Shown here piece by piece: positions 1-64,000 of a stretch of 64,000 bases of DNA. The first letter of the stretch is position 1; every line of letters begins with the position of its first letter. The stretch lies in NCBI GenBank assembly GCA_902490325.1, contig CABUDJ010000001.1, positions 6,937 to 70,936 on the forward strand, written 5' to 3'. This stretch comes from an uncultured Collinsella sp. (GTDB lineage Bacteria > Actinomycetota > Coriobacteriia > Coriobacteriales > Coriobacteriaceae). Under the pieces are notes generated by a model that saw nothing but the letters and a program-made list of their open reading frames with translations, searched no databases and was not told the origin of the DNA. The translations under genes and the position numbers were made by a program.

Positions 1-358
1 GAGTCATTCCCGAAATCGCGAATCAAGGGCCTGATTCGCCCAAATTGCGCACGAATCAGCCCCTAGGCGGTACGACGCGACACGCATCGACAACACTCGG
101 ACTGGATTAGTCACTGAGTGGGAATAGAAAATTCCTTAGTTATGGGGGTATAAATTTGATTCCCTTTAGGATAAACCCCCATGACTATATGAATTGACCT
201 GCTGACTCCAATGAAGATTGGAGGGTAACGGCCAGGGGTGACGGCCCAGCGAGTGTTATTTTGCGAGCTAGGCGCATCGAAAGCGACCTTTCGTGGTATA
301 AACTACTTGCCGGAAGCCGCGGCTTTCAGAGTACGGCTTACGTGTACGTTTAACCTCC

Positions 359-901
359 GTGGGCGACGGGGTGCCGCAAGGCGTAGAATATCGCCCACCT
401 GTAGGGACCTGCAGCGATGCGGGCCCCGCTTCGTATGAAGGGGGTGTAACCGATGAAGATCGTATCCATCCCCAGGATTTCTTCGACCTCGTCGATGGCG
501 ACCGCGAGCTCATGCTTAAGCACAATCGCCCCTGCATCGTGGTGGTGAGGCTGCGTTCCCGTGGAAAGCGCAGGGACTTCGCCGTGCCGCTGCGTTCCAA
601 CATCGCCCCCAACGTGCCCAAAGACCAGTGCTTTGCGTTGCCGCCCCGCCCCACGACGCGCCCCGGCTGCCGCCACGGCATCCACTACATCAAGATGTTC
701 CCCATAACCAAGGCCTACCAGCGCCGCTTCAGGACCGAGGGCTCGGCCTACTACGAGACGCTCCAGCGCATCATCGACGGCAACACCAAGCGCATTGTCT
801 CCGAGTGCCAGGCATACCTCGACCGCTACGAGCGCGAGGGAAGGCCTCGCTTTGCCGTCGACATCGACCGCATCGTGGGGCTGCTGGAGGGCGAGAAGTA
901 G
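359..901 (+). CDS. ToxN/AbiQ-like type III toxin-antitoxin toxin homologue (putative endoribonuclease); N-terminus apparently disrupted by a 1-nt frameshift
   Basis: ORF 359-901 starts at a GTG. From IHPQDFFDLV onward, the blocks NRPCIVVVRL, RDFAVPLRS, GIHYIKMFPI and YYETLQRIIDGNTKRIV parallel the ToxN/AbiQ layout (MKFYTISSKYIEYL, YLAPLTS, LINLKFMIPI). A strong RBS (GAAGGGGG, 438-445) serves an ATG at 453 in a different frame that reads MKIVSIP. One extra C in the C-run 470-473 would give MKIVSIPQDFFDLV, a ToxN-type N-terminus. Confidence 0.45.
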   Translation: MGDGVPQGVEYRPPVGTCSDAGPASYEGGVTDEDRIHPQDFFDLVDGDRELMLKHNRPCIVVVRLRSRGKRRDFAVPLRSNIAPNVPKDQCFALPPRPTTRPGCRHGIHYIKMFPITKAYQRRFRTEGSAYYETLQRIIDGNTKRIVSECQAYLDRYEREGRPRFAVDIDRIVGLLEGEK

Positions 902-1435
902 GGCACCTCGGCTCAGTCTCGAGCCATGCGGAGTCGCTCCGCATTTTTGAACGCCGCGTGTGCGTCCCAAATACTTGAGAAACAAGCTGTGAAGTGCGGT
1001 GGCGCGCCCGTGCCCGTGTACAGCCATCGCCATCAGCGTCTGCGGTGCGCTACGATATCAGGTTGATTTTCAATCTCAACGCAACAGTCTGAGCGTACCC
1101 CGCGTTTCCGCAGCTAGCGCAACGCGGAAATAGCTCACGGCGCCTGGCCGCCGCCCCGTTTCCGCAGGTGGAGAGGCTATGGAGGCCGGTGCCCCCATGC
1201 CGCCTCCGCATGCTCCGCCAGCCCGCCGCGCAGCCGTTCCGGACTCAGCGCAACGGGCCCTCCGGCCCATGTCCCGGCCCGACGCCTACCCCGTCAGCGG
1301 TCCCTCGCCCCTCGCGGCCCTGGCCCTGTCGATGCAGCCGGGCGTGAGGTCGAGCTCGCCGGGCGCCAGCTCCTCTATCCCGAACACCCCATAGTCTTTC
1401 TGGGATAATGGCGTTATCGAGAAAGTGGGTGGGAA

Positions 1436-3115
1436 ATGGATTGCCAGTCTCTGTACGACGAGTTCGCGGACAAGGCGTTGGCGGACATCAAGCTATCGAA
1501 GAAGTTCGCAGGCGTCAATGAGTTCAACAGCGGATTCCTTTTTGGAACCGATGATTGCAATTGCGCAAGCATGAAGCAGATGCAGCGAAACTGGGCTGCA
1601 GCGGCGCCTGGCCTATTCGCTGACTTTGCAAGGAAGCTGGCATCTGGGCATTCCATCGAAACCTTCGACCTGCCATCCACGTCAAGATGGAAGAACGCCG
1701 GCTTCGGTTACATTGCGGACGGGGGGAAGCATGCATGCGTCATGCTGTGGCCAAGCATCGACCATAGCCCGCTTAACCACACTAAGAGCAACTCCATGTT
1801 CTGGGCGTTCGAGTTGGTGGAGAACGGGGAGGTTGACGACGTCTACCTTGTATGGCTTGCGGATGAGGCCAACGTCAAGCTCCGCGAGAGTCTCGGCTAC
1901 TGGTACGAGTCTTTCTCTCCGCGCGGCGTCAAGCACGTCTCTGCAACAGATTGGTTCGAGAGGACTTTCGGAAAGGAAGAGGCCGACCGTTTGACCGACG
2001 TGGCTGGCAGGGTGAGAACGGAGGGTCGACTTGTCCAGGGGTTCACGGTTGTTGCCCTGCCCACCGAGCATGAGCTCGGCTCCTTCAGACGAGAGCTCCT
2101 TCACGACTACGAGGCGATCGAGCTTCCTCTTATCAGGTACCGTCTGATGGGAAGAGGGATGTCGGAGCGCGACATCGATATCTTGGCGCGCAACATTCAG
2201 CGCAAAGATCTGTTCGAAATACTCTTCGGGCAAGCCAGCTTCGCCGTCAGCTTTCTGTCGTCAGAGTGGCGCTACAGGCTCAACACCCTCTCCGAGAATG
2301 TCGAGCAGACCGGGACGGTCGCTGGCTACATCAAGGCGATAGAGCAGATGATGTTCGACCTTCTTCCGCTTTGGGCGAACAGGGACTACAAGGTGGCGTT
2401 TGGCGCCGTAAAGGCCTGGAACCCTGCCGTCCCGCTCACCTCAGCCCTCCTGGCGGAGAAGGACAAAGAGGCAACGTTGGGCCCGCTTGCCTATCTATTT
2501 GCAAGCAACCAGCACAAATACTTCAACGTGCGCATCTACGATCCTGAGATTGATTACAAGTCCTTTCGCGAGCTCCTGTTCGGGCGGCTGCGGTCGTTCA
2601 TGGACGACACCCGCAATGGGAAGCTCCATAAGTCCAACTTCTACGACCTGGGCAAGGTTAGGGAAATCAGGGACGAGGTTCTTGATATCATGTTCATGCT
2701 GCTCGGCGGCCTACGGCTCGACGAAGAACAGCTCAAGTATCTTGACGGCATGAGAGCCCAGGGCGAATCGAGCCCCGACGACCTCGCGGAGATGGCAAAG
2801 GTCCTCAATGAGGGACTCGATGGTTTAACCGTCAGCTCAATCGAGAGCGCGCATCTCATCGCTATAGAGCATCATGACGACACCCACCTCTGGTCCATCG
2901 CCCTGTCGATAATGGGTGACGGGATCGACATCCATAACTCCTACTACTACTCTCCGCTGCGCGGGCTGTCGCAGGATGAAGAGCTGGAAAACATTGATCG
3001 CCTATTCAGAAGGTACCGCTCGGAAAGGTGCGCCTCTGATGCCCTTGCAGAGGTTCTGACCGAGTACGTCGTCTTTAGCGTTAAATCCAAGCCGTTTCAT
3101 GTCCCTTTGCAATAG
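1436..3115 (+). CDS. hypothetical 559-aa protein with a HEPN-type RNxxxH motif (candidate RNase effector); N-terminal ~250 aa unassigned
   Basis: Long ORF with a purine-rich stretch (GGGTGGGAA) immediately before the ATG, too close for ideal RBS spacing. The helical region reads YIKAIEQMMFDLL ... LFGRLRSFMDDTRNGKLHKSNF. The R-N-G-K-L-H motif is at nt 2612-2629 (R393-H398). I recognise no other family signature. Confidence 0.7.
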   Translation: MDCQSLYDEFADKALADIKLSKKFAGVNEFNSGFLFGTDDCNCASMKQMQRNWAAAAPGLFADFARKLASGHSIETFDLPSTSRWKNAGFGYIADGGKHACVMLWPSIDHSPLNHTKSNSMFWAFELVENGEVDDVYLVWLADEANVKLRESLGYWYESFSPRGVKHVSATDWFERTFGKEEADRLTDVAGRVRTEGRLVQGFTVVALPTEHELGSFRRELLHDYEAIELPLIRYRLMGRGMSERDIDILARNIQRKDLFEILFGQASFAVSFLSSEWRYRLNTLSENVEQTGTVAGYIKAIEQMMFDLLPLWANRDYKVAFGAVKAWNPAVPLTSALLAEKDKEATLGPLAYLFASNQHKYFNVRIYDPEIDYKSFRELLFGRLRSFMDDTRNGKLHKSNFYDLGKVREIRDEVLDIMFMLLGGLRLDEEQLKYLDGMRAQGESSPDDLAEMAKVLNEGLDGLTVSSIESAHLIAIEHHDDTHLWSIALSIMGDGIDIHNSYYYSPLRGLSQDEELENIDRLFRRYRSERCASDALAEVLTEYVVFSVKSKPFHVPLQ

Positions 3116-4280
3116 CATCTCGCTCGGCTCCCAGAGCGCTTTCAAGCATGGAGATATAGCCCTCGTGCGCCGCCTCGTAATCTTCGACGAACTGCCGAAG
3201 CGTATCGGCGCTGCATGACGAAAGGCCTCGAAAGGTCCTGGCCCAGGTGAGGCCTTTCGGCTTTGCAAGGAAAACGCCTCCTCCCATACCGAAAAGCCAA
3301 CGGTAGAGGGTTGGAGACAGCTGCGTCCTCACGCAGGCGTAGCCATGGGGATTGCCGGCATCGTCCTCGGAGACGTGCGAAAAAACCAAGTCGTGGCCGA
3401 ACCTGTCGTAGGCATATTGGGCGCAACGCCCCTCGACTTTGAGGAAAAGCGTCCTGCTGGTCCCGTCGCCGTACATGTCAATCCGCTCTCGGACGTCGGC
3501 GGCCACCCTTCTCCTAAGCTCGTCAACCCTGCCGGGGTTGCGGAGCTTCTTCCCCGATACCATCGCGTTCGTCATATGGTCCAGCCTGCGGAAAAAGGGT
3601 TCGCCCTCGGGAACCTTGTCAGTTGTCACGCAGGTCTCAAGATAGTAGTGTCCGAAGCTGTAGACGAGGCAAACGGGGTCTTCGGACGAGATCTGGCGGT
3701 CAATCAGCTCATCCCCGTTCATCAAGTGGCGGCGATAACGGAAGCAGAGCTGTTCGTTGTTGCGAATCGCGGAGGAGGCGGCGACCATCGCCGCAAGTGC
3801 GTTCATGCCCTCATGGGTTTCGCGCTCATCGACAAAGATCGATTCGACCATCTCTTCCAGCTCACGGTCGGACATGATTTCCTCGAGCTTCGCGCAAAGG
3901 CGAGCGCGCTGCTCCTCATTGACGAACTTGCTCGTTCTCACCATGCCCATCAGGAGCGAAGAGTCATGCGATGAAAAGGGCTTTGCCGCGCAGCGGTACC
4001 CGGTTTTCTCGCCCCGCCCGGGCTTTATGACTTCGGCTCCGAAGGGGCTGCATGATGCCAAAGCGTCGAGATCGGCGCGGACGGAGTTTTCGGCCACATT
4101 GCTCCCCGACAGTCGCGAGAGAACCCGAGCTATTTCCTGCGAGGTGAGTCCCTCGTTCTCGTCGGTGAAATCGCATAGCAGGCGCGCGACTGCCAGCAAG
4201 CGCTGTCGCGTTCCGCTCTCAATCGTGCCGCATCTCTCGAGAAAAGCCGCTATCTCAATGTCCGTCAGCTTCCTCGACAT
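3081..4280 (-). CDS. WYL-domain transcriptional regulator (N-terminal wHTH, central WYL-like domain, C-terminal extension)
   Basis: The N-terminal HTH segment is LTSQEIARVLSRLSGSNVAENSVRADLDAL. The WYL-like core is LCFRYRR...VCLVYSFGHYYLETCV. Start chosen at the ATG at 4280 (MSRKLTDIE), which has RBS GAGGAAACC; the longer ORF start at 4307 has no RBS. The 3' end overlaps the convergent 1436-3115 gene by 35 nt. Confidence 0.75.
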   Translation of the reverse strand: MSRKLTDIEIAAFLERCGTIESGTRQRLLAVARLLCDFTDENEGLTSQEIARVLSRLSGSNVAENSVRADLDALASCSPFGAEVIKPGRGEKTGYRCAAKPFSSHDSSLLMGMVRTSKFVNEEQRARLCAKLEEIMSDRELEEMVESIFVDERETHEGMNALAAMVAASSAIRNNEQLCFRYRRHLMNGDELIDRQISSEDPVCLVYSFGHYYLETCVTTDKVPEGEPFFRRLDHMTNAMVSGKKLRNPGRVDELRRRVAADVRERIDMYGDGTSRTLFLKVEGRCAQYAYDRFGHDLVFSHVSEDDAGNPHGYACVRTQLSPTLYRWLFGMGGGVFLAKPKGLTWARTFRGLSSCSADTLRQFVEDYEAAHEGYISMLESALGAERDAIAKGHETAWI

Positions 4281-4399
4281 GGTTTCCTCGTTTCTATTGA
4301 ATGACATTAAATATTGTAGGTCATTAGAGCGTCTGCATTCGAACGGCAGGGCTCTTATTCGAGAAACTGTCCTCAGTAAAACCCGTAGAGGAGGAACTG

Positions 4400-4570
4400 A
4401 TGACCGACAAGAGCCGTTTGGAAGATAAGCACTTCGAAAAGGCGGGAAGTGGCCGCGACATGGACACGTGGTTCTTCAGGTTGATGGCCGCCGCCGTGAC
4501 GTGCATGACCGTGGCGCTCCTCGCTGGAATGGCATGCCACATCGCCCTCACGCTCAAGCTGCTCGCCTAG
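4400..4570 (+). CDS. small membrane protein (56 aa), hypothetical
   Basis: Too short for the ORF track. Strong RBS GAGGAGGAA sits 5 nt before the ATG at 4400. Sequence is MTDKSRLEDKHFEKAGSGRDMDTWFFRLMAAAVTCMTVALLAGMACHIALTLKLLA, with one C-terminal hydrophobic helix. Divergent from the WYL regulator. Confidence 0.5.
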   Translation: MTDKSRLEDKHFEKAGSGRDMDTWFFRLMAAAVTCMTVALLAGMACHIALTLKLLA

Positions 4571-4594
4571 ACTAACCCCACGAAAGGAACGACC

Positions 4595-4825
4595 ATGGAC
4601 AGCAAGAACATCGCAAAGGCCGCCACCGAGCTCGTCGACTCGCCCGAGGGTGCGCTGAAGACCGTCAGGGAAGCCATCGGGTACGCGCTCGAGGTCAACC
4701 CAACGAAGGAGCAGGCCGCCATTGCGGTCGCCGCGCTGATGGCGTCGGTCGCCTTCTATGCGATCAAGAAGAACTACAGTTTCGCATACGACAAGCTGTC
4801 GTTCACCGCGCCGTCGGCCGGGTAG
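4595..4825 (+). CDS. small hypothetical protein (76 aa) with one hydrophobic helix
   Basis: RBS GAAAGGAA precedes the ATG at 4595. The hydrophobic segment is AAIAVAALMASVAFYAI. It follows the 56-aa ORF by 24 nt, so the two are probably co-transcribed. Confidence 0.55.
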   Translation: MDSKNIAKAATELVDSPEGALKTVREAIGYALEVNPTKEQAAIAVAALMASVAFYAIKKNYSFAYDKLSFTAPSAG

Positions 4826-4850
4826 TGCGAGCGAGGGAAACGCCCAGAAG

Positions 4851-4886
4851 GAGGGCCGGAGCCATAGGCCCCGGCCCTCTCTCGTT
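4851..4886. terminator. GC-rich hairpin between convergent genes
   Basis: GAGGGCCGG (4851-4859) pairs with CCGGCCCTC (4871-4879), followed by TCTCGTTT. Confidence 0.4.
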
Positions 4887-4942
4887 TGCACTCCTACCCC
4901 GAACAGGACTCCTCGCCGAAGCCCCTTGAGCATCGGGCGCCA

Positions 4943-5383
4943 CTATCGAGCGTGCGCGTTTTCGTAGGCCTCTTTGATTTCTTCTGGCAAGCCATCGGGA
5001 ATCAGTGCCTTAAGCCTGTCCTCGCCGCCATCTTGCATCGCCTGTTCGTAGTACCAGCATTTGAACTTCAGCATGTCCAGCGCACGGTTCATCTTCGCGA
5101 TCTCCGACTCCATGTGGGCCTTCCGGTCCTCGAACATGGCCTTGCGCTGGGGGTATGTAGATGGGCCTTCCGCACACCATTCCATGAACAGCCGGATGTC
5201 CTTGATCTCCATCCCCGCCTTCTTTAGGCATTCGATGACCCGAAGCGCCTCGAGTTCCCTGTCGCCGAATTGGCGAATGCCGGACGCTCGCTCCAATCCT
5301 GGAAACAGTCCCTGCTTGTCGTAATATCGCAGCGTTGAAGCGGGCAAACCGAACATCTCCGACACCTGGCCGATTGTGTACAT
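4943..5383 (-). CDS. MerR family transcriptional regulator
   Basis: MerR HTH YTIGQVSEMFGLPASTLRYYDKQGL is followed by a coiled-coil. RBS GGAGGAGCC. Confidence 0.9.
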   Translation of the reverse strand: MYTIGQVSEMFGLPASTLRYYDKQGLFPGLERASGIRQFGDRELEALRVIECLKKAGMEIKDIRLFMEWCAEGPSTYPQRKAMFEDRKAHMESEIAKMNRALDMLKFKCWYYEQAMQDGGEDRLKALIPDGLPEEIKEAYENAHAR

Positions 5384-5601
5384 GGCTCCTCCGAATAGAT
5401 CTCGATTTCATTCCTTGACCTAAAGTCAGGTTTAGGTACTACCTTCATTCTCGTCAATGCAAATCGGAGGTGCAAGAGGTGTCCGTAATCGCCGGGCATC
5501 CCGCTCTGGAGCAGGCGCAACGAATGGGCATGGAAATCTAGGCGCGGCTTAGCTGCGCGAAAGCAGTTTGTACTCAAAACCATCGGCAGGAGGAATCAAA
5601 C

Positions 5602-6366
5602 ATGACGATTAAGCAGACGGCGGGCAGAGATGCCCTGGGGGAGTTCGCTCCCAAATTCGCACGGCTCAATGACGACGTGCTGTTCGGCGAGGTATGGAGC
5701 CGGGAGGGCGAGCTCTCCTTGCGCGACCGCAGCGTGGTGACGGTGGTGGCCCTAATGGCGCAGGGACTGACGGACTCTTCGTTCAAATATCACCTGACGT
5801 CCGCGAAGAACAACGGCGTGACCAGGGCGGAGATAGCGGAAATCCTTACGCACGCGGCGTTTTACGCGGGTTGGCCCAAGGCATGGGCGGCCTTCCGCAT
5901 GGCGAAGGAGGTCTGGGTGGACGACGATGCCGCCGACGCAAAGGCTCAGCACCAAAACGAGATGGCCTTTCCCATCGGTGCCCCCAACGACGCGTTCGCG
6001 AAGTACTTCATCGGGCAAAGCTACCTCGCGCCCCTTTCCACCGAGCAGGTCGGCGTCTGCAACGTGACGTTCGAGCCCGGCTGCCGCAACAACTGGCACG
6101 TCCATCACGCCAAAAGCGGCGGCGGGCAGATCCTCGTCTGCGTGGCTGGCCGAGGGTTTTACCAGGAATGGGGAAAGCCGGCACAGGAGCTGCACCCGGG
6201 CGACGTGGTCAACATCGCCCCGGGGGTGAAGCATTGGCACGGAGCCGCGCCCGACAGCTGGTTCTCCCATCTCGCGCTTGAGGTTCCGGGCGAGGAGACC
6301 TCCAACGAGTGGCTGGAGCCCGTGGACGACGAGGGATATCTCAAAGCGACTAGCAGGGAGTCTTAA
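5602..6366 (+). CDS. carboxymuconolactone decarboxylase-family / cupin fusion protein
   Basis: The N-terminal CMD-type domain includes RAEIAEILTHAAFYAGWPKAW. The C-terminal cupin includes NNWHVHH...GVKHWHG. RBS AGGAGGAA. Divergent from the MerR gene. Confidence 0.85.
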   Translation: MTIKQTAGRDALGEFAPKFARLNDDVLFGEVWSREGELSLRDRSVVTVVALMAQGLTDSSFKYHLTSAKNNGVTRAEIAEILTHAAFYAGWPKAWAAFRMAKEVWVDDDAADAKAQHQNEMAFPIGAPNDAFAKYFIGQSYLAPLSTEQVGVCNVTFEPGCRNNWHVHHAKSGGGQILVCVAGRGFYQEWGKPAQELHPGDVVNIAPGVKHWHGAAPDSWFSHLALEVPGEETSNEWLEPVDDEGYLKATSRES

Positions 6367-6483
6367 GCACCGTCACCCGTCCGTGCCCCGCTCGAAGGAA
6401 CGGAGGCGGATGCCATCTGCCAGCGCCCGCCGGCAAACGATGACTATTATCTGCTCTACTCGGATGACGACGCGTACGCCCGC

Positions 6484-6729
6484 GTGGCCCAGCGCGTTAT
6501 CGAGCGCGGCGCGGAGCAGATGGTTCCCTCGATCATGGAGAAGGCCGGGCTTTCGCGCGAGGACGCCTATCTGCTCTTTGTCCACAACGTTCAGGGAAAT
6601 CTCGCGGTCAACCGCCTGCTCGGTTGGAGGCGAGGGCCCGAGTTCGCCCACGCCCAGGAGCTGCTCAGCGCCTATTCCGAAGGGGGCATGCGAGCGGTAT
6701 CGGCCCCTTGCACACCGATCGCGAATTAG
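6484..6729 (+). CDS. hypothetical ORF or gene remnant (no convincing start)
   Basis: Open frame runs from 6367 to 6729 in the same frame as the upstream gene. The only in-frame start is a GTG at 6484, which has no RBS. The translation looks protein-like (MVPSIMEKAGLSREDAYLLFVHNVQGNLAVNRLLGW), but I recognise no family. Confidence 0.2.
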   Translation: MAQRVIERGAEQMVPSIMEKAGLSREDAYLLFVHNVQGNLAVNRLLGWRRGPEFAHAQELLSAYSEGGMRAVSAPCTPIAN

Positions 6730-7085
6730 AACATGATAGCGTCGTCGGCTGTGAAGGCATCAAGGGATCCCTGCTTGACCTGAATGCAGACGTATGTGAT
6801 GCCCGAGTCGGATGCGGCGCGGAACTGACGGTGTGCGGCGGGGGAAATGCGCAGCCAGTCGCCGGCTGCAAGCTCGATTTCCTCACCGTCGATCGTGACC
6901 GAGCCCGAGCCCGAGCCCTCGAGCACGCCATAGATCTCCTCGTTTTCCTTGTGTGTATGGACGAACGGAATGCCAGCGCCGGCGGGAAGGTTGTTGACGC
7001 TCACCTCTGCTCCGGTAAGTCCGAGCACCTCGTGCAGCTCGACGCGGTTCTCGTCGCCGATGTGGGTCTTTGCATAATTGGCCAT
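6726..7085 (-). CDS. cupin domain protein
   Basis: Cupin_2 core is GAGIPFVHTHKENEEIYGVLEGSG...GDWLRISPAAHRQF. Start chosen at MANYAK with RBS AAAGAGAGGAG. Confidence 0.85.
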   Translation of the reverse strand: MANYAKTHIGDENRVELHEVLGLTGAEVSVNNLPAGAGIPFVHTHKENEEIYGVLEGSGSGSVTIDGEEIELAAGDWLRISPAAHRQFRAASDSGITYVCIQVKQGSLDAFTADDAIMF

Positions 7086-7240
7086 AATGGCTCCTCTCTT
7101 TGAGGTTGATGTACCTTGCAGGCATCTCCTGCGTGAGCTATATTCAACGCGAAGGCGCATGCAAATACGAGTACGCACATATTTGTAACTGCGTACTTTT
7201 TTGTGAAACCGGTATGGTCAAGGAGGTTGGGTCTCCCGTG

Positions 7241-7564
7241 ATGGCGAAAGAGGAACTTCCGGAGTGTCCGGTCGCAACGGCGGTAGCGCTCATTGGTGGC
7301 AAGTGGAAGCTGCTCATTATCCGTAACTTGCGCGTACGCCCCTGGCGTTTCAACGAGTTGCGCCGCAGCCTTGAGGGGATCTCTCAGAAGGTGCTTACCG
7401 ACAGCCTGCGGCAGATGGAGGATGATGGGCTGGTCTTTCGCCATGACTATGGCGAGAATCCTCCCCGCGTTGAGTATGGCCTTACCGAGCTCGGCCGCCA
7501 GATGATGCCCATCATGGACTCGCTCGCAGACTTCGGCGCTTATTACAAGACGGTCGTTTCGTAG
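7241..7564 (+). CDS. HxlR family transcriptional regulator
   Basis: The sequence CPVATAVALIGGKWKLLIIRNL...FNELRRSLEGISQKVLTDSLRQMEDDGLV is typical HxlR wHTH. RBS AGGAGG at 7221. The start could instead be the GTG at 7238. Divergent from the cupin gene. Confidence 0.85.
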   Translation: MAKEELPECPVATAVALIGGKWKLLIIRNLRVRPWRFNELRRSLEGISQKVLTDSLRQMEDDGLVFRHDYGENPPRVEYGLTELGRQMMPIMDSLADFGAYYKTVVS

Positions 7565-7858
7565 CGGACACATCGCTTAGGAGGCGGAGTACCGCTACGA
7601 GGGTGCTGACGAAAACCTGTTACGAATCATCCTTACGATTCCCGTAGCTCATCTTGACCGCGTGCCATTTCAGACATGCGACGCTGCTATGGCCCCCTCT
7701 TTGATTTTCGACGTTGTATAAGGCAATCGCAATTGTCTTGAGCTTCTTAAGGGAACTTCAACAAGAGATGTGGTCTGCGGACGATTGAATAACTCCATCT
7801 GTTTTGGTTACAACGAAATGTGTGCCGCGCGCCTGCGGCATGAAGGAGGGAGATTTCT

Positions 7859-8389
7859 ATGAAAATCGTTGTATTGAGCGGCAGCCCGCGTAAGGGCGCC
7901 AACACCGATACCATGGTCGAGGCGTTTGCCGAGACCGCGCGCGAGGCCGGCCATACGGTCGAGGTCGTCCGCGTTGCCAGCAAGAAAATCGCTGGTTGCC
8001 TGGGGTGTCAGTATTGCTTCGCCCACGAGGGCACTTGCGTGCAGAAGGACGACATGGCCAACGTGATCGAGTCGCTGAAAGACGCCGATATGGTTGTCTT
8101 CGCTTCGCCTATCTACTGGTTTGATATTACTGCGCAGGAGAAAGCCGCTATTGACCGCCTGTACGCCTTCGGTGCCACGGGCTTCCCGTTCACCAAGACG
8201 GCCCTTTTGCTCGATAGCCACAGCGAAGGCGTCTATGATGCGGCGATCGCTATGTACAAGTCAGCTTGCGCATACTGCAAGTGGGAGGACCAGGGCATTG
8301 TCACCATCAGCGGTATGACCAAGCGCGACAGCATGGCATCCTCACCCAAGTTGGAAGAGGTGCGAGAGCTCGCTCGCAAGCTCGCCTAA
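7859..8389 (+). CDS. flavodoxin-like FMN reductase / iron-sulfur flavoprotein family
   Basis: MKIVVLSGSPRKGANT...CLGCQYC...ASPIYWFDITAQEK. RBS GAAGGAGGGAG. Confidence 0.8.
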   Translation: MKIVVLSGSPRKGANTDTMVEAFAETAREAGHTVEVVRVASKKIAGCLGCQYCFAHEGTCVQKDDMANVIESLKDADMVVFASPIYWFDITAQEKAAIDRLYAFGATGFPFTKTALLLDSHSEGVYDAAIAMYKSACAYCKWEDQGIVTISGMTKRDSMASSPKLEEVRELARKLA

Positions 8390-8440
8390 GGGCAAGAAGA
8401 ACGCATGGCAATCGGTGTTGGTGGAAAATGCTTGCTATCC

Positions 8441-8470
8441 TTACCAAGAGGAATGCTGATTGCCATGCGT
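8441..8470 (+). repeat. left copy of a ~30-nt direct repeat bracketing the ATPase cassette; also the 3' arm of a 13-bp hairpin
   Basis: TTACCAAGAGGAATGCTGATTGCCATGCGT resembles 10023-10051 (TTACCAAAGGATCGCTGATCGCCATGCGT). ACGCATGGCAATC (8401-8413) is the reverse complement of 8458-8470. Confidence 0.6.
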
Positions 8471-8498
8471 TGATGCTTCCGCGGACAATTCCGGCGTG

Positions 8499-8693
8499 CT
8501 AAAACGCCTTCTCGTTCAAGAATTCCCTGAACGCGGGAATGTCAAAGCCAACGAGACCACGCCCGCGCTCTCCAATGACGCCGTCCTCCAGGAGGCGGCG
8601 TTTGTATTGGCTTGCGTAGTTGCTGGCGACGCCCATGCGTTTGGCTATCTCCGAGACCCTGCTGGGGCCAGAATCGAACAGAAGACTGAGGGT
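8499..8693 (-). pseudogene. C-terminal wHTH fragment of an ATP-binding (AAA-type) protein, 5'-truncated
   Basis: Only the tail LSLLFDSGPSRVSEIAKRMGVASNYASQYKRRLLEDGVIGERGRGLVGFDIPAFREFLNEKAF looks protein-like. Upstream of it the frame degenerates and runs into the opposite-strand ATPase gene. Confidence 0.4.
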
Positions 8694-8772
8694 GAAAATC
8701 GGGAGTTCTATTCCCGATTTTGACCGATTTAGGTTTGTGCGAGATAATGAACTCCGAACAGGAGGCGATTCT

Positions 8773-9981
8773 ATGTACATCGAGCGCGAAATTGAACAGA
8801 CGATAGATTCGATGCTGGGGCAGGGAAAAGTTGTCCTGGTGACCGGGGCGCGCCAAGTTGGGAAGACGACGGTTCTCAAGCAACATCTGGGCGACCGATT
8901 CGACTATGTTTCGATGGAGAACCCGCGGGATTATCTTCTTGCAAAAGAGGATGCCGCCCTGTTTTTCGAGTCTCATGATCTGCCGATCATCATCGATGAG
9001 ATTCAGCGCGTGCCTGAGCTTTTTTCTCCGGTGAAGTGGGTTGTTGATCAATCAGAGGAGAAGGGTCGAATCGTCCTCACGGGATCCCAGACATATCACC
9101 TCATGAAAGGTGTGAGCGAATCTTTGGCGGGGAGGATCAGAATTCTGGAGATGCCCTCCCTAAGCTTGCGAGAGCTCGTTGGCGGTTCCCAGAGCCCTCG
9201 TCCGTATATTCCCAAAAAGATTTCCTTGGCCTCTAAGATGTCTTCGGGAAATATTTGGAACATCATCCATAGGGGTTCGATGCCCGAACTGCAAGACCCA
9301 AATATCGATTGGGACTCCTATTATTCCGACTACGTTGCCGCATATCTCGAACGCGATGTTCGCGATCTTGTAAACGTGAAGGATGAAGCGAAGTTCTACA
9401 GCTTTATGGTCGCGTGCGCAGCGAGAACGGGGCAACTGTTGAATGCCACCGATATTGGAAACACCGTTGACGTCGACCGTAAGACGGTAAAGGCTTGGCT
9501 CTCGGTTTTGCAGGCGTCGAACATCGTTCGGATTGTCGAGCCCTTTTGGCCTAATGTCGATAAGCGTCTGACCAAGACCCCAAAGATATTCTTCATGGAC
9601 ACGGGCCTTGTTTGTCATCTTACGAGATGGATAACACCGGAGCAATTGCGCAACGGGGCCGCGGCGGGGCATATATTTGAGACGTTCGTTGTCTCAGAAA
9701 TTTTGAAGAGCTTTATGAATGCGGGGAAGAGCCTTCGTGATGTATGGTTCTACCGGGATCAAAAGAAGCGCGAAATCGATTTGCTCATCCAAGAGGGTCA
9801 TATCTTACATCCCGTCGAGGTGAAGATGTCTGCTACGGTGAGTAGAGACGCGGTGAAGAACTTTACCTGTCTTGACGGCCTATCTGGCTATGAGATCGGG
9901 TTTGGGCACGTTGTCTGTCAAACTCCGGAACCATACCTCATTACCAAGGATGTCCAGGCGGTCCCGGTGTGGAGCATATGA
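8773..9981 (+). CDS. AAA-type ATP-binding protein with DUF4143-like C-terminal domain
   Basis: Walker A is GARQVGKTT and Walker B is PIIIDEIQ. Start at MYIEREIEQ with RBS GGAGGCGA. By eye the gene is more AT-rich than its neighbours. Confidence 0.85.
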   Translation: MYIEREIEQTIDSMLGQGKVVLVTGARQVGKTTVLKQHLGDRFDYVSMENPRDYLLAKEDAALFFESHDLPIIIDEIQRVPELFSPVKWVVDQSEEKGRIVLTGSQTYHLMKGVSESLAGRIRILEMPSLSLRELVGGSQSPRPYIPKKISLASKMSSGNIWNIIHRGSMPELQDPNIDWDSYYSDYVAAYLERDVRDLVNVKDEAKFYSFMVACAARTGQLLNATDIGNTVDVDRKTVKAWLSVLQASNIVRIVEPFWPNVDKRLTKTPKIFFMDTGLVCHLTRWITPEQLRNGAAAGHIFETFVVSEILKSFMNAGKSLRDVWFYRDQKKREIDLLIQEGHILHPVEVKMSATVSRDAVKNFTCLDGLSGYEIGFGHVVCQTPEPYLITKDVQAVPVWSI

Positions 9982-10022
9982 TTTATGTAGCAATGGCGCG
10001 GTCTTGATTGATGGTTACCAAA

Positions 10023-10051
10023 GGATCGCTGATCGCCATGCGTAGTTGCTG
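10023..10051 (+). repeat. right copy of the direct repeat bracketing the ATPase cassette
   Basis: See 8441-8470. Confidence 0.6.
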
Positions 10052-10160
10052 ACTTTGTCGTCTTTGCCTTGCATGTCTAATGGCGGGGCCCGGAGCTCAG
10101 TATTTACTGCGCTCCGGGCCTCGTAGGTTTGTGGCTTGGACCAGCTCGATTGCCGTCGTC

Positions 10161-12401
10161 CTAGTCAAACAAGCTCGGCATGTCGTTTTCCTTCATGAGG
10201 GCACCGGCGGAGGGGAGGCTCTGCGCGGTGAACTTCTCGGCGGAGACGCCGGCGCCGAGGATGTCCTCGGTCGTGCCGACGGTGGTGACCGAGCGGCCCT
10301 TCTTGGCCGTGAAAGCCTGGACGCCCTGCGTGTTGGTGGTCGTCTTGGTCTTGAGCAGCGACGTGTTGAAGTTCATCAGACGGTAGTCGCTCGAGACCAG
10401 CGCGATGTCGCGATCTTCCTTGAGTACCTGGGCATACAGCAGCTTGCTGCCACCGTAAATGGCGTTCTTGAGGCGCTTGCGGTTGGTCTTGGTGACGTAT
10501 CCAGAAAGCGCGACGCGCACCACGCGGCCGTTCTCAAAGACAAACAGCACGTCGGCCTTGTAGTCCTCGGGGTCGATGACCCAGATGACGCTCTCGTCGG
10601 GTTCCATCTCGAGATCGGTCGGCAGGTACGAGCCCAGCTGTGCCGACTTGGTATCCTCAAACGCCGCGACTTTGCACTTATACACCTGGCTCTTGTTGGT
10701 AAACACGAGCAGCTCGTGCGTATTGGAGGACGGGAACTCGATAAAGGGTTTGTCGCCGTCCTTGTACTTGAGCGTGGTCGCCTTCTTGAGCACGCGGTCC
10801 GTCATCTTCTTAAGATAGCCATCGCGCGAGAGCATGATGGTAACCGGGTACTCCTCGACCTCGGGCTCCAGGCTTACCTCGATGACCTCGTGGGGCTCGA
10901 TCCTGCCCGTGCGGCGCGGCATCACGTACTTCTTGTTGACCGCGGCCAGCTCGTCGCTGATGACCTTCTTGATGTTCTCCTCGCTGGAGAGGATCTCCTC
11001 AAGCTCGGCAATCTCGCCCTCAAGCTTGGCAATGTCCTTGGTGCGGTTGAGGATGTACTCCTCGTTGATGTTGCGGAGCTTAAGCTCGGCAACAAACTCG
11101 GCCTGGGTCTCGTCGATGTCGAAACCCTTCATAAGGTTGGGCACGACCTCGGCTTCGAGCTTGGTGCCGCGGATGATGGCGATGGCCTTGTCGATGTCGA
11201 GCAAGATCGCCTCGAGGCCGTGCAGCAGGTGCAGGCGCTCGGACTTTTTGCCCAGGTCAAAGTTAATGCGGCGACGCGTGGACTCAATACGCCACTTGAC
11301 CCACTCGTGCAGAATCTGGCGCACGCCCATAACGCGAGGGTAACCATCGACCAGCACGTTGAAGTTGCACGAGAACGAATCCTGCAGCGTGGTCGAGCGA
11401 TAGAGCTTGGCCATGAGCTTGTCGGGGTCGACGCCGCGCTTAAGGTCGATGGCGATGCGCAGACCCGAAAGGTCGGTCTCATCGCGGATGTCGGCGATCT
11501 CCTTGACCTTGCCCTCCTTGGAGAGCTTGACGATGCGCTCGATGATGACATCGGTCTTGGTGGTGTAGGGAATCTCGTACACCTCGATGATGCGCTCTTC
11601 GGGAATCCAGCGCCAGCGGGAGCGAATCTGGAAGCTGCCAAGGCCGGTCTCGATGATCTTCTCCATCTCCTCGCGACGGTAGATAATCTCGCCGCCGGTC
11701 GAGAAGTCGGGCATGGGCATGTACTCGAGCAGGTCGCAGTCGGGATCCTGCAGGTAGTGCATGGTGGCAGTACAGACCTCGTTGAGGTTGAAGCCGCAGA
11801 TGTCGGATGCCATGGCGACGCCGATGCCCTTATTGGCCGAGACAAGGATGTTGGGAAACGTGGTGGGCAGCAGGCGCGGCTCCTTCATGGCGCCGTCGTA
11901 GCTGTCGACGAAGTCGACCGGATCCTTGTCGATGTCCTTGAAGATCTCGGCGCTGATGGGGGAGAGCTTGGCCTCGGTATAACGCGAGGCGGCGTAGCTC
12001 AGGTCGCCCGAATAGTACTTGCCAAAGTTGCCCTTCGACTCTACGAAGGGGGCAAGCAGCGCTTCGTTGCCCGTCGCCAGGCGCACCATCGTCTCGTAGA
12101 TCGCGGCGTCGCCGTGCGGGTTGAGCTTCATGGTCTGACCCACGATGTTGGCGCTCTTCTGGCGTTCGCCCTTGAGCAGACCCATCTTGTACATGGTGTA
12201 GAGCAGCTTGCGGTGCGAGGGCTTAAAACCGTCGATCTCGGGGAACGCACGCGAGACGTTGACGCTCATGGCGTAGGGCATGTAGTTGACCTCGAGCGTC
12301 TGCGTGATCGGCTGGTCGGTGACCTCGGAGTGCAGGCCGATGACGTTTTCGGCGTTGACCTGCTTTTTCTTTGGCTGGTTCTTCGTCTTCTTCTTTGCCA
12401 C
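10161..12401 (-). CDS. DNA gyrase/topoisomerase IV subunit A (type IIA topoisomerase; its short length is ParC-like)
   Basis: Motifs KPSHRKLLY, NPHGDAAIYETMVRL and the catalytic AASRYTEAKL are present. It lies immediately downstream of the B subunit. Confidence 0.95.
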   Translation of the reverse strand: MAKKKTKNQPKKKQVNAENVIGLHSEVTDQPITQTLEVNYMPYAMSVNVSRAFPEIDGFKPSHRKLLYTMYKMGLLKGERQKSANIVGQTMKLNPHGDAAIYETMVRLATGNEALLAPFVESKGNFGKYYSGDLSYAASRYTEAKLSPISAEIFKDIDKDPVDFVDSYDGAMKEPRLLPTTFPNILVSANKGIGVAMASDICGFNLNEVCTATMHYLQDPDCDLLEYMPMPDFSTGGEIIYRREEMEKIIETGLGSFQIRSRWRWIPEERIIEVYEIPYTTKTDVIIERIVKLSKEGKVKEIADIRDETDLSGLRIAIDLKRGVDPDKLMAKLYRSTTLQDSFSCNFNVLVDGYPRVMGVRQILHEWVKWRIESTRRRINFDLGKKSERLHLLHGLEAILLDIDKAIAIIRGTKLEAEVVPNLMKGFDIDETQAEFVAELKLRNINEEYILNRTKDIAKLEGEIAELEEILSSEENIKKVISDELAAVNKKYVMPRRTGRIEPHEVIEVSLEPEVEEYPVTIMLSRDGYLKKMTDRVLKKATTLKYKDGDKPFIEFPSSNTHELLVFTNKSQVYKCKVAAFEDTKSAQLGSYLPTDLEMEPDESVIWVIDPEDYKADVLFVFENGRVVRVALSGYVTKTNRKRLKNAIYGGSKLLYAQVLKEDRDIALVSSDYRLMNFNTSLLKTKTTTNTQGVQAFTAKKGRSVTTVGTTEDILGAGVSAEKFTAQSLPSAGALMKENDMPSLFD

Positions 12402-12446
12402 GATTTCCTCTTGAACTTCTTATGGGCCGTCGTTATCGATTTGCTG

Positions 12447-14444
12447 CTATTGCAGGTCCAGCTGGTCCAGATATTCCTTGCCGTGCTCGGAGATATGGCG
12501 CTTGCGGCCTGCCTCGTCGTTGCCCAGCAACAGGTTGAACATGGTTTCCATCTTGGTGACGTCCTCGGGCTCCACCTTGATCAGACGACGCGTCTCGGGA
12601 TTCATGGTGGTGAGCCACATCATGTCCGGGTCGTTCTCACCAAGACCCTTGGAGCGGTTGATGGAGCACTTTTGGTCGCCAATCTCCTTGAGGATGCCGT
12701 TCTTCTCGAGCTCGGTGTAGGCAAAGTAGGTCTTTTCTTTGCAGTTGATCTCGTAGAGCGGCGACTCGGCGATATACACGTAGCCTTCGTCGATAAGTGT
12801 TGGAACCAGGCGGTAAAGCATGGTGAGCACGAGCGTGCGGATGTGGTAACCGTCGACGTCGGCGTCCGTACAGATGATGACCTTGTTCCAGTTGAGGTTG
12901 TCCAGGTCAAAGGCACCAAGGTTTTTGATGCGCTTGTCCTTGATCTCCACGCCGCAGCCCAGCACGCGCATGAGGTCCATGATGATGTCGGACTTAAAGA
13001 TGCGCGGATAGTCTTCCTTCAGGCAGTTGAGGATTTTACCGCGGACGGGCATAACGCCCTGGAACTCGGCATCGCGCGAGGTGCGAATGGCGCCTGCTGC
13101 CGAGTCGCCCTCTACGATGTAGATCTCGCGGCGGCTCTTGTCCTTGGAGCGGCAGTCGATGAACTTCTGCACGCGGTTGGCCATGTCGGTCTTCTGCTGT
13201 AGGTTGGTCTTGATGCTCTGACGCGTCTTCTCGGCGTTCTCGCGCGAACGCTTGTTGATGAGCACCTGCTCCATGATCTTGTTGGCAGCGTCTTTGTTCT
13301 CGATTAGGTAGGTCGAGAGCCGCTCCTTAAAGAAGGCCGTCATAGCCTGCTGGATAAAGCGGTTGTTGATGGCCTTCTTGGTCTGGTTTTCATAGGACGT
13401 CTGGGTGGAGAAGCAGTTGGTCACCAGCACCAGACAGTCCTGGACGTCCTGCCACTTAATGCCGCTCTCGTTTTTGTTGTATTTGCCCTGTTGCTTAATG
13501 TAGGCATCGATGGCGCTGGTCAGAGCGCTGCGGGCCGCCTTCTCGGGTGAGCCACCGTTCTCGAGCCACGATGAGTTGTGGTAGTACTCCTGCATCGTGA
13601 AAGTGCGCGAGAAGCACATGCACGCGGTGATTTTTACGTTGTAATCGGGCAGGTCCTCGCGATCGCGACCGCGACGATCGGCCTCGATAAAGAAGGGCTC
13701 GGTGAGGTAGTCGGTACCGACCTTCTCGAGCACGTAGTCCTCGATGCCCTTTGGATAGCAAAAATCCTCTTCGGTAAACTCGCCGTCGTCGCCCTCAATA
13801 CGCAGGCGGAAGGTCACGTTGGCGTTGACCACGGCTTGGCGGCGCATGGTCTCGCGATACCAATCGTGGGGGATGCTGATGGAGGTAAAGACCTCAAGAT
13901 CGGGGCGCCATTTGATGGTGGTGCCGGTACGGTCCTCGTCGCTGGGCTCAATCTCGAGTGCCTTCTTTTTGGCACCGACGACCTTGCCCTTCTTAAAGTG
14001 CAGGGAGTACTTGTTGCCGTCGCGCCAAACCGTGACGTCCATGTATTCGGAGGCGTACTGGGTCGCGCAGGAGCCCAGGCCGTTGGTGCCGAGCGAGAAG
14101 TCGTAGTCGCCGCCCTGGTTATTGTTGTATTTGCCGCCGGCGTAGAGCTCGCAAAAGACGAGTTCCCAGTTAAAGCGCTTCTCGGAGGGGTTCCAGTCGA
14201 GCGGGCAGCCGCGGCCGTTGTCCTCTACCTGAATGGAACCATCGCGAAAGGCGGTAAGGGTGATGAGCTTGCCGTAGCCCTGGCGCGCCTCGTCAACGGC
14301 GTTGGACAGGATCTCGAAGGCGGCATGCGCGCAGCCGTCGAGTCCGTCCGAGCCAAAGATGACGGCGGGGCGCAGGCGTACGCGCTCCTCGTCCTTGAGC
14401 TGGCGGATACTGTCGTTACCATAGTTTGCGGTGTTTTTTGCCAT
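12447..14444 (-). CDS. DNA gyrase/topoisomerase IV subunit B (type IIA topoisomerase ATPase subunit)
   Basis: GHKL ATPase N-terminus, TOPRIM motif YIVEGDSAAG, MPVRGKILN and GLGENDPD. Confidence 0.95.
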   Translation of the reverse strand: MAKNTANYGNDSIRQLKDEERVRLRPAVIFGSDGLDGCAHAAFEILSNAVDEARQGYGKLITLTAFRDGSIQVEDNGRGCPLDWNPSEKRFNWELVFCELYAGGKYNNNQGGDYDFSLGTNGLGSCATQYASEYMDVTVWRDGNKYSLHFKKGKVVGAKKKALEIEPSDEDRTGTTIKWRPDLEVFTSISIPHDWYRETMRRQAVVNANVTFRLRIEGDDGEFTEEDFCYPKGIEDYVLEKVGTDYLTEPFFIEADRRGRDREDLPDYNVKITACMCFSRTFTMQEYYHNSSWLENGGSPEKAARSALTSAIDAYIKQQGKYNKNESGIKWQDVQDCLVLVTNCFSTQTSYENQTKKAINNRFIQQAMTAFFKERLSTYLIENKDAANKIMEQVLINKRSRENAEKTRQSIKTNLQQKTDMANRVQKFIDCRSKDKSRREIYIVEGDSAAGAIRTSRDAEFQGVMPVRGKILNCLKEDYPRIFKSDIIMDLMRVLGCGVEIKDKRIKNLGAFDLDNLNWNKVIICTDADVDGYHIRTLVLTMLYRLVPTLIDEGYVYIAESPLYEINCKEKTYFAYTELEKNGILKEIGDQKCSINRSKGLGENDPDMMWLTTMNPETRRLIKVEPEDVTKMETMFNLLLGNDEAGRKRHISEHGKEYLDQLDLQ

Positions 14445-14750
14445 ACTCGCTCTCTCGGTGCTCCTTTGCTGCGTTTAAGTCATATAGATAGTCAAGGTAG
14501 CATAGCCCAGCCCATAGGCGATTCCAACCAACACGAAATCCATCGAACAATCGTTCGGAGTTCGATGGAGATTCGTTTACTCGGACAAAACCGAGTCGGC
14601 TCTGTCCGAGTAAGTTTGAAGACGGCCGAATGTGTCTTGCTGCGTTTGCGGTTGGATACGCTGTCGAAGACATGTCGTGCGGATTGTTGGCGAAAAGACG
14701 CCGTGCCAAGCTCGAGGCAGAACTCGACTCCCCTGATGATATCTAATGCG

Positions 14751-14789
14751 AAATGGGCTGGCTCTGGGTATCCAGAACCAGCCCATTTT
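14751..14789. terminator. hairpin downstream of the large surface-protein gene
   Basis: AAATGGGCTGGCTCTGG pairs with CCAGAACCAGCCCATTT, with flanking T and A runs. Confidence 0.45.
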
Positions 14790-14836
14790 GATGTTCAATG
14801 AGCCGAGTCGGCGTCTCTCACAAAAGTAACTAGGAG

Positions 14837-17800
14837 CTAGCGAGGCCTATCCGAATTGACCTCATTGGCGGTGTCGGTTTCGAGCGCCGTGCGGCGGGCG
14901 CTGTAGGCGACGAGGCCGGCACCAGCTGCGGCGAGTGCTGCAGCGGCTGCCATGAGGGGAGCGTTGACATCGCTCGTGCCGGCGAGCGGGCCCGCTTTTC
15001 CGGGGCGCTTGTTATTGCCGTGATCCTTGCCGCTGCCAGAGCCACTGCCGCTACCGGAGCTGCTTCCGCCGGAGCCACCTCCACTCGTGCCGCCCTCGCC
15101 GTCGACCGTCATCGGTGCATCGTGAAGCCCCGTCGTATCCGCGTTGTCGCATACGCCGACCTGAACTTCTGAGCGTTCGCATGCCGCGTCGGGCACATGA
15201 AGCTCGTGCAGCACGGCACCCAGCGCCGAGTTTGCGCCCGGTCGAATTTCCTCGAGCGTTACGGGATCGAGCGCCACCAGATTACGCGCCTTCGCATACA
15301 GCGTTACGCGTTTGCCCACTTCGTCGCTCCAACTCTCGGGGATGGCGAAGCTCATGCGGAACTGTGCCGTGCAACCTGGTGCCAGCACGGCGTTGCCACT
15401 GTCGGCTACCAGTGGGTGCGTTGCAAAAGGTGTGCCCAGCGTTTCGAGCGCGTACTTCACGTGTGTCATGTCGTTGGCCGAAGCGTCCTCGGCAAGCTCT
15501 GGATCGTAGATCGACGCCATGCGTGTGTTCGCTCCGAACCCGATGGATGCGCTGGAGAACGGCTGGCTGGAGCCCTCTCGGTACAGATCGATCGTGCCGG
15601 CGGTCAGCAAGGTGTTGCCGTCGTTTCGCACCGTGACCATGAAGGATTCGCCTGCTGCTCCAGGCACCACCGCGCCCGAGGTAGCGACTGCGCCCGTCGG
15701 AGTGGCACACGCCACCAAGGGTACTTCGATGCCGTGCAGCTCTGCCTCGCTCTTCTCCGCGCTCACAATGTGCGTAGCGAGCGCGGAGAGCATGCTCCCC
15801 GACGTCAAAAATGTCGTTATCTGATCGACGGGATGGTCCAGCTCGCACATCACGAACGGCTCCGTAAACAGATCGTCTGCCAAGGTGCTGGCGAAGATGC
15901 GGAAGTGCTTGCCCATCACTGCTACCGGGTTGCCTTCTTCGTCGTAGGTTTGTCCCACCTTACCATCGGTGTTCTCTACATAGAGCACGCACCTGCCGTT
16001 GTTGCTTACGCTAAACGATGCCGGGCCACAGCCTGCGGCACCCACGGGCTGCGTTGCAAATGCCGATGCGCCTCGTGCCCAAGTAATATGCTGCAGTTGC
16101 TCGTTGACGGTAGCCAAAAAGCCCGTGTGCTGCGGCCACGGCACCGCGTGGGGTACTGTAGCATCTGGTGACATAACGCCCCAGCCCGCAATGGACTGGC
16201 CGATCACGGCGTACGATGCACAGCCACAACCGCCTGCAGTCTCGTATGCAACGGGCACCACCATTTTGCCGTTGATATTCTCGGGCGCGCCGAGCTCGAT
16301 GCTCGACGGTGCCTGCGGAAAGCGGAGGACCTGACGGAACGTGAGACTGTCGCCCGAAACGTCCGACCACAGGGTAAAGCACTCCAGCGCAACCTCGGCC
16401 TCGCTGCCGAGCGCCTTTTCTGCGGTGGTTCCGCGGCGGTGGAGGTAGGCGCCCGACAGGCGCCCGTCGACAAGTGTCTTGCCCACCGTGATGCGTGGGC
16501 ACTGCAGGCAATGGTAGCCATCCTCCTGAAGGCGGCCGCGCGAGATGCTGCGCCACGACGTGTGCGATATCACGCGGGTCTCGTCACTACTTATGCGCAG
16601 GCGCACAACGGACAGTATGCCGGATGTGCTCGCCGTATCGAAAAGGGTGTTGTCGCCGGCGGGGCGCTCGCCCGAGACCAGCAGCACGTAGGCGTCCTGG
16701 TTTCCCCTCCCGTCTGTATATTCCACCACGTCGAAGTCGTAATCGAATATGCCGTCGCGCTCCACATCGCCCTCGCCAAACCCAAGGGGGAAGTCCACGG
16801 GCGTGGGAGCGGACCACGTGCCGTTCGTCTTTGTATGCACCACCAGGCGCGAACGACCATTCTCGCCGTAGCGCACCGAGGCGATACGGAATAGGCACTC
16901 CACGCCGGCAACCATTGCCAGCTTCATGTGAGCTTCGCTGAGCACGCCGGAAAACAGCACGTTGTCGCTCGAGGGTTTTATGCCGCCACGCTCGTCCTCC
17001 GACACGCCGGCAGAATTGGCGTTCGGATCAGCGACGGCGTTCGTTGCCTGACCGATGTAGGTGTACTCATACATCGGCGCGGCGTTTTCGTCGTTCTCTA
17101 TCAGTGCATGGACGAAATGCTCGATTTGTCCCGTGTCGTCGCTCTCCGCGTCTGCCTCGAGCTCAATGCGCGTGACCGCCCGGTCCCAATCGCGTACGGT
17201 AGGCGCGACGTTTATCGCGGTGGCTGCAACCTCGGCGCGCGCGAGCAGCTCGGCGTTGGTGACAATGGTGGCCGATGCGATAAATTGCGGAACGCCGCCC
17301 GCCTCGATGTTGCCGGGCGTGCCGAAGCGGGCATCCAGCGTGTAAGGCGTATCTCCTCCCAATGCGAGCTTAGAGCGCTGGAGCACATACTGATCGCCAT
17401 TGTTCACCGACATATTCCACGAATCGATGAGTGTGGGCCACGACCCCGACCAAGCCTTGGTGGTCCACTTGAACATTACGAACTGGAGTATCACGTCGAC
17501 ATCGACGTCTGCACCTACGCGCAGCCGCGGAAGCTGGTGTCCATCTGCCTTCTCGTACCCAATGAACAGCGTGAGGGATGCGGCGCCGCGCACGGCAGAC
17601 GAAGCGACGCCTGCAACGCCGGCTCCAAAGGTGACGGCAAGCCCGATCTGGATAGTGAATGAGCCCGACGTGTTGGAATAGTCGAGCGAAATGTTTTTAA
17701 AAAACGCCGCGCCGCTGCCGTGCGTGTGGGCACCCACGGCGAGTGCCAGTTTTGCCAGCACCCAGGGGTTGACGTTCAGGAAAAACGGCACCGGTCCTAG

Positions 17801-19204
17801 GGTAAACTGCTCGGTCCAATTGAGATCGGTTCTTACCTGAAAGAGGGCCTTAATATTGCCGTATGCGGGGTCGTTGTTGTTGCCCCAGGTTTTGCCCACC
17901 CAATCGTAGGCGAGCGAGCCGTACAGCTGTGTGGCGATATCCATCGTGAACAGCGGCGTGCAATGGTGGCGAAGGAGCTTGGTGTTTCTTGGATCGGTGC
18001 CCGAACCGGCACTCATGCTTTTGTACTGATTCCACTTCCCCTCCATCTCGTCGAGGTAGCGGTTTGCCTGCTTGGCGCCCGACTCACGCGGTGACTTCTT
18101 CCAGTACTCCGGATCCGGATTGCCCGAATCGTTCATATAGCTGGCTGGTTTGTATCCTCCGCCAAACAGCACGTATCCAGCAAACGAGAAATCGAAGAGG
18201 ATCGGAAATGTGGGCATCCAGCACGTGAACTTATTGCCGCCGATGCCGGGAAACGCCGCGGGGAAATCAAACGGAGCGATCTCTTGGTCCATGGTAGTAG
18301 GAATGATGGTGGTCGAGCCCGATTCTGCCTTTGCCGCCGGCGCAGTGACAACGGCCATGGGGGAGGAGAGCGTGTAGGTCTTGCCCTGGTAGTCGAGGAC
18401 AAAGCGCAGCTTGCATCCTTCTTCCAGAAGGCTCGATGCCACGTCGAGGAACTTGTCTTCGAGCGTGAACGTCGCCAGATTATCCGCGCCCGATGCGCTG
18501 GCCTTGACTTGGCCAATCTGCGTGACGGTTTCGGATGAGCTGCCCGCAGCGGGCATCACTTTATTGATATGCAACGTTGCCTGCCCGCCCTGCGGCAGAT
18601 GGGCCTGCACGGTAAAAGCGTGCGTGTCGGGCTGATCGTTTGCTGCTTCGTCCGCTGGCAATGCCATGAACGTGGCTTCAGCGTACTGGATGTCCCATTC
18701 GTCGAATGTGAGCTGGCGGAAGTACGGCTCGCTATCGGAGCGCGGACGCGTGGGCGCGGTTATGGCGGTGCCGCCCTGGATACGCGCAAGGGGAATCTCG
18801 ACATCACGGTAGCCCGCCATGCTAATGGAGATGCCGCCGTTAAAGTCGTACGCGTCGAGAAGCGTTGCCTCGTCCGCGTAGCCTTCCGAAAGAGGGGCGA
18901 TCTCAAAGATGGCTGTGCCTTCTTCATCGGTCGTGGCGGTGAGCTGCTTGCCTGCGGCATAGCGCGATGTGAGCGTGACCTGGGCACCTGTGATGGGCGT
19001 ATTCTTGTTGGCGACGTCGACCACGACCACACCAAACATGGTGCGCGAGAGAACGAGCACCCTGAAGGGGTCTTTTTCGTCGGCATAGGCTTCGGTGGGC
19101 GCGATCGGCAATATGAAGGCGTTTGCGCTTCCCGGCACGCGCGGCAACATAATGCTCGCCAGCGAGGACGCTCCGGCAACAAGTAGCGAACGGCGATCAA
19201 GCAT
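14837..19204 (-). CDS. large (1455 aa) secreted, cell-surface-anchored protein of unknown function
   Basis: Start chosen at MLDRRSLLVAGASS (twin-arginine-type signal, ANA-F cleavage-like site), with RBS GGGATGGGAG. A carboxypeptidase-regulatory-like beta segment lies near the N-terminus. The C-terminus has a Gly/Ser linker (SGGGSGGSSSGSGSGSGSG), then PLAGTS (LPxTG/LAxTG-like), then a hydrophobic helix and a basic tail. Confidence 0.8.
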   Translation of the reverse strand: MLDRRSLLVAGASSLASIMLPRVPGSANAFILPIAPTEAYADEKDPFRVLVLSRTMFGVVVVDVANKNTPITGAQVTLTSRYAAGKQLTATTDEEGTAIFEIAPLSEGYADEATLLDAYDFNGGISISMAGYRDVEIPLARIQGGTAITAPTRPRSDSEPYFRQLTFDEWDIQYAEATFMALPADEAANDQPDTHAFTVQAHLPQGGQATLHINKVMPAAGSSSETVTQIGQVKASASGADNLATFTLEDKFLDVASSLLEEGCKLRFVLDYQGKTYTLSSPMAVVTAPAAKAESGSTTIIPTTMDQEIAPFDFPAAFPGIGGNKFTCWMPTFPILFDFSFAGYVLFGGGYKPASYMNDSGNPDPEYWKKSPRESGAKQANRYLDEMEGKWNQYKSMSAGSGTDPRNTKLLRHHCTPLFTMDIATQLYGSLAYDWVGKTWGNNNDPAYGNIKALFQVRTDLNWTEQFTLGPVPFFLNVNPWVLAKLALAVGAHTHGSGAAFFKNISLDYSNTSGSFTIQIGLAVTFGAGVAGVASSAVRGAASLTLFIGYEKADGHQLPRLRVGADVDVDVILQFVMFKWTTKAWSGSWPTLIDSWNMSVNNGDQYVLQRSKLALGGDTPYTLDARFGTPGNIEAGGVPQFIASATIVTNAELLARAEVAATAINVAPTVRDWDRAVTRIELEADAESDDTGQIEHFVHALIENDENAAPMYEYTYIGQATNAVADPNANSAGVSEDERGGIKPSSDNVLFSGVLSEAHMKLAMVAGVECLFRIASVRYGENGRSRLVVHTKTNGTWSAPTPVDFPLGFGEGDVERDGIFDYDFDVVEYTDGRGNQDAYVLLVSGERPAGDNTLFDTASTSGILSVVRLRISSDETRVISHTSWRSISRGRLQEDGYHCLQCPRITVGKTLVDGRLSGAYLHRRGTTAEKALGSEAEVALECFTLWSDVSGDSLTFRQVLRFPQAPSSIELGAPENINGKMVVPVAYETAGGCGCASYAVIGQSIAGWGVMSPDATVPHAVPWPQHTGFLATVNEQLQHITWARGASAFATQPVGAAGCGPASFSVSNNGRCVLYVENTDGKVGQTYDEEGNPVAVMGKHFRIFASTLADDLFTEPFVMCELDHPVDQITTFLTSGSMLSALATHIVSAEKSEAELHGIEVPLVACATPTGAVATSGAVVPGAAGESFMVTVRNDGNTLLTAGTIDLYREGSSQPFSSASIGFGANTRMASIYDPELAEDASANDMTHVKYALETLGTPFATHPLVADSGNAVLAPGCTAQFRMSFAIPESWSDEVGKRVTLYAKARNLVALDPVTLEEIRPGANSALGAVLHELHVPDAACERSEVQVGVCDNADTTGLHDAPMTVDGEGGTSGGGSGGSSSGSGSGSGSGKDHGNNKRPGKAGPLAGTSDVNAPLMAAAAALAAAGAGLVAYSARRTALETDTANEVNSDRPR

Positions 19205-19361
19205 CTTTGGCTCCCATCCCGCAGGTATCGGTGGAAATAATCCAATTTTGCGAGAAGGTGCCCCGTGGCGGTAGTGCCGTTCGATGGCCAAAATGTCCAA
19301 TTTGAGTGCGCGAAAGCGTCAGGCCCCCGGAGCGCTTTCAATACGCCGGGCAGTTTGGCCG

Positions 19362-20366
19362 CTAGCGCAACATGTGGGCAATCAGCTCGGCGCGAGTTCC
19401 GATACCAAGCTTGGCATACACTCCTGATAGGCGGTTTTTAACGGTGCCCGGCGATACTCCCATGTGGCGTGCGATTTCGGCGTTGGTCCATCCGCGGCAG
19501 GCGAGCATGGCCATGGTGAACTCCGTGGTCGTTAAATCGTCGGCCACGTCCTCGCCCGAATCGGGGTTGTGGATGCGCCGCCAGCCGTAGCTGAATCGAT
19601 ACGTAATCTCGATGATGTGTGCGAAATCGTCGGGGTATTGCGATTTTAGGCACGCCTCGATGAGCCCCTGCAAAAGGCCGTGGTGCTCGCCAATGAGCTC
19701 GATAAGGTCGTCGGGGCGCGCAATGTTCCAAGCAGCTCCGAAGTGTGCCTTTGCGGCATCGACGTCCTTGAGGCTCATGCATGCCATGGAAGCTGCCAGG
19801 TGCAGGAACAGCTCCGAGATGGGATAGCTTCCCTGTTTCATAATCAGGGCATTTTCCACCATGCCCAGGCTGCGGCCATATTCGCCGCGCAGATACAAGG
19901 CGTGCGCCATCACATAGCTGGCGAACAGGCGCAGGCCTTCGGGCAGATGCGCCGCAAGCGGATAAAACTCTTCGGCGGAATACGGGGAAGGCAAGTGCAG
20001 CAGGACGCTCGCGGCCGAGGCGAACAGGATGTGCATGGCGTGGACGGCAGGCGATTCCTTGTCGGCTGGCGTATCGAGGATGCCAGCAAGGCACCGGCGG
20101 GCATCGGCGATACGGTTGAGCGACAGACTGGCGTATCCGCAGATAAAGCATGCGGAATAGCGCAGTGCGGGGTCGGTGGCGTCAAGATAGGGGCGCGCTG
20201 TCTTGGCAGCGAGGGTGGCCTGTCCGCGAAAGTACAGCGCTTCTGCCGTGGCAATGGCGCGCGAATCGGGGTCGGAAATGCCTGCAACCGCAGCGTCAAT
20301 CTGCCCCGGCACAAAAGCGGTGCACATCAACGGCATGGGAACGCATGGGTAGCCATCGCAGTCCAT
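19362..20366 (-). CDS. LuxR family transcriptional regulator (helical repeat N-domain + C-terminal HTH)
   Basis: C-terminal sequence is TEFTMAMLACRGWTNAEIARHMGVSPGTVKNRLSGVYAKLG. Start chosen at MDCDGYP (RBS GGGAGATGGAAG), because the longer ORF would overlap the kinase gene. Confidence 0.8.
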   Translation of the reverse strand: MDCDGYPCVPMPLMCTAFVPGQIDAAVAGISDPDSRAIATAEALYFRGQATLAAKTARPYLDATDPALRYSACFICGYASLSLNRIADARRCLAGILDTPADKESPAVHAMHILFASAASVLLHLPSPYSAEEFYPLAAHLPEGLRLFASYVMAHALYLRGEYGRSLGMVENALIMKQGSYPISELFLHLAASMACMSLKDVDAAKAHFGAAWNIARPDDLIELIGEHHGLLQGLIEACLKSQYPDDFAHIIEITYRFSYGWRRIHNPDSGEDVADDLTTTEFTMAMLACRGWTNAEIARHMGVSPGTVKNRLSGVYAKLGIGTRAELIAHMLR

Positions 20367-20434
20367 CTTCCATCTCCCAACAGCTGGCAACAATAGCAGC
20401 AATTGTACTCCTGTTGCTCGGGACCCCTTTCGTT

Positions 20435-21586
20435 TTACTGTTCGGTTAACGCTGCGGATCGTTTTGGAAGGCTTACGAGCATGGTGGTCCCGTTCTCGGA
20501 ACTTGCTTCGACCTCTACCGTGCCACCGTGAAGTGCTGCAATCTCCCAAACAAGCGCTAGCCCGAGCCCTGCGCCGCCGTATGCCCTGCTGCGGGATTTA
20601 TCTAGACGAAAGAACGGCTGGAAGATGCTCTCTCGGTACTGTTTGGGTATTCCCGGGCCCTCATCTTTGACTCGCAGGAGCACGTGGCTGTCGCTGTCGC
20701 TGATGGAGACGTTGACAGTCGAGCCGGGGCGGCTGTAACGGATGGCGTTTTCGACCAGATTGAACACCAGCCGATAGAGGAGCGTATCACTTCCGATTGT
20801 CAAAGCGTCTCCAGCACAATTGAGGGCTATGCCCTTATTCTCGGCAAGTGGCGCAAGGTCGGTGAGGACCTCTTCGGACAAGGGACCGAGTTCAACATCG
20901 TCCTCGCAAGGAACGCTGCGGAGCTCACTCATCTCGAGTAATACCTTGGTCATTCGAGACATGCGCTCGGTTTGTTCTTGTAGCAGGCCGAGCAGCTCGG
21001 CTGTTTCGGGTCACACTCCTTGGCGGCGTGCTGGCATTAGTTCAATCTGTGCTTGCATAAGGGCGAGCGGGGTGCGCAGCTCGTGTGCGGCGTTGCCGGT
21101 AAACTGACGCTGTGCAGAGAACCCTTCGCCAAGACGGGCGATCATGTCGTTGAAAGAGGCGCTACATCGTTGTAGCTCGGTGGGCACATCTTCACTGAGT
21201 CTGATTTCGCTTAGGTTGTCAGGCTGCACACGCTCAACCTGGGCGGCAAAAGCTCGTAGCGGTTTGAGCGCACGGCCGCTCACAAAGTATGCCAGCACGC
21301 CGCCAAGGAGTGTGACTCCAGCCGTGATGCACCAGGCTGTCGTGCCAAAAGACTCTTGTGCGTCGTTTACGACGATCGTGACCTCGTCATCGAGGGTCGC
21401 TTTCGTTGGGTCGAACGCCTGGGGCGAATCTTCGCCGGCTGCGCTAAGGGCCGAGACGTCGCTGCCGATAGCATCCATGTAGCGCATGCCCGTATAGCCG
21501 ACCAGGCAGTTCGTCAGCACGCACGCAGCGCACGTGAGCAGTGCCGTCATAATCGTTATGCGCCATTGCAACGAAAGCCTTTTCAT
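20435..21586 (-). pseudogene. two-component sensor histidine kinase interrupted by a single in-frame TGA (21011-21013)
   Basis: The upstream ORF has TM helices, HAMP and the H-box FTGNAAHELRTPLALMQAQIEL. The downstream ORF has HATPase_c (NLVENAIRYS, DEGPGIP, GGAGLGLALV). The two ORFs are in the same frame and read ...RRQGV*PETAELLGLLQEQTERMS. The 5' end overlaps the regulator stop (ATGA). Confidence 0.8.
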
Positions 21587-22257
21587 TCGCTATCCTCCAT
21601 AACGTAGCCCTCTCCAATCCGATTGCGAATCGGGTCGTATCCCAAAGCGATGCGTAGCTTTTTGCGGAGTGACGAGATATGAACGCGGGTCGCGTTGCTA
21701 AAGCTGTTCACGCTGCTATCCCAAACGTGCTCGATAAGCTCCTCTTGGCTTACCGGACGCCCCTGATTAAGCATCAGGTATTCCAAGATTCCCGTTTCCT
21801 TGCGCGTAAGAGATAAAGTCTCGCTGTCCACGGAAGCGATGCGCGCCTTGGTGTCAAAGCGGAGCTTTCTGCAGGTTAAAACTACGTCGCTTTGTGTAAA
21901 GCGTCTGAGGGTAAGGCTGCGGATCCTTGCCGCAAGCTCGTCCAGATGAAACGGCTTGGTGAGGTAATCGTTGGCGCCGGCATCGAGTCCGGCGACTTTA
22001 TCGGATACTTCGCCACGCGCGGACAGAATCAGCACCTTGGTCTCGCAGTCGGTTTTCCTAAGTTCCCTGAGTACGGTCATGCCGTCGATACGGGGAAGGT
22101 TGAGGTCGAGTATCACGAGGTCGAAGGCCTCAACGTCCAGTAGGTCGAGCGCCTCCTGTCCGTCGTGACAGCAGTCGACACTGTACGCCAAGTTCCGCAA
22201 GCTGCGCGCGATTGCGTCGCACAGCGCCCGCTCGTCCTCGACGATCAAAATACGCAT
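21583..22257 (-). CDS. OmpR/PhoB-family response regulator
   Basis: REC domain MRILIVEDE...DLVILDLNLPRIDG plus a winged-helix output domain. RBS AAGGAG. Confidence 0.9.
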   Translation of the reverse strand: MRILIVEDERALCDAIARSLRNLAYSVDCCHDGQEALDLLDVEAFDLVILDLNLPRIDGMTVLRELRKTDCETKVLILSARGEVSDKVAGLDAGANDYLTKPFHLDELAARIRSLTLRRFTQSDVVLTCRKLRFDTKARIASVDSETLSLTRKETGILEYLMLNQGRPVSQEELIEHVWDSSVNSFSNATRVHISSLRKKLRIALGYDPIRNRIGEGYVMEDSE

Positions 22258-22486
22258 AACAGTCTCCTTGCACATTTCAAATCGCGCTTAACACGGATTT
22301 TATAGCCGATATGGTCCAATGGTCGCGTAACGAAAGGAGTGGTCAGGTTGTTCAAAGCGGTAAAACCCGTGGTACAGGTCGCTTTGTTGATCGTCGGAAT
22401 TGCCATGGTGTGCTTTGGCGTTATGCGTGGCGAGGCAGATGCCGTGCTGGCCAAAGCGATTAGGCTGTGCTTGGAGTGTATCGGAA

Positions 22487-23389
22487 TTGGATAAAAGAGA
22501 AAACACTGCGTCGCATGTTTTGGCTCGATTTCGCGGATTCATTCAGGCGGCGGCGACGCTCGTCACCAACATTCACCTGCCAAACTTTGCCAAAGGCGGC
22601 ATCTATCAGGGCGCGGGAAAAACAGTCTGCGTACCTGGACTTAATTGCTATTCGTGCCCCGCGGCATCGGGTGCGTGCCCCATCGGGTCGTTCCAGTCGG
22701 TGGTAGGTTCATCCAAGTTCAACTTTTCTTACTATGTTACCGGTACGCTCATTTTGCTCGGCGTGCTGCTGGGACGCTTTGTATGCGGCTTTCTGTGCCC
22801 GTTTGGCTGGCTGCAGGAGCTGCTTCATAAGATTCCCGGCAAAAAGCTTTCGACAAAAAAGCTCAAGCCGCTCACGTACATCAAGTACGTCGTGCTGCTG
22901 TTTGCCGTGGTGCTGCTACCCGTCTTGGTGGTTAACGACGTGGGCATGGGAGACCCGTTCTTTTGTAAGTACATCTGTCCGCAGGGCGTGCTCGAGGGCG
23001 CCATTCCGCTGGCCATTGCCAATGCCGGCATTCGATCTGCGTTGGGACATCTCTTTACTTGGAAACTTGCCGTTCTCATTGCCGTGGTAGTGCTGAGCGT
23101 TTTGTTCTACCGCCCCTTCTGCAAATGGATTTGTCCACTCGGCGCATTCTATGCGCTCATGAATAAGGTGTCCTTGTTGGGGATTCAGGTCGACGCGTGC
23201 AAATGTGTCTCGTGCGGCAAGTGCTCAAAGGTTTGTCAGATGGACGTTGATGTGGTCCGCGCACCCAATCATGCCGAATGCATCCGGTGCGGAAAGTGCA
23301 TCGGGGCCTGTCCCGTCGATGCCATTAGCTATCGCTATGGCCTGGATGTGTCGGCGGAAAAGCTCCCCTTGACCGCCGATAAAAAGTAA
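22487..23389 (+). CDS. membrane-bound 4Fe-4S binding protein (NapH/polyferredoxin-like)
   Basis: Several TM helices. Cys motifs are CYSCPAASGACP, CKYICP, CKWICP, CVSCGKCSKVC and CIRCGKCIGACP. The start is uncertain: TTG at 22487 with GGAG upstream was chosen, and the longest ORF starts at ATG 22400. Confidence 0.75.
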   Translation: MDKRENTASHVLARFRGFIQAAATLVTNIHLPNFAKGGIYQGAGKTVCVPGLNCYSCPAASGACPIGSFQSVVGSSKFNFSYYVTGTLILLGVLLGRFVCGFLCPFGWLQELLHKIPGKKLSTKKLKPLTYIKYVVLLFAVVLLPVLVVNDVGMGDPFFCKYICPQGVLEGAIPLAIANAGIRSALGHLFTWKLAVLIAVVVLSVLFYRPFCKWICPLGAFYALMNKVSLLGIQVDACKCVSCGKCSKVCQMDVDVVRAPNHAECIRCGKCIGACPVDAISYRYGLDVSAEKLPLTADKK

Positions 23390-23418
23390 ACAAGCTTCGA
23401 CAAAACGGAGGAACGACT

Positions 23419-24390
23419 ATGAAGCTTTCTAAGATTGCGGCCCTGTTTATGGTGCCGGTGCTGGCCTTGTGTCTTGTGGCGTGCTCGGCACCTGGCGGCA
23501 ATGCGAGCGAATCTGCGAGCTCCGATCCTAAGATCGCAGAACTCACTGCGCAGAAGCCGGCCAATGCCGACGAGGCCGCCGAGCTGTATGCGAAGCTCAT
23601 GCAGAAGGAGAACGAGATCTTTTCGAGTGATAACGCGCTGTGGGAAAAGGTATTCAATGCGGCAAATAAAGACTCGGCAATGATTGAGGACGGCAGCAAT
23701 TACGGCGATTTCCTGCTCAAGACCATCGACGGCGCCAAGGATGAGTTCACGGCGGATGAGCTCAAGACGCTCAAGGCCGGTACACAGCAGATCAAGGAGA
23801 TCGAGGACAAGCTCGAGAGCCTGGAGAAGGAGTTCCCCGGCTGTGGAAGCACGCCGAGTGCAGGCGAGAGCGTCGACGCTTCGACCGCTGGCATGACGGC
23901 TGGTGCCAATGCTTCGAGCGAGGCGACGAAGTTCCCCAGCTTTACGGGCAAGGACCTGGACGGCAACGACGTGAGCAGCGATGAGCTGTTCTCTAAGAAC
24001 AAGGTCACCGTCATGAACTTTTGGTTTACCACTTGCAAGCCGTGCGTGGGCGAGCTGGGCGATCTTGAGAATTTGAATAAGGAGCTTGCCGAGAAGGGCG
24101 GCCAGGTCGTGGGCGTCAATTCCTTTACGCTCGATGGCAACAAGGGCGAGATTGCAGATGCCAAGGACGTGCTGAGCAAGAAGGGCGTGACATATAAGAA
24201 CATCTGGTTCAAGTCGGATAGCGAGGCCGGTAAGTTTACGTCAAATCTATTCTCGTTCCCGACAACGTATGTCATCGATCAGAATGGCAACATCGTAGGG
24301 GATCCAATCGTGGGAGCCATCAGCTCCGCCGAGCAGCGCGCAGCACTCGACAAGCTTATTGACCAGGCGATTGCGAATAGCGAGCAGTAG
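23419..24390 (+). CDS. TlpA/ResA-like thiol-disulfide oxidoreductase lipoprotein
   Basis: Lipobox LVAC. C-terminal thioredoxin fold with NFWFTTCKPCVGEL. RBS GGAGGAA. Confidence 0.85.
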   Translation: MKLSKIAALFMVPVLALCLVACSAPGGNASESASSDPKIAELTAQKPANADEAAELYAKLMQKENEIFSSDNALWEKVFNAANKDSAMIEDGSNYGDFLLKTIDGAKDEFTADELKTLKAGTQQIKEIEDKLESLEKEFPGCGSTPSAGESVDASTAGMTAGANASSEATKFPSFTGKDLDGNDVSSDELFSKNKVTVMNFWFTTCKPCVGELGDLENLNKELAEKGGQVVGVNSFTLDGNKGEIADAKDVLSKKGVTYKNIWFKSDSEAGKFTSNLFSFPTTYVIDQNGNIVGDPIVGAISSAEQRAALDKLIDQAIANSEQ

Positions 24391-24470
24391 AAAACGCGTA
24401 AGGCATGGCGAGGATCGTGCACCGCTGTGCGGAGTAGTCCGCTGCCTTTCAAGATAATCTCCACCATATA

Positions 24471-24497
24471 GAGGTCCCGCTCGGGACCTCTTCTTTT
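24471..24497 (+). terminator. rho-independent terminator
   Basis: GAGGTCCCG-CTC-GGGACCTC followed by TTCTTTT. Confidence 0.75.
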
Positions 24498-24643
24498 AGG
24501 CGCCGTCCTGTTCGTTTTTTGATGCGGTTCGTTACATTCCTCACTGGTGCCGGCTAAAAATGGGGATAGAGTAGGACAAACGCGTCGAATACGAACGGCG
24601 GAGAGAGCGGGCGAGCGTACCCGCGCGGGAGAGGTTGCCGTCC

Positions 24644-27600
24644 ATGCTGGAGCTCAAAGATATTTGCAAAAGGTACGTCACGCAGTCGTTTACGCAGGTG
24701 GCGCTCGATAACGTGAGCCTGGCCTTTCGAGACAACGAGTTCGTGGCCATTCTGGGCCCTTCGGGTTCGGGCAAAACTACGATGCTCAACGTCATCGGCG
24801 GATTGGATCATTTTGACTCGGGCGATCTGCTCATCGACGGTATTTCGACCAAGGACTTCCGCGACCGCGATTGGGACGCCTACCGCAACAACCGCATCGG
24901 CTTTGTGTTCCAGAGCTATAACCTTATTCCGCATCAGACCATCTTGGAAAACGTGGAGCTGGCGCTCACGCTCACGGGCGTTGGCCATGCCGAGCGTCGC
25001 CAGCGTGCGCGCGAGGCGCTTGAGGCAGTTGGTCTGGGCGAGCATGTGAACAAGCGTCCGAGCCAGCTTTCGGGCGGACAGATGCAGCGCGTGGCCATTG
25101 CCCGTGCCCTGATTAACGACCCCGAGATCGTGTTGGCAGACGAGCCGACCGGCGCCCTGGACTCGACGACGTCCGTGCAGGTCATGGACTTGCTCAAGGA
25201 GGTTGCGCGCGACCGCCTGGTCATCATGGTCACGCACAACCCCGAGCTGGCGTACCAGTACGCCACGCGCATCGTCAATCTCGCAGATGGAAAGATCACC
25301 GACGATTCCGACCCCTTCGACGCCGCTGGGGCTGCGCGTCGCGAAGCCAAGCCCACGCGCAAAACCTCGATGAGCTTTGTGACGGCGCTGGGGCTTTCGG
25401 CACGCAACCTCATGACCAAGAAGGGCCGTACGGCTATGACGGCATTCGCGGGCTCGATCGGTATTATCGGCATCGCGGCGATTCTGGCGCTCTCCAACGG
25501 CGTGAACAACTACATCAAAAAGGTCGAGGAGGATACGCTCTCGAGCTATCCGCTCACCATCTCCAAGCAGGATTACGACCTGTCGTCCATGATGGGTGGG
25601 CAGGAGGCTGTGGATGATGGCTCGCCTGAAAACGTGGATTCGTCCGACGACAGTGCCGGCGACAAGGCTCAGGGAAACGATAAGATTCCCGTGGTCACGG
25701 CCGTAAAGGATATGTTTGCAAGTGTTAAGTCCAACGACATGACGAGCTTTAAGGCATGGCTCGATGCCGGTGGCGACGGCATCGATAAAGAAGTCAACGC
25801 CATTCAGTACGGCTACGGTGTATCGCCGGTTGTCTATCGTGCCGGCAAGGGCGACGAGAAGCCCGTCCGGCTTGTTCCCAACGCTATGACCGAGGCCATG
25901 AGCGGAGGCGCGAGTTCGGCGGCAACGGTGAGCATGGAATCCATGGGAACCTCGGTCTTTAACGAGATGATTGACGACCAGAGCCTGCTCGACAGCCAGT
26001 ACGATGTCGTCGCCGGTCATTGGCCCACGTCTGCCAACGAAGCCGTGATGGTGCTCTCGAGTCGTGGCACGGTGGGCGACTACGCGCTCTACAGCATCGG
26101 CGCGCTGGATATCAATGAGCTCAACGATCTGGTAAACAGCGCTATGACGGCTGACGGTGGGGTCGAAACGCCCGAGACCGGCACCGAATTTACCTACGAC
26201 GATGCGCTGTCCACGACGTTTAAGGTGCTGTCGCCGGCCGATGCGTATCGCAAAAACGAAGAGACCGGCATATGGACCGATATGTCTGGCGACACCGACT
26301 TTATGGCCGCCAAGGTTGCCGACGGTATCGACGTGCACATTGTGGGCGTGGTGCGACCCAACGAGACCGCCAACGCGAGCGCGTTGTCCCCGGGCATTGC
26401 CTACACGCATGCGCTGACTCGCCAGCTTATGGAGCGCGCCGCAAATTCGCAGATTGTGCAGGAGCAGCTTGCCCACCCCGAGACGGATGTCTTTACGGGC
26501 AAAACCTTCGACGAACTGCAAGGCGAGGCCAAGCAAGGCGTTGATCTGGGCAGCATGTTCAGTGTGGACGAGGCGGCGCTCAAGAGCGCGTTCTCGTTCG
26601 ATACCTCCGCGCTCTCGGGTGTTGCCGGCGGTATGGACCTGTCGGGTCTTGACTTGTCCGGGCTGGACATTGACCTTTCGGGCGTTGGCAAGGACATCGA
26701 CTTCAGCGACATCATGGCAAAAGCGCCAACCCCAGATTTCTCGGGTATCTTTGACGGTCTGGAACTCACGCCCGAGCAAATGCAGCAGGTGGGAACACTA
26801 GCCAACCAGCTGTTTGAGGGCTTTTTGCAGTCTGATCAGTTTAAGGCGCTGTCGCCCGATAATCTTAAGGACGCGTCAAAGCTCGCCGCCGCATTCTCGA
26901 CGTATCTTGAGAATGATGCCACGGCCCAGCAAATCCTTGCCCAGCTAAAAGCGCTCGGCGGCGATGCCCTGGCCGAGCGCCTGCAGCAGGTGATGACCGA
27001 CTATGTGCAAAAGCAGCTGGCTCCGTATCTGCAGCGGGCTATGGATCAGATGATGAAGACAATTAGCGAGCAGATAGCGTCGACGGTATCGTCCCAGCTC
27101 AAGGCGGGCGCAGCGGGGCTTATGGACCAGATGGCGACGCAGATGTCTTCGAGTTTTGCCAACTTGGCGAGCGCCATGCACGTGGATGCGAGCGCCTTTG
27201 CTCGTGCCATCCATTTCAACATGGACGCCGAGGATCTGAGTTCGCTCATGATGAGTTATGCCAAGGCATCGCAGCTTACCTATGACAACAACCTGACCAC
27301 ACTGGGTTATGCGGACGAGGCGGACCCCATCTCGGTCAAGATTTTCCCGCGTGACTTTGAGGCCAAGGAGCGCGTACTCGACCATATCGATGCGTACAAC
27401 AAGCAGGTCAAAGCCGCCGGCCACGACGAGCAGGCAATCTCGTACACCGACTACATGGGCATCATCATGGGCTCGGTGACTGATATCGTGAATACCATCA
27501 GCTTGGTGCTCATCGCATTCGTGAGTATCAGCCTGGTGGTGAGCTCCATCATGATCGGCATCATCACGTACATCAGCGTGCTGGAGCGCAAAAAGGAGAT

Positions 27601-27898
27601 TGGCATCCTGCGCGCGATTGGCGCGTCGAAGCGTAACGTGGCAAACGTGTTCAACGCCGAGACCTTTATCGAGGGCCTCATTGCCGGCGTCTTTGCCATT
27701 GTCGTCGTGGTGCTCGTGAGTTTCCCGGTCAATGCCTGGGCACTTGCGGTCAAACAGGTTCCCAACCTGATGAGCCTGCCCGTGCAGGATGCGCTGGTAC
27801 TCATTGCAATTTCGGTGCTGCTAACGGTCGTTGCCGGCCTGCTGCCTGCCCGCAGCGCATCCAAGAAGGACCCCGTCGAAGCCCTGCGCTCCGAATAA
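24644..27898 (+). CDS. fused ABC transporter ATP-binding / FtsX-type permease protein (MacB-like)
   Basis: Walker [10 protein letters not shown], signature LSGGQMQR and Walker B LADEPT. A long extracytoplasmic region follows, then a C-terminal FtsX-type domain ([20 protein letters not shown]). The ATG at 24644 follows GGGAGAGG. Confidence 0.9.
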
Positions 27899-27901
27899 TG
27901 C

Positions 27902-27960
27902 GACAAAGGGACAGTCCCTTTGTCACATTGAGACCCTTGCGAAAACGGGGTCTAATTACC
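27902..27960 (+). repeat. palindromic repeat family copy 1 (GACAAAGGGAC-A-GTCCCTTTGTC + CACATTGAG ... GGTCTAAT)
   Basis: The 11-bp arms are perfect at 27902-27924. The CACATTGAG and GGTCTAAT extension is shared with 34086-34145. It probably also terminates the ABC gene. Confidence 0.75.
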
Positions 27961-28021
27961 GTTCGGCAGGTTAAGAACTCCCTCTCCCCGCTTAATGCTT
28001 GACGAAGAGTCCTCTGGTTTA

Positions 28022-28041
28022 TATACCTATCGGTAGGCATA
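28022..28041. promoter_or_regulatory. candidate TetR operator upstream of the first MFS gene
   Basis: The imperfect palindrome TATACCTATC|GGTAGGCATA shares CGGTAGGYATA with 30205-30217. A CCGAACGGTA 10-mer (reverse strand, 27958-27967) is identical to 30202-30211. Confidence 0.45.
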
Positions 28042-28073
28042 TAGGATGTATTGCCGATAGAAATGGAGCAACC

Positions 28074-29354
28074 ATGACTCTCACCACACCAGCCAAAAAA
28101 GATTGTCTCCGTGAAAGCGGCGCATTTGCTTGGGTCGTCGTTATTGCGCTCGGCTTAATGTCCGCCGGAACAACTGGCACATATAGCATTATTGCCGGCT
28201 CATTCGTTGCTCCAGTATGTGAAGATCTGGGCTTTGACTACACTTCTTTTTCTTTCTATTTCACCGCGATTCTTCTTGGCCTTGCGCTTGGGCTTCCGCT
28301 TTTGAGTCGCTTCATTCCAAAAGTAATCGGCAAACCATGGCATATTTGCATTGAACTCGTCCTTATTGCCGCCGGCGCCGCAATGGCGTTCTACACCGAG
28401 GTCTGGATGTTCACCGTCTCCGCCGCAGTGATCGGCATCTGCTTTTCGTTTACAACGGGCGTCTGCATGTCCGATGTCATTGACCAATGGTTCAGCAAAT
28501 CGTCCGGTCTCGCCATCGGCCTCGCTTGGGGCGTTAATTCTCTCTGCACGCTGTTATTGAGTCCTGTCATTACGCTGGTCATCGAGCAGCAAGGCTGGCG
28601 TACGGGATACATCGTGCTTGCGGCCGTTTCTGCAGCTATGATTTTGCCTGCAAGCGCATTTATCATTCGCCTTAACCCCTCTGATCGCAATATGCTTCCG
28701 TACGGAGAGACCGCCTCCGAAACCCATGAGAGCTGCAGCGCCGATGAGCAGGAAGATGTCCTTTCGGGCATGGCACTCCGCGATGCCGCGAAAACGCCGT
28801 CTTTTATTCTCTGTGTCCTCTTGCTTTGCGTGGCGCAGCTCACCTGCTGCATGAACCAGCTGTTTCCAACCTATGCAAGCGAGGTCGGTTTCAATCCTAT
28901 CGTAGGAAGCTTAATGGTCTCGGCAGCTTCACTCTCCGATATCTTCCTAAATCCCTTCGTGGGCAAAACATGCGACAAGCTTGGCGCTATTAAAGCAACG
29001 GTCGCATGGACAGGTGTCAGCATTCTTTCATTCCTGCTTCTTATCATTGGCGGAAGCAATGAGACCGTTTCCATCATTGCAGCTGGTGTAAACGATGTCA
29101 TGTTCGCCATCGTTGGAACCGCAATGCCGATGCTTCTCCTCTCGCTCTTTGGATCACGCGATTTTGGAAGGATCTATTCGATCGTTTGCTCAGCGGGCTA
29201 TGTCGTCGGTGCTTTTGGAATGCCGGTCATGATGAAGGTTTACGGCATGGCAGGGTCATTCCAGGGAGTATTTATCTTCTGCATTGCCTGCAACCTTATG
29301 ATTGCTGCGTTTGCTATCGTTTCCGGCTTTCTCAATAAGGCTGCTGAAAAGTAA
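28074..29354 (+). CDS. MFS transporter (paralogue of 32733-33998)
   Basis: A 12-TM-type profile. The N-terminus AWVVVIALGLMSAGTTGTYSIIAGSFVAPVCEDLGFDY is nearly identical to that of the second MFS gene. Start at MTLTTPAKK with GGAG upstream. Confidence 0.85.
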   Translation: MTLTTPAKKDCLRESGAFAWVVVIALGLMSAGTTGTYSIIAGSFVAPVCEDLGFDYTSFSFYFTAILLGLALGLPLLSRFIPKVIGKPWHICIELVLIAAGAAMAFYTEVWMFTVSAAVIGICFSFTTGVCMSDVIDQWFSKSSGLAIGLAWGVNSLCTLLLSPVITLVIEQQGWRTGYIVLAAVSAAMILPASAFIIRLNPSDRNMLPYGETASETHESCSADEQEDVLSGMALRDAAKTPSFILCVLLLCVAQLTCCMNQLFPTYASEVGFNPIVGSLMVSAASLSDIFLNPFVGKTCDKLGAIKATVAWTGVSILSFLLLIIGGSNETVSIIAAGVNDVMFAIVGTAMPMLLLSLFGSRDFGRIYSIVCSAGYVVGAFGMPVMMKVYGMAGSFQGVFIFCIACNLMIAAFAIVSGFLNKAAEK

Positions 29355-29491
29355 TAAGCGCCGATTGCACCGGCATAGATTGCCACGCAACAGGGGTCGA
29401 CTCCAAGCCAGATTGGAGTCGACCCCTGTTTTCGTTTTAAAGGTTGCCCGCAGGCACCATGGGCGCCAACATGCGCTTCAGCTTGGCTGGT

Positions 29492-30070
29492 CTATTTGAA
29501 CATAAGCTCGACTATTCCCGCCCAAACCGCTTTCTCATCAATATCCTCACCTTGAGCGACCGTATTGCTTGCTCCCTCCAGAACGGTATAAAGAATTTGT
29601 ACGTAGAGCATTACGTCGGCGCTATCGGAAAACGCGCCAATCTCTACACCATGAAGAAGGATGTCTTTAAGCGCATCCATGGTTCGTTTGGTCGCCGTCG
29701 CTTGACGTTCCTGAACTGCAGGAATTCGATTTGCTTGAACGCTAACCTCGGCCAGCACGCGCCGGCGCTTTTCATCGCTTCGATAGCCACCTATAACTGA
29801 ATTGCCGAGCTCGATAAGCGCGGCCTTGAACCCGTCCCTATCGACTATTAGCGAGTAGTCGCGCTGATAGTCAATGGTCGGAAACATGCTGTCCAAGAGC
29901 GTAGTGAAAATCTCCTCTTTTGAGGGAAAGTAGTAGTACACCGACGGCTTGGATATACCGACAAAGTCGCAAATCTTTCCGATAGACGCTTTGTCATAAC
30001 CGACTTCTGCCACAAGATCGTACATTGCGTCCAATATTTTTTTTCTTGTGCTCACGCTGCATTTCTCCAT
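29492..30070 (-). CDS. TetR/AcrR family transcriptional regulator
   Basis: N-terminal HTH is KKILDAMYDLVAEVGYDKASIGKICDFVGISKPSVYYYFPSKEEIF. Confidence 0.9.
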   Translation of the reverse strand: MEKCSVSTRKKILDAMYDLVAEVGYDKASIGKICDFVGISKPSVYYYFPSKEEIFTTLLDSMFPTIDYQRDYSLIVDRDGFKAALIELGNSVIGGYRSDEKRRRVLAEVSVQANRIPAVQERQATATKRTMDALKDILLHGVEIGAFSDSADVMLYVQILYTVLEGASNTVAQGEDIDEKAVWAGIVELMFK

Positions 30071-30144
30071 TGCAAATCACTTCCGCACTACCAACATTAT
30101 TAAGGATGGCAACGGAACATCAATTCGTGTCCAAACATGACCAC

Positions 30145-30229
30145 TATATACGGCGAACGGTATGTATCAGTAGGCGAGCGGCAATTATTCAAAACTATCT
30201 ACCGAACGGTAGGTATAGTAGTACTATAG
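30145..30229. promoter_or_regulatory. candidate TetR operators in the divergent tetR / deiminase intergenic region
   Basis: There are two related sites: GGCGAACGGTATGTATCAGTAGG (30151-30173) and ACCGAACGGTAGGTATAGTAGTA (30201-30223). The second contains the palindrome CTACCG-AA-CGGTAG. Confidence 0.5.
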
Positions 30230-30294
30230 CAGGTGAAACCCCGCTATTGTCGCGGCCGGACAGCATCGCGGGAAACCCGACGGAAGGACCAACC

Positions 30295-31533
30295 ATGTAC
30301 GAGAACTATCGTATGCCGGGCGAGTTCGAGAAGCGCTCCAACGTCTATGTGACATGGCTTCCCGATTACATCCGTGCAGAGGGCTACGATAACCGCCAGC
30401 CCTGCGTTGACGTGATCAAGGCTCTGCTCGAGTATGGCGACGTTACGGTCAACCTCAATTGCGGCACCCCCGGCTCCTATGAGGAGGCTTGCTCGCGCCT
30501 GAAGGAGGAGGGGGTTGATCTCGATCGCATCGAGATCACGCAGTTCGAAGACTCCAACTTCTATGTCCGCGACAACGGTCCCAGCATCATGGTCGACGAC
30601 AAGGGCCATTCTTATATGGTCAACCCCGCTTGGACCTATTACGGCGTGTGGGACAAGAACTCCCCGGAGTGCCAGTCCGCACGTAAGGCAGCCGTTCACA
30701 TGGCGGTTGCGCTCGGTTGCTTCGATATCGTCAATTCCGAAATGGTTTCGGAGGGCGGCGACCGCGAGTTTGACGGTCACGGCACTCTGATCGCCATCGA
30801 GGACACGGAATGCCGCAAGCGTAATCCCGAGTTCACGAAAGAGGAAATAGAGGCCGAGTATAAGCGCATCTACAACCTCAACAAGGTTATCTGGCTTCCG
30901 CAGCCTATGCTCGAGGACGACGACTATCGACTGGGCATCCTCGACGAGAAGGAAGACGGAACTCCCGTCTTTGGCATGAGCTTTGCAGCTCACATTGATG
31001 AGATGTGTCGCTTTATCACTCCGAACAAGATTCTTCTTGCCGAGGTGTCCGATGAAGAGGCAGCCTCGAGCAAGGCTGGAGCAGAGTCTCGTCGCCGCAT
31101 TGAGGCAGCCTACGAGATCCTGAGCAACGAAACGGACTGGGAGGGCAAGCCCTTCGAGATCGTTCGTATGCCCACCGCCGAGCCTATTGAAGTCGTTATC
31201 GCCCCTGGCGATGAAGATTACGAGCTCTATAAGGGCTTCATCGACGAAATGGGCGGCAAGTTTATGGATGGCACCCCCTGGCCCGAGGGCCCCGTCCACT
31301 TCTACGCCGCAGCGAGCTACTGCAACTTCCTGATTTGCAACGGCGTCGTTCTTGGCCAGCGTTATTACCACGAGGGCATGAGCGAGGTCGTGAAAGAGAA
31401 GGATGAGCAGGCCAAGGCAGTTCTTGAGAGCTGCTTCCCCGATCGCAAGGTCATCATGATTGATTCCCTCGCGCTTAACCTGTCCGGCGGCGGCGTGCAC
31501 TGCTGGACTAAGGACGTGGCGGCCAGTCGTTAG
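30295..31533 (+). CDS. agmatine deiminase / PAD_porph-family guanidino-group deiminase
   Basis: MPGEFEKRSNVYVTWLP..., SEGGDREFDGHGTL, and the C-terminal catalytic-Cys motif LSGGGVHCWTKDV. Start at MYENYRMPGEFE with RBS GGAAGGA. Confidence 0.8.
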   Translation: MYENYRMPGEFEKRSNVYVTWLPDYIRAEGYDNRQPCVDVIKALLEYGDVTVNLNCGTPGSYEEACSRLKEEGVDLDRIEITQFEDSNFYVRDNGPSIMVDDKGHSYMVNPAWTYYGVWDKNSPECQSARKAAVHMAVALGCFDIVNSEMVSEGGDREFDGHGTLIAIEDTECRKRNPEFTKEEIEAEYKRIYNLNKVIWLPQPMLEDDDYRLGILDEKEDGTPVFGMSFAAHIDEMCRFITPNKILLAEVSDEEAASSKAGAESRRRIEAAYEILSNETDWEGKPFEIVRMPTAEPIEVVIAPGDEDYELYKGFIDEMGGKFMDGTPWPEGPVHFYAAASYCNFLICNGVVLGQRYYHEGMSEVVKEKDEQAKAVLESCFPDRKVIMIDSLALNLSGGGVHCWTKDVAASR

Positions 31534-31656
31534 TGAGCCTTAGAGCCTGCGCTCTTTGGCTTAGGCGCCACATGTACCGCTCCCCGAGGGATATCCGTGT
31601 TTTCCTCGGGGACACATTCAACAATAATTTTGATAATAATTCGAAAGGAAATAGGC

Positions 31657-32721
31657 ATGAACAACAGCCTCCGCGGTCGCGACTACATCAACATCCATGA
31701 TCTCTCCTCCGAGGATTTCCGCTATCTCATCGATCTTGCCTGGAACCTTAAGGCTCAGAAGAAGTCTGGTGTCGACCAGCGCTACTTCCCCGGCAAAAAC
31801 GTCCTCGCCAACTTTGAGTGGGGCTCGACCCGTACTCGTTGCGCATTCGAGACCTCCTGCAACGATTTGGGCATGGGCTTCACTTATCTGACCAACTCCC
31901 ACATGGGTGACTGCGAGACCGTCAAGGACGCCATGCGCGTCTTTAACGGCATGTATGATCTCATCGTCTATCGCGCACAGAAGGACGAGCAGTTCCTCTA
32001 TGACGTCGCCGACCTGGTTGACATCCCGGTCATCAATGCCCTTACTCTCGGCGATCACCCGACTCAGATGCTCGCTGACGCTCTTACGATGGAAGAGCAA
32101 TGGGGCGGTTTGCGTACGAGCCGCGGCAAGAAGATGGCTTTCGTTGGCAACTGCGCCGGCGCCCCGGTGTGGTATGGCCGTCTGTGCGCTATGCTCGACA
32201 TGGACTTCCTCGCCATCGGCCCCGACGACCTCCGTCATCAGATGTGCAAGGAAATGATCGAAGAGGTGGAGGCCTGCTACGCCAAGTACGCTCCCAATAG
32301 GACCTTTACCATCACCTCTGACCTCGATGCCCTGGATGGCGTTGACGTTATCGTTACCGAGGAGTGGCGCTACATCAACCCCGAGTGCGGCGAAGAGGTT
32401 CTGGATCCCGACGACTACAACTCCTGGCTGGGCGATGCCGAGTCTTTGTACCCCTATCGCGTCACCAGCGAGCTGTGCAAGCGCACCAACAATCCCGACA
32501 TCTTCTGCATGCATGAGCTTCCCTCTGTCCATAACGCAGATCACCGTGTCGGCAAAATGCTCCTCGACCAGTGCAAGAACGACCTCCATCGCGAAATCAT
32601 CACCGAGGGCTTTGAGATTGCCGACGAGTGCTTTGAGGCCAACGCTTCGGTCATCTTCCGTGAGGCAGAGAACCGTCAGCACACCATCAAGGCCGTTATG
32701 TGTGCCCTTCTGGGTCTCTAG
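31657..32721 (+). CDS. carbamoyltransferase (ornithine/putrescine carbamoyltransferase superfamily, divergent second-substrate motifs)
   Basis: Carbamoyl-phosphate motifs GSTRTRCAFE and GDHPTQMLAD are present. The HxLP motif is present as CMHELP. The usual SMG-type loop is not recognisable. RBS AAAGGAAATAGG. Confidence 0.8.
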   Translation: MNNSLRGRDYINIHDLSSEDFRYLIDLAWNLKAQKKSGVDQRYFPGKNVLANFEWGSTRTRCAFETSCNDLGMGFTYLTNSHMGDCETVKDAMRVFNGMYDLIVYRAQKDEQFLYDVADLVDIPVINALTLGDHPTQMLADALTMEEQWGGLRTSRGKKMAFVGNCAGAPVWYGRLCAMLDMDFLAIGPDDLRHQMCKEMIEEVEACYAKYAPNRTFTITSDLDALDGVDVIVTEEWRYINPECGEEVLDPDDYNSWLGDAESLYPYRVTSELCKRTNNPDIFCMHELPSVHNADHRVGKMLLDQCKNDLHREIITEGFEIADECFEANASVIFREAENRQHTIKAVMCALLGL

Positions 32722-32732
32722 GAGCTGTATCA

Positions 32733-33998
32733 ATGGAAAATGCAAAGTTAAAGAGCAGCAAGGTTTACGCATGGGTTCTCGTAATCGCGCTCGGCCTTAT
32801 GTCTGCCGGCACGACCGGATCCTATAGCGTCATCGCGGGCTCCTTCGTCGCACCCGTGTGCGAGGAGTTCGGGTTTGACTATTCCATCTTCTCGTATTAC
32901 TTCACCGCAACGCTCATTGGTCTTGCGGCAGCTCTTCCGTTTGTCGGAAAACTCATTCCCAAGGTCGTTGGCAAGGTTTGGCTCCCCGTTGTCGAGCTTA
33001 TTTTGCTTGCTGCCGGCGCAGGCATGGCCTTCTACACCGAAGTCTGGATGTTCATCGCCGCTGGCGCCCTGATTGGCGTTTGCTTCGCCTTCACCACCGG
33101 CGTCGCCATGTCCGACGTTATTGACCAGTGGTTCAAAAAATCTGGTGGCCTGGCAATCGGTCTCGCTTGGGCAGTGAACTCGATTTACATGCTCATCATG
33201 AGCCCCGTCATCACCTCTGTCATCGAGGCCGCTGGCTGGAGGACTGGCTATCTGGTGCTCGCTGGCGTCTCCGCCGTGCTCATTCTCCCCGCTTCCGTCC
33301 TGATTATTCGCTATAAGCCTCAGGACAAGGGCATGCTGCCCTATGGCTACGTCGAGGGCGAGACGGTCACCGAGACCGAGGAGACGACCGAGGATAGCAC
33401 GCGTGGCGTTAGCTATGCGCGCGCCATTAAGTCGCCTGCCTTCTTCTTCTGCATCGGCTTCCTCTGTCTCGTTCAGCTCACTTGCTGCATGAACCAGCTC
33501 TTCCCGACGTATGCTTCCGAGGTTGGTTTTAGCCCCATGGTGGGCGGCTTCATGGTATCCGCTGCATCGCTCTTCGATCTGTTCCTCAATCCGATCGTCG
33601 GCACCACTTGCGATAGGTTCGGCAGCACGAAGGCCATTCTGGGCTGGCTCGCTGTCTCCATCCTCTCCTTTGTCATGCTCATGATGAGCAGCGGCAACTC
33701 GACGCTCAGCATCCTCGCAGCAGGCGTGAACGACGTAATGTACGTCATCGCTGGCACTGCCCTGACCGTTTTGGTTATGGATGTCTTTGGCTCCCGCGAT
33801 TTCGGTCGCATCTTCGCGCTGATCTGCTCCGTGGGCTATATCGTCGGCGCCTTTGGCATGCCCGTTATGATGAAGGTCTATGAGCTTGTCGGCTCCTTCC
33901 AGGGCGTCTTCATCTTCTGCATCGCATGCAACGTTATTATCGGCCTGTTCTTGCTGCTGGCAAAAAAGACTGGTAAGAACCTCTCCTGGGACGAATAG
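32733..33998 (+). CDS. MFS transporter (paralogue of 28074-29354)
   Basis: Collinear similarity to the first MFS along its whole length (for example QLTCCMNQLFPTYASEVGF and FGSRDFGRI). RBS AGGAG. Confidence 0.85.
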   Translation: MENAKLKSSKVYAWVLVIALGLMSAGTTGSYSVIAGSFVAPVCEEFGFDYSIFSYYFTATLIGLAAALPFVGKLIPKVVGKVWLPVVELILLAAGAGMAFYTEVWMFIAAGALIGVCFAFTTGVAMSDVIDQWFKKSGGLAIGLAWAVNSIYMLIMSPVITSVIEAAGWRTGYLVLAGVSAVLILPASVLIIRYKPQDKGMLPYGYVEGETVTETEETTEDSTRGVSYARAIKSPAFFFCIGFLCLVQLTCCMNQLFPTYASEVGFSPMVGGFMVSAASLFDLFLNPIVGTTCDRFGSTKAILGWLAVSILSFVMLMMSSGNSTLSILAAGVNDVMYVIAGTALTVLVMDVFGSRDFGRIFALICSVGYIVGAFGMPVMMKVYELVGSFQGVFIFCIACNVIIGLFLLLAKKTGKNLSWDE

Positions 33999-34085
33999 TT
34001 CGATTCGTCTTAGACATACGCTGTAGGGCTTAACCTGCAGCCGCTTTGGGGCATCGACTAACATCGGTGCCCTTTTTCATCGAAT

Positions 34086-34118
34086 GTGACAAAGGAGCAG
34101 CCACTTTGTCACATTGAG
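34086..34118 (+). repeat. palindromic repeat family copy 2 (degenerate)
   Basis: GTGACAAAGGAGCAGCCACTTTGTCACATTGAG, followed by GGTCTAAT as in copy 1. Confidence 0.7.
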
Positions 34119-34131
34119 TGGCATGTAAATC

Positions 34132-34312
34132 GAGGTCTAATACTTTTCCGAGAAGTGAACGGCCATACTTGGACCTCCGAAGCATCGACATTTTTAGACG
34201 TCAAACCCGCAGGATTTGGCTGGCAAAACCGCAGGAAATTGCATCTCGAAAGTGCCGATGCTTCGGGGGCCCGTTTTCACTCGTTCACTTCTCGGGAAAA
34301 GTATTAAACCTC
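34132..34312. repeat. ~180-nt nested inverted repeat (MITE-like element or structured RNA)
   Basis: The outer arms are GAGGTCTAATACTTTTCCGAGAAGTGAACGG (34132-34162) and TCGTTCACTTCTCGGGAAAAGTATTAAACCTC (34281-34312). The inner arms are CTCCGAAGCATCG (34175-34187) and CGATGCTTCGGGG (34256-34268). Confidence 0.6.
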
Positions 34313-34398
34313 GTTGTATGGGGTGCGGCTGGAGGGTGGTCATCGTTCAGTAGCTACCTCTTCCTTGTGAATCGCCTGAAGCGCAAGGCATAATGCAT

Positions 34399-34433
34399 GT
34401 GACAAAGGGACGGCCCCTTTGTTGTGTTGATAT
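34399..34433 (+). repeat. palindromic repeat family copy 3
   Basis: GTGACAAAGGGACGGCCCCTTTGTTGTGTTGAT. Confidence 0.65.
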
Positions 34434-34446
34434 GAGAGAAGAGTAG

Positions 34447-35400
34447 ATGATCCTTTCGCTGGCCCCTATGGAGGGGATTACCGGGCATGTGTTCCGTCGC
34501 GTGCATGCGGAGTGCTTCGGTGCGCTCGATTGCTATTACACGCCGTTTTTGCCGCCACCGCGGGTGGGAAACCGCTTTGGCGGCAAGGCGTTCAAGGAAG
34601 TCGATCCAGCTAACAACCAAGGGCTAAATGTCGTCCCCCAGCTTATGTCCAAGAATGCGGACGAGTTTGTGTGGGCGGCGCAGGTGCTCGCCGACATGGG
34701 CTATCGCGAAGTCAACCTTAACCTGGGTTGTCCCTCGGGGACGGTTGTCGCCAAGGGCAAGGGCTCGGGTTTCTTGCGCAATCTCGACGAGCTCGAGGCG
34801 TTCTTAAGCGATGTGTGCGAGCGGTCGCCGTTGCCGGTGTCGGTAAAGACCAGGCTGGGGCTGGAGAATGACGACGAATACGAGCGCGTGCTCGATCTGT
34901 ATTGCCGCATGCCGTTGGCAGAGCTGATCGTGCATCCGCGCGTACAGAAGGACCGCTATACGGGCTTGCCGCGCAAAGAGTTTTATGGCGAGACGCTGGA
35001 GCGTGCGCCGTTCCCCGTGGCCTATAACGGTGACATTTTTGATCTTGAGGATATGGACGCGCTGGTGGAGGCCTATCCCGGCACGCGCCATGTGATGTTG
35101 GGGCGTGGCCTGCTCGCGAACCCCGCTCTGGCTCGCATGGTCAAGGGCGGCCCTGCTGCAACGGCTGCTGAGCTGCAGCGCTTCCACGACACGCTGTTTG
35201 CGGCATATGCAGAAGAGATTGGCGGCAATGCGGTCTTCCGCATGAAGGAGTGGTGGTTCTACGCCAAGTGCGCTTTCGCTGATCCCGCTACCGTCCACAA
35301 GATCGTACGCAAGACCAAAAAGGTCGACGAATACCGCGCTGCCGTCGAGCGCGTCTTTCGTGAACAGCCGCTTGCACCCACAGCTCGCTTCCACGGCTAA
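34447..35400 (+). CDS. tRNA-dihydrouridine synthase family protein
   Basis: LAPMEGITGHVFR, NLNLGCPSGTVVAKGKGSGFL and a TIM-barrel Dus layout. Confidence 0.85.
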   Translation: MILSLAPMEGITGHVFRRVHAECFGALDCYYTPFLPPPRVGNRFGGKAFKEVDPANNQGLNVVPQLMSKNADEFVWAAQVLADMGYREVNLNLGCPSGTVVAKGKGSGFLRNLDELEAFLSDVCERSPLPVSVKTRLGLENDDEYERVLDLYCRMPLAELIVHPRVQKDRYTGLPRKEFYGETLERAPFPVAYNGDIFDLEDMDALVEAYPGTRHVMLGRGLLANPALARMVKGGPAATAAELQRFHDTLFAAYAEEIGGNAVFRMKEWWFYAKCAFADPATVHKIVRKTKKVDEYRAAVERVFREQPLAPTARFHG

Positions 35401-35463
35401 CTAGTCATCGGGGGCGTTCTTTAACGACTGGTCATTTAAGGACGTCCCCAACGACTATGTAGC

Positions 35464-35535
35464 AAAAACATGTACACCAGCATCCAAAGATGTCGAAAAA
35501 TGTCGACTTTGGATGCTGGTGTACATGTTTGGGTC
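35464..35535 (+). repeat. 72-nt hairpin repeat, copy A (perfect 21-bp stem); probable bidirectional terminator
   Basis: CATGTACACCAGCATCCAAAG - ATGTCGAAAAATGTCGA - CTTTGGATGCTGGTGTACATG. The same 72-mer, with 3 mismatches, recurs at 36543-36614 in the same orientation. Confidence 0.8.
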
Positions 35536-35551
35536 CGACGGGGGAGCGGGC

Positions 35552-35818
35552 CTAGGCAATCAGTGCATCAAGTGTAATGAGCTCTCTGAGCCGCTCCGTG
35601 CGTGTTTGCCCATGGCGTTTGGCTTTTTCGTCAAACGCCTCAAGAATCGATTCGCCCACACGTGCTGATATAACGACGCTCGGCTCATCGGAGATTGGTG
35701 GCCTTCCCAACTTGATGGTGTGACCTTTCGGCCACTCATCTTTTTCGTAGGCTTCCGCGGCTTTCTTCAACTCTCCGGGAGCAAACCCCATCATCTTTTC
35801 GAGCTGCTTAGCATCCAT
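35552..35818 (-). CDS. ribbon-helix-helix (CopG/antitoxin-like) small protein
   Basis: Start at MDAKQLEKMMG with RBS AGGAGG. The C-terminal part VVISARVGESILEAFDEKAKRHGQTRTERLRELITLDAL looks like an RHH fold. No partner toxin ORF is seen. Confidence 0.55.
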   Translation of the reverse strand: MDAKQLEKMMGFAPGELKKAAEAYEKDEWPKGHTIKLGRPPISDEPSVVISARVGESILEAFDEKAKRHGQTRTERLRELITLDALIA

Positions 35819-36093
35819 GGCGCCTCCTATCGATCGACATAATGTCGAGCGCCGGTTCTCGGATTCTCTTTTTGTATACAATTTTGTAGACAAAAATACA
35901 AGCAGTTCATCGGGCTAATTAGCTTGTTTTGACCTGCCTGTTCGATAGGAAATGAGCATTGACGGCTTCGATACTCCTTTGCTTTTCAGCTTGGAATTTG
36001 GATGCTCATTGAACTTCCGGAGGGGAGCCCTTTATTAAGCTATTGAGATTCTGGGCAGGAGCTCTCACTGGTCTTCGGTAATGGGGCCAGCTT

Positions 36094-36118
36094 AATTCGC
36101 GACACAGTGTGTCGCGAA
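36094..36118. repeat. perfect 12-bp-arm palindrome in AT-rich non-coding DNA
   Basis: ATTCGCGACACA-G-TGTGTCGCGAAT. Confidence 0.7.
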
Positions 36119-36221
36119 TGGGAGTAGTCGTTAGGTGTCCTTCAATGGCTACTCATATAAGAACGTTCAAGTGTCGGATTTTGTCATTTAGTGTCGCTCT
36201 CAGCGACTATTCTGGAGGGTC

Positions 36222-36450
36222 GTGGTCAAAAAAGGGCAAATATGAGTACTGTTGCCATTATGGTTGCATTTATTTGCTATAAATTGTAGCTCCTGATGAG
36301 ATTTGTTCCCATTAAGAGCTACTTTTATTGAACATATGAGGAGAAATAACGTCGTCTGCGGACGAGTGGAACGTTGAATAGTTCCTGAAGTGATCAAAAT
36401 CGCTGCTACTAAACAGGTAGCAGTACTCATATTTGCCCTTTTTTGACCAC
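36222..36450. repeat. perfect 30-bp inverted repeat flanking a 169-bp AT-rich core (candidate invertible segment or MITE)
   Basis: GTGGTCAAAAAAGGGCAAATATGAGTACTG (36222-36251) is the exact reverse complement of 36421-36450. Weaker complementarity extends about 12 nt outward on both sides. Confidence 0.8.
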
Positions 36451-36542
36451 AGCCCTCTCGGAAACCTTTCCAGAGGCGTCAAACAGCCATAATCCAAAGG
36501 TCTCCTCAAACAATTAGCCGGCCAAGAGCGTCCATGACTACC

Positions 36543-36614
36543 AAAAAGCTGTACGCCAGCATCCAAAGATGTCGAAAAATGTCGACTTTGGATGCTGGTG
36601 TACATGTTTGGGTC
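36543..36614 (+). repeat. 72-nt hairpin repeat, copy B
   Basis: It differs from copy A at 3 positions, all in the left arm. It lies just downstream of the glutaredoxin gene stop. Confidence 0.8.
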
Positions 36615-36651
36615 GTATGGGTTGGGGCCCTGGACGGACAGAGCGTGCGTA

Positions 36652-36897
36652 CTAGAGCAGGTTTTCCTGCACCCACGCGATGATGTCGCTCGATTCGTAG
36701 AGTGGTTTGCCGTCGATGAACAGGCAGGGAACCTGGCGTTTTCCGCCGACGGCGATGAGTGTCTGTTCGGCATCGGAATCGGTCGAGATATTGCGCTCGG
36801 GAATGGTCACGCCGTTATCGGCCAAAAAGTGCTTGACCTTTAAGCAATACGGGCAGCCGGTCATAACGTACAGCGCGAGCTCGTGATTAGTAGCCAT
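36652..36897 (-). CDS. glutaredoxin-like protein
   Basis: LALYVMTGCPYCLKVKHFL has a CPYC active site, followed by VPCLFIDGKPL. Start at MATNHE with RBS GGAGA. Confidence 0.85.
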   Translation of the reverse strand: MATNHELALYVMTGCPYCLKVKHFLADNGVTIPERNISTDSDAEQTLIAVGGKRQVPCLFIDGKPLYESSDIIAWVQENLL

Positions 36898-36948
36898 AGG
36901 TCTCCAATCGGTTGAGGTTTTGATTGAAATACCCAAAGCCGCCGCGGT

Positions 36949-37776
36949 CTATGCGCGCGTCAACGAAGACTCGATGGCCTGGACCAGAAACGCCGTGGCT
37001 CCGGTGGCGCAGGGCTTGTCGTAGTAGTCAACAAAGCGCTGGTCGGCAAGATAACCGTGGGCGAGGCCCAGGTACGCCTCGTCTTGGGGCTCGCATCCCC
37101 AGTTGAGAGCAATCCAGCGACGATGCATCGCGACAAGCTTACGAGCCTCGTTGCTCTCTGGGTCGCCAATGCCCATGGCAATTGAGAGCTGGCCCAGAAT
37201 AGCGCGTTCAAGTTCCTTCATGTCGTTCCATGTCTCGGGGTCCATGTCCAGCAACGCTTCGTTTGCTGCATCGATAGCCTCATCGCCGTAGCGCGCCCGC
37301 GCCTCGGCACCGTAGCGCGCCTCGTTTTCCTGCATGGTGCGCCAGCGCTCCAGTTGCGGCAGGACGGCGCCCATGAGCGAGACGGCTTCGTCGAGCGACA
37401 TGCCGGTGTTTTGTGCCAGGCGCGGGGCACAATCCTCAATCATTGCCTCCATGGTGGTGTCATAGGTGTACTTGCCGTGGTCGTAGCACCACTTGCAGTA
37501 ATGATCGGTCGCGGTGCCCGTGGCATCGGTGCCGCAGTCGTCGGGCGTGAGTATCATGCCGCAGCTCTGGCAATAGTGCTCAGGCATTTCGAGCAGGTGG
37601 GACAGCGGTTCTCCGGTTACGGCGGCGATGAGCTTCATCATGTCGATGCCCGGTGTGACCTCGCCGCGCTCCCACCGGCTGATGGCCTGGCGTGTGACGA
37701 AGAGCTTAGCGGCAAGCTGCTCTTGGGTAAGGTGATGGGCGCGACGGACAGCAATGAGCTTTTCTGCAAAGGCCAT
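36949..37776 (-). CDS. XRE-family HTH regulator fused to a zinc-ribbon and a TipAS-like C-terminal domain
   Basis: HTH is LTQEQLAAKLFVTRQAISRWERGE. The Cys motifs are CQSCG...CKWC. The C-terminal helical domain has RRWIALNWG...YLGLAHGYLADQRFVDYYD. RBS AAAGGAG. Confidence 0.75.
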   Translation of the reverse strand: MAFAEKLIAVRRAHHLTQEQLAAKLFVTRQAISRWERGEVTPGIDMMKLIAAVTGEPLSHLLEMPEHYCQSCGMILTPDDCGTDATGTATDHYCKWCYDHGKYTYDTTMEAMIEDCAPRLAQNTGMSLDEAVSLMGAVLPQLERWRTMQENEARYGAEARARYGDEAIDAANEALLDMDPETWNDMKELERAILGQLSIAMGIGDPESNEARKLVAMHRRWIALNWGCEPQDEAYLGLAHGYLADQRFVDYYDKPCATGATAFLVQAIESSLTRA

Positions 37777-37908
37777 AGCGGCTCCTTTCTGCTGGTTGAT
37801 GGCTTAAGCATACGCGGCGGCAGGCGCCCTTCCAAGCAACCGTTGGTTGCACGACGGGGGACCGCGGCGAAGAATTGCGCGCAACGCCCCACGCCTCCAT
37901 GCCGTACA

Positions 37909-38655
37909 ATGACCGGCATGGAACCTATCGCACGCATACATACCGACCTGCCGCAGAAGTTCGGCATTCCGCGCAACAGCTTTTTGGCGCCCCATCTGCA
38001 GGGACGAATCTTTTTTGAGCCGGAATTTGCCTCCAATGCAGCGGTTGAGGGCCTGGACTCCTTCTCTCACCTGTGGCTGCTGTGGCGCTTCGAAAACGGA
38101 ACGCCCGGCGGCACGGCTAAGGATATTGCCGTCGACGCTAAAACGCAGGACAGGTCCGGCACCAACGCAAAATGGTCGAAAACCGTGCGCCCGCCGCGTC
38201 TGGGCGGAGCCGAACGTGTGGGAGTGTTTGCCACGCGCAGTCCGTTTCGCCCTAATCCCATCGGGCTCACCTGCGTCAAGCTTGATCGTGTCGAGCTCAC
38301 CGACGATGGCCCCATCATCCATGTGTTGGGGGCCGACCTGCGCGACGGTACGCCCATCTACGACATCAAGCCCTACATTCCGTTTGCGGACTGCCACCCG
38401 GATGCGACCGGAGGCTGGATCGAGGATGCTCCGTGGCAAGAGCTCGATGTTGAGTTTCCGCAAGCACTGCAGGATATGGTCCCGCCCGCAAAGCTCCTCG
38501 GCTTGGTCGAGGTCCTTCGCCAAGACCCGCGCCGCGCGGGCAGCAAGCACGAGCCACACCGCGTCTATCATCTGGCTTACGCCGGGCTCGACATATCGTT
38601 TACGGTCGATGAAACCCAGCTAACCGTAGTTGCCGTCAACGACGCGCAAGACTAA
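37909..38655 (+). CDS. tsaA: tRNA (N6-threonylcarbamoyladenosine(37)-N6)-methyltransferase TrmO (TsaA/YaeB family)
   Basis: PIARIHTDLPQKFGIPRNS, HLWLLWRF, FATRSPFRPNPIGLTCVKL and GTPIYDIKPYIP. The start is either 37909 or 37918. Confidence 0.8.
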   Translation: MTGMEPIARIHTDLPQKFGIPRNSFLAPHLQGRIFFEPEFASNAAVEGLDSFSHLWLLWRFENGTPGGTAKDIAVDAKTQDRSGTNAKWSKTVRPPRLGGAERVGVFATRSPFRPNPIGLTCVKLDRVELTDDGPIIHVLGADLRDGTPIYDIKPYIPFADCHPDATGGWIEDAPWQELDVEFPQALQDMVPPAKLLGLVEVLRQDPRRAGSKHEPHRVYHLAYAGLDISFTVDETQLTVVAVNDAQD

Positions 38656-38767
38656 CCAGCCATTCGTCCGCACCCGTCAAATTAAGCGCCAAACCCCGCG
38701 CCAAAACCGCCCACGCTGGTGGACAATAACGCCTACCAAAACAATCAACTTTGCACGGGAGTCCAGC

Positions 38768-39982
38768 ATGAAATACGACTTCACTTCAATCATCGACCGC
38801 CACGGCATGGACGCCATCGCCGTTGACTCTTGGGGTGAGATCCCCGGTATGGCCCCGAACGCACCCGACGAGGGCTTCGACCGCATTCCCATGTGGGTGG
38901 CCGACATGAACTTTGCCACTGTGCCCACGGTCCAGGAACACATCATTCAGCGCGCCCAGCACCCCATGTTTGGCTATTTCAATCCGCGCTCCGAGTATTT
39001 CGACCGCATCATCGAATGGCAGAGCCGCCGCAATGGCGTCGAGGGCCTGCGCCCTGAACATATCGGTTACGAAAACGGCGTGCTGGGCGGTGTCGTGTCG
39101 ACGCTGCGCGCGTATGTCCAGCCGGGCGATGCGGTGCTGGTCCACAGCCCCACCTACATCGGCTTTACCAAGTCCATTGAGGCCGCGGGCTATCGTATTG
39201 TCCATAGCCCGCTTAAGCTCGACGATCAGGGCGTGTGGCGCATGGACTTTGAGGACATGGAGTGCAAACTCGCCCAAAACCACATCCATGCCGCGGTGTT
39301 CTGCTCGCCGCACAATCCCTGCGGCCGCGTATGGGAGCGCGACGAAATCGAGCGCGCCATGGACATCTATCGCCAGCACGATTGCGTGGTGATATCGGAC
39401 GAGATTTGGCCCGATATCATCCTGCCGGGGCACTAGCACATCCCGACGCAGTCGGTGAGCGAGGATGCCCGCATGCGCACGGTTGCCCTCTATGCGCCGA
39501 GCAAGACGTTTAACCTGGCGGGCCTTGTCGGCAGCTACCACATTGTCTACAACGAGACGCTGCGTGACCGCATCTGCGCCGTGTCCAACAAGACCCACTA
39601 CAACGAGATGAATGTCCTCTCCATGCATGCGCTTATCGGTGCCTACCAGCCGCAGGGCTACGAGTGGGTGGACGAGCTCAACCAGGTGCTTGCCGGCAAT
39701 ATCGAGTACTTCTGCGATTACGTGGACGGGCATTTTGAGGGCGTGTCCTATTCGCGTCCGCAGGGCACGTACATGGTGTTTCTGGACTGCACCGAGTGGT
39801 GTCGCGAGCATGGCCGCGATATTCAGTGGCTGCTCGACGAGGGGGCGCGCGTGGGCGTGGGATATCAGGACGGCCGCCCGTTCCACGGGCCCTGCCACAT
39901 TCGCGTGAATCTGGCGCTGCCGCTTTCGCGCGTAAAGGAAGCGTGCGACCGCCTGGACCGCTACGTTTTTAATGCACGGTAA
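38768..39982 (+). pseudogene. PatB/MalY-type PLP-dependent C-S lyase (aminotransferase class I/II) interrupted by one in-frame TAG (39434-39436)
   Basis: A full-length collinear reading frame is split as ...DEIWPDIILPGH*HIPTQSVSEDARMRTVALYAPSKTFNLAG. The PLP-lysine motif SKTFN lies after the stop. The two track ORFs (38630-39436 and 39455-39982) are in the same frame. Confidence 0.8.
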
Positions 39983-40126
39983 GTGAGCACTGCATGCGGG
40001 GCCTTCTGCCAAGTCGGCTGGAAGGCCCCACATGGTAAAACGTCTGTAGCCATTGGGCACTCGTGTGGTTTTGTTTGCTATTATTTTTTACCATTTCAGT
40101 CTGTAAACAGGATCGTATGGAGCTCG

Positions 40127-40996
40127 ATGAAAAGGTCCCGTCGCTCGGTTGCCATTTCGTTGTTTGTTGCGCTTGCGGTAGCGTGCGCCTTTGTCGTAGC
40201 GATAGCCGGCTGTTCCGGGTCGAATGGCAGAGCCTCGACGTCTGCATTAGAAGGCCTGGATGCCTCGCAGGCCAAAGACGACAACCTTAAGACGCTCAAC
40301 GTCGGCAGCGACCTCTATCCACCGTTTGTGTATACCGACGAGTACGGCGATATCGTTGGCCTGGATGTCGAGATATTGACCGAGGCTTTGACTCGCATTG
40401 GTTACAAGCCAAAATACCAGCTGATCGACTGGGAAAAGAAGAAGGAGCTGCTGGCGAGCGGCGAACTCGATTGTGTCATGGGCAGCTTTAGTATGACGGG
40501 TCGCGAAAACGAATATCGTTGGGCCGGCCCGTACCTTGCGAGCCGCCAGGTGGTCGCGGTCGATCCCCAGAGCGATATCTACACGCTTGCCGATCTTGAG
40601 GATAAGATCGTGGCGGTTCAGTCCACCACCAAGCCCGAGGACATTTTGCTCAATCGCATAAATGAAAACGTTCCGCAGATCAAGGAACTCTACAGCTTTT
40701 CGGACGGTTCATACCTGAACCCGGCGCTCGTCGAGGGCCTGGTCGACGCTATCGCCGCGCATGAGTCCTCGTTCCTCACCTACGAAAAAGACTATGGTGT
40801 GGCATATCGCATTTTGGATGAGCCGCTGCTAGAGGTCGGTTTGGGCACCGCTTTCGATATCAACGATACGCGTGGCATCGACGTCAAGCTCACTCATGCC
40901 TACCAAGAAATGCTTGCCGATGGCACCATGGAACGCCTGGTGTCAAAGTACTTCGATGACCCTTCGCCATTTTTGAATATGGAGGGCCTGTCATGA
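40127..40996 (+). CDS. family-3 solute-binding lipoprotein (amino-acid ABC-type SBP fold)
   Basis: Signal peptide with lipobox IAGC. SBP_bac_3-like sequence LNVGSDLYPPFVYTDEYGDIVGLDVEI...DWEKKKELLASGELDCVMG. Its stop overlaps the next gene's start (ATGA). Confidence 0.8.
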   Translation: MKRSRRSVAISLFVALAVACAFVVAIAGCSGSNGRASTSALEGLDASQAKDDNLKTLNVGSDLYPPFVYTDEYGDIVGLDVEILTEALTRIGYKPKYQLIDWEKKKELLASGELDCVMGSFSMTGRENEYRWAGPYLASRQVVAVDPQSDIYTLADLEDKIVAVQSTTKPEDILLNRINENVPQIKELYSFSDGSYLNPALVEGLVDAIAAHESSFLTYEKDYGVAYRILDEPLLEVGLGTAFDINDTRGIDVKLTHAYQEMLADGTMERLVSKYFDDPSPFLNMEGLS

Positions 40997-43185
40997 TCGA
41001 TGCGCCCGACCACGCCGCTCAGGAGCGGGACAATCGTTCGACAGGGGCATGGCTCCTTGTCGCTCTGCTGGGGATAGCGCTCTCGGTTGTTGCCGGCATG
41101 ATGAGCTACGATTACACGACGGCCCAAGCCGAGCAGCGCTTTGCCGACGTTGTCGATTACGTGGCGACGCAGAGCCTTTCCTACGATGCATTCAACAGCG
41201 CCTATACGACCAAAAACCTGATACGCGTTATGGAAATCGCCGGAGAGGCTGCCCGCGATATGGAGCGCGACGGTTCGGTGGATAACGCCATGCTGGAGCA
41301 ATACGCCGACCAGTTCAACGTGAGCGCGCTGATCGTGACGGACGCATCGGGCAATTTGGTGTCCGAGTCCTCGACGGGCGATGTGGACTACGGGTCGCTC
41401 GCTACGTATCTCAAAGAATCACCCGTGCTGGAGGTGGCAACTCATCCGCTTAAGTCCTATACCGCCCGCATCACGCTTGCGGATGATTCGGTCGCAGACA
41501 TTGGCTGCGTGACTCGGCAGGATGGCGAGGGCATCGTTATCGCGGTAAGGCATCAGAGCGCGAAAGCGGTTGCAAGCAATACACTCAAACTGCAGAGCTT
41601 GCTTGATGGCTATGAAACCATCGATAGCGGCAATATCGTGATCGAAAGCGACGGCAAGGTCGTTGCGACCAATGCCGTTGAACCCACCGTATTGGGCGTG
41701 TTCGATCTGCCTGCGACGGATGTCTTTATTGTCGACGGTATTAAGGATCGATGCCTGGCTGGTAAGGTCAGATTGGTTAACGCCGACGGCGAGTGGTATT
41801 TGGGCACATTTGGAAAAGCGCACAAATTCTATGTGTACACCTATGCCTCGGCGCAGCGCTACTTTGAGGTCGCCGCGGCTGTTGCCGCCGGCGTGCTGGT
41901 ACTCTACGGCGGTGTTATAGCCGTTGTTGTGACGGTGCGTCGCCGCGCTGATCGTCGACGTTTGACGGACTTGCTGCAGCAGGAGCGCGACTATGGCGAC
42001 AAGCTGGCAAAGGCGGCGCGTGAGGCCTCGTCTGCCAACTCGGCAAAGACGGAGTTTCTGCGTCGCATGAGCCACGATCTGCGCACGCCCATCAACGGCA
42101 TTCGCGGCATGGTCGAGGTTGGCGATGCCAATGCGGACGATCTGCAAAAGCAGACTGAGTGCCGCTCAAAAATCTGGACGGCATCGGGACTGCTGCTCGA
42201 CCTTGCCAACGAGGCGCTCGATATGAGTCGCCTGGAGAGCGGGCAGGTCGACCTGAACCTCGTGCCCATAAATTTGGTGGCCCTCAACTGTGAAGTGCGC
42301 GATATTCTGGAGCGCCAGGCCGAGGAGCGTCTGGTGACAATTATCTCCGACCAGCAGACGCTTAATCATCCCTATGCGCGGGTGAGCGTGACGCACCTCA
42401 AGCGTTTGTTGCTCAATATTGCCGGCAATGCCGTCAAGTACAACCGCCAGGGCGGCTATGTCCGCCTGGTGTGCCGCGAGGTGGAGCCAGCGGATGGCGT
42501 CCCCGTCTATGAATACACGATCGCCGACAACGGTATTGGCATGAGCGAGGAGTTCCAAAAGCACCTCTACGAGCCGTTTTGCCGCGAGGAGCAGCAGGTG
42601 GAAGGCGCTTCGTCGGGAACTGGCCTGGGCGCGCCTATCGCAAAACAGCTGGTCGAGCTTATGGGCGGAACCATGAGTTTTACGAGCGTCTTGGGGCAGG
42701 GGACGACGTTTACCATCCGCCTGCCGTTCGAGAAATGCAAACGCTCCGAGATTCCTCAGGCAGTTCGCGTGGACGCGGGAGACGGCGATGCACTCCAGGG
42801 CTTGCGCGTTTTGCTCGTAGAGGATAACGATCTGAATGCCGAGATCGCGCAGTTTACGCTCAGCCGTGCCGGTGCCGTCGTGACACACGCTAGGGATGGT
42901 GAGTCTGCCGTCGAGATGTTTGCCGCGAGCGTGCCGCACGAGTACGACGTGGTGTTGATGGACATCATGATGCCGGGCATCGATGGCCTTGAGGCCACAC
43001 GTCAGATTCGAGCACTCGATCGCGAGGATGCCGCGACCACGCCGATTATCGCCGTGAGCGCCAACGCCTTTGCCGACGACCGCAGGCTTTCGCGTGAGGC
43101 GGGCATGAACGCGCACCTGAGTAAACCCGTGAGCTCGCAGGAGCTCATTGAGGCGTTTGCGCACATAGCCGCCGACGCTCTATAA
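40993..43185 (+). CDS. hybrid sensor histidine kinase / response regulator
   Basis: N-terminal TM helix and extracytoplasmic domain. HisKA FLRRMSHDLRTPINGIRG, HATPase GTGLGAPIAKQLVELMGG and C-terminal REC VLLVEDNDLN...DVVLMDIMMPGIDG. Confidence 0.9.
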   Translation: MIDAPDHAAQERDNRSTGAWLLVALLGIALSVVAGMMSYDYTTAQAEQRFADVVDYVATQSLSYDAFNSAYTTKNLIRVMEIAGEAARDMERDGSVDNAMLEQYADQFNVSALIVTDASGNLVSESSTGDVDYGSLATYLKESPVLEVATHPLKSYTARITLADDSVADIGCVTRQDGEGIVIAVRHQSAKAVASNTLKLQSLLDGYETIDSGNIVIESDGKVVATNAVEPTVLGVFDLPATDVFIVDGIKDRCLAGKVRLVNADGEWYLGTFGKAHKFYVYTYASAQRYFEVAAAVAAGVLVLYGGVIAVVVTVRRRADRRRLTDLLQQERDYGDKLAKAAREASSANSAKTEFLRRMSHDLRTPINGIRGMVEVGDANADDLQKQTECRSKIWTASGLLLDLANEALDMSRLESGQVDLNLVPINLVALNCEVRDILERQAEERLVTIISDQQTLNHPYARVSVTHLKRLLLNIAGNAVKYNRQGGYVRLVCREVEPADGVPVYEYTIADNGIGMSEEFQKHLYEPFCREEQQVEGASSGTGLGAPIAKQLVELMGGTMSFTSVLGQGTTFTIRLPFEKCKRSEIPQAVRVDAGDGDALQGLRVLLVEDNDLNAEIAQFTLSRAGAVVTHARDGESAVEMFAASVPHEYDVVLMDIMMPGIDGLEATRQIRALDREDAATTPIIAVSANAFADDRRLSREAGMNAHLSKPVSSQELIEAFAHIAADAL

Positions 43186-43187
43186 GC

Positions 43188-43227
43188 ATATGGCCTGGTT
43201 CCAAGGTGGGTTGGAACCAGGCCATAT
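43188..43227. terminator. bidirectional hairpin terminator
   Basis: ATATGGCCTGGTTCCAA-GGTGGG-TTGGAACCAGGCCATAT forms a perfect 17-bp stem between convergent genes. Confidence 0.75.
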
Positions 43228-43254
43228 TGTTATTGATGAGGCCTGCTGAGGGGC

Positions 43255-43734
43255 TTACTTTTCCTGAATCTGCTTGCCGCAGAGATGCTCAATCGTAATC
43301 TCGTAGAGCTGGACGCCCTTAATGTCCTTGGCGATTTCCTCTTCGACTTCCTCGGCGGAAGGGTAGTACTTAAGGGCGAGCTGGCGGACTTTGTCCTCGA
43401 TAAACGCGGGAGTGTCGTTCGCCAGGCGACAGCGGCCAAAGACCACGGTACTCATAACGTAGGGAGCCCAGTCGCCGTCCCGGTACCACTCGTTGCCGTA
43501 AACGGTAAAGCAGACCTTGTCATCGCGCTTGAGTGCGTCGACCTTGTGGCCAGCCTTGGCGCCATGGAAATAAATCTTGTCGCGCTCGGCGTCAAAGAAG
43601 TAGTTGACGGGGATGGCGTACGGGTAGCCATCGTCACCGTTGACGGCAAAGACGCCGCGCTTGCAGGTAGCGAGCAGTTCGCGCGCTTCCTCGTCAGTGA
43701 TGGCGCGTTTCTTTCGACGTAAGGGCCTAAACAT
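43255..43734 (-). CDS. pyridoxamine 5'-phosphate oxidase family (FMN-binding split-barrel) protein
   Basis: GVFAVNGDDGYPYAIPVNYFFD...IYFHGAKAGHK. RBS AAAGGA. Confidence 0.8.
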   Translation of the reverse strand: MFRPLRRKKRAITDEEARELLATCKRGVFAVNGDDGYPYAIPVNYFFDAERDKIYFHGAKAGHKVDALKRDDKVCFTVYGNEWYRDGDWAPYVMSTVVFGRCRLANDTPAFIEDKVRQLALKYYPSAEEVEEEIAKDIKGVQLYEITIEHLCGKQIQEK

Positions 43735-43775
43735 CGTTGGCGTCCTTTCTGCTGCGTATGGTTGTTGAGCACAAA

Positions 43776-46613
43776 CTATAGCGAAACGGACCCGTTTTTC
43801 TTGATGCGGGCGAGTATGTTTTTGAGCTTGTTAAAGTCGAGCGGTTTGGACAAATGGGCGTTCATGCCGGCATCGTGTGCCGCCTTGGCGTCCTCGGCAA
43901 AGGCATTGGCGGTGAGCGCGATGATGGGGATATCGGCTGCATCGACCTTCTCGCTCAGACGAATCGTGCGGGTTGCCTCATAGCCGTCCATGCCCGGCAT
44001 CATAATGTCCATCAGGATCGCATCGAAGCTGCCGGCGGGATGCGACAGGTACAGATCGACGACCTCGTTGCCGTTGGCGGCGCGGGTGACCACGACGCCC
44101 TCGGATTCTAGCAGCGTCTGGGCAATCTCGGCATTCAATTCGTTGTCTTCGGCGAGCAGCACGTTCATGTCGGCGAGCGAGCAGTCGGGCGCACTCTCAA
44201 CCGTATTCGCCCGCGCCTGGGGATTCTCGTCGATATCGAGCGGAATCTCCACGTAGAACGAGGTGCCCACATGGAGCTCACTGGTGACTTCGATGGTGCC
44301 GCCCATCAGTTCAATAAGCGACTTGACGATTGGCATGCCCATGCCGGTTCCTTGGAACTTGCTGCGCGCATCGTCACCTTCTTGGGCAAACGGCTCATAG
44401 ATATGCTTTAAAAACTTGGGAGTCATGCCAATGCCGGTATCCGAAACGCTAAAGCAAAAGAGCGCGCGCCCGTTATCGAGTGGCTTGGTCTTTGAACTAA
44501 AGGTGACGGAGCCGCCGTGCTTGTTGTACTTAATGCTGTTGTCTAACAGGTTGATCATGATCTGTCGGATATGGGTGGGACTGCCGATCATGTATGGCCC
44601 CGTGGCGTACGGCAGACTATTGTCCTGCATGGTGATGCCGTTACTGGACGCGCGGAGCTTGCACAGCACCAGTGTATCGTCACAGAGCTCTTTGAGGTTA
44701 AAAGGCGTATGCTCCAGTGTTAGCTTGCGGTCTTCGATTTTGCCCATCTCGAGGATGTCGTTGATCAGCGAGAGCAGGTGATTGGCGGCAACGCGCGCCT
44801 TGGCACGGCTCTCGCGGGCGACCTGGATATCGCCTTCCTTCAATTCCTCGATCTCGATAAGGCCCAGGATACCGTTGAGCGGCGTACGGATGTCGTGGCT
44901 CATACGCGTGAGGAATGCCGTCTTAGCGGCGTTGGCAGCATCGGCTTTTTTGCGCTCGGTTCGAGCGCGCACGAGTGCCCAGATGAGCAGGACGATGCCG
45001 ACCGACAACATACCGATGAGGGTAGCGGCAATGGCGGTGCGGTTGCGAAAAAGGAATTGAAGCGTGTCTGATTCCTGGGTCGTGTACGACGTGGATGAGT
45101 AATTGCTTGCGGAGAGCGATTCTCCGGCATTGATGATGCCCTTGTTGATGATTCCCAGCAGCTCGGGCTTTCCGCGCGAAATCCAGCACGAGAGCTCACA
45201 GGTGTCAGGGAGCTCGACCGTCTCGTAGTCCTTGAGATCATGACGGTCGCCGATGGTTTTTATGCGTGAGCTGGGAGCGACGATGCAGTGCGCCGTTCCC
45301 TTTCTGAGGGCGTCGAACGCTTCATCGTCGGATTGGTATTCGGTCACGGTCGCTGTGGGGAACAGGCTTTCAAGTGCATTTTTGTTGACAAACGATGATT
45401 TGGTACAGGCGATGTTCTGAAGGTCTTTGTTCAGGTCGCTGCCGGTGTGGATGGCGGTGAGGGATATGGTCCCCAACGATACCGACTGCACAACGCCTGA
45501 TTGCTCGGCAAACCAGTAATCTCGGTATACCGGCAGCACAACGTCTATGCTTCCCTTTGACAGGGCCTTTGACATCATCTTGTAGCTATCAAAGGCGACG
45601 GTTTTGACCGTAATGCCAAATTTATCGTGCAACGTCGTCGCAAGCGATGCGAGCGAGCCTTCCATTTCGCCGTTTTCGTCTTCGTTGCAGTAGGGGAGTC
45701 TGCCTGTAATGTAGCCGAGCGTGATGGTGTTGTCATTTGTTTTGAGCCAGGAACGTTCGGGGCCGTTGAGCGATGATGAACCGCTGTTTTGGGCCGAGTA
45801 GTTAGATTTGACTTCGTCGATATAGCGTGGGTTGACGCGGGCGATTGCCGACATGGCGGCATTGATGTCGTCCATCAGGTCGGGGCGGCTTTTGGGGACG
45901 GCAAAAAAGTAGTCGCTCGAACCAATGTAGAACATGGGGGAGGCGCTGGGCGACGAGGTCGTGTCGTTCATGATGATGGCATCGACCTCGTTGTTTGCGA
46001 GCGCGTCAAAGAGGGCACCGCCAGTGTCGATTTCTTTATAGGTGCAGGTAATGCCTTCGTTGGCGAGCCACTGCTGGCCAACGAAGGTTTGCATAACGTC
46101 GGGGTTGCAGCCGATGGTAAGGCCTTGGAGCGCCCGGGGGTCACCCTTGGCCAGATCGTCGCGATCGGGCTTGGCGTAGATGAAGTAGCGCTCGGTGCCC
46201 TCGGGGTTCGAGGAAAAGAGCAGCTTTTGGGCGCGTTCCTCGGAGTAGGAGATGTTGGGCATGAGGTCGATCTCGCCCGCCTCGAGCATGTCCATAAGCT
46301 CGGTGAAGGTGCCGGAGACGTATTCGTACCGCCAGCCGGGCGTGTAGTATGACAGCGTCTGCAGGTAGTCATAACCCCAGCCCGAGAGACGCTCGCCGGG
46401 GGTGCCGTCCTGGAAGCCTTCGTTGTTGATAAGCCAGCCAACGCGGACCGTCTTGACCTGCTGGTCAGAGTCGGCGGCAAAGGCGGGGACGGGTATGACG
46501 GCGCTCAGTACGGCGAACGCAGCAAGCGCGACGGCCAGGGTGCGACATATAACTGAACGAAGGACAGCGGAAGCTCTCACGTGCAATCCTAACGAATCGA
46601 GACAATACCGCAT
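43776..46613 (-). CDS. hybrid sensor histidine kinase with two periplasmic SBP_bac_3-like domains and a C-terminal receiver
   Basis: Signal/TM segment, then two solute-binding-like repeats, then a TM helix. HisKA FLTRMSHDIRTPLNGILG, HATPase GTGMGMPIVKSLIELMGG and REC VLLAEDNELN...DAILMDIMMPGMDG. Confidence 0.9.
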   Translation of the reverse strand: MRYCLDSLGLHVRASAVLRSVICRTLAVALAAFAVLSAVIPVPAFAADSDQQVKTVRVGWLINNEGFQDGTPGERLSGWGYDYLQTLSYYTPGWRYEYVSGTFTELMDMLEAGEIDLMPNISYSEERAQKLLFSSNPEGTERYFIYAKPDRDDLAKGDPRALQGLTIGCNPDVMQTFVGQQWLANEGITCTYKEIDTGGALFDALANNEVDAIIMNDTTSSPSASPMFYIGSSDYFFAVPKSRPDLMDDINAAMSAIARVNPRYIDEVKSNYSAQNSGSSSLNGPERSWLKTNDNTITLGYITGRLPYCNEDENGEMEGSLASLATTLHDKFGITVKTVAFDSYKMMSKALSKGSIDVVLPVYRDYWFAEQSGVVQSVSLGTISLTAIHTGSDLNKDLQNIACTKSSFVNKNALESLFPTATVTEYQSDDEAFDALRKGTAHCIVAPSSRIKTIGDRHDLKDYETVELPDTCELSCWISRGKPELLGIINKGIINAGESLSASNYSSTSYTTQESDTLQFLFRNRTAIAATLIGMLSVGIVLLIWALVRARTERKKADAANAAKTAFLTRMSHDIRTPLNGILGLIEIEELKEGDIQVARESRAKARVAANHLLSLINDILEMGKIEDRKLTLEHTPFNLKELCDDTLVLCKLRASSNGITMQDNSLPYATGPYMIGSPTHIRQIMINLLDNSIKYNKHGGSVTFSSKTKPLDNGRALFCFSVSDTGIGMTPKFLKHIYEPFAQEGDDARSKFQGTGMGMPIVKSLIELMGGTIEVTSELHVGTSFYVEIPLDIDENPQARANTVESAPDCSLADMNVLLAEDNELNAEIAQTLLESEGVVVTRAANGNEVVDLYLSHPAGSFDAILMDIMMPGMDGYEATRTIRLSEKVDAADIPIIALTANAFAEDAKAAHDAGMNAHLSKPLDFNKLKNILARIKKNGSVSL

Positions 46614-46667
46614 AAGGATACCAGCTCAGCCTGCCCAGTCGGCCGCCGCACCGCTAAACGGTCCCGT

Positions 46668-46743
46668 CCGGCAGTTGGGGACAGTCCCTTTCTGCCGGCA
46701 CAAAAGGAACGTCCCTAACTGCCGGTTGCCTAACTGCCGGTTG
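46668..46743. repeat. cluster of CTGCCGG-core motifs, including a tandem 15-mer, in a divergent intergenic region
   Basis: CCTAACTGCCGGTTG occurs twice in tandem (46714-46728 and 46729-46743). An inverted partial copy CCGGCAGTT is at 46668-46676, and CTGCCGG is at 46692-46698. The GGGACAGTCCC palindrome core is at 46677-46690. Confidence 0.6.
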
Positions 46744-46793
46744 TGGGACAATACCGAGCAAACGTGATTGGGCGTCTGGGAAAAGGGGTCGAG

Positions 46794-47219
46794 ATGAAAA
46801 AGCTGAGGACGCTTGCCGATGTTTTGCGCCAGGCCGGTTTCGTGCGTATCACGGGCCTGTTCCTCATCTTCTATCTGCTGTGCTCGACGGCTGTCTGGCT
46901 GTCCGAGCCCACGACCCTTACGTTTGGCGATGGCCTCTGGTTTAGCTTTGAGACCGTCTCGACCATCGGCTTTGGCGATATCCCGGCCGAAACGCCGGTC
47001 GCCCGTGCTATTACCGTCGTCCTGAGCGTCATCAGCATCTTCTACATTGCCATGCTCACGGGTGTGGCGGTGAACTACTGCAATACGCTCATCAAGCTGC
47101 GCCAAAAGGACACCATGGCGCGCTTTATGGACGATCTGGAGCATTTGGAAGAGCTCGATCGTGACGAGCTCGCCGACCTGTCGCGCCGTGTGCGCGAATA
47201 TCGCCGACGCCAACGCTAG
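46794..47219 (+). CDS. two-TM potassium channel family protein
   Basis: Selectivity filter TVSTIGFGD lies between two hydrophobic helices. Start at MKKLRTLADV. Confidence 0.8.
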   Translation: MKKLRTLADVLRQAGFVRITGLFLIFYLLCSTAVWLSEPTTLTFGDGLWFSFETVSTIGFGDIPAETPVARAITVVLSVISIFYIAMLTGVAVNYCNTLIKLRQKDTMARFMDDLEHLEELDRDELADLSRRVREYRRRQR

Positions 47220-47255
47220 AACGGGCGCCGCGCGTCACGACGAGGGGGACTGAAT

Positions 47256-47789
47256 ATGAATATCACGGTATACCTGGGCGCCAGCGTCGGCAATGACCCG
47301 GCGTTTCTGCCTGCGGTGCAAGAGCTGGGCAACTGGATTGGCTCCAACGGGCACGCGCTGGTATACGGCGGGTCCAAATCGGGCCTGATGGGCGCGCTCG
47401 CCGATAGCGTACTCGAGGCAGGTGGACACGTGACGGGTGTTGAGCCGAGCTTTTTTATAGAGGCCGAGTTTCAGCACGACGGCATCGATGACCTCATCGC
47501 GACGAGCGATATGGCCGAGCGCAAGGCCAAGATGATTGAGCTCGGCGATGCGTTCATCGCCTTTCCCGGTGGGACGGGCACGCTCGAGGAGATTGCCGAG
47601 GTCATGTCCGCGGTGTCGTTGGGGCACCTGAGTGCTCCGTGCATCCTGTATAACCTTGACGGTTACTACAACGACCTCAAGGCGCTGCTCGGGCACATGA
47701 TTGATAAGGGGCTTTCGAGCCCGAGGCGCCAGCAAGGCATCTACTTTGCCGACGATTTGCGCGAGATTGTCTCGATTATCAACGGATAA
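47256..47789 (+). CDS. LOG family (TIGR00730) Rossmann-fold nucleotide-binding protein
   Basis: VYGGSKSGLMGA and FIAFPGGTGTLEEIAE. RBS GAGGGGGA. Confidence 0.85.
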   Translation: MNITVYLGASVGNDPAFLPAVQELGNWIGSNGHALVYGGSKSGLMGALADSVLEAGGHVTGVEPSFFIEAEFQHDGIDDLIATSDMAERKAKMIELGDAFIAFPGGTGTLEEIAEVMSAVSLGHLSAPCILYNLDGYYNDLKALLGHMIDKGLSSPRRQQGIYFADDLREIVSIING

Positions 47790-47914
47790 GTCTTGAGCCT
47801 GCCCCACTATGACTCCCAATGGTGCCGTTTGTGGCGCAGATGGTTGGCTTGTCTGGGCAACGCTCGCTCTACAATAAAACGTAACTATGTCGACTTTGAC
47901 CGCGGGAGGACCCG

Positions 47915-49219
47915 ATGGACAACCTTGCCAAACCCACAAACCGCGCGCTGTTTTTAGTTAGCGTTGCCGTGACCGGTGCGTTCGCAGGTGCCGCGGTCTG
48001 GCTGTTCTTTTTTGCGATGGAGCACGGTATCGACTATCTGTGGACCGAGATCCCCCACATGCTGGGCGCGGCGTCGCCCGAACTCGCCAGCGGCCCGTTC
48101 GGTTTTCTGACGTATCCGTTTTTCGTCTGCCTGCTGGGCGGCCTGCTGATCGGCCTGTACGAAAATCTTACGGGCACCAAGACCGACGACCTCAACCAGG
48201 TGATGGCTAAGGTTAAGCAAGACGGGCGCTATCCGTACGACAACCTGGGCAAACTTTCGCTCGCGGCATTGCTGCCGCTGCTGTTTGGCGGAAGTATTGG
48301 ACCGGAGGCCGGCCTGACTGGCGTTATCGCGGGTCTGTGCAGCTGGGTCGGCGACCGCATGCGCCGCTTTGGCGCCGAGTTCAGGGAGCTCACGCTGTTG
48401 GGCACCCAGGCCGCGCTGACGGCGCTCTTTACCGCGCCCGTCTTTGGCTTTGTGGCGCCGCTCGCCGGTAGCGCCGACGGCCAGGGCGAAGACGCCGATG
48501 ATGGGTCCGCGTCCGGCGAGATCACCATCAAGCTGCCCAAGGCACAGAAGACTGTGGTCTACGGTATTGCGATTGCCTGCGGCCTGGGCACCTATCTGCT
48601 GCTCGGCCAGCTTATGGGCGGCGGCATGGGCATGCCCAGGTTCGAGTCCGCCGAGGTGGGCAACCTGGAGCTTACCTGGCTCATCCCTCTGTCGCTGATC
48701 GGAACAATCTGCGGCTGGCTGTACTTTGTCTCTGAGCACGCGAGCGAAGCGTTTGCCCATGCCATAGGGGAGCGCCCTGTCGTCAAAGCCATGCTGGCCG
48801 GTCTGGCGCTCGCCATCTGCGGCACGGTCTTGCCCTACACCATGTTTGCCGGCGAGACCCAGGCCGACGTGCTCATGGAAACCTACCTCACCATTCCCGC
48901 CGGCGTGCTTATCGCGACCGGTCTGGTCAAGGCCATGCTGACGCCCGCCCTTATCAACCTTGGTTGGCGTGGTGGCCACTTCTTCCCGGTTATCTTCTCG
49001 GGTGTGAGCTTGGGCTACGGCCTTGCCATTCTTACCGGCGCCGATCCGGTCTTTTGCGTCGCCGTCTGCACGGCATCGACGATGGGTGCGGTCATGCGTC
49101 AGCCGGTCATGGTCGTGGGCCTGCTTCTCATGTGCTTCCCGCTCAAGGGTATCGTCTGCATGATCATCGCCGCAGCCATCGCCGCCGGCATTCCGCTGCC
49201 CAAGCCGCTGCGCAAGTAG
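47915..49219 (+). CDS. ClC-type voltage-gated chloride channel family protein
   Basis: Polytopic membrane protein with GGSIGPEAGLTG and GWRGGHFFP motifs. RBS GGGAGGA. Confidence 0.8.
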   Translation: MDNLAKPTNRALFLVSVAVTGAFAGAAVWLFFFAMEHGIDYLWTEIPHMLGAASPELASGPFGFLTYPFFVCLLGGLLIGLYENLTGTKTDDLNQVMAKVKQDGRYPYDNLGKLSLAALLPLLFGGSIGPEAGLTGVIAGLCSWVGDRMRRFGAEFRELTLLGTQAALTALFTAPVFGFVAPLAGSADGQGEDADDGSASGEITIKLPKAQKTVVYGIAIACGLGTYLLLGQLMGGGMGMPRFESAEVGNLELTWLIPLSLIGTICGWLYFVSEHASEAFAHAIGERPVVKAMLAGLALAICGTVLPYTMFAGETQADVLMETYLTIPAGVLIATGLVKAMLTPALINLGWRGGHFFPVIFSGVSLGYGLAILTGADPVFCVAVCTASTMGAVMRQPVMVVGLLLMCFPLKGIVCMIIAAAIAAGIPLPKPLRK

Positions 49220-49313
49220 CGCGGCAGCGCGCAGTCAGTACAAACATCTCAAGTCCGGTGCGGGCGCTGTGTCACGGATTTACGGGTGGACTGGATTTCG
49301 TTCGGTATCGGCG

Positions 49314-50189
49314 CTACTTCCAAATTGCAAGCGCGGCGGTGCCCAGTACGATGAGGGCGAGACCGATGGCGCTGCGGCGGGAGAGTTTTTCGTTGAATGC
49401 CAGGCGCGCAAATAGCACCGATACGACAATCGATAGTTTGTCGATCTGCACCACGACACTCACCTGGCCTGCAGCGATGGCATAGTAATAGAGCAGCCAC
49501 GATGCTCCAGTCGCGATGCCCGATGTTGCGAGAAATGTGAGTTCGCGCCGGTCAACGTGCGCGACCTGCTCCAGTTTTCCCTTGGCTGCCACGATTGCCC
49601 ATGCCATAACCAGTACCACGCAGGTGCGGATTGCCGTGGCCAGGTTTGACTCGACGCCTTCGATGCCGATCTTGGCGAGGACGGAGGTGAGTGCCGCGAA
49701 CACGGCGGCGCCGAAGGCGTAAGCGAGCCAGGTTCGGTCTTGCTGCTGCTCGGGTTCGGCGGACTGCTTCTTCTCGATCATTAAAAACGTGCCGAGGGTG
49801 ATGACAGCGGTTCCCACGAGCTTAACCGCAAGGTTGCTCGTCTCGTCAAAAAGCGCGATGGCGACCAGCGCGGCGAGCACGGTGCTCATCTTGTCGACCG
49901 GTACGACCTTATTGACATTTCCGATGCTCAACGCCTTAAAGTAACAGATCCACGAAGCACCGGTAGCGAGTCCCGAGAGGACGAGAAAGAGCCAGGATCT
50001 GGGTTCGATGCTGCCAATGGTTCCAATGGATCCAGAAATGCCCGCCATTGCCCAGGCGAAAACGAGCACCACGCAGGTGCGAATGGCCGTCGCGACATCG
50101 GAGTCGGTCTGCTTGATGCCGCATTTGGCCAAGATGGATGTGATGCCGGCAAAGAATGCTGACGCAAATGCTGCGACAACCCACGACAC
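49314..50189 (-). CDS. EamA/DMT family transporter
   Basis: Two EamA-type 5-TM repeats (ILAKCGI... and VLAKIGI...). GTG start with RBS AAGGAGG. Confidence 0.8.
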   Translation of the reverse strand: MSWVVAAFASAFFAGITSILAKCGIKQTDSDVATAIRTCVVLVFAWAMAGISGSIGTIGSIEPRSWLFLVLSGLATGASWICYFKALSIGNVNKVVPVDKMSTVLAALVAIALFDETSNLAVKLVGTAVITLGTFLMIEKKQSAEPEQQQDRTWLAYAFGAAVFAALTSVLAKIGIEGVESNLATAIRTCVVLVMAWAIVAAKGKLEQVAHVDRRELTFLATSGIATGASWLLYYYAIAAGQVSVVVQIDKLSIVVSVLFARLAFNEKLSRRSAIGLALIVLGTAALAIWK

Positions 50190-50460
50190 AGGTGCGGTGC
50201 CTCCTTGGATAATGGGTTTATCCTGCGAGTTTTATGGACATGAGGATACCGCCCCTCCATGAAGGTTTGATATGGCCGCGGCGAGACGGGGGTTATGTTC
50301 CGGGGAGCCATTTGGTGAAGGCTCGAATTGTCGATATGCTGTCGACTTCTCTTTGGTTTCCAAGATCTAAACGGCATGCTTCGAAGGGCGGCGGCGTTGT
50401 TGCTGCTTCGTCTTATCTAGTAAATGAGGTAGGGTGCCGCCCAAGTCCTTTAGCTGTCGA

Positions 50461-51159
50461 TTACAGGTCGCGTGCTCGATAGACCTTGGTGCTGACGGTG
50501 CAGCTGATTGCACATAGCACGAGGGCCAGCACGGCGATGCCTGCACACAGACAGCCCAGGACGGCAGGATCGGGATTCGCTCCGGCAATCGACATGAGCC
50601 AGTTGCTGATGGGGTTGGAGGAGCTCAGCGTGGCCATGGCAAGGCATCCGAGCATGGCAAACAGGCCAACGGATAGGCGCAGTGCCTCCATGTGTCCAAA
50701 GCGAAAGAACAGCGGCTGCGCCAAAAACACCATCATGAGGGAGATGAGCATTGATGCTGCTGAGGCTATTGCAATCTCAAAGACAATCTGTCCCGTCAAC
50801 GGGATACCCGCGCTGTTGAAGAGCGGGAAGGAGACGATGCTCAGAAGCGCGGCGGCGCACGCCATGACAGCCGAGAAGACAATGATGCTCAGGTAGCGTG
50901 CGCAGATGATGTCTTTACGCGAGAGAGACAGCGTTGCGCGATAGCGCTCCCAACCGTTTTGATTGTCGAAGCCGGCCAGCGAGCTCATGACCATGATGGG
51001 TGACATGGCACTGACCGCGCAGGCGCCAGCGCTCATGCCGGAATCGCCGTCCGATGCGTTGGCAAGGGTCAGCACGACGAATATGAACAAGCCGACACCC
51101 GCAATGCTTGGGGCAAGCGAGCGAACGATGGCGAGCTCGGACATAAAGGCGCGTTTCAT
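50461..51159 (-). CDS. ABC-2 type transporter permease
   Basis: Six-TM hydrophobic profile. The start overlaps the stop of the upstream ATPase gene. Confidence 0.75.
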   Translation of the reverse strand: MKRAFMSELAIVRSLAPSIAGVGLFIFVVLTLANASDGDSGMSAGACAVSAMSPIMVMSSLAGFDNQNGWERYRATLSLSRKDIICARYLSIIVFSAVMACAAALLSIVSFPLFNSAGIPLTGQIVFEIAIASAASMLISLMMVFLAQPLFFRFGHMEALRLSVGLFAMLGCLAMATLSSSNPISNWLMSIAGANPDPAVLGCLCAGIAVLALVLCAISCTVSTKVYRARDL

Positions 51160-52037
51160 TTCGAAGCCCCTTTCAGCGTGAGACGAAGATAGTCATCAAT
51201 GGTTGCCCGATCGCAGGGAATCTCGGGAAAGGCCTCGAGCGTTTCGCGACGGTTGGGCACGAGCACGTCCACGCTATAGGCGTGGTGGGCGGCACGGGCA
51301 CCTTCGACGCAAGCCATAAGCTCGGCGGCCTGTGCTTGGGTGCAGTGGGCGATGCCGGCGCGGTCGGTAATGTCCTCGCGCGGCAGATCAAACACAATCG
51401 AACCGTTATCGATGCAGATGATGCGGTCGGCGGCACGATCGAGGTCGGACGTAATGTGGCTCGAGAGCAGCACGCTGTGCTGGCCGTCGGCGACAAAGGC
51501 AAGCAGCTCATCGAGCAGCTCCTCGCGTGCCATGGGATCGAGGCCCGCGGTGGCTTCGTCCAAAACGAGCAGCTTGGCCTTGTGGCTGAGCGCGCAGGCA
51601 AGTTGCAGCTTCATGCCCATGCCGCGGGAGAGGTCCTTGACCTTTGTCTTGGGGTCGAGGACAAATCGGTCGATGAGGCTGGCGAAGGCGTCGTGGCTCC
51701 AGGTGGGGTACGCCGGGCTTACGAGTGCCTCAACTTCGGTCACCTTGAGTGTGGAAGGGAAGGGGCACGTGTCCAGGACAAGGCCGACGCGGGAGTGCAG
51801 GTGGCGTTGCGACTCATCGGGCGCGTCGGCGCCACAGCGCTGCCCAAACAGGTGCACCTCGCCGGCATCGAGCTTTATAAGCCCGAGCGCGGCGCGAATG
51901 GTCGTTGTCTTGCCGGCGCCGTTTGCGCCTACAAAGCCAACGATCTGGCCGGGCTCCACAGCGAGCGTGACGTCGCGTAGTGAAAAGCGGTCGCTCACAC
52001 GGCGTGAGATACCTTTGAGTTCTAGCAAGTTTTGCAT
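51156..52037 (-). CDS. ABC transporter ATP-binding protein
   Basis: Walker A GANGAGKTT, signature LSRGMGMKLQL and Walker B LLVLDEAT. Start chosen at MQNLLELKG; the 448-aa track ORF is an upstream over-extension. Confidence 0.9.
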   Translation of the reverse strand: MQNLLELKGISRRVSDRFSLRDVTLAVEPGQIVGFVGANGAGKTTTIRAALGLIKLDAGEVHLFGQRCGADAPDESQRHLHSRVGLVLDTCPFPSTLKVTEVEALVSPAYPTWSHDAFASLIDRFVLDPKTKVKDLSRGMGMKLQLACALSHKAKLLVLDEATAGLDPMAREELLDELLAFVADGQHSVLLSSHITSDLDRAADRIICIDNGSIVFDLPREDITDRAGIAHCTQAQAAELMACVEGARAAHHAYSVDVLVPNRRETLEAFPEIPCDRATIDDYLRLTLKGASK

Positions 52038-52060
52038 GGTATAGCCTTTCTTGCAGATGG

Positions 52061-52441
52061 CTACTGCATGGTTTCGGGGGCTACCAGGTCGAGCATCTCG
52101 TGCAGCTTGTCGCGCGTGACGCCCAGAGTTTCGGCTTGGCTTGCCGCTTTCGCAAGTAGCTCTTCGATATGGCAGAGCTGGTTTTCGCGCAAGAGCTCCT
52201 GGTTGCCCTCGGCGACAAAACAGCCCTTGCCCTGCACGGTGCAGATAAACCCGAGCTGCTCCAGGTCGGCGTAGGCGCGCTTGGTGGTGATGACGCTCAC
52301 GCCCAGGTCGCTCGCGAGTGCACGGATGCTGGGGAGTTTGGCTCCCGCAGCGAGCGTGCCCGAAAGGATCTGAGCTTTGACCTGCGAGGATATCTGCTCG
52401 TAGATGGGCTTGTCGCTTGAATTGGATAGGATGATGTCCAC
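52061..52441 (-). CDS. GntR family (YtrA-like, short) transcriptional regulator
   Basis: PIYEQISSQVKAQILSG...LPSIRALASDLGVSVITTKRAYADLE. GTG start with RBS AAGGAG. First gene of the gntR - ABC ATPase - permease operon. Confidence 0.85.
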   Translation of the reverse strand: MDIILSNSSDKPIYEQISSQVKAQILSGTLAAGAKLPSIRALASDLGVSVITTKRAYADLEQLGFICTVQGKGCFVAEGNQELLRENQLCHIEELLAKAASQAETLGVTRDKLHEMLDLVAPETMQ

Positions 52442-52567
52442 AGCGGCTCCTTAGCTGTTGGGCTACACGTGTATATAACCGGTAAGCACAGTATATATAC
52501 ACTATGCACAGTTATGCAAGAGCTAAATGTGGAATAGACCATCGGCGCCGCGCTTGCTCCAAAACAA

Positions 52568-52862
52568 TCTCAATCTGTAACATCTGGATCCGTTTTTGGT
52601 CGCCAGCTGTTACAGATTGAGATGTTATTTTCCCGCCTTCCTATTTGTCTCAATCTGTAACAGTAAGAGTCGATTTGCGCGGCTAGATGTTACAGAACGA
52701 GACATTGGCTGCCTGCCTTTCCGTTTATCTCGATTTGTAACAGCTAGACCCAATTTGGGCGGTCAGGTGTTACAGATTGAGATTGTGCCGGCGGACAAGT
52801 TCGTTTGTCTCAATCTGTAACATCTGGGTCCGTTTTGAGTCGTCTGCTGTTACAGATTGAGA
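52568..52862. repeat. array of eight 15-mers (TCTCAATCTGTAACA and its reverse complement) at an exact 40-nt phase with alternating orientation; equivalent to four ~80-nt hairpin units
   Basis: Forward copies start at 52568, 52648, 52728 and 52808. Reverse copies start at 52608, 52688, 52768 and 52848. Six copies are identical; the copies at 52688 and 52728 carry 2 mismatches each. All seven spacers are 25 nt. Confidence 0.9.
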
Positions 52863-53007
52863 CAGTCTGCTGCAGAATACTTTCGATAACTAGCCGTTCA
52901 CGTTCTGACTGATGAATTTGTCCTGATAGGCGCCCTAGAGCGAGATTTCGCGGCTACAATAGTACGGTTACATCGACGTAATGCACTTAATGCAAGAAAG
53001 GATCCGC

Positions 53008-54621
<1,614 letters not shown>

Positions 54622-54722
54622 CGCATCGGCGCGGTGGCCCTGCGGGGCTGCCGCGCCGCTTGCTTGCCTGATGCCGTGTGAGCGGCTATCATACCCACCG
54701 TCGTCTCAAGACCGGGGCGTCC

Positions 54723-54771
54723 GAGCAGTTCGGGTCCGATATCCTGCTCGTTAAACCTAAAACCAAAGGAG
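54723..54771 (+). promoter_or_regulatory. candidate preQ1-I-like riboswitch in the 5' leader of the YhhQ/VUT transporter gene
   Basis: Hairpin GAGCAG (54723-54728) / CTGCTC (54744-54749) is followed by an A/C-rich tail, GTTAAACCTAAAACCAAAGGAG, that runs into the SD. The tail resembles the UUAACAAAACAAGG tail of known preQ1-I aptamers. Loop GGGT could pair with tail ACCT to form a pseudoknot. Confidence 0.3.
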
Positions 54772-54777
54772 TACATA

Positions 54778-55500
54778 ATGATCAAGAAGGTCATGGAGGA
54801 CTACAAGGTCCTGTTGCGGAGCATTCCCGCGGCAACGGTTTCGCTGTTTTTCGTGAGCGTCATCATGATGAACCTGCTGGCCAACAAAGAGCTCATCAGT
54901 CTGCCGTATCTGGCGCTCGACTGTGGCTTTGTGGTGAGCTGGGTTTCGTTTTTGTGCCAAGACATGATCTGCAAGCGCTTTGGCGCCAAGGCATCCATCA
55001 AAATCTCTATCCTCGCGCTGCTGGTTAACCTGGCCGTGAGCCTGTGCTTTTGGGCATGTTCGCTCACGCCCGGCATGTGGGGCGCCTACTACGACACGGG
55101 CATGATCGAGGTCAACACCGCCCTTAACGCCACCATCGGTGGCACCTGGTACGTGGTGCTGGGCTCTTCGCTGGCAATGCTCGTTTCTGCCGTGGTTAAC
55201 TCCACGCTTAACCAGTCGCTCGGCCGCATGCTCAAAAAGAATAACTTTGCGAGCTTCGCCTTCCGTTCCTATGTGTCCACGGGCGTTGGCCAGTTTATCG
55301 ACAACCTGGTCTTTGCCATTGTGGTAAGCCACACGTTCTTTGGTTGGACCTGGGTGCAGGTCCTTATGTGCTCGCTGACCGGCGCCGTCGCCGAGCTGCT
55401 GTGCGAGGTCTTCCTGAGCCCCGTGGGCTACAAGGTCGTACGCGGTTGGGAGCGCGAGAATGTGGGTGCCGAGTACCTCGAGCGCCACGCAACCGCCTAA
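54778..55500 (+). CDS. queuosine-precursor transporter (VUT/YhhQ, DUF165 family)
   Basis: Polytopic protein with VSWVSFLCQDMICKRFG, STGVGQFIDNLVF and similar YhhQ-like segments. RBS AAAGGAG. Confidence 0.75.
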   Translation: MIKKVMEDYKVLLRSIPAATVSLFFVSVIMMNLLANKELISLPYLALDCGFVVSWVSFLCQDMICKRFGAKASIKISILALLVNLAVSLCFWACSLTPGMWGAYYDTGMIEVNTALNATIGGTWYVVLGSSLAMLVSAVVNSTLNQSLGRMLKKNNFASFAFRSYVSTGVGQFIDNLVFAIVVSHTFFGWTWVQVLMCSLTGAVAELLCEVFLSPVGYKVVRGWERENVGAEYLERHATA

Positions 55501-55509
55501 GGAGCAAGT

Positions 55510-56190
55510 ATGCGGGTTTTGATCACGGGCGCTTCGGGCGGTATCGGAGCCGCGTGCGTGCAGCGCTTTTTGGATGAGGGCCACGAGGTCGTGGGCTTTG
55601 ATCTGCTGCCGGCGGCGATCGAACACGAGCGCTACCGCCATCTGATCGTTGATGTCCGCGAGCCTAACTCGTTTCCAGGCGACCTTGAGCCTCAGGTAAT
55701 CGTGAATGTTGCCGGTACGCAGGATTCGGCCGACGACATCGCCGCCAACCTGTGTGGAACCATCAACGTGACCGAGCGCTACGCCTTTGTGGGGGAGGGG
55801 CTTGCCGCCAAGCCGACGCCGGCTATTAAATCCGTGGTCAATGTGGGGTCGGCGAGCGGGCATACGGGATCGGAGTTTCCCGCCTATGCTGCCAGCAAGG
55901 GCGGCGTTATCGCCTACACCAAGAACCTTGCAAACCGCCTGGCACCGCAGGCCATTGCCAACAGTGTGGACCCGGGCGGCGTTATCACGCCGCTCAACCG
56001 TTGCGTGATGGAAGACGAACACCTGTGGAACCAGATTATGGAACTCACGCCGCTTAAACGCTGGGCCACCGCCCAAGAGATCGCCGAGTGGATCTACTTC
56101 GTGGGCGTGACCAACCGGTTTATGACCGGGCAGAGCCTGCTGATCGATGGCGGCGAGGCCGGCCGTACCCAGTTTATCTGGCCCGAGTAG
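55510..56190 (+). CDS. SDR family oxidoreductase
   Basis: TGASGGIG cofactor motif and the catalytic YAASK. RBS AAGGAG. Confidence 0.85.
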   Translation: MRVLITGASGGIGAACVQRFLDEGHEVVGFDLLPAAIEHERYRHLIVDVREPNSFPGDLEPQVIVNVAGTQDSADDIAANLCGTINVTERYAFVGEGLAAKPTPAIKSVVNVGSASGHTGSEFPAYAASKGGVIAYTKNLANRLAPQAIANSVDPGGVITPLNRCVMEDEHLWNQIMELTPLKRWATAQEIAEWIYFVGVTNRFMTGQSLLIDGGEAGRTQFIWPE

Positions 56191-56196
56191 CAAAAC

Positions 56197-56232
56197 GCGC
56201 CCGATGGCAAGATTGCCGTCGGGCGCGTTTTT
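56197..56232. terminator. bidirectional rho-independent terminator
   Basis: GCGCCCGATGGCAA-GAT-TGCCGTCGGGCGC followed by GTTTTT, and preceded by AAAA for the opposite strand. Confidence 0.8.
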
Positions 56233-56245
56233 GATGTATCGATTT

Positions 56246-56971
56246 TTAGCCGAGGCAAGTCCAGTCGACGGGGGTCGAGCCGTGCTGTTCGAGTAGCCGA
56301 TTGGCAGCGGAGAAGGGGCGCGACCCCATAAAAGCGGGGAGTTCTGCTGTGGCACGGTTGGCCGAAAGCGGCGAGGGGTGCGTGGAGGCCAGGCAGAACT
56401 TGTCGGTTGCCTTGCCCGCACCAGTTGCGTCGAGCTTACCTTCGACCATCTGCTGGGCAAAGCGGCCCCATGCCAAAAAGACTACCGGCTGGGGCAGCTG
56501 GCAGCAGCGTTCGATAACGTAGTCGGTGAGCGTGCTCCAGCCCAGTTTGGCGTGCGAGTTGGCGGCATGCTCGCGCACGGTGAGCGTAGTGTTAAGGAGT
56601 AGGACGCCCCGTTGTGCCCATGGGGTTAGGTCTCCCGTGGCGGGAATGGGACAACCCAGATCGGCTTTGAGTTCCTTGTAAATGTTGCGCAGGCTCGGCG
56701 GCAACTTGGTTTGCGTCGCGGGGACCGAGAACGACAGCCCCATTGCCTGGTTGGGTCCGTGATAGGGGTCTTGACCCAAGATGACAACCTTGACCTGGTC
56801 GGCCGGCGTGTAGGCGAGGGCATTGAGGATGTCGTCTTGTGCCGGGTAGATAGTCTGCTCGGCACGCAAAAGGGCGATGCGCTCGAGCAGCTGGTTCGTA
56901 GTGTCACGTACCGGCTGCGGTGCATCGCCCAACCAAGTTGCTATGTTGCGGTCGCGGGTCGCGGCGTCCAT
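56246..56971 (-). CDS. ung: uracil-DNA glycosylase (family 1)
   Basis: VVILGQDPYHGPNQAMGLSFSV, GVLLLNTTLTV and STHPSPLS. RBS AAAGGAG. Confidence 0.92.
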   Translation of the reverse strand: MDAATRDRNIATWLGDAPQPVRDTTNQLLERIALLRAEQTIYPAQDDILNALAYTPADQVKVVILGQDPYHGPNQAMGLSFSVPATQTKLPPSLRNIYKELKADLGCPIPATGDLTPWAQRGVLLLNTTLTVREHAANSHAKLGWSTLTDYVIERCCQLPQPVVFLAWGRFAQQMVEGKLDATGAGKATDKFCLASTHPSPLSANRATAELPAFMGSRPFSAANRLLEQHGSTPVDWTCLG

Positions 56972-57059
56972 GGGGCTCCTTTACGTCAGATGCTCTGTTT
57001 GCATCTATTGTAAAGGCGCACCGGTTGCCTTTATGCCACGGCTGTATGAAGAGCGGGGT

Positions 57060-57962
57060 CTACGAGACGTGCTCGGGCGCTCCTGCCATGCGAGCCTGTC
57101 CATGTGCGCGGAGGCGCGGAAGCTCGACGGTTGCCACCATGACGCCGCTGAGGATGAGTGCGGCGCCAAAGAAGGCGATGGGGCTCAGAACCTCGCCGAC
57201 CAGGAAGAACGAGAAGACGGCGGAGCAGACCGGCTCGAGCGAGAAGGCGAAGCCGGTGGTCTCGGCGGGCACGTGGGGCTGCACGAGCGTTTGGGTGATA
57301 AAGCCATAAGCAGAGCAGATGAGTGCGAGTGCGACGACGACCACGACCTCGCTGGGCGTGCTGGGAAGTGTGAAACCGCCAAAGACGCATGCGGCAATGC
57401 CCGAGAACAGGCCGCCAAAGCCCAGCTGCCAAACGCCCAGGGACAGCGGATCGACTTCTTCGACAAACCGCTTGGCGACAATGATGTGGCCGGCGTAGAC
57501 AAAGGCGGAGAGCAGCATGATGAGCGCGCCCGGGTTCAGGCTGGTGAAGTCGGCGCCCGAGAGCAGCAACATACCGCAGGTGACGATGGCGGTGCCGACG
57601 AGCACTTTGCGCTCGGGGGCGCGGCGCAGCAGGGCGGCGTTGGCAAACGGCACGATCACGACCGTCAGGCTCTGCAAAAAGCCGGCAGTGGAGGCGGAGG
57701 TGAGGCTGGAGCCCAGGCACATGCAGGTGAGCTCGGTTGCCATGATGGCACCGATGATGGCGGCACGGACCATAAGGTCGCGGTTGATGCGAAACGCGTG
57801 CTTGTGGAAGAGCAAAAGGCAGGCTACAAAGGCGATGATGCAGCGTAGCGCGACGATGCTCGTGGCGTTCATGCTGTCCATGCCGATCTTCATGAGGGGA
57901 TACGAAAAGCCCCATGCGACGGGAACGGAAAATGAGAGCGCGATTGCTTTTTTGCGATCCAT
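57060..57962 (-). CDS. DMT (EamA) family transporter
   Basis: Ten-TM profile with two EamA-like halves. RBS AAAAGGAG. Divergent from the LysR gene. Confidence 0.8.
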   Translation of the reverse strand: MDRKKAIALSFSVPVAWGFSYPLMKIGMDSMNATSIVALRCIIAFVACLLLFHKHAFRINRDLMVRAAIIGAIMATELTCMCLGSSLTSASTAGFLQSLTVVIVPFANAALLRRAPERKVLVGTAIVTCGMLLLSGADFTSLNPGALIMLLSAFVYAGHIIVAKRFVEEVDPLSLGVWQLGFGGLFSGIAACVFGGFTLPSTPSEVVVVVALALICSAYGFITQTLVQPHVPAETTGFAFSLEPVCSAVFSFFLVGEVLSPIAFFGAALILSGVMVATVELPRLRAHGQARMAGAPEHVS

Positions 57963-58120
57963 GGGACTCCTTTTGTTACAGAACGGTTTCGCACAAAGGA
58001 TTCTGCTCCCAGATGTGGATGTAGTAAAGCGAATGTATCTTCAGTATGATTAAGAAATGCTAAAGTAGGCACGAAAAGCGCTGGCAAAACGTTTTACGGC
58101 TGCATTGATGCGGAGGCACG

Positions 58121-58987
58121 ATGGCATCGCGGTATCAGATTGTTTGTATGGTGGTCGATTGCGGCAGTCTGAAACGTGCGGCGGACGAGCTGGGCTATAC
58201 GCAAAGTGCGGTGAGCCAGGCCGTCAAGGCGCTCGAGCGCGAGCTGGGCACCACGCTTATCGAGCGCGGCAAGCAGGGTGTCTCACTTACGCGCGACGGT
58301 AAACAATATCTGCCGTACCTGCGCCAGATTGTGACCGCCGAGGCCGAGCTCGAGGGCAAGCGCCAGGAGCTGCTGGGGCTCTCCTCGACCGATATTCGTA
58401 TCGCGACGTTTACCAACGTGAGTCGAACCGTGTTGCCACGTGTGATCCGCGATTTTGGGGCCCTGCACCCGGGCGTGCACTTTACCCTCAAGCAGGGTGA
58501 TTACACGCGCAACGCCCAGTGGGTGCACGATGGCGTGGTTGATTTTTGCTTTACGGCGCGCGGATTTACCGCTGGGCTCGAGAAACGCGTGGTCTATCAC
58601 GATGAGTTGGTGGCACTGTTACCGGCTGCGCATCCGCTGGCGGCAAAGGAAAAGGTGACGCTCGCCGATCTGGCGACCGAGCCGTTTGTGCTGCTGGATG
58701 AGGGCGAACAGAGCCTGGTGCTCGATGCATTCGCGGCGCATGGGCTGTCGCCGCACGTGACGAGCGAGGTGACCGACGACTACACCATCATGGCGATGGT
58801 GGAGGAGGGCCTAGGTGTGAGTATGCTGTATCGCCGTACCGTCGAAGGCATGCGGGCCGATATTCGCGTACGTCCCATCGTGCATGCCCCCTCGCGCGAT
58901 GTGGTGGCCGCCTGGCGCAGCTGGGACACCATGCCCATCGCCACGAGGCGCTTTATCGACTATATGAGCTCGCATATTGTCAATTAA
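58121..58987 (+). CDS. LysR family transcriptional regulator
   Basis: HTH is GSLKRAADELGYTQSAVSQAVKALERELG, followed by a LysR substrate-binding domain. Confidence 0.9.
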   Translation: MASRYQIVCMVVDCGSLKRAADELGYTQSAVSQAVKALERELGTTLIERGKQGVSLTRDGKQYLPYLRQIVTAEAELEGKRQELLGLSSTDIRIATFTNVSRTVLPRVIRDFGALHPGVHFTLKQGDYTRNAQWVHDGVVDFCFTARGFTAGLEKRVVYHDELVALLPAAHPLAAKEKVTLADLATEPFVLLDEGEQSLVLDAFAAHGLSPHVTSEVTDDYTIMAMVEEGLGVSMLYRRTVEGMRADIRVRPIVHAPSRDVVAAWRSWDTMPIATRRFIDYMSSHIVN

Positions 58988-59014
58988 TGACTGGCGTGGC
59001 GTTGAGTGCGGCGT

Positions 59015-60397
59015 TTAGCGGGCTGTCGCTTTGGCTTTGGTGGCGCGATAGGTACGTGCCGGGTGGCAGAGTAATACCGCCACGACCATAAAGAACGCCG
59101 TGGTGCCCAGGCTGATGGGGTAAACCATCATGATGTTCGCAAAGGTGCGGAAGTGCGGGAACACGCAGAACACCCAGTAGAAGCGAATGCCGCAGACGCA
59201 AATCATGGTGATGAGGGCGGGCATGAGCGAGATGCCAAAGCCGCGCAGGTAGCCGGACATGTTTTCGTAGAACATGCTAAAGGCGTACGCCGGGAAAATC
59301 GAGCACACGCGGATATAGCCGATCGAGACGATGTTGGGATCGCTGTTGAACAGCGATAGGATTTCGCGCCCGAGGCCGACAATAACGATAATCGTGGTGA
59401 GGGCAACGATACCGCCTTCGACCAGACAGACCTTAAGCGTCTTGGTGCAGCGGTCGATTTGGCGAGCACCGTGATTTTGTCCCACAAAGGTGGTGCACGC
59501 CTGGCTAAAGCTGTTGAGAAGGTTGTAGCACACGTACTCCAGGCTCATGGCGGCGCTCGATGCCGCCATGACCTCGGTGCCCAGGCTGTTGATGGCGGAC
59601 TGGATGATGATGTTGGCGACGGCAAAGACGGCGCTTTGGATGCCGGCGGGCAGGCCGATCTTGACGATGCGTTTGAGGGCGACGGGGTCGATAGCCAGGT
59701 CGCGCGGGGTGACGCGGACGACGGAGTCGGTCTTGAGCAGGCGGATAAAGAGCGTAGCGGCGCTGACGGTGTAGGCGATGGCGGTGGCGATGGCGACGCC
59801 CGCGACTCCCCAGTGGAGTACGGGGACAAAGATGAGGTCCAGGCCAATGTTGAGGACGGTGGACACGGCAAGCGCCTGCAGCGGCATGCGGGTGATGCCG
59901 ACGGAGCGGAAGATTGCGGCCTCAAAGTTGTAGAGCAAGATCGAGGGCATGCTCAGCAAAAAGACGCGTAGATAGAGTGCGGCGAGCGGCATGGTCTCGG
60001 CGGGAACGTTGAGCGCGGCGAGCATTGGCTCGGCGAAGATCTCGCCCAGGGCGATGACGACGAAGCCCACGAGCGCCATTAAAATCGAGGTATGGACGGC
60101 GCGTTTGACCATGTTCTGATCGTTGCGGCCGATAGCGTTGGCGATGACCACGTTGGAGCCAAGCGACATGCCAATAAAAAGGTTGAGCATAAGGCTGGTA
60201 AGCGGAACATTGGAGCCGACCGCCGCCATGGCGAGGGTTCCCTGGTCGCCCGAGAAGTTGCCGATGATGACCGTGGCAATAAGGTTCGACAGCTGCTCCA
60301 GGATGCTCGTGGCGGCCACGGGGAAGGCGAACAAAGGAATATTGCGCCACAGCGAGCCGGTGGTCATGTCAATGTGCTTAGATACGGTGTCAGCCAT
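59015..60397 (-). CDS. MATE family efflux transporter
   Basis: 12-TM profile. The N-terminus TGSLWRNIPLFAFPVAATSILEQL is typical of MATE/NorM-like proteins. Confidence 0.88.
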   Translation of the reverse strand: MADTVSKHIDMTTGSLWRNIPLFAFPVAATSILEQLSNLIATVIIGNFSGDQGTLAMAAVGSNVPLTSLMLNLFIGMSLGSNVVIANAIGRNDQNMVKRAVHTSILMALVGFVVIALGEIFAEPMLAALNVPAETMPLAALYLRVFLLSMPSILLYNFEAAIFRSVGITRMPLQALAVSTVLNIGLDLIFVPVLHWGVAGVAIATAIAYTVSAATLFIRLLKTDSVVRVTPRDLAIDPVALKRIVKIGLPAGIQSAVFAVANIIIQSAINSLGTEVMAASSAAMSLEYVCYNLLNSFSQACTTFVGQNHGARQIDRCTKTLKVCLVEGGIVALTTIIVIVGLGREILSLFNSDPNIVSIGYIRVCSIFPAYAFSMFYENMSGYLRGFGISLMPALITMICVCGIRFYWVFCVFPHFRTFANIMMVYPISLGTTAFFMVVAVLLCHPARTYRATKAKATAR

Positions 60398-60524
60398 GCG
60401 CTCTCAATTTCTAACATGCTATTTTGTGCTTATTTGCGCAGACGATGATACTCCTAATCGACTAGTCATTGGGGAAGGCGTGCGACAATGGTGGGCGTTG
60501 TGTTGTTCGCGCTAAGGAGTTGCC

Positions 60525-61337
60525 ATGTTGTTGTGTCCCGTTTGCCATGAGCCGTTGGTGGACGATGAGCGCGGTGCGGCATGCGCGAGCGGACACCGGT
60601 TTGACCGTGCGCGCGAGGGCTATCTGTATCTGCTGCGCTCGTCCAAGAGCGGTGACTCCATGGGTGATCCCAAGTCGCAGGCGCGCAGTCGTCGCGACTT
60701 TCTGAACCGTGGATACTACGCGCCGTTGCGCGATGCGATGATCGAGCTGGTGCGCAAGCAGGTGTCTGGGTGTGCTGCGTCTACGAATGGCCCCATGACG
60801 CTGCTCGATATTTGCTGCGGCGAGGGCTACTACACCAGCGCCATGGGCGCGGTGCCGGGCGTGGATGCTTACGGTTTCGACCTGGGCAAAGAGATGGTGC
60901 GCCTTGCCGCCAAGCGCGGCGATGCGACCTACTTCGTGGCCAACATGAAGGACATCCCCGTGGCCGATGGCGCCTTCGATATGGTGACCGAGCTCTTCGC
61001 TCCCTTTAACGAGCGCGAATTTGCCCGCGTGCTGGCGCCAGAGGGCTCGCTCTACACCGTGGTGCCGGGCGCCCGTCATCTGTTTGGGCTCAAGGAGGTG
61101 CTCTACGACACGCCATACCTTAACGATGAGAAGCTGCCGAAGACCACCGAGCTCGAGTTGGTCGGAGCGCAGCGGGTGTCTGCGAATATTACGCTTCAGA
61201 CCCAGGCCGACATCGAAGCGGTGTTCCAGATGACGCCGTACTACTACCGCACGCGCCCTGCCGACAAAGAGCGCCTGGCAAACTTGGACACGCTCCAGAC
61301 CGACATCGACTTCATCATCGCCGAGTACCGCCACTAA
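60525..61337 (+). CDS. rlmA: 23S rRNA (guanine-N1)-methyltransferase RlmA-like SAM-dependent methyltransferase
   Basis: N-terminal Zn motif LLCPVCHEPL...CASGHRFDRAREGYLYLL. SAM motif LLDICCGEGYY. RBS AAGGAG. Confidence 0.75.
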   Translation: MLLCPVCHEPLVDDERGAACASGHRFDRAREGYLYLLRSSKSGDSMGDPKSQARSRRDFLNRGYYAPLRDAMIELVRKQVSGCAASTNGPMTLLDICCGEGYYTSAMGAVPGVDAYGFDLGKEMVRLAAKRGDATYFVANMKDIPVADGAFDMVTELFAPFNEREFARVLAPEGSLYTVVPGARHLFGLKEVLYDTPYLNDEKLPKTTELELVGAQRVSANITLQTQADIEAVFQMTPYYYRTRPADKERLANLDTLQTDIDFIIAEYRH

Positions 61338-61390
61338 CCTACCAAAAAGGGACAGATTTATTTTGGCAGGTTTTATCTGGGCAAACGTAA

Positions 61391-61426
61391 AGGGCCGACC
61401 GCGGAGATGCGCGATCGGCCCTTTTT
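61391..61426. terminator. bidirectional hairpin terminator
   Basis: AGGGCCGACCGCG-GAGATG-CGCGATCGGCCCT followed by TTTT, and preceded by AAA. Confidence 0.7.
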
Positions 61427-61462
61427 AGTTGCTTGGCTGCAGAGGTTATGAGAAGCGAGCGC

Positions 61463-61864
61463 TTACAGGCGGTCCTTGTTCTCGGCCTTAACCTCATGTG
61501 CCTGCTGAACAAAGAACAGGTCGTACACCACGATGACAAAGGCGCCATAGTTGATGGCGTCGCCGCCAAACGCGGGAAGCGTGAGCACGGCCTGCGCAAT
61601 CGTGGCGATTGCGGCAACAATACCGAGCTTAAACGCGCCATCCACCTGCGAAGGCTTGTTGGCACCCTTGATGCCCGCAACACCTGCGGCAAGATCGACA
61701 ACGCCCTTGGCGACCAGCACGACCGTGGCGAGCATGGCGTTCGGCCCGTACGTGGACTCGAGCTTGCCGGTCGCGATGCCGGCGATTCCGATGACGAGAC
61801 TGGCGATGCCCAGAACAAAATAAATCAGGGCGAGGATTTTGAGTGTCTTGCGAGCGGCGCTCAT
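61463..61864 (-). CDS. hypothetical membrane protein (133 aa, 4 predicted helices)
   Basis: Start chosen at MSAARKTLKILALIYFVLG with RBS AAAGGA. Gly/Ala-rich TM helices. Confidence 0.65.
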   Translation of the reverse strand: MSAARKTLKILALIYFVLGIASLVIGIAGIATGKLESTYGPNAMLATVVLVAKGVVDLAAGVAGIKGANKPSQVDGAFKLGIVAAIATIAQAVLTLPAFGGDAINYGAFVIVVYDLFFVQQAHEVKAENKDRL

Positions 61865-62093
61865 AGCTGGTCCTTTCGATGCGGGCGCGGAGAATCTGTC
61901 GCACCCAGGTTGCGGCACATATCGTGAAGCACATTGTAGTTCAACGGGGCGATACGTGCGCCTGAAAGCGTCTCTTGCCTGTACGGTCCAACCTTTCAAA
62001 AAGGAAAGCTGGACGTAAGCCAAATCGATGGCAGCCCATGTGCGGCGCTGCGATGATGAGGTCGTAACAAGGAGCTGGTCTCAAGGAGGAGTC

Positions 62094-62237
62094 ATGATGT
62101 ACGGAGCAGGGCAAGTGCGTGAGCCGCGGTCGTTGGGAAGGCGCATGGGTGATTCTGTGATCGCTGCCGTGTGCACGGGATTGATGGCGGTGCTTTGCAT
62201 TGCGATGCTGTGGGCCATGTCGCATGTGGGACAATAG
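62094..62237 (+). CDS. small membrane protein (47 aa), hypothetical
   Basis: Strong RBS AAGGAGGAG lies 4 nt before the ATG. One TM helix (VIAAVCTGLMAVLCIAMLWAM). Confidence 0.4.
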   Translation: MMYGAGQVREPRSLGRRMGDSVIAAVCTGLMAVLCIAMLWAMSHVGQ

Positions 62238-62300
62238 CGGACGGTTGGGTGCCGACATAAACGGCACTCACGTATTCGTTTTGCTTGTTAAGGAGTACCC

Positions 62301-63005
62301 ATGGGCGTCGTCGATCCCTTTTCTGTTGCTCGGGCCGCGGGGCTTGAGCTGATCGGGAAGTCCGAGGGCCTCACGCTCACCGACGGCACGATGGAGCTGC
62401 GCGCCGATTTCACCCGCATGCTTCCGCGGCTTAAACAGGGCCGTCTGCAGCAAGAGCTGTTGGTAAAGGCTGCGCGCACAAAGGGTATCGAGCGACCATG
62501 GGCGATTGACGCCACGGCGGGCTTTGGCGAGGATTCGCTGCTGTTGGCGGCTGCGGGCTTTACCGTCGATCTGTATGAGCAAGATTGCGTGATCGCGGCG
62601 CTCCTCAAGGATGCCCTGGATCGCGCGGCAGATGATCCGGTGCTTGCGGCTGCCGTGGCACGCATGCGCCTTCATGCGGGCGAGGACAGCATTGCCGGCC
62701 TTCGCCATACGGCTGAGTTGATCGGGCGGGGCGAGCTCGCCGCCCCCGACGCGGTGTACCTGGACCCCATGTTTCCCGAGCGTACCAAAAGTGCGGCGGT
62801 CAAAAAGAAGTTCCAGCTCCTACATCATCTGGAGCAGCCATGCGCCGACGAGGAATTGCTGGTCGAGGCGGCGCTTGCGGTGCACCCGCGCAAGGTCGTT
62901 ATCAAACGGCCGGTAAAGGGGCCACTGCTCGCCGGCGTTAAGCCGAGCTATCAACTTGCGGGCAAGGCCGTTCGCTACGATGCGTTGGTGCCGCCGCGCC
63001 CGTAG
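62301..63005 (+). CDS. rsmJ: 16S rRNA (guanine1516-N2)-methyltransferase RsmJ-like SAM-dependent methyltransferase
   Basis: DATAGFGEDSLLLAAAGF and VYLDPMFPERTKSAAVKKKF. RBS AAGGAG. Confidence 0.75.
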   Translation: MGVVDPFSVARAAGLELIGKSEGLTLTDGTMELRADFTRMLPRLKQGRLQQELLVKAARTKGIERPWAIDATAGFGEDSLLLAAAGFTVDLYEQDCVIAALLKDALDRAADDPVLAAAVARMRLHAGEDSIAGLRHTAELIGRGELAAPDAVYLDPMFPERTKSAAVKKKFQLLHHLEQPCADEELLVEAALAVHPRKVVIKRPVKGPLLAGVKPSYQLAGKAVRYDALVPPRP

Positions 63006-63053
63006 CTTGCGTGCGATGGCTGGCGCTCCGTCAATGCCGTGCCGATGCGGTGC

Positions 63054-63350
63054 CTATTTCCAAGGGTGCGATGTCAGGTGCCATCCACCGCAGTATTCGC
63101 ATTTGTAGCAGGCCAAACCGCGCCGACCGCGGTTTTCGCAGTCGGCCATAACGGCCTCGGCCTCGGCGCGTGTGTCGTAACGGTTTTTGCGTTCGCACGA
63201 CTTGTAGCGCCAGGCTTCATCGCGCTCGGCGTCCAGGGCGTCGCGGCGCTCGTCCTCGCGTGCAAACAGGTCGCTCATATCGCCGCCGGTGGCAGTGCTC
63301 AAAAACTCGCTTTTTGCTTTTGACCAGGCGGCTCGCTTTTTGCTTCCCAT
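63054..63350 (-). CDS. small hypothetical protein with C-terminal zinc-ribbon-like motif
   Basis: Start at MGSKKRAAW. The Cys pairs C..(N)..C and CYKCEYCGGWH fall in the last 45 aa. Confidence 0.55.
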   Translation of the reverse strand: MGSKKRAAWSKAKSEFLSTATGGDMSDLFAREDERRDALDAERDEAWRYKSCERKNRYDTRAEAEAVMADCENRGRRGLACYKCEYCGGWHLTSHPWK

Positions 63351-63427
63351 CTGCTTCGTGCCCCTCTCCAAACGTTGGTATCATTGCTCAATCAAAGTGA
63401 TACCAATAAACGTGAGGTCGCCGCGTG

Positions 63428-63916
63428 ATGATCAGAAAAACCCTCGATACCGACATTCCTGCCGTCATGGCTATCTATGACGCCGCCCGCGCCTTTATGC
63501 GCGCACATGGCAACGCTACGCAGTGGCCCGAGGGCACGCCTTCGGCCGAGCAGCTGGCTGCCGATATTGCCGCTGGTGGCAGTTACGTGTGCGAATTCGA
63601 CGGTCGCGTGGTGGCGACGTTTGCCTTTTTACCGGGCCCGGACGAGTGCTATGGCGTAATTGAGGGCGGTCAGTGGCACAGCGACGCCCCGTATGCTGTG
63701 CTGCACCGCGTGGCATCCGACGGCACCACGCATGGCGTCGCGGCTGCGATGTTTGCCTTTGCCAAGGAACGCATCGGCCATCTGCGTATCGACACACACC
63801 AAGACAACCTGCCCATGCAGGGCGCCATCGCCAAGGCCGGGTTTAAGCGCGCCGGTATCGTATATGTGTCGGACGGTACGCCGCGTGTCGCGTTTGATTG
63901 GCTGCGCGAGGCATAA
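63428..63916 (+). CDS. GNAT family N-acetyltransferase
   Basis: MIRKTLDTDIPAVMAIYDAAR... with an acetyl-CoA-binding-type segment, HGVAAAMFAFAKE...DNLPMQGAIAKAGF. Confidence 0.85.
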   Translation: MIRKTLDTDIPAVMAIYDAARAFMRAHGNATQWPEGTPSAEQLAADIAAGGSYVCEFDGRVVATFAFLPGPDECYGVIEGGQWHSDAPYAVLHRVASDGTTHGVAAAMFAFAKERIGHLRIDTHQDNLPMQGAIAKAGFKRAGIVYVSDGTPRVAFDWLREA

Positions 63917-63950
63917 AGGCCGAGTCACATACCAGCGTTTCACCGAAATG

Positions 63951-63978
63951 AAAATGGCCCCGAGTGGGGCCATTTTTG
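63951..63978 (+). terminator. rho-independent terminator
   Basis: AAAATGGCCCC-GAGT-GGGGCCATTTT followed by T. Confidence 0.75.
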
Positions 63979-64000
63979 GTAAAACGCGTTGTTGTGGGGC

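Follow-up and report, generated by a model that had tools for sequence, protein, structure and literature searches.

An alternating 15-mer array between gntR and prfC as a probable member of an interspersed extragenic repeat family of Collinsella

The intergenic region between gntR and prfC in the window (the whole stretch of DNA analysed, 64,000 nucleotides from an uncultured Collinsella sp.) contained an array of alternately oriented 15-mers, which is probably one copy of an interspersed extragenic repeat family specific to Collinsella, for which BIMEs and tandem REPIN clusters are the nearest known counterparts. The family is previously undescribed and is BIME/REPIN-like in both architecture and genomic behaviour; in the literature on Collinsella and Coriobacteriia repeats, no description of a family of such 15-mer arrays was found. 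An earlier note on this DNA, made from the letters alone, had stated that the array fitted no nameable feature class. This was overstated, as the architecture is close to that of BIMEs and tandem REPIN clusters. The building block is a unit of 80 or 81 nt, composed of a 15-mer, a 25-nt loop, an inverted 15-mer and a linker of 25–26 nt.

Inspection of positions 52568–52862 revealed eight TCTCAATCTGTAACA 15-mers in the orientation + – + – + – + –, forming four 80-nt units. Copies in the plus orientation started at 52568, 52648, 52728 and 52808, and reverse-complement copies at 52608, 52688, 52768 and 52848, with a start-to-start phase of exactly 40 nt for all eight. Six of the eight were exact, and those at 52688 and 52728 carried 2 mismatches each. 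The repeat search returned four 55-nt units (15 + 25 + 15) at spacings of 80, 80 and 80 nt, which were 73–91% identical to unit 1, together with 14 inverted-repeat pairings among the arms. The eight 15-mers with their coordinates, the 40-nt period and the fourfold unit of about 80 nt, all of which had been proposed in the earlier note, were confirmed by the sequence and the repeat search. The features of the locus are as follows.

50461–51159: ABC-2 permease of the gntR operon (Pfam)
51156–52064: ABC ATPase, behind gntR in the operon (Pfam)
52061–52441, minus strand: GntR-family regulator, YtrA-like, 126 aa, first gene of the operon (Pfam)
52467–52503, unstranded: inverted boxes TGTATATA and TATATACA, outside the repeat, in an orthologue-invariant block (alignment of orthologues)
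52568–52862, unstranded: whole array, four units with eight 15-mers at 40-nt phase (repeat and mismatch searches)
52568–52622, unstranded: unit 1, consisting of TCTCAATCTGTAACA, the 25-nt loop TCTGGATCCGTTTTTGGTCGCCAGC and TGTTACAGATTGAGA (reference copy in the repeat search)
52623–52647, unstranded: linker 1, 25 nt, TGTTATTTTCCCGCCTTCCTATTTG, fitting the weak family linker consensus TTTTCCC...CCGTTTG
52648–52702, unstranded: unit 2, with 2 mismatches in its second arm TGTTACAGAACGAGA (repeat search)
52703–52727, unstranded: linker 2, 25 nt, CATTGGCTGCCTGCCTTTCCGTTTA (sequence)
52728–52782, unstranded: unit 3, with 2 mismatches in its first arm TCTCGATTTGTAACA, one of which is the family-wide A/G polymorphism
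52783–52807, unstranded: linker 3, 25 nt, TTGTGCCGGCGGACAAGTTCGTTTG (sequence)
52808–52862, unstranded: unit 4, 91% identical to unit 1 (repeat search)
52863–53007, plus strand: prfC-proximal intergenic block (alignment of orthologues)
53008–54621, plus strand: prfC, peptide chain release factor 3 (Pfam)

Allowing up to 3 mismatches, the 15-mer matched 9 places in the window against 0.77 expected, and 0 of 100 shuffles reached 9, which excluded a chance origin of the array. Loops 1 and 4 were alike at 20 of 25 positions, loops 2 and 3 were mutually similar, and linkers 1 and 2 were related. Tandem Repeats Finder missed the array on account of the divergence of its spacers. When the array was folded as a single strand, a free energy of –144 kcal/mol (z –12) was obtained for RNA and a z of –10 for DNA, and the arms were found to swap partners, as had been predicted earlier from the alternating orientation. 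The match at 60402 was isolated and partnerless with 2 mismatches, and looks like a chance occurrence.

Scanning one genome per species of the GTDB set with the pattern TCTCRWTYTGTAACA-N23-27-TGTTACARAWYGAGA yielded at least 119 matching stretches, and nearly all of the matches listed belonged to Collinsella aerofaciens or uncultured Collinsella. The listed stretches and the window together comprised at least 146 arrays and at least 391 units, with 1–8 units per array. Every array among the matches listed read + – + –, with a step of 40 nt from plus to minus and of 40 or 41 nt from minus to plus. Clustering of the 800-nt flanks gave at least 57 flank-pair classes, some of which were fragments of one site, corresponding to about 40–57 distinct intergenic sites. 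About 25 flank classes among the matches listed were common to two to nine species with differing unit numbers, and these orthologous positions indicated that array sites are inherited across Collinsella species. The copy-number check suggested by the earlier note thereby returned a repeat dispersed over dozens of unrelated Collinsella intergenic sites and associated with no particular gene, which speaks against a locus-specific element and favours the REP/BIME-like repeat among the options that had been offered. It was also observed that the few listed matches with other taxonomic labels had flanks clustering with Collinsella loci.

In PLSDB, an 899,693-bp record of C. aerofaciens contained 22 matching places. 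This record was labelled as a plasmid but is rich in housekeeping genes, and was regarded as a mislabelled chromosomal replicon; a plasmid origin of the family was rejected, this 0.9-Mb replicon being the sole plasmid match. The arrays were clumped along it, with none in the first 150 kb of dense operons and four arrays plus two remnants in another 50 kb. By extrapolation, a genome would contain some tens of arrays and hundreds of 15-mers. The search of phage records for 15-mer arrays gave no match. Nine IMG/VR contigs carried phased arrays of the same kind.

Identical loop and linker subtypes recurred at unrelated sites (the loop of unit 3 in the window, GCTAGACCCAATTTGGGCGGTCAGG, is one such subtype), which implies that segments exceeding a single unit were copied from one site to another. 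Loops from unrelated sites were 42% identical and linkers 34–36%, compared with 25% for random sequence, which indicated a single ancestral unit as the source of all loops and of most linkers. Single units decay.

Among the units of the matches listed, 13 of the 15 positions of the 15-mer carried 1.7–2.0 bits of information. Position 4 was an even A/G polymorphism (AATC or GATC), and position 3 was mostly C. Beyond the 15-mer, weak conservation reached outward, as WTTG preceding it, and inward, as NN-TAG following it; loops were W-rich in their middle, and the remaining loop and linker positions carried 0.0–0.4 bits. The lengths of the spacers were far more regular than their letters: among the matches listed, loops were 25 nt long in 369 of 372 cases, and linkers were of 25 nt (154), 26 nt (89) or 24 nt (8). 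In orthologous array pairs aligned in register, the 15-mers were 94.5–96.7% identical versus 83.5–86.4% for the spacers; the flanking intergenic DNA in orthologous pairs was 89.9% identical with 8% gap columns. The outer flanks of the arrays were inverted (WTTG...CAAW), not direct. At the level of sequence comparison, these data showed that selection keeps the 15-mer sequence (about 19–24 bp with its flanks) and the spacing, and that the spacer sequence drifts. The conservation of the 15-mers at orthologous sites may equally mean a host function and not a selfish element.

The hairpins so readily predicted by folding left no trace of selection for pairing. At mirrored loop and linker positions, Watson–Crick pairing was at or below the expectation from column composition at every position. 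Between the arms of one unit, the variable positions 3 and 4 were independent of each other's state, with complementarity of 0.53 versus 0.50 expected and of 0.715 versus 0.723, and A–C mismatches between arms occurred at random frequency. Across the linker, the family-wide complementarity at position 4 was 0.34 versus 0.50 by chance. It had been pointed out earlier that C52698 and G52732, in the two variant copies of the window, would pair with each other across the linker. They would indeed do so, but the pair is meaningless, as these letters represent the R/Y polymorphic position 4 of the family. In an alignment of 131 units with one array per site, 72.1% of the cells paired compared with 74.9% after shuffling, the covariation score was 0.112 compared with 0.143, and 500 of 500 shuffles equalled or exceeded the observed values, so the hairpin covariation that the earlier note had proposed to look for was absent from these 131 units. 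The cells of the loop helix paired in 44%, and the 15-bp helix was 95% paired solely because both arms are conserved. An extended hairpin or compensatory change in arms, loops or linkers was rejected, there being no covariation signal and pairing below that of the shuffles. Because a 15-bp stem folds despite one mismatch, the absence of covariation at the two variable positions is no proof against a hairpin. Taken as sequence evidence, the results point to conservation of the sequence and not of the hairpin, and suggest that DNA is recognized by a protein, over an RNA or ssDNA hairpin. Rfam gave no match in the whole window at the gathering threshold, and merely sub-threshold microRNA noise (E ≥ 1.4) in the array region at a permissive threshold. 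An RNA function of the gntR–prfC copy is unlikely.

Counting the window, the gntR–prfC site was found in nine loci, which had 2, 3 or 4 units. Among the loci selected by the 15-mer pattern there were no empty sites, as expected. The site was also sampled blindly to the array, via GntR homologues and their contigs, and 2 units were found in thirteen contigs. Contig L145, from a close relative, encoded an identical GntR protein and had prfC DNA 99.5% identical, with an intergenic region of 229 nt and zero 15-mers. The check on unit number, another suggestion of the earlier note, thereby gave 0, 2, 3 or 4 units at gntR–prfC. The indel in L145 amounted to 162 nt (2 × 81), made up of 18 nt, a 135-nt array and 9 nt, and sat between two blocks conserved in every allele, one adjacent to prfC and the other adjacent to gntR with the TGTATATA/TATATACA boxes. 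In the filled allele, the indel was edged by an imperfect 11-nt direct repeat, CGGTCG(G/C)CGGC, at this one empty site. To judge by its sequence, the direct repeat fits a target duplication upon insertion and a microhomology deletion alike; no clear target-site duplication was seen in the one empty site compared.

From ...CTGATGAATTTGTCCTGATAGG onward, the prfC-proximal block was kept in all orthologues, the empty site included. Therefore the promoter of prfC is probably located there, within 52863–53007 and downstream of the array. The boxes at 52467–52503 are probably the promoter/operator of the gntR operon, and the array most likely lies upstream of both promoters. A consensus scan of 52300–53100 for promoters and terminators found none. 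GntR homologues at 79–87% identity had different synteny and no arrays, and are hence uninformative as empty sites. Palindromes of the TGTATATAC type were found upstream of the GntR homologues in L129 and L132 (different synteny) and in L131 (86% identity, no prfC upstream). This comparison indicates that GntR has a TGTATATAC-type operator of its own, whose palindromes are kept whether or not an array is present. From the L145 allele, the conserved flanking blocks and the palindromes of array-less homologues, we conclude that the array is dispensable at gntR–prfC and is not a GntR operator. The two genes are neighbours of the array and not its partners, and the array would be a passenger between two divergent promoters, with no specific regulatory tie to GntR or prfC. 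In the annotation of the window, the array should not be assigned to gntR or prfC as a regulatory element.

All arrays among the matches listed were intergenic. At the 40 listed sites with both flanks called, the neighbouring genes were in tandem at 18, convergent at 15 and divergent at 7. The neighbours were mutually unrelated, including EF-Tu, isocitrate dehydrogenase, Nramp, glutamate synthase, phosphomethylpyrimidine kinase, GH1 glucosidases, LacI and DeoR regulators and toxin–antitoxin genes. Among the matches listed, the median distance to a stop codon was ∼69 nt, and distances to start codons were mostly 86–240 nt; such placement near stops and far from starts is the pattern expected if promoter-damaging insertions were purged. 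It was found that 12 of the 57 3'-facing arrays among the matches listed began within 35 nt of a stop codon, indicating that some copies are probably transcribed, and an RNA role may exist for copies directly after stop codons. At least 16 of the 57 3'-facing arrays were located past a separate terminator-like hairpin. The polarity of the units was not biased with respect to gene direction and was mixed inside arrays, which is consistent with flipping of spacers between inverted 15-mers and speaks against a strand-specific mechanism.

The search for a partner or a mobilizing enzyme drew on 65 clusters of array-adjacent proteins. From these, 20 small or unannotated proteins were scanned with Pfam/NCBIfam, as were the genes flanked by two arrays, and others were judged by eye from their sequences. 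No transposase was found among the 20 scanned proteins. Genes flanked by two arrays encoded a 364-aa ORF without family match, Nramp, an AAA ATPase, a lipoprotein-like ORF and a kinase/FHA pair. When 1.23 Mb of Collinsella DNA was searched by tblastn with the IS200 TnpA, no other Y1 homologue was detected, and none was found beside arrays. The sole tnpA near an array (L133) reached 155 bits with the IS200 model but 35 bits with that for RAYTs, for which the cut-off is 80; it was 82% identical to a streptococcal IS200 and had replaced half of one unit, implying that it was an insertion into the array. The ends of IS21 were rejected as a source of the 15-mer, as they showed no similarity. To our knowledge, RAYT genes have always been described as flanked by their REPs, so that the absence of RAYTs at about 50 array neighbourhoods counts against a RAYT. 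The association with a transposase such as a RAYT, which the earlier note had raised, was not borne out in the 1.23 Mb, where nothing but the ordinary, array-disrupting IS200 was found beside arrays.

The element would act at the DNA level, with the 15-mer as the putative recognition site of a sequence-specific protein whose gene lies elsewhere in the genome. A candidate for this protein would be a mobilizing enzyme resembling a transposase or recombinase, or an architectural protein. The spacing of 40–41 bp, ∼four helical turns, would align successive sites of alternating orientation along the same helical face. Arrays may grow and shrink in 80-nt steps through slippage or unequal recombination between 15-mers of the same orientation, and spacers may be flipped by recombination between inverted 15-mers. 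A more specific reading, which we regard as tentative and less likely to be right than wrong by some way, is that the arrays are nucleoprotein elements, in which sites under purifying selection for a putative Collinsella protein are set head-to-head and tail-to-tail on one DNA face at a 40-bp pitch, and which serve either as a genus-specific chromosome organizer or as a REPIN-like replicator with a non-Y1 mobilizing enzyme. If this were true, Actinomycetota would have their first described system of this type.

The main rival to the interspersed repeat family holds that the arrays are host-functional nucleoprotein scaffolds, that is, platforms maintained by selection so that an architectural or topological protein of Collinsella can bind (a nucleoid-associated protein, a gyrase-like enzyme or a domain-boundary factor), whose dispersal is secondary and which are kept for chromosome organization. 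It overlaps and is compatible with the reading as a selfish replicator, and we consider it possible, though doubtful. Purifying selection that acts on the 15-mers and on the length of the spacers and leaves the spacer sequence free, the lack of hairpin covariation, the symmetrical extension of the recognition sequence to both sides (WTTG outside, NN-TAG inside), the phase of 40–41 bp and the persistence of sites at orthologous positions across species would all suit such a platform, as would the location of arrays past terminators and between divergent promoters, where the DNA is probably untranscribed. The BIMEs of E. coli, which bind IHF and gyrase, would be a parallel. Several proteins have been reported to bind BIMEs (PMC2817692). 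A platform needed by the host agrees poorly, however, with a gntR–prfC site that is empty or has 2–4 units in near-identical backgrounds, with the decay of single units, and with a clumped distribution that leaves 150 kb of core operons without arrays. The nucleoprotein scaffold that had been suggested earlier is possible for the whole family, but not as a property of the gntR operon. An element acting as RNA, in which 55-nt hairpins in 3' or 5' UTRs would be mRNA stabilizers, processing sites or terminators and those in the window alternative leaders of prfC or gntR, is improbable. REPs are known for such action (PMC2817692), a very strong fold is predicted (z –12), and many arrays start 9–70 nt past a stop codon. 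Yet covariation is absent with pairing under the shuffled expectation, the hairpins have no U-tract and no terminator-like site, at least 16 of the 57 3'-facing arrays already lie past another terminator-like hairpin, 7 of 40 sites are between divergent genes, the polarity of spacers is unbiased relative to gene direction, and Rfam has no match; in the window, the array lies between two conserved promoter-proximal blocks at a site that can be empty. The earlier proposal of alternative hairpins in a 5' leader was weakened by the missing covariation, by this position and by the occurrence of arrays in all gene-orientation contexts.

Two further explanations were weighed. That the array is a multi-site operator of the adjacent YtrA-type GntR, controlling the gntR–ABC operon and/or prfC, was suggested by its position in a divergent control region and by the GT-N-AC-like palindrome TGTWACA within the 15-mer. 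This is highly improbable, given that such arrays occur at dozens of unrelated sites, convergent ones included, that L145 has the identical GntR protein without an array, and that array-less GntR homologues of other taxa keep TGTATATAC-type palindromes, which the window has at 52467–52503. The link to GntR made in the earlier note was not supported, for the same reasons, namely the unrelated neighbours elsewhere, the array-less L145 and the separate palindromes. A conventional MITE, i.e. a non-autonomous derivative of a DDE transposon that has the 15-mers as terminal inverted repeats, is mobilized in trans and leaves target-site duplications, would account for inverted arms of 15 bp, for intergenic dispersal with presence/absence polymorphism, and for the 11-nt imperfect direct repeat that bounds the 162-nt indel at one empty site. 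It is hardly probable, because no transposase gene with such ends was present in 1.23 Mb, the ends of the nearby IS21 and IS200 being unrelated, and because the array flanks are inverted (WTTG...CAAW) where direct ones would be expected. Moreover, a MITE should decay uniformly, yet the spacers alone decay; the 55-nt unit is shorter than known MITEs, and arrays always consist of whole numbers of phased units.

As an interspersed repeat family, the arrays separate features that are confounded in classical REPs, in that sequence and spacing are conserved and base-pairing is not, and they are a clean system in which to ask what keeps interspersed repeats in place over long periods. A partner protein, if found, could turn out to be a new architectural protein or reveal a non-RAYT mechanism of mobilization. 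As a genus, Collinsella is prevalent in the human gut and has very many species-level clusters, and dozens of variable-number loci per genome are a ready marker for strain typing. The arrays are also likely to cause assembly breaks and spurious calls of CRISPRs or 'structured RNA'.

Compared with known systems, the closest likeness is to BIMEs, which are built from short conserved repeats set at regular intervals and alternating in orientation (PMC2817692). The Collinsella arrays are likewise extragenic, dispersed, lineage-specific, regularly spaced and alternating, and they share with the BIMEs of E. coli, Xanthomonas and others a strain-variable repeat number and inheritance at orthologous sites. 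A REP, however, is an imperfect palindrome headed by GT(A/G)G, whose palindromy is preserved through complementary mutations (PMC2817692), whereas the Collinsella 15-mer is not self-complementary, its TGTWACA part excepted, and there is no compensation between arms. BIME linkers fall into few conserved motif types; the Collinsella spacers are free in sequence and fixed in length (25 and 25–26 nt). The copy number is tens of arrays per genome, against typically >100 REPs, and the extrapolated hundreds of 15-mers per genome are at the low end for REPs; no RAYT was found beside the arrays in 1.23 Mb, and Actinomycetota are outside the range of RAYTs and REPs given in PMC2817692. REPINs consist of two inverted conserved short sequences with a much less conserved spacer, no two spacers being identical, and in Pseudomonas fluorescens SBW25 they form structured tandem repeats of up to five (PMC3337134). 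The Collinsella units resemble them in the inverted conserved pair with a less conserved spacer, in tandem clustering and in long persistence in the lineage. They differ in that REPIN spacers keep hairpin complementarity and vary in length within a group, whereas Collinsella spacers keep no complementarity and are almost invariant in length, and in that REPINs flank their cognate RAYT, none being found beside the arrays at about 50 sites. Two traits that define BIMEs and REPINs are absent from the Collinsella family, namely a repeat that is itself palindromic and evolves by compensation, and spacers that form a hairpin.

Other systems share fewer features. The MIRUs of mycobacteria are actinobacterial tandem units of 40–100 bp at many intergenic loci with strain-variable unit number; they are direct repeats, often inside operons, with small ORFs overlapping neighbouring genes. 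The Collinsella arrays are also tandem intergenic units of variable number, but MIRUs have no internal, alternately inverted 15-mers. The alternation of a short conserved repeat with variable spacers of fixed length is an architectural analogy to CRISPRs. However, the Collinsella repeats alternate in orientation, their spacers are homologous (42% identity versus 25% for random sequence) and vertically inherited rather than acquired, there are no cas genes near the array (its neighbours being gntR, the ABC transporter genes and prfC), and a site may lack the array altogether. In plasmid centromeres (sopC, parC) and iterons, there is a single array per replicon, located beside its partner genes. 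With these the Collinsella arrays have in common a short specific site phased at whole helical turns, of which the sequence and not the structure is kept, but they are distributed over dozens of chromosomal sites with no adjacent partner.

It was found that the inverted boxes upstream of gntR, the YtrA-type regulator gene divergent from prfC, had counterparts at other loci. Features at the gntR-prfC site, in the window and in three of the compared loci, were as follows:

Window 52467-52503: inverted boxes TGTATATA / TATATACA, within an invariant stretch ahead of gntR
Window 52731-52734: GATC, with G at position 4 of the 15-mer
L108:7220-7526, L095:3526-3832 and L037:7395-7661: 12-nt partial arm duplication (AAGAGATTGAGA)

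Genes for GntR homologues that lie in unrelated synteny (L129, L131, L132, L143 and L144) were likewise preceded by palindromes similar to the boxes. The boxes are probably a YtrA-type autoregulatory operator. In the arrays carrying the partial arm duplication, one linker was longer and the local phase was 52 nt instead of 40 nt; departures from the regular phase were very rare across the family. About half of the family's 15-mers contained GATC and the other half AATC, and the array loops exhibited a conserved CTAG/xTAG beside each arm family-wide.

Other repeats in the window, and an array-flanked gene elsewhere, were also recorded:

Window 35460-35542 and 36539-36621: 83-nt element present twice (92% identity, copies 1079 nt apart)
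Window 46714-46743: 15-mer CCTAACTGCCGGTTG, perfectly duplicated in tandem
L033:4917-6011: 364-aa ORF, with orthologues in L008, L045, L047, L060, L085, L110 and L116

Both copies of the 83-nt element contained a long near-perfect palindrome (ACATGTACACCAGCATCCAAAG ... CTTTGGATGCTGGTGTACATGT), and they apparently enclose about 1 kb of sequence. The tandem 15-mer was intergenic, immediately upstream of an ORF starting at 46743. The 364-aa ORF had arrays on both flanks in at least nine genomes. Searching it against Pfam and NCBIfam gave no match; by eye, its C-terminus (...VDYFW...ELDGKGKY...VLRFTFDEL) appears to resemble DUF559/Vsr-like endonuclease domains.

The record NZ_OY725717.1 (C. aerofaciens TSDC17.2-1.1, 899,693 bp) is labelled 'plasmid 6' in PLSDB. 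Genes for recA, ftsK, secA, prfB, ribosomal proteins and tRNA synthetases were present; the record is chromosomal sequence despite its label. Two altered array sites were located in L133, one of the pieces L133 to L136 of this record:

L133:22700-23420 (NZ_OY725717.1 422700-423420): IS200 element, tnpA at 22883-23341
L133:2740-2794: single-unit copy with a degenerate second arm (TGTTATAGAACAAGA, 4 mismatches)

The IS200 element occupied the position downstream of an Nramp gene where other genomes have an array, and the array in L133 was reduced to its first 15-mer and a single loop (22700-22739). Insertion sequences are known to prefer palindromic repeats as targets, and this insertion fits such targeting. 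Orthologous sites of the single-unit copy had one or two intact units in other genomes, and solitary units may be under weaker constraint than arrays.

A second dispersed repeat in Collinsella was palindromic and terminator-like, with AACCACCACAAAGG followed, after about 9 nt, by CCTTTGTGGTGGTTTT:

L006:3288-3327 and L006:3544-3600: terminator-like palindrome

It was also array-adjacent in L017, L032, L039, L043, L059, L063, L067, L068, L070, L074, L104 and L119, and its half-sites gave 333 matches in the 1.03 Mb searched. Frequently the order was stop codon, palindrome, array; between convergent genes the palindrome sometimes flanked the array on both sides. Its stem sequence was kept across unrelated genes, which is unusual for terminators, and the palindrome was similar to the subterminal hairpin of the L133 IS200 copy (AACCACCCTTAAAAAGGGTGGTT).
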